From Thermostichus sp. DRC_bins_24 (GTDB lineage: Bacteria; Cyanobacteriota; Cyanobacteriia; Thermostichales; Thermostichaceae), in contig JAUQVK010000080.1 of the NCBI GenBank assembly GCA_039794845.1, positions 1-11,980 on the forward strand: DNA of 11,980 bases, in the 5' to 3' direction. The notes beneath the pieces were generated by a model that saw nothing but the letters and a program-made list of their open reading frames with translations, was not told where the DNA came from and made no database searches. The position numbers and the translations under genes are program-made. Shown piece after piece: positions 1 to 11,980 of the stretch (positions are counted from its first letter, which is position 1; each line of letters opens with the position of its first letter).

Positions 1-113
1 CAATCGGGGCGCTTGTAAACCGCCCTGGAGGTTCCTGGTTGTCTTGCGAGATAACTGGAGGGCTGCTGAAAGCCCGCGCTGTACTGCTTAGCGGTCGGAG
101 TCGGGTAGTTTAC
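1..113 (+). mobile_element. Right end of an IS200/IS605-family (tnpB-carrying) element, including the tnpB C-terminal tail and probable omega-RNA scaffold
   Basis: The frame from base 3 reads [37 protein letters not shown], resembling cyanobacterial TnpB C-terminal tails. An imperfect subterminal hairpin lies at 73-105 (CCCG..ACTGC-TTA-GCGGT..CGGG), followed by GTAGTTTAC ending in a TTAC tetranucleotide at 110-113. The rest of the element is outside the window. Confidence 0.7.
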
Positions 114-344
114 ATGGGAGCAGCAACTGGCTCACTCTCTCCCAACCACTCCGATAAAGAAACCGCCCGAGCTTGCAGCCCAAAGACTTCGCAAAAGGAC
201 TCCACCAACACCGGAGCAACCGCTTCCATCGTCACTTGCGGGCAAAATTGCGCCAGGGATCCCACAGGGCGGTCGGGGATCCCACAGGGTACAATCGCCT
301 CAAAAGCCGTCAAGTCTGGGCAAACATTCAAGGCAAAGCCGTGA
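3..344 (+). CDS. tnpB: Partial tnpB-like ORF (5' end outside window); no stop inside the element, reads on antisense into lipB
   Basis: Open frame from base 3 to the TGA at 342-344. Only the first ~37 codons look IS-derived; the rest is lipB antisense. Confidence 0.5.
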
Positions 345-865
345 TAGGTCACCCACCGCGAAACCTTGATGCCGATGGCGGCCAATTTGTGGCCCTCCAC
401 CCAAACCCCCGTCAAGCCAGGGATCCGCTCGCCCTTCAGGCCGAAATAAGCCAGGCATTCAATTAACACCTGTTCCAACTGGCGCAAGTACCCATGCAGA
501 TCCGGTTGGTGGCGCTTGAGGTTCAGGAGCGGATAGCCCACCCATTGCCCGGGGCCATGATAAGTAACTTCTCCTCCCCGCTCCACCCGCAAGACTTCTA
601 TCACTTGCTCGGAGGCCGCTTCTTGTTCGCATGAGCGGTGCGGAGCACCGGGGGATCCAATCGGTTGAGCAAGGCCGCTAAGAAACTTGGGGTCGGCTCC
701 GGCCCCCAGGGTATAGACCGCCGGATGGGTGAGCAGCAATAACCCATCGGGCAGTTGGGGATCCCGGATCATCTGAGCCAACCGGGCCTGTTGCCAAGCC
801 CAAGCGGTGCGGTAAGGAATCTCGCCGGGTTGATGCAGCAGCAGATAAGGACGGGTTTGCACCAC
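110..865 (-). CDS. lipB: Lipoyl(octanoyl) transferase LipB
   Basis: Motifs [38 protein letters not shown] and IVPCG. The likely start is GTG at 865 (or 862), preceded by GAGG and just after the TPR gene stop at 879-881. The ORF-track extension to 1135 overlaps the TPR gene. Confidence 0.95.
618..648. repeat. Short double-hairpin repeat inside lipB, homologous to the MITE core
   Basis: GCTTCTTGTTCGCATGAGCGGTGCGGAGCAC resembles the reverse complement of 3152-3187 (GCTTCCTTTTCTCGCGCTCTGCGAGGTGCGGAGCAC), with an exact 12-mer GGTGCGGAGCAC. Confidence 0.6.
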
Positions 866-878
866 AGGGATCCCTCGG

Positions 879-2558
879 CTAGGGGCCTGTAAAGACAATA
901 TCGAAGGCGATGCTGATGCGGGGCTCAGTCCCAACAAATGGAATGGTGCGATGCCAGAGGTGAGAGGGGAACAACACCAGCAAACCCGGCTGCGGCTGAA
1001 TTTTCTGCACCAAAGGATGGCTTGGCTCTTGGACAAACGGAAAGCGCTCGGGGTAAGTGCCGAACTCCAGCCACCCACTGGGATCCGCAGCGTCAACCCC
1101 CAAAGAGGCGGGCACTTGCACGTAGTACACCCCACTCAGGCTGGCGGAAGGATGCACATGGGGAATTTGGTGCCCCTGGGACTGCATCACCACCGCCCAC
1201 AGATCCCGCACCTGAAACGGCCCTTGAATGCGCTCTCGCCAGGGATGATCGGGAGGCAACTGAGGCAGGATCTGTTCAAGATAAAAGGGCACAGTTGTAG
1301 CAATACGGGATCCCAGGTGGTACAGCGGATGATCTGGGTCGGCGGGGTTGAGAAGGGACTCCGTCCCGCAATCGGCCAACAAGTTGCCGCTGTGGTAACC
1401 CGACCGGGTGGCATTGCGGGTGCGCTCCCAGATCAGGCTGGGGTGGGCCAAGATCATCTCTGCCAAGCGTGGATTGAGACGGGCGGTTTCTTCCGGCTGG
1501 GGACTGGGAAAGGTTTGCACAAAGGTTCGGGGATCCGCCAAATGCAGAGCTTCCGTCCAATGCTGCTGTTCCGCCTGAGCGATGGTTTGCAACGCCAATG
1601 CCAGCGGATGGGCCGGATGAAGTTCCAGAGCCCGTTGACAAGCGGTTGTGGCTGCTTGGGGATCCCCTTTCATCAGCAACAAATTGGCCAAATTCAGCTG
1701 CCCTTCCAAAAAGTAGGGATCCGTAAGCACCGCCCGTTGACAACAGTGCAACCCCTGCTCCAGCTGGCCCAGCTGGCCAAAGGCATCCCCCAAATTGCTC
1801 AGGGCTTCGGCATATCCCGAACGGGCCAAAATCGCCTGTTGGTAACACTGCACCGCCTTTTCCAGTTGCCCTTGCTCTTCGTAGAGGGTGCCCAGGTTGT
1901 TGTGGGCTTCGGCAAGGTTGGGTTTGAGCTGGAGAGCCCGACGATAAGCCCCCTCAGCGGCCGCCTCATCTCCTTTGGCTTTCAGGGCATTGGCTAAGTT
2001 GTTGTAGGCTTCGGCATAGTCAGGTTGCAGTTGAATCGCCTGTTCATAGGCCTGGATCGCTTGCGGCAGGGATCCCATTTCTTTTAACAAAATGCCGAGA
2101 TCGTTGTGGGCTTGGGCCGATTGAGGCTGTAACCGCACCACTTCTTGGTACTCCTGAACCGCCTCTCGGTAAAGCTGAGCAGAACGCAACAACTGGGCGA
2201 AATTCACCCGGGCTTCCAGATGATCGGGATCCAACAGCAGCGCTTGCCGGTAGTGGGGAACCGCTTCCGCCAGGGATCCCTGACTGTGGAGCAAGAAAGC
2301 CAAGTTGTAGTGGGCATCGGCCTCTGCGGGCTGTAGGGTTACCACTTTTTGCAAGTAGGCCAGGGCCTCCTGAGGCTGCCCTTGCTGATGGGCGATCATC
2401 CCCAGGATTTGTAAGGATCCCGGGTGATTGGGCTCCACTGTGAGGATCTCTTGCGCCAACTGGGTTGCTTGCGGAATTTGCCCTTGCTGCCAACGGGCGA
2501 CACACTCGGCAAAGCGACGCTCCAGATCCAGGGGCACTTTTTGGGGAAATGGGGGCAT
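879..2558 (-). CDS. TPR-repeat protein with C-terminal putative 2OG-Fe(II) oxygenase-like domain (TIGR02466/2OG-FeII_Oxy_5-like)
   Basis: About 8-9 TPR repeats ([24 protein letters not shown]). C-terminal [32 protein letters not shown] and RISIAFD. ATG at 2558; the TTG at 2570 is an alternative start. Confidence 0.85.
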
Positions 2559-2628
2559 AAGACTGGGCAAGAACCACCAGCTCAGATCTTAATGCCCTCG
2601 ACCCCGAACTCACATCAGACCAGCATCC

Positions 2629-2961
2629 TTAACCCACGGGCAGGTTAACCCGCGCTTGCAACCGTTCCAGCAAAGCCCGCGGCTGTAACAAACCTTCGAT
2701 CCGGTCGATCGGCTGCCCATCCTTGAACAGAATCAGGGTCGGCAGGGCTTGGATCCCCCAGCGGGCGGCAATGTTCGGGTACTTTTCGGTATCCACCTTA
2801 ATAAACGAAACCGCATCCCCCACTTGAGGCTTCACTTGCTCCAACACATTGGCCATCAGCCGACAGGGGCCACACCAAGAGGCATAAAAATCCACCAAAA
2901 TCGGAGTTTGGGATCCCCGAACCATATCATCAAAACTCTTGAACTGTTGCTTGTGAGCCAT
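2629..2961 (-). CDS. Thioredoxin, probably y-type (TrxQ-like)
   Basis: WCGPC active site. The N-terminal KQQFKSFDDM and the KVDTEKYP and ALPTLILFK segments resemble y-type thioredoxins. Confidence 0.93.
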   Translation of the reverse strand: MAHKQQFKSFDDMVRGSQTPILVDFYASWCGPCRLMANVLEQVKPQVGDAVSFIKVDTEKYPNIAARWGIQALPTLILFKDGQPIDRIEGLLQPRALLERLQARVNLPVG

Positions 2962-3008
2962 AGAACCCTCCGAGGCCAGTCGAGTAAAAAGAGAAAAAGT
3001 TTGGGTGC

Positions 3009-3024
3009 AACCTATTTATAGGTT
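3009..3024. promoter_or_regulatory. Perfect 7-2-7 palindrome upstream of the thioredoxin gene; candidate transcription-factor site
   Basis: AACCTAT-TT-ATAGGTT, about 50 bp upstream of the thioredoxin ATG in an AT-rich stretch. Confidence 0.35.
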
Positions 3025-3063
3025 AACTATTTAACGAGGAGATTTAACAGTTGGGAATTCCGT

Positions 3064-3224
3064 TACAGCCCTTTACGCCCGGGGCACACCGGCGTGTCCG
3101 CCGGTCACGCGTAACAACTGTGGGAGTTAGGATCCGCTCTCTAGAAGGCTAGTGCTCCGCACCTCGCAGAGCGCGAGAAAAGGAAGCACAATCCCTGCTC
3201 TAGCAAACCCGCCCAAGGGCTGTA
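3064..3224. mobile_element. MITE-like element, copy 1 (157 bp plus flanking TA dinucleotides)
   Basis: TA-CAGCCCTT ... AAGGGCTG-TA terminal inverted repeat. Collinear with the reverse complement of 11321-11456 in three blocks (20/24, 16/17 and 16/18 identical). Confidence 0.8.
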
Positions 3225-3364
3225 CTGCCGGTTTCAGTTTCCCGGTAGGATGTCTAGGGTTTGCAGAGGTGTAGTTGTAGTCTAGGTCGCCCCCTTCCGG
3301 AGTGAGGCAGACTTTACCGGGGTTTAACGATTCGGCTTAACGATTCTGAAGGAGTGGGATCCCA

Positions 3365-4630
3365 ATGGCAAAAGGCAGTAGCAGCATGGTGAACCGAGGG
3401 GTATTGGGGTTGGTGCTGGCCGGGGCTGGGCTGAGTCTTTGGGGGGCAGGGCGTTGGGCCTGGGATCCCACCCAAGCTTGGGCAGGGCTGACTCAACTGA
3501 TTGCGGGGCTGCTGTTGATCCTGGGTACCTTGCTCTACTGGCTGAAAACCCGGCCTGCCGATCAACTGTGGGTGGAGCCGCTGCAGTGGACCCTAGCCCG
3601 AGAAACCCCGCAGCAGTGGCGCATTCGAGCGGAATTTGTCGCCCGCAACCTCAACCCCCTTCTGGAGGTGACCCTTGCTCAAGTCAATCCGCGGCTGCAT
3701 CTGCTCAGTGCCGGCTCTTTGGAAGGGATCCACAGCCTGATGCGCTTGCGCTCTCGCCATGAGGATCTACCCCCCCGCCACGACAACTATTGGCAAGCCT
3801 ATATCCTCAGCCCCCAAGGCCAGACCGGTCTGGAACTGGAGATCGAGCTGACAGGGGAAGGGCTTTCCGATTTGCGCTCCGCCTGGATCGAGCTGGACTA
3901 CATCCAGTACGGGCGGCAACAACGCACCCTCAAAACCAGCCATTTGATCCTGCCGCTCCAGGAAGTGGATCCCCTGCCGGAGCTGAACTGGCAAAAACAA
4001 GAGCACCTCAGCTGGGCGCCTATTCCCACTCATTTGCTCACCCCCAGCGATGAGTGGCCGGCGGTGATCGAGCGCTACATTCGCCCCCATGCCCAACCGG
4101 GAGACATTGTCGCCATTTCCGAAACAGCTGCAGCAATTGTACAAGGCCATTTCCGCCATCCTCTCCAGGTAGAACCCGGTTTTTTAGCCCGCACCCTATG
4201 CTACTTTTTCCCCTCCAAAACCAGCCTTTCCAGCCGCTATGGGTTGCAAACCCTGATCGATTGTTCTGGCCCTTGGCGGGTGTTGTGGGCTTTTGGGATC
4301 GGATCTTTGGCCAAGCTGTTGCGGATCCCGGGGGTGTTTTATGCCTTGGCGGGAGACCAAGCCGCTCTCATTGACGATGTCACCGGAACATTGCCTCCGT
4401 ACGATCAATTTATTGTCTTGGGGCCTAAGGATCCCGCTCACTTGGTACAGCAGATTAAAACCCAGACGGGCTATGAAATCGCTATTGTCGATGCCAACGA
4501 CCTGGGAGAAGTGAAGATCTTGGCTGCTACCTCCGGAGTCAAGGGATCCCTGGTGGAACAGGCGCTCAAGAAAAATCCGGCAGGAAACTCTGCTGAACAA
4601 ACGCCCGTTGTGCTCATTCGCGCTCAGTGA
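3365..4630 (+). CDS. Membrane-anchored CofE / F420-0:gamma-glutamyl ligase-like protein
   Basis: Two N-terminal hydrophobic helices. C-terminal THLL..VAISET, IDDVTGTLPPYD, IAIVDANDLG and NPAGN..EQTP match the conserved cyanobacterial F420-ligase-like family. GAAGGAG lies upstream of the ATG. Confidence 0.8.
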   Translation: MAKGSSSMVNRGVLGLVLAGAGLSLWGAGRWAWDPTQAWAGLTQLIAGLLLILGTLLYWLKTRPADQLWVEPLQWTLARETPQQWRIRAEFVARNLNPLLEVTLAQVNPRLHLLSAGSLEGIHSLMRLRSRHEDLPPRHDNYWQAYILSPQGQTGLELEIELTGEGLSDLRSAWIELDYIQYGRQQRTLKTSHLILPLQEVDPLPELNWQKQEHLSWAPIPTHLLTPSDEWPAVIERYIRPHAQPGDIVAISETAAAIVQGHFRHPLQVEPGFLARTLCYFFPSKTSLSSRYGLQTLIDCSGPWRVLWAFGIGSLAKLLRIPGVFYALAGDQAALIDDVTGTLPPYDQFIVLGPKDPAHLVQQIKTQTGYEIAIVDANDLGEVKILAATSGVKGSLVEQALKKNPAGNSAEQTPVVLIRAQ

Positions 4631-6419
4631 AGGTTGTGGCTTTGAGCTCGTGCGCTTCTAAGGCTTGCATCGCCTGATGGGTGGACAAGAATAGGTGATC
4701 GGTTCCAATTTTCTCCACAAAATGAATCGCCTTAAGCCGATCCATCACCGGCCCTTTCACCTCCGCCATGTGAAACTGTACCCCCGCTTGCCAGAGCTTC
4801 TCCATTAGCCGCAGCAAAGATTCCAAGGCACTGCCATCGATAAAATTGACCGCGCTACAAATCAACAGCACGTGCTGCACCTCGGGCCGTTCCGCCACCT
4901 GTCTGAGCAAATACTCCTCCAAATAAGCGGCATTGGCAAAAAACAAACTTTCATCCACCCGTACCGCCAAAATCCGGGGATCCGTGAGCACCTCATGGCG
5001 GAGTACATTGCGATAGTGCTCTGTGCCCGGCACCCGTCCGACGATGGCAATATGGGGGCGGCTACTGCGCCAGAGAAACAACGCAATGGAGGCAATCACC
5101 CCCAGCCCGATCCCCGGCTCGATCCCGACCAGCAAAACGCTGGCAAAGGTTACCACCCACACCCCGGCATCCCCCCGGTCGTAGTGCCAACTGTGCAGCA
5201 ACGGGCGAAAATCCACCAACCCCAGCACTGCCACCAAAATGGTTGCCGCTAGGGTGGTTTGGGGCAAAAAGAAAAACAGCGGCATCAGCAGCAACACCGT
5301 CAGGGCGATCAACCCCGCCGTAATCAAAGAAGCCAAGCCAGAATTGGCCCCCGCTTGAAAATTCACCACCGAGCGGCTGATCCCCCCTGTCACCGGGTAG
5401 CCCCCCGTCAACGCAGCAGCCAGATTGGCCGCCCCCAACCCCAGCAAATCCTGGTCGGGATCCACCTTCTGGCGTTTTTTGCTGGCCAAGGACTGCCCCA
5501 CGGCGTAGCTCTCGGTAAAACCCACCAAGCTAATGGCCAAAGCCGTGGGCAACAGGGATCCCCATTGCTCCGGGCTCAGCCAAGGAAAGGTCAGGGGTGG
5601 CAACCCCGCCGGAATGGCTCCCACCACCGCCACCCCGGAGCCCTGCGACAGACCCAACCCCCACACCAGCAAGGTGGTTAGGATCACCACCCCCAAGGGG
5701 GCCCCTTTACTGAGGGGCAACACCCAAGCCTGGGGGATCCCCCACCGACGCAACTGAGCCGGCCATTTTTGTTGGGCATAAAGGAGCAGGGCAATCGCCA
5801 ACAGCCCCAAGCCAAACGTGACCCCATTCACCCCCTCCAGACTGAGCCACAACTGTTGCAGCAGGCGGATCAAGGACTCCGTGTTGGGGATCCGTACCCC
5901 CAACAGGTGCTTGAGCTGGCTAAAAGCAATGATCAAGGCCGCCGCACTGGTAAAGGCAGAAATCACCGAGTGGCTGAGGAAATTTACCAAAAACCCCAGC
6001 CGCAGCACCCCCATCCCCGCCTGGATCAACCCCACCCAGAGGGCAATCCCTAAGGCCAACTGCCCGTACTCCGGGCTACCCGGTTCTGCCAAGGGTTCCA
6101 ACCCCGCCGCCACCAGCAAGGACACGATCGCCACCGGCCCCACCGATAACACCCGGCTGGATCCCAGCAGGGCATAAACGGCCAGGGGCAAGATGCTGGC
6201 ATACAACCCCGTCTGGGGAGGCAACCCGGCCAACAGGGCATAGGCCATGCTCTGGGGCACCAACATAATGGCTGCGATCACCCCGGCAATCACATCCCCC
6301 GGCAAATCCGCAGGAGAGTAGTGCCACAACCACTCGGTAAAAGGCAAGTAACGGTGCAGGATCCGGGAATCGGTGGATGGAGAAGGGGGATCCTGCACCC
6401 TAGGGATCCCTTGGCTCAT
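4614..6419 (-). CDS. SulP/SLC26 family anion (sulfate) transporter with STAS domain
   Basis: GDVIAG, PQSMAYALLAGLPP..GLY, GGYPVTGGISRS and STAS motifs (LFFANA, VNFIDGSAL). The ATG at 6419 overlaps the rhodanese TGA as ATGA, indicating translational coupling. Confidence 0.95.
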   Translation of the reverse strand: MSQGIPRVQDPPSPSTDSRILHRYLPFTEWLWHYSPADLPGDVIAGVIAAIMLVPQSMAYALLAGLPPQTGLYASILPLAVYALLGSSRVLSVGPVAIVSLLVAAGLEPLAEPGSPEYGQLALGIALWVGLIQAGMGVLRLGFLVNFLSHSVISAFTSAAALIIAFSQLKHLLGVRIPNTESLIRLLQQLWLSLEGVNGVTFGLGLLAIALLLYAQQKWPAQLRRWGIPQAWVLPLSKGAPLGVVILTTLLVWGLGLSQGSGVAVVGAIPAGLPPLTFPWLSPEQWGSLLPTALAISLVGFTESYAVGQSLASKKRQKVDPDQDLLGLGAANLAAALTGGYPVTGGISRSVVNFQAGANSGLASLITAGLIALTVLLLMPLFFFLPQTTLAATILVAVLGLVDFRPLLHSWHYDRGDAGVWVVTFASVLLVGIEPGIGLGVIASIALFLWRSSRPHIAIVGRVPGTEHYRNVLRHEVLTDPRILAVRVDESLFFANAAYLEEYLLRQVAERPEVQHVLLICSAVNFIDGSALESLLRLMEKLWQAGVQFHMAEVKGPVMDRLKAIHFVEKIGTDHLFLSTHQAMQALEAHELKATTFTERE

Positions 6420-6994
6420 AGAGACTGGCCTCGATTCCAGGGCATCCGCGCCAACAACAGGGCCATGCCACAGGTGTTGGTGACGCCGGCGAACACCAGA
6501 CCCGACCCGACAAAGCCACTCAACAACAGCCACCAAGGGCTGACGAAGGCCCCCAAGAGTGTGCCCAGCACCACCAGGGATCCGGCAGCAATCTGCACCT
6601 GACGCATCAGAGAAATGGGGGCATTTGGGGTACGGGTCACCGGCAATCGCGCCGCTTTCCAAGCCTCAATTCCCCCTTTGAGGTTGAGCACCTCCGGCCA
6701 GCCCCTTTCCAAGAGCTGACAACTGGCCCGGATCGAGCGGCTGCCCATGCGGCACTGCATCACCACCGGCTGTTCGGGCGTAGAGGCGGGTACCTGCGCC
6801 GGGTCAAATTGGGATAAGGGCATATTGATCGCCCCCGGGATCCGTTCCTCAGCATATTCCGAGGGTTCTCGTACATCGATCAGCTGAACTCGCCCCTGAT
6901 CCAGCCATTGCTTCAACGTCAGGACATCAATTTCCTTAAGACGGGGATCCCGATCCTGTTGGGATTGGGGTTGAGGGTTTTGTGCGAGGGTCAT
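6416..6994 (-). CDS. Rhodanese-domain sulfurtransferase with C-terminal DUF2892 membrane domain (YgaP-like)
   Basis: LIDVREPSEY, active-site CRMGSRS, LKGGIEAW, then RQVQIAAG..GLVFAGVTNTCGMALLLARMPWN. AGGAG ribosome-binding site upstream. Confidence 0.92.
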   Translation of the reverse strand: MTLAQNPQPQSQQDRDPRLKEIDVLTLKQWLDQGRVQLIDVREPSEYAEERIPGAINMPLSQFDPAQVPASTPEQPVVMQCRMGSRSIRASCQLLERGWPEVLNLKGGIEAWKAARLPVTRTPNAPISLMRQVQIAAGSLVVLGTLLGAFVSPWWLLLSGFVGSGLVFAGVTNTCGMALLLARMPWNRGQSL

Positions 6995-7057
6995 GATGTT
7001 CTCCTAGATTTTGTGAAAGGTTAAGGTTGGGTTGAGAGTGAAGGGGAAAAACTTGGC

Positions 7058-7522
7058 TTACGCCTCCTCTTGCAGTAAATCGCTGGGTTCGCCGGGATAA
7101 AACTGCTCATCCAGAATCTGCTCTAACGCATAGGGACACTCCCTTGGGAAGACTTTCTTGGGGAGGTTAGTCTCGTTACTCACAAGTTCAGATGCTTTTA
7201 AGTAGCTTCGCTCTAGGGTCTCTTGCAAATGAGCTTTTAGACTTGGGTTATCTAATAGCAAGTCGGCAACTTCAATCCGCTGAATCCGTAAAGTTGAAAA
7301 CCAACTTCGAGATCGGCATTCCGGCTGATATTCCCACTTCAGCAGATGTCCAATCAAAATAGAAAATCGATTCCGCAGTTCCTGCCGCTGCTGCTTACCC
7401 AAAGATTCGATCTCCTCAATCAAATTGGGCAAATCTAACTGATTCCAGGCCTGATCCCGCAGAAGCTGGGCCTGCTCCTGTGTCCAAGCATAGAAATCGG
7501 TGTCGTAGGCCGTTTTTGCCAT
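7058..7522 (-). CDS. DUF29 family protein
   Basis: YDTDFYAW..QAQLLR, LDLPNLIEEIESLG, HLLKWEYQP, RSW, NPSLK and FP.ECPY are DUF29 hallmarks. Confidence 0.92.
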   Translation of the reverse strand: MAKTAYDTDFYAWTQEQAQLLRDQAWNQLDLPNLIEEIESLGKQQRQELRNRFSILIGHLLKWEYQPECRSRSWFSTLRIQRIEVADLLLDNPSLKAHLQETLERSYLKASELVSNETNLPKKVFPRECPYALEQILDEQFYPGEPSDLLQEEA

Positions 7523-7526
7523 ATCC

Positions 7527-7895
7527 TTAGTCCATAAAGTTGCTAAGAAAGATTAACTGATCTTGCACATCCTCGGGAGAGTAAAGCTCTTGAATCAGGA
7601 GGATTCCCTTAAGCAACTCTCCAACTGAGTACTGTTGCTGCTTAACCAAAATCAAGCCTGCATGATGCTTCCCTGCCTGAAGCCATTGGCTATGAAGTCT
7701 ACAGAAGTCGGCAATGTTTGAGGAGTACAGCACCCGGCCTTCTTGAGTTGCCCAAGCAAGCTGTTCATTACCGGAACATGCCAGTTGATCCACATCCTTA
7801 GCAGTGACCACATCCACCTGTTGCTGCCATAAAGCAGTGACTAGAGATTGGCTCATTGAGTCTTCATCAATGTAAGAAGGATCATGATTTGGCAT
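7527..7895 (-). CDS. DUF5615 PIN-like (VapC45-like) toxin, possibly damaged at the N-terminus
   Basis: YIDED, RVLYSSN..DF and HAGLI motifs, directly downstream of DUF433. The coupled ATG at 7885 is out of frame by one base (see findings). Confidence 0.75.
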   Translation of the reverse strand: MPNHDPSYIDEDSMSQSLVTALWQQQVDVVTAKDVDQLACSGNEQLAWATQEGRVLYSSNIADFCRLHSQWLQAGKHHAGLILVKQQQYSVGELLKGILLIQELYSPEDVQDQLIFLSNFMD

Positions 7896-8196
7896 TCAGT
7901 TTAGCCCTATATTCAGCCTCCAAGCGATCGGCTTCAGCTGCTTGAAAAGCAATATCCGCATCAATCATTTCCTGGTTGGCAAAATAGAAGGCTAGTGCTG
8001 CGTACACTTGGGTTTTGGTGAGATGAGGAATCTCGGCCAAAATATCCTCTGGACTACAGCCATGATTGTAGTCACTAGCAATCCGCCGAACCGTAATACC
8101 TGTGCCTGCAATGATTGGAACGCCCTGATGGATACGAGGATGAGTGGTGATCATCGTGCCAATATCTACGGCATTGGGCATGGTTGGAGTTGGCAT
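7882..8196 (-). CDS. DUF433 (VapB45-like) antitoxin
   Basis: P.I..GVPIIAGTGITV..I, PEDIL...PHLT..QVYAALAFY. Confidence 0.9.
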   Translation of the reverse strand: MPTPTMPNAVDIGTMITTHPRIHQGVPIIAGTGITVRRIASDYNHGCSPEDILAEIPHLTKTQVYAALAFYFANQEMIDADIAFQAAEADRLEAEYRAKLNAKS

Positions 8197-8226
8197 TGAT
8201 CTTCCTAGAACACTGCTTCTCTTAAG

Positions 8227-8943
8227 CTAAACAGTCGTGGGAACTTTACCACATTGCTCGTTGGCAGGCACGGCCTCTTGGATTTTTTTCGGATTGGGCA
8301 GGTTCAAATTGTTCATCAAGGCGATGAAGCTCTCCCGTGAACGCAGGGATCCGGTCGCGGGGTCAACAAAGCGGGGGTTCCACCGTTTTTCTTCCCCAAT
8401 GGTAGAAACCGTGCGTCCTTTGTAATCATGGCCCGGATAAACCAGGGTCTCCTCCGGCAGGCTGAACAAATGCCCCGTGACATGGTCATACATCAGGCCC
8501 GCATCCCCACTTTGGAAATCGGTGCGCCCGCAGCCCCGGATCAACAGGGCATCCCCCGTCAAAACCCGATCCCCGTTTACCCGGTAGGTCATGTGGCTGT
8601 CGGTGTGCCCTAGGGTCGCAATGGCTTCAATGGAAATGGATCCCACCTGAATGGTTTCCCCGTGGGCAATAAAGCGGTCGGCACACTGGGCTTTGGCCCC
8701 TACGGGCACGATTCCCTGGCAGCCCGTCCGTTCCCGCAGTTTGCCAGTTCCGGTGACGTGGTCGGCATGCACATGGGTTTCCAGACAGTACTTCAGGGTT
8801 AGTCCCAACTCCTGGATCAAGGTGAAATCTCGCTCCACCTGCTCCAATACGGGATCCACTAGGGCCGCCTCACGGGTTTGCGGATCCGCGATTAAATAGG
8901 TGTAGGTACCTGTCTCCTGGTCAAACAGTTGCCGAAAGAGCAT
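8227..8943 (-). CDS. ETHE1-like persulfide dioxygenase (metallo-beta-lactamase fold)
   Basis: FRQLFD..T.TYTYL, ETHVHADH, GHT, TGDALLIRGCGRTDFQ, YPGHDY.G and L.LPNPK. GGAGG ribosome-binding site upstream. Confidence 0.93.
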   Translation of the reverse strand: MLFRQLFDQETGTYTYLIADPQTREAALVDPVLEQVERDFTLIQELGLTLKYCLETHVHADHVTGTGKLRERTGCQGIVPVGAKAQCADRFIAHGETIQVGSISIEAIATLGHTDSHMTYRVNGDRVLTGDALLIRGCGRTDFQSGDAGLMYDHVTGHLFSLPEETLVYPGHDYKGRTVSTIGEEKRWNPRFVDPATGSLRSRESFIALMNNLNLPNPKKIQEAVPANEQCGKVPTTV

Positions 8944-9017
8944 AGCATCCTCCTGATATGGTGCTCGAGCCTTGGCTTACGCCCTTCAAGGTCACAACCT
9001 TGTTTCGCTCATGCTTC

Positions 9018-9052
9018 TAACTATATAACCATTCGGTGTTATAATCAAGTTA
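9018..9052. promoter_or_regulatory. Overlapping divergent promoters and putative ArsR operator
   Basis: Extended -10 TGnTATAAT at 9037-9045 (+ strand, toward arsR). TATAGT on the - strand at 9020-9025 (toward the dioxygenase). Inverted repeat TATAAC-N8-GTTATA at 9024-9043, with outer TAACT/AGTTA arms. Confidence 0.6.
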
Positions 9053-9061
9053 GTTAAGTGG

Positions 9062-9415
9062 ATGGATCCTGCCATGCCCCCAGCCCTCACCCCAGAAGTC
9101 CTGAGCAGCGTAGCCGACTACTTTAAGGTGCTTTCGGAGCCCAGTCGGTTGCAGATTTTGTGTGAGCTGCGTTCTGGCCCCAAGAATGTAACGGAAATCC
9201 TAGAAGCGACGGGCATGGGACAGGCCAATGTTTCCAAGCATTTGAAGATCTTGGCCCAAGCGGGCATCGTCAGTCGCCAACCCAAAGGCGTGAGCGTCTA
9301 CTACCAGATTGTGGATCCAGCCTGTTTTGAGCTGTGTGAGGTGGTGTGCCATCAGTTGATCGAGCGGCTCCAGCAGCAAGCTCGCCAGTTGCAACCCCTG
9401 CAGGGATCCCGTTAA
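9062..9415 (+). CDS. ArsR/SmtB-family repressor, BigR/SqrR-like persulfide sensor
   Basis: FKVLSEPSRLQILCEL and QANVSKHLKIL helix-turn-helix. Cys in helix 2 plus C-terminal Cys residues (ACFELCEVVC). Divergent from the persulfide dioxygenase operon. Confidence 0.88.
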   Translation: MDPAMPPALTPEVLSSVADYFKVLSEPSRLQILCELRSGPKNVTEILEATGMGQANVSKHLKILAQAGIVSRQPKGVSVYYQIVDPACFELCEVVCHQLIERLQQQARQLQPLQGSR

Positions 9416-9416
9416 T

Positions 9417-9839
9417 TTAATCCGGTAGGTCTTTGGGCAGGGCGTTTTGAGGGTGCTCCCGCCGCAACACCAAAGGAATGCTGAGGATACCGAACAGAGC
9501 CACCACCCCGGCCATCAGCCCGATTAACCAACGACTGGGGCGAAAATTGCCCTCCTCAATTTGCCGCAGCACCTGCTGGTACCGCCAAGCGGAAAGGCCA
9601 ATCATCACCACCCCAAACACCACCAGCAGCAGCCCCAGGTTTTCCGCATTCAACAGACTGCGAATCGGCTCCATCTGCTGGGGATCCCCCGTCCTGTTGC
9701 CCTGCAGTTGTCGCAAAAACAGGCTAAAGCGAGCAATGGCAAAACCAAACCCAATCAGGGCGATTGAGGTCCGCAGCCAAGCCAAAAAAGTGCGTTCGTT
9801 CGCTTGATGTTCGCGTTGTCGATCCGGGGGAAGGCTCAT
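9417..9839 (-). CDS. DUF202 / YidH family inner membrane protein
   Basis: REHQANERTFLAWLRTSIALIGFG signature and three hydrophobic segments. Confidence 0.92.
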   Translation of the reverse strand: MSLPPDRQREHQANERTFLAWLRTSIALIGFGFAIARFSLFLRQLQGNRTGDPQQMEPIRSLLNAENLGLLLVVFGVVMIGLSAWRYQQVLRQIEEGNFRPSRWLIGLMAGVVALFGILSIPLVLRREHPQNALPKDLPD

Positions 9840-9899
9840 GGGCTTATTTTAAGGCTCGGGATCCCTGAACTCAGAGGGTAGATCTCAGCCTAAAACCCC

Positions 9900-11045
9900 T
9901 CACCCCTTGCGCAAACATCGGGGATCCGGCAGACTGGCTTTTTCTGGCTGGCGGGGAAAGTAAAAGGCCGTGCGTTTACACACTTCCACCAACATCAGCA
10001 TTACCGGCACCTCGATCAGCACCCCCACCACCGTTGCCAAAGCTGCCCCCGAGTTCAACCCAAACAACACCACCGCCGTCGCGATCGCCACCTCGAAGTG
10101 ATTGCTCGCCCCAATCAAGGCAGCCGGAGCGGCATCTTCGTAGGATAAGCCCAGTTTTTGCCCAGCCACATAGGTAATGCCAAAGATTAGATTGGTTTGA
10201 ATAAAAAGGGGCACCGCAATCAACAAAATATGGAACGGGTTCTCGATGATCAACTCCCCTTTGAAGGCAAACAGCAACACCAACGTCACCAACAAAGCCG
10301 TGATCGCCACCGGGGTGAGATAGCCCAAAAACGCTTTCTCAAACCATTCCTTCCCTTTCGTTTGCAAAATCCAATATCGGGATCCGATCCCAGCTGCCAA
10401 CGGTAAGCCGACATAAACAGCCACCGACAGCAAAATGGTTTGCCAGGGCACGGTGAGATCGCTCATGGCCAAGAGCCAACGCCCCAAGGGCGCGTAAAGA
10501 AACAGCATCGCCAAAGAGTTCACGGCCACCATCACCAAGGTGTGTCCTTGATTGCCATAGCTGAGATAGCCCCACATCAGCACCATCGCTGTACAGGGAG
10601 CAATCCCCAACAAAATTGCCCCCGCAATGTAGGAATTAACCAGACTCATTTCCACGCCGCGAATCACCTCAGTGCCCGCCAACCAGGGCTGAAACAGCCA
10701 ACCGAGAAAAAACCGGGCGATCACCACCATGGTGAATGGCTTAATTAACCAGTTCACCACCAAGGTCAACATCACCGGCTTGGGAGATTTCAGAGCATGA
10801 GTCGCCTGGCCAAAATCGATCTTGACCATGATCGGATACATCATGAAAAACAGACAGATGGCAATTGGGATCGAAACCTGATGGACACTAAGGGCATCCA
10901 GCGTCACCGCCACCTGAGGGAACCCTCGTCCCAAGAGGATCCCGGCCACAATACACAACCCCACCCAAACGGTTAGGTAGCGCTCAAAGAAACTCAGGGA
11001 TCCGCCAATCGCTAGGGGTTGCTCGTCGGTGAAGGGTTCAGTCAT
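9900..11045 (-). CDS. acr3: Acr3-family arsenite efflux transporter
   Basis: [44 protein letters not shown] and [10 protein letters not shown]. The likely start is the ATG at 11045, because the ATG at 11114 lies inside the operator. Confidence 0.95.
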
Positions 11046-11102
11046 GGTCGCTTTCTCAAAATAGGGGACAAAAGGATCCGGTGGGATCCCGCAGGATTTT
11101 CT

Positions 11103-11125
11103 AGAATACATCAAGAAAACTTGTT
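11103..11125 (-). promoter_or_regulatory. Arsenic-responsive ArsR operator next to the putative -10 box of acr3
   Basis: Minus strand AACAAGTTTTCTTGATG (11125-11109) matches 15/17 of the Synechocystis arsBHC operator repeat as I recall it (ATCAAGTTTTTTTGATG). It is immediately followed by TATTCT. Confidence 0.7.
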
Positions 11126-11201
11126 GTGAAGTTTGCCCTGAGCCAACCCCTCAGAACCCCTTAGCCTACAAACCCATGAAGCGGAATGTGGTGGGTGCTG
11201 C

Positions 11202-11980
11202 TTGATTTTCCAAAGGTTTAGCCTACCTGCAACAACGAGTGGCAATCCAGAGCCCCTGGAAATTCGTATGGCCATTCAAGAAGATGAAGATACGGATTTG
11301 GGTACCTTTCTGATTGAAGATACAGCCCTTACGCGGGTCTTCCAGGACAGGGCTTGTGCTTCCTGCTCCTGCTTTCGCGGGGCCCGGAGGGCTAGCCCTC
11401 CAGAGGTTAGAACTCAACTTCCATAGTTGTTACACATGACTAGCGAAAGGGTTGTAAGGCAGGCAAGCGTCCGCCTGTCAAAATCAGGCTACAGGTAGAA
11501 GGCGGAACTGTAGAGGAGACCGAAGGCCAAACGGATGCTGACGGCTACTTCCGAACAACTGCCACGATTGCAGAAGACAGCAACTACATCTTGGTTACTG
11601 CTACTGCGGAGTACTAACCGGAAAGAGATGGGGAAAGGCTCATCCGAGCCGCCTTGGATTTGAAGATGAAGAGACTGGTGGAGGTAGTGGCTCGGGGGGA
11701 GGCAATGGTGGGGGGTCAGTACCCTTACCCTGTCCGCATTGTGGAGAAGCCGATGGCGTCGGGGATCCGCATGTGTACACCCTCGACCGGTTGCGCTACG
11801 ACTTTCATGGGGCCGGAGAATATGTCTTGAGCCAGTCTGTGGTGCCGGAGCTGAAGTTTCAGCTGCAAGGACGTTTCCGCAGCAGCACCCTAGCCAGCAT
11901 GACCCGTGCCATCGCCACTCAGATGGGATCCCATCGGGTGAGAATGGATGTCACCCCCCCGCCCGACCCAGCCCATCCCC
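11202..11980 (+). pseudogene. Decayed extracellular protein gene: Ig-like segment, Gly/Ser linker and VWD (von Willebrand type D) domain; continues past the window
   Basis: With the MITE removed, the frame reads ..FLIEDKAGKRPPVKIRLQVEGGTVEETEGQTDADGYFRTTATI..VTATAEY, then TAA at 11615-11617 and a frameshift near 11620-11660. It then reads GGGSGSGGGNGGG..GDPHVYTLDRLRYDFHGAGEYVL, the VWD signature. Confidence 0.75.
11321..11456. mobile_element. MITE-like element, copy 2 (132 bp plus TA target duplication)
   Basis: TA-CAGCCCTTACGCGGGTC ... GACTAGCGAAAGGGTTG-TA imperfect terminal inverted repeats. Deleting 11323-11456 fuses the upstream and downstream frames as GAT AAG GCA. Confidence 0.85.

Follow-up and report, generated by a model that had tools for sequence, protein, structure and literature searches.

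Ultra-small, structure-defined double-hairpin repeats, probably mobile, in lipB, MITEs and other sites of a Thermostichus genome

Three double hairpins in the window (the whole 11,980-nt stretch of DNA that was analyzed) are very probably members of an ultra-small, non-autonomous mobile repeat family that is defined by structure. Units of this family occupy the center of a MITE, the loop of an IS605-like end hairpin, other units, intergenic DNA, and protein genes in which they lie in frame. Judged from comparisons between genomes, units are copied into new sites, and they multiply locally into head-to-tail arrays. The earlier note on this DNA had proposed a very small, structure-selected, SDR-like mobile unit, a proposal that is borne out by a genome-wide family, by covariation, and by empty sites in six genes.

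The three double hairpins were found in the window sequence as previously described. A covariance model (CM R1) was built from 35 distinct units, all of which are from other contigs and none from the window, and was run against the window with filters off. Three significant matches were recovered (E 1.9e-7 to 4.3e-5), and the fourth-ranked match (E 0.46) was the opposite strand of copy 2. The first copy is a 24-nt C-type unit in lipB (625–648, plus strand, antisense to the gene; E 4.3e-5) which comprises a GTT leader followed at 628–648 by hairpin 1, CGC (628–630)-ATGA-GCG (635–637), and hairpin 2, GTGC (638–641)-GGA-GCAC (645–648). The second is a 29-nt unit in the center of MITE copy 2 (3152–3180, minus strand; CM match 3152–3178, minus strand, E 1.9e-7) with a TTT leader and, in the reverse complement of 3152–3177, CTCGC-GCTCT-GCGAG then GTGC-GGA-GCAC. 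The third is a 28-nt unit in the center of MITE copy 3 (11365–11392, plus strand; E 2.1e-6) with a GCT leader and, at 11368–11392, CCTGC-TTTC-GCGGG, which includes one T·G pair, then GCCC-GGA-GGGC. Copies 2 and 3 do not count as independent cases: they lie at corresponding positions in two copies of a single ~140-nt MITE.

A GCTTC motif plus spacer had also been regarded as a common part of the unit. This segment instead is flank that remains where the unit is absent: the GCTTC stretch in lipB is kept, as ACTTCTTG, in a congener without the unit, and GCTTC in the MITE is MITE sequence that is present also in MITE copies that lack the module. Moreover, GCTTC is located ≤14 nt upstream of only one of 93 units outside the MITE, which is the lipB unit. 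For the copy placed originally at 618–648, the double hairpin stands but its extent does not: the unit proper is 24 nt (625–648, or 627–650 as delimited by the indel described below).

A structural scan of the genome detected 156 double hairpins whose second hairpin is of the form G-NN-C/GGA, compared with 5–17 for eight control loops. Sixty-three of these units are in the MITE and 93 are elsewhere, either singly or in tandem. The CM produced at least 148 matches at E ≤ 1 in the genome, with 150 of ~2000 candidates scored. Similarly, the 11-mer GTGCGGAGCAC occurs 80 times in the genome, whereas 200 shuffled 11-mers occur 2.4 times on average (maximum 14). Across the genus this 11-mer is present at 1 to 121 copies per genome, compared with 0–2 in 19 genomes outside the genus and 0–2 for a reversed control. 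The family is confined to one genus. Units are 24 nt (C-type) or 27–29 nt in length, and about 45 have the C-type architecture. Each unit consists of a 2–3 nt leader, mostly xAT or xTT, followed by the two hairpins. The stem sequence of hairpin 1 is free, with pairing kept. In hairpin 2 the pattern G-NN-C, GGA loop, G-N′N′-C is retained, the outer G-C and inner C-G pairs are fixed, and the inner two pairs vary freely but always in step: the second-hairpin stems in the genome are GTGC (73), GCCC (31), GGAC (21), GGCC (15), and GTCC (11). Head-to-tail arrays of two to four units are present at 15 of 70 loci, and in G005 one unit lies inside another. No pattern in the strand bias of units around the closed chromosome of G006 was evident by eye.

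Compensatory change around a fixed GGA loop in hairpin 2, which the earlier note had read from three copies, is a property of the family. Among the 35 distinct units, 95.9% of cells were paired compared to 80.4% after shuffling, a value that was not reached in any of 500 shuffles. Six of nine pairs change on both sides, with a covariation score of 0.477 against 0.167 for shuffled sequences (0/500), although these counts overstate the number of independent events because sequences within the family are related. Helix 2 owes its 100% pairing in part to the way in which units were chosen, because the non-MITE units of alignment A3 were found via the exact second hairpin, but helix 1, which was not selected on, was 92.6% paired. 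When the partners were slid along the alignment, 23–59% were paired. The absence of further copies or of covariation would have counted against a mobile family; instead, further copies and covariation were both observed. Such strong structural conservation might also be anticipated if the double hairpin were a host-selected RNA or DNA signal, for example a terminator, protein-binding site or regulatory motif, and not a selfish element, and some copies indeed are located close to the end of a gene or immediately upstream of the portion of a frame that matches Pfam. Nevertheless, units are found in both orientations to genes, with 12 sense and 7 antisense among the 19 open frames of ≥200 aa that hold units, as well as inside enzyme domains, MITEs, dead IS copies and arrays. 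Units also are present or absent at the same site between close relatives, and Rfam and tRNA scans of the window returned zero matches. A host signal is therefore a very improbable explanation.

The claim that the unit rides inside a MITE is supported by its presence or absence among copies of that element. The MITE is ~140 nt, is flanked by TA, has 202 matches in the genome, and possesses terminal inverted repeats of ~14 nt (TACAGCCCTTgCGC and GCGaAAGGGCTGTA). Of 127 near-full-length copies, 40 cleanly lack the double-hairpin module, and the junction in these module-less copies is identical across at least three subfamilies. MITE copy 2 (3064–3224, minus strand) measures 161 nt when the TA at either side is counted, with ends TA/CAGCCCTTGGGC and AAAGGGCTG/TA. 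Its 3′ part includes a second 24-nt hairpin module (3075–3098, minus strand) of another sequence family that is situated between ...GGCG and AAAGGGCTGTA. This second module is missing from MITE copies with a short 6-nt tail; tail lengths among copies are 6, 30, 31, 43, 47/48, and 54 nt. MITE copy 3 (11321–11456, plus strand) is 136 nt including the flanking TA. A second hot-spring metagenome run has a contig without it, in which position 11321 is joined to 11459. Long spans bounded by MITE ends, which were sought as a possible parent transposon, comprised only seven pairs that were 829–2382 nt apart.

The lipB gene (110–850, minus strand) encodes octanoyltransferase (PF21948, LplA-B_cat); the open frame extends to 1135, but relatives match from ~850. 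When read on the minus strand, the unit specifies eight residues, GAPHRSCE. The lipB gene of congener G010 is shorter by exactly 24 nt with matching boundaries (indel block 627–650), and eight other congeners have a different, shorter sequence at this site. The stretch between YTLG and ERGG had been thought longer than typical, and the ortholog comparison supports this view: 10–26 extra residues are present in 12/12 genomes of the genus and missing in seven of eight outside it. The unit is hosted by a genus-specific linker. In an AlphaFold2 model of LipB, residues 61–81 have pLDDT <50 and are without secondary structure, and residues 68–75 are those encoded by the unit. The simplest reading of the unit is as a passenger that is tolerated in a loop predicted with low confidence. 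Because the LipB tree is a polytomy within the genus, loss in G010 is as possible as gain in the line of G000, G008, and G004. A 24-nt variant at lipB was not seen in metagenome contigs from three runs of one study, and such contigs drop rare variants.

Might the lipB segment instead be an ordinary ancestral linker that resembles the MITE hairpins by chance? By an estimate from base composition, one 12-mer in common with a 200-copy repeat is expected approximately once per genome. The linker also is hypervariable, and A-x-H-P or DTQP in other congeners could be distant homologues of GAPH. However, the resemblance extends well beyond a 12-mer: all 24 nt fit the C-type consensus (xTT, CGC-N4-GCG, G-NN-C-GGA-G-NN-C), the segment matches the unit at C14:30569 at 23 of 25 positions (E 0.014 genome-wide), and a model trained elsewhere recovered it in the window with the E value given above. 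These observations, coupled with an indel in G010 of exactly unit length and boundaries, render a chance match scarcely credible.

Units are not restricted to lipB among protein genes. Pfam matches were obtained for 11 of 18 unit-bearing frames that were scanned, and the unit in panC is located inside the Pantoate_ligase match. Units that are in frame add eight or nine residues. The suggestion that units add peptide loops to enzymes is supported by in-frame units in enzyme genes such as lipB and panC.

Empty-site comparisons encompassed eight loci, including lipB. Six could be scored, and all six have clean empty orthologous sites in relatives; the flanks at the other two, the C97 AMP-binding gene and the C42 aaRS C-terminus, were too diverged. 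The 27-nt unit in panC is present only in this genome among 16. A 27-nt unit in the C25 MBL gene is absent in 5/5 relatives, and a 27-nt unit at C95 is absent in 3/3 relatives in which GGGATCCC is restored. At C56, a 24-nt unit is absent in all five loci of the four genomes with a match (G006 had no match), and the 24-nt unit at C14 is absent in G008 but persists in decayed form in G004. As there are clean empty sites in five further genes beside lipB, units therefore insert de novo. Insertion sites have a recurrent pattern: the junction reads N|AT at 31 of 72 loci, compared with an expected 5%, and G|ATC at five of 72, where 1% is expected. In addition, 56 of 93 units have an AT immediately ahead of hairpin 1, and 51 of 93 are directly followed by one. 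Removal of the unit restores the palindromes GGG^ATCCC at C95 and CCG^ATCGG in panC. Direct repeats of 2–6 nt are evident at the junctions: AT at panC and C56, ATC or ACYATC at C25, ATCCCA at C95, and TT(C/T)GC at C14. Variable repeats of this type fit enzyme-free microhomology copying and short target duplication equally well.

Units conceivably could spread with no dedicated enzyme by template switching (copy choice) during replication via the 2–6 nt microhomology, in which case the hairpins would stall the polymerase and define the copied segment, with arrays generated by slippage. The variable length of the junction repeats and the prevalence of arrays are compatible with this scheme, as is the similarity of the lipB flank GCTTCTTG to the MITE flank GCTTCCTG. 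New insertions also are identical to existing copies, as exemplified by the panC and C72 units. Nevertheless, a passive process leaves unexplained the fixed GGA loop, the outer G-C and inner C-G pairs, and the inner pairs that change in step. Neither does it account for confinement to one genus with 100-fold differences between species, and the GCTTC flank is common to just the single non-MITE unit mentioned above. Template switching thus is considered unlikely.

The earlier note had tentatively suggested an HUH tyrosine transposase as the mover. According to this scenario, units are mini IS200/IS605 ends or REP-like sequences that are mobilized in single-stranded form by a Y1 (HUH) transposase or RAYT and are inserted 3′ of a short target. 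The two hairpins, the preservation of structure over sequence, the short adjoining motif (xAT), and arrays explicable by the unit's own xAT end are in agreement with this possibility, as is the presence of Y1_Tnp genes in 12/12 genomes of the genus. Yet a genome with 80 copies of the 11-mer and lineage-specific insertions has only one Y1_Tnp (PF01797) match, which is spread across two frames with no unit nearby. The genome is 99.9% complete, but a draft assembly may miss IS copies, which bears on this absence. Furthermore, Y1 match counts and unit (motif) counts were uncorrelated among 12 congeners (rho 0.16, p 0.62): G001 has 23 Y1 matches and 12 motifs, and G007 has 20 and five, respectively. 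A CM scan of seven Y1 loci revealed nothing stronger than E 0.015 in the five congener loci other than that of the G006 IS copy described below. No flanking pair of GGA-loop hairpins was found at the Y1 loci, and the RAYT/TnpA gene flanked by the same hairpins that the note envisaged was not found in the genome or at the Y1 loci.

One IS605-like copy in G006 has second-hairpin-like GCGC-GGA-GCGC at both ends, which initially is in accord with a transposase-derived origin. These sequences were considered as native ends of the element and rejected: at the right end, a 24-nt unit has been inserted into the loop of the end hairpin, and this unit is absent from the aligned G001 copy. The native right-end hairpin of this IS605-like family is CCCGCACTC...GAGTGCGGG. 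Split matches with adjacent subject coordinates suggest that further IS copies in G001, G010, and G005 also are without the unit. The one IS605 right end that was compared between genomes is, on these alignments, a target and not a source. Nor did the unit hairpins correspond, as they would in PATE-like elements, to the subterminal ones of an autonomous IS in the lineage. The units also lie inside genes and are devoid of the GTAG or CGTC heads that are reported for REPs (PMC3733652). Mobilization by an HUH transposase is unlikely.

In preference to these schemes, it is reasonably probable that a trans-acting protein recognizes the hairpins. The protein would read the invariant C-GGA-G loop and its closing pairs on single-stranded DNA and would place the unit immediately 5′ of AT, which sometimes would be within a GATC-centered HIP-type palindrome such as GGG^ATCCC or CCG^ATCGG. 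Tandem arrays would arise because the unit's own end recreates xAT. No mobilizing gene for the units was found in the searches described above. A more specific version can be offered only tentatively, namely that a hitherto unrecognized insertion system, which is neither DDE nor Y1/HUH in type, reads the C-GGA-G triloop on single-stranded DNA and pastes 24–27-nt units 5′ of AT with a preference for the loops or centers of small palindromes, including HIP-type GATC octamers. Were this so, SDR-type micro-elements would form a class found across the cyanobacteria that is tied to the unexplained HIP palindromes, and would provide enzymes with a steady supply of 8–9-residue loop insertions.

At 24–27 nt, such mobile elements mark the lower limit in size among all that is known to move in genomes. 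To our knowledge, the mechanism by which SDRs move has been open since their description in 2008. The genome studied here offers about 150 strongly covarying units with datable, lineage-specific insertions. As the lineage is remote from the Nostocaceae and has a different HIP palindrome, the link between micro-elements and GATC palindromes becomes testable by comparison. The units also show in a tangible way how short surface loops may be gained by enzymes such as LipB and PanC. Annotators should be aware that an odd repeat or a short in-frame 'insertion' in these genomes often corresponds to a double-hairpin unit.

A literature search with the unit motifs matched only apparently unrelated sequences in the texts available, and no work was found that joined JA-2-3B, 'miniature inverted-repeat' and cyanobacteria. 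The units nevertheless can be compared with several known systems. The ~140-nt host element, which we take to be of the IS630/Tc1-mariner type, resembles MITEs of that type: it is flanked by TA, has terminal inverted repeats of ~14 nt and ~200 copies, and is polymorphic for insertion. The double-hairpin unit, in contrast, is a passenger in the MITE that is five times smaller, has no terminal inverted repeats, and has junction repeats that vary from 2 to 6 nt. Rickettsia palindromic elements are selfish repeats of about 100–150 bp that are tolerated in frame in conserved genes where they lengthen surface loops. The units likewise are in-frame palindromic repeats, but are 24–27 bp and add only 8–9 residues. 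REP and REPIN sequences are similarly short, GC-rich, hairpin-forming, present in high copy, covarying and often clustered, and are described as extragenic repeats that are replicated in the form of inverted doublets and lie on either side of a RAYT gene (PMC3116915, PMC6006769). The units differ from REPs as so described by their location in genes (19 long frames), xAT/xTT leaders, head-to-tail arrays, and the lack of a detected RAYT.

The closest known elements are SDR5-type small dispersed repeats of the Nostocaceae, to which the units are likened by description and not by sequence. The SDR1–8 families, which Elhai and colleagues reportedly described in 2008 in Nostoc punctiforme and other Nostocaceae, are said to be 21–27 nt. 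Like SDRs as described, the units are ultra-small, dispersed, hairpin-forming, found within other repeats, and variably present at orthologous sites; they share a size of ~21–27 nt with many copies and a hairpin in which structure is kept. SDR5 is given as 21 nt in PMC13756078, and according to PMC4390886 it inserts precisely between nucleotides 3 and 4 in the HIP1 palindrome. The two restored sites identified here fit nucleotides 3/4 of a HIP octamer. However, GATC-centered targets are a minority (5/72) and placement 5′ of AT is the commoner rule (31/72). The units further represent another sequence family and architecture, with two adjacent hairpins in 24 or 27 nt, and their host lineage is a genus in which HIP takes the variant form GGGATCCC, as has been reported for hot-spring Synechococcus of the Thermostichales.

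The three double hairpins described in an earlier note are present in the window as spelled there: copy 1 lies in lipB at 625-648 (plus strand; GTT, CGC-ATGA-GCG, GTGC-GGA-GCAC), copy 2 at 3180-3152 (minus strand; TTT, CTCGC-GCTCT-GCGAG, GTGC-GGA-GCAC) and copy 3 at 11365-11392 (plus strand; GCT, CCTGC-TTTC-GCGGG, GCCC-GGA-GGGC). The covariation proposed for their stems was assessed with an alignment of 35 distinct 27-nt units, window units left out, comprising 15 non-MITE units found via exact hairpin 2 and 20 MITE modules chosen by position and not by pairing. In the structure scored, ...(((((...)))))((((...)))), 95.9% of stem cells were paired compared with 80.4% after shuffling, both sides changed in six of the nine pairs, and the covariation score was 0.477 against 0.167; none of 500 shuffles reached the observed pairing or score. 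Slid partners gave 23-59% pairing. Helix 1, which was not selected on, was 92.6% paired with both sides changing in four of its five pairs. As kinship among the sequences inflates covariation counts, the counts measure constraint and not the number of events. Thus, the covariation claimed for the stems is borne out: pairing is under constraint, and hairpin 2 has an invariant loop and invariant closing pairs. A covariance model (R1) built from this alignment, and so trained outside the window, matched within the window exactly the three copies, and gave at least 148 matches in the genome at E≤1, scoring having covered 150 of ~2000 candidates.

The draft genome (G000; 3.50 Mb, 115 contigs, GC 56.9%) contains 80 copies of the 11-mer GTGCGGAGCAC, 46 of which are outside MITE matches; shuffled 11-mers average 2.4 copies. 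A structural scan for hairpin 1 placed directly before a G-NN-C hairpin of specified loop retrieved 156 double hairpins with the GGA loop against 5-17 for eight control loops; the 54 obtained with TCC are the opposite strand of units with a TCC first loop. MITE matches accounted for 63 of the 156, and the remaining 93 occupied 70 loci (55 single, 9 double, 4 triple and 2 quadruple). Type A units are 27 nt (xAT CTTGC-TAC-GCAAG GTGC-GGA-GCAC), as are type B units (GAT GACCC-TCC-GGGTC followed by GTGC- or GTCC-GGA-...), and type C units are 24 nt ((T/A)T CGC-N4-GCG G-NN-C-GGA-G-N'N'-C). The ~45 C-type units listed in the genome have second-hairpin stems GGAC, GGCC, GTGC, GAAC and GAGC. B-type units often form arrays of 1-4 within another repeat of ~150 nt (TAATGAGGGGTAAGCCTGCGGCACGCTGCGCTACGGGGAGC ... 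GATAAGTCCCGCGCTCTACC) found on contigs C24, C28, C45, C53, C67, C103 and C115, and their copy number varies between copies of this host repeat.

Other features of the window were noted alongside. The gene at 879-2570 encodes a 563-aa protein with TPR repeats, seen at 1787-2321 as direct repeats of 102-nt period, and a C-terminal 2OG-Fe(II) oxygenase domain. Within it, a GGAC-GGA-GTCC hairpin of the second-hairpin type at 1356-1366 (minus strand) passed a loose scan; a typical first hairpin is absent, the covariance model gave no match there, and the hairpin is probably a chance occurrence or a decayed unit. Three small adjoining genes at 7058-8196 (minus strand) correspond to DUF29, DUF5615 and DUF433, the latter two making up a pair that is often interpreted as a toxin-antitoxin-like module. 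The 421-aa open frame at 3365-4630 (plus strand) has no Pfam match at E≤0.001.

The mobility that had been suggested for the unit was examined by comparing eight unit-bearing loci with those of relatives, and clean empty orthologous sites were found at six. In panC, 27 nt encoding DLATQGAEH inside the Pantoate_ligase match occur in G000 only and are absent from 11/11 congeners and 4/4 outgroups. Units of 27 nt also are absent from 5/5 relatives in a metallo-β-lactamase-fold gene (C25) and from 3/3 relatives at a locus on C95, where the relatives keep GGGATCCC intact. A 24-nt unit in a 697-aa frame (C56) is missing from all five matching loci in four genomes, G006 having no match. The 24-nt unit of a transglutaminase-like gene (C14) is absent from G008 and decayed in G004, and that of lipB is absent from G010. 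Flanks were unalignable at the other two loci, an AMP-binding gene (C97) and an aminoacyl-tRNA synthetase C-terminus (C42). As the panC, C25, C56 and C95 units are private to G000, gain is the parsimonious reading, and the comparison demonstrates that units have been copied to new sites.

The lipB gene occupies 110-850 (minus strand; PF21948, E 1e-42). Its open frame, 110-1135, extends ~95 codons upstream of where relatives start matching, and the true start probably is near 850-865. The lipB unit is of C type, with its closest relative at C14:30569 (23/25 nt, E 0.014), and GGGGGATCC directly adjoins it. The stretch had been judged longer than typical, and the linker between KFL and EVLRVERGG indeed has ~10-26 extra residues in 12/12 genus genomes; all but one of the eight non-genus genomes lack these, and the exception has an unrelated longer insert. 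The 24 nt are carried by G000 and by G008, the latter with three substitutions of which one breaks hairpin 1. G004 retains 15 of the 24 nt, the hairpin 1 portion being gone, and in G010 exactly 24 nt are missing (GGATCCCCT|CAAGAAGTG). In the remaining eight congeners the linker differs in sequence (AIHP, DTQP) and is shorter by 15 nt. The LipB tree does not resolve within the genus, so gain in one line and loss in G010 are inseparable. The GCTTCTTG motif, which had been counted as part of the element, survives in the empty allele and therefore is flank. In an AlphaFold2 model built with 17 sequences (mean pLDDT 80.5), residues 61-81 have pLDDT <50 and no secondary structure, and lie between two confident strands; the unit corresponds to residues 68-75, GAPHRSCE.

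Units were present in 19 open frames of ≥200 aa (12 sense, 7 antisense). Pfam matches at E≤1e-5 were obtained for 11 of 18 unit-bearing frames scanned, and the matches to such frames comprised FabF-like, transglutaminase, MBL, class II aaRS, weak Aldedh, peptidase C26, MatE, CDP-alcohol transferase, AMP-binding, PanC-Cmk and sub-threshold OrfB_IS605. Most units are at termini or ahead of the matched domain, and some of these may fall outside the true coding sequence. The panC and lipB units are in frame inside domains, in agreement with the proposal that units add peptide loops to enzymes, and demonstrate that an in-frame unit is tolerated. In the usual frame, hairpin 2 is translated as GAEH (sense) or GAPH (antisense).

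Copies 2 and 3 occupy the identical position in two copies of one ~140-nt repeat, a MITE with TA flanks and ~14-nt inverted ends (TACAGCCCTTgCGC ... GCGaAAGGGCTGTA), located at 3064-3224 (minus strand) and 11321-11456 (plus strand), respectively. An nhmmer search of the genome with a profile of 71 seeds gave 202 matches, 127 near full length. In a contig from a second metagenome run, position 11321 is followed by GAA and then by 11459; MITE copy 3 is therefore missing from that contig, and the MITE is polymorphic for insertion at this site. The central 27-29 nt are cleanly missing in 40 of the 127 copies, and the junction is shared by three or more sequence subfamilies (GCTTCCT|CAGCC in 18, GCTTCTTT|AGCC in 12, and others). 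Thus, the unit rides inside the MITE as had been claimed, and is a module separable from it. Module-bearing copies include all four combinations of hairpin-1 types CTCGC/GCGAG and CCCGC/GCGGG with hairpin-2 types GTGC/GCAC and GCCC/GGGC. The 3′ part of the MITE contains a second module set of a different sequence family, exemplified in MITE copy 2 by a 24-nt hairpin module at 3075-3098 (minus strand). The tail from TGAC to AAGGGCTGTA is 6, 30, 31, 43, 47/48 or 54 nt, the commonest steps being 24 and 48 nt, and one half of the 48-nt form has a CGC-GCCA-GCG first hairpin as in C-type units.

Among the 93 non-MITE units, AT directly precedes hairpin 1 in 56 and directly follows the unit in 51; the dinucleotides at these two positions are identical in 48, compared with 1-6 at other offsets tested. 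When arrays were collapsed and the unit removed at 72 loci, the restored junction was N|AT at 31 (5% expected), N|ATC at nine and G|ATC at five (1% expected). Two restored octamers are palindromic, GGGATCCC and CCGATCGG. The former, which passages in two papers identify as a variant of the HIP palindrome in Thermostichales hot-spring Synechococcus strains (PMC4390886, PMC13756078), occurs 4573 times in the 3.5-Mb genome against 78 for GCGATCGC, with examples in the window at 272-293, 751-767 and 5729-5747. Junction repeats at real empty sites are variable, 2-6 nt in length. Given that units move, we consider it rather probable that a putative protein would read the unit hairpin on single-stranded DNA, with the unit then being inserted 5′ of AT. 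The main rival, enzyme-free template switching on microhomology, appears unlikely by comparison.

An HUH tyrosine transposase had been put forward as a possible driver, and the tests gave this idea no support. The genome, which is 99.9% complete, has one Y1_Tnp match, split over two frames and adjoining a TnpB-like frame, and this locus contains no unit and so no unit-flanked RAYT/TnpA gene; as draft assemblies can lose IS copies, an intact Y1 gene may have been missed. Y1 matches did not track motif counts across 12 congeners (rho 0.16, p 0.62), a rough correlation because kin are not independent. IS605-like (tnpA-tnpB) copies in congeners carry 24-nt units in or near the right-end hairpin loop, at places that differ by copy: L118 of G006 (1440-1480, 3150-3200), L124 of G005 (3260-3400) and L127 of G007 (2140-2260). 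Both ends of the G006 copy show GCGC-GGA-GCGC, and its right end bears a full C-type unit. The G007 copy has its unit elsewhere, and the G005 copy has further, nested units, one of which interrupts the GGA loop of a unit already in place. An aligned G001 copy of this IS is without the 24 nt of the G006 element, and the end hairpin native to the IS has a different stem of 9 bp. Split matches whose subject coordinates adjoin suggest that the 24 nt are also missing from additional copies in G001, G010 and G005. The unit therefore invades the IS, and its origin as a derivative of an IS605-like end was rejected. Specific movement of units by a Y1/HUH enzyme is accordingly doubtful, slightly more so than template switching, and recognition by a putative hairpin-reading protein is preferred.

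The 11-mer is abundant only in the genus and very unevenly within it: 121 copies in G008, 80 in G000, 72 each in G005 and G006, 19 in G010, 16 in G004, 12 in G001, 11 in G002, 6 in G011, 5 in G007, 2 in G003 and 1 in G009. The 19 other-genus genomes have 0-2 each, as does the reversed control. At E≤1e-4 the 27-nt model R1 gave at least 96 matches in G000, 68 in G008, 20 in G010, 16 in G004, 2 in G003 and 1 in G013, with none in the other 25 genomes among the matches listed; thus, the 27-nt type seems confined to a subgroup of the genus. The 24-nt type is more widespread within the genus, and 11-mer positions in G005 and G006 reveal arrays with 24-nt spacing.

A search of a literature library returned no description of these double-hairpin units. 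The closest known systems, compared by description, are the small dispersed repeats (SDRs) of Nostocaceae, especially SDR5; a review states that SDR-like repeats were not found outside that family (PMC5861425). The likeness lies in the behavior of the units, which upholds the SDR-like label, whereas they differ in having two hairpins in 24 or 27 nt, in belonging to another lineage and in following a looser target rule.
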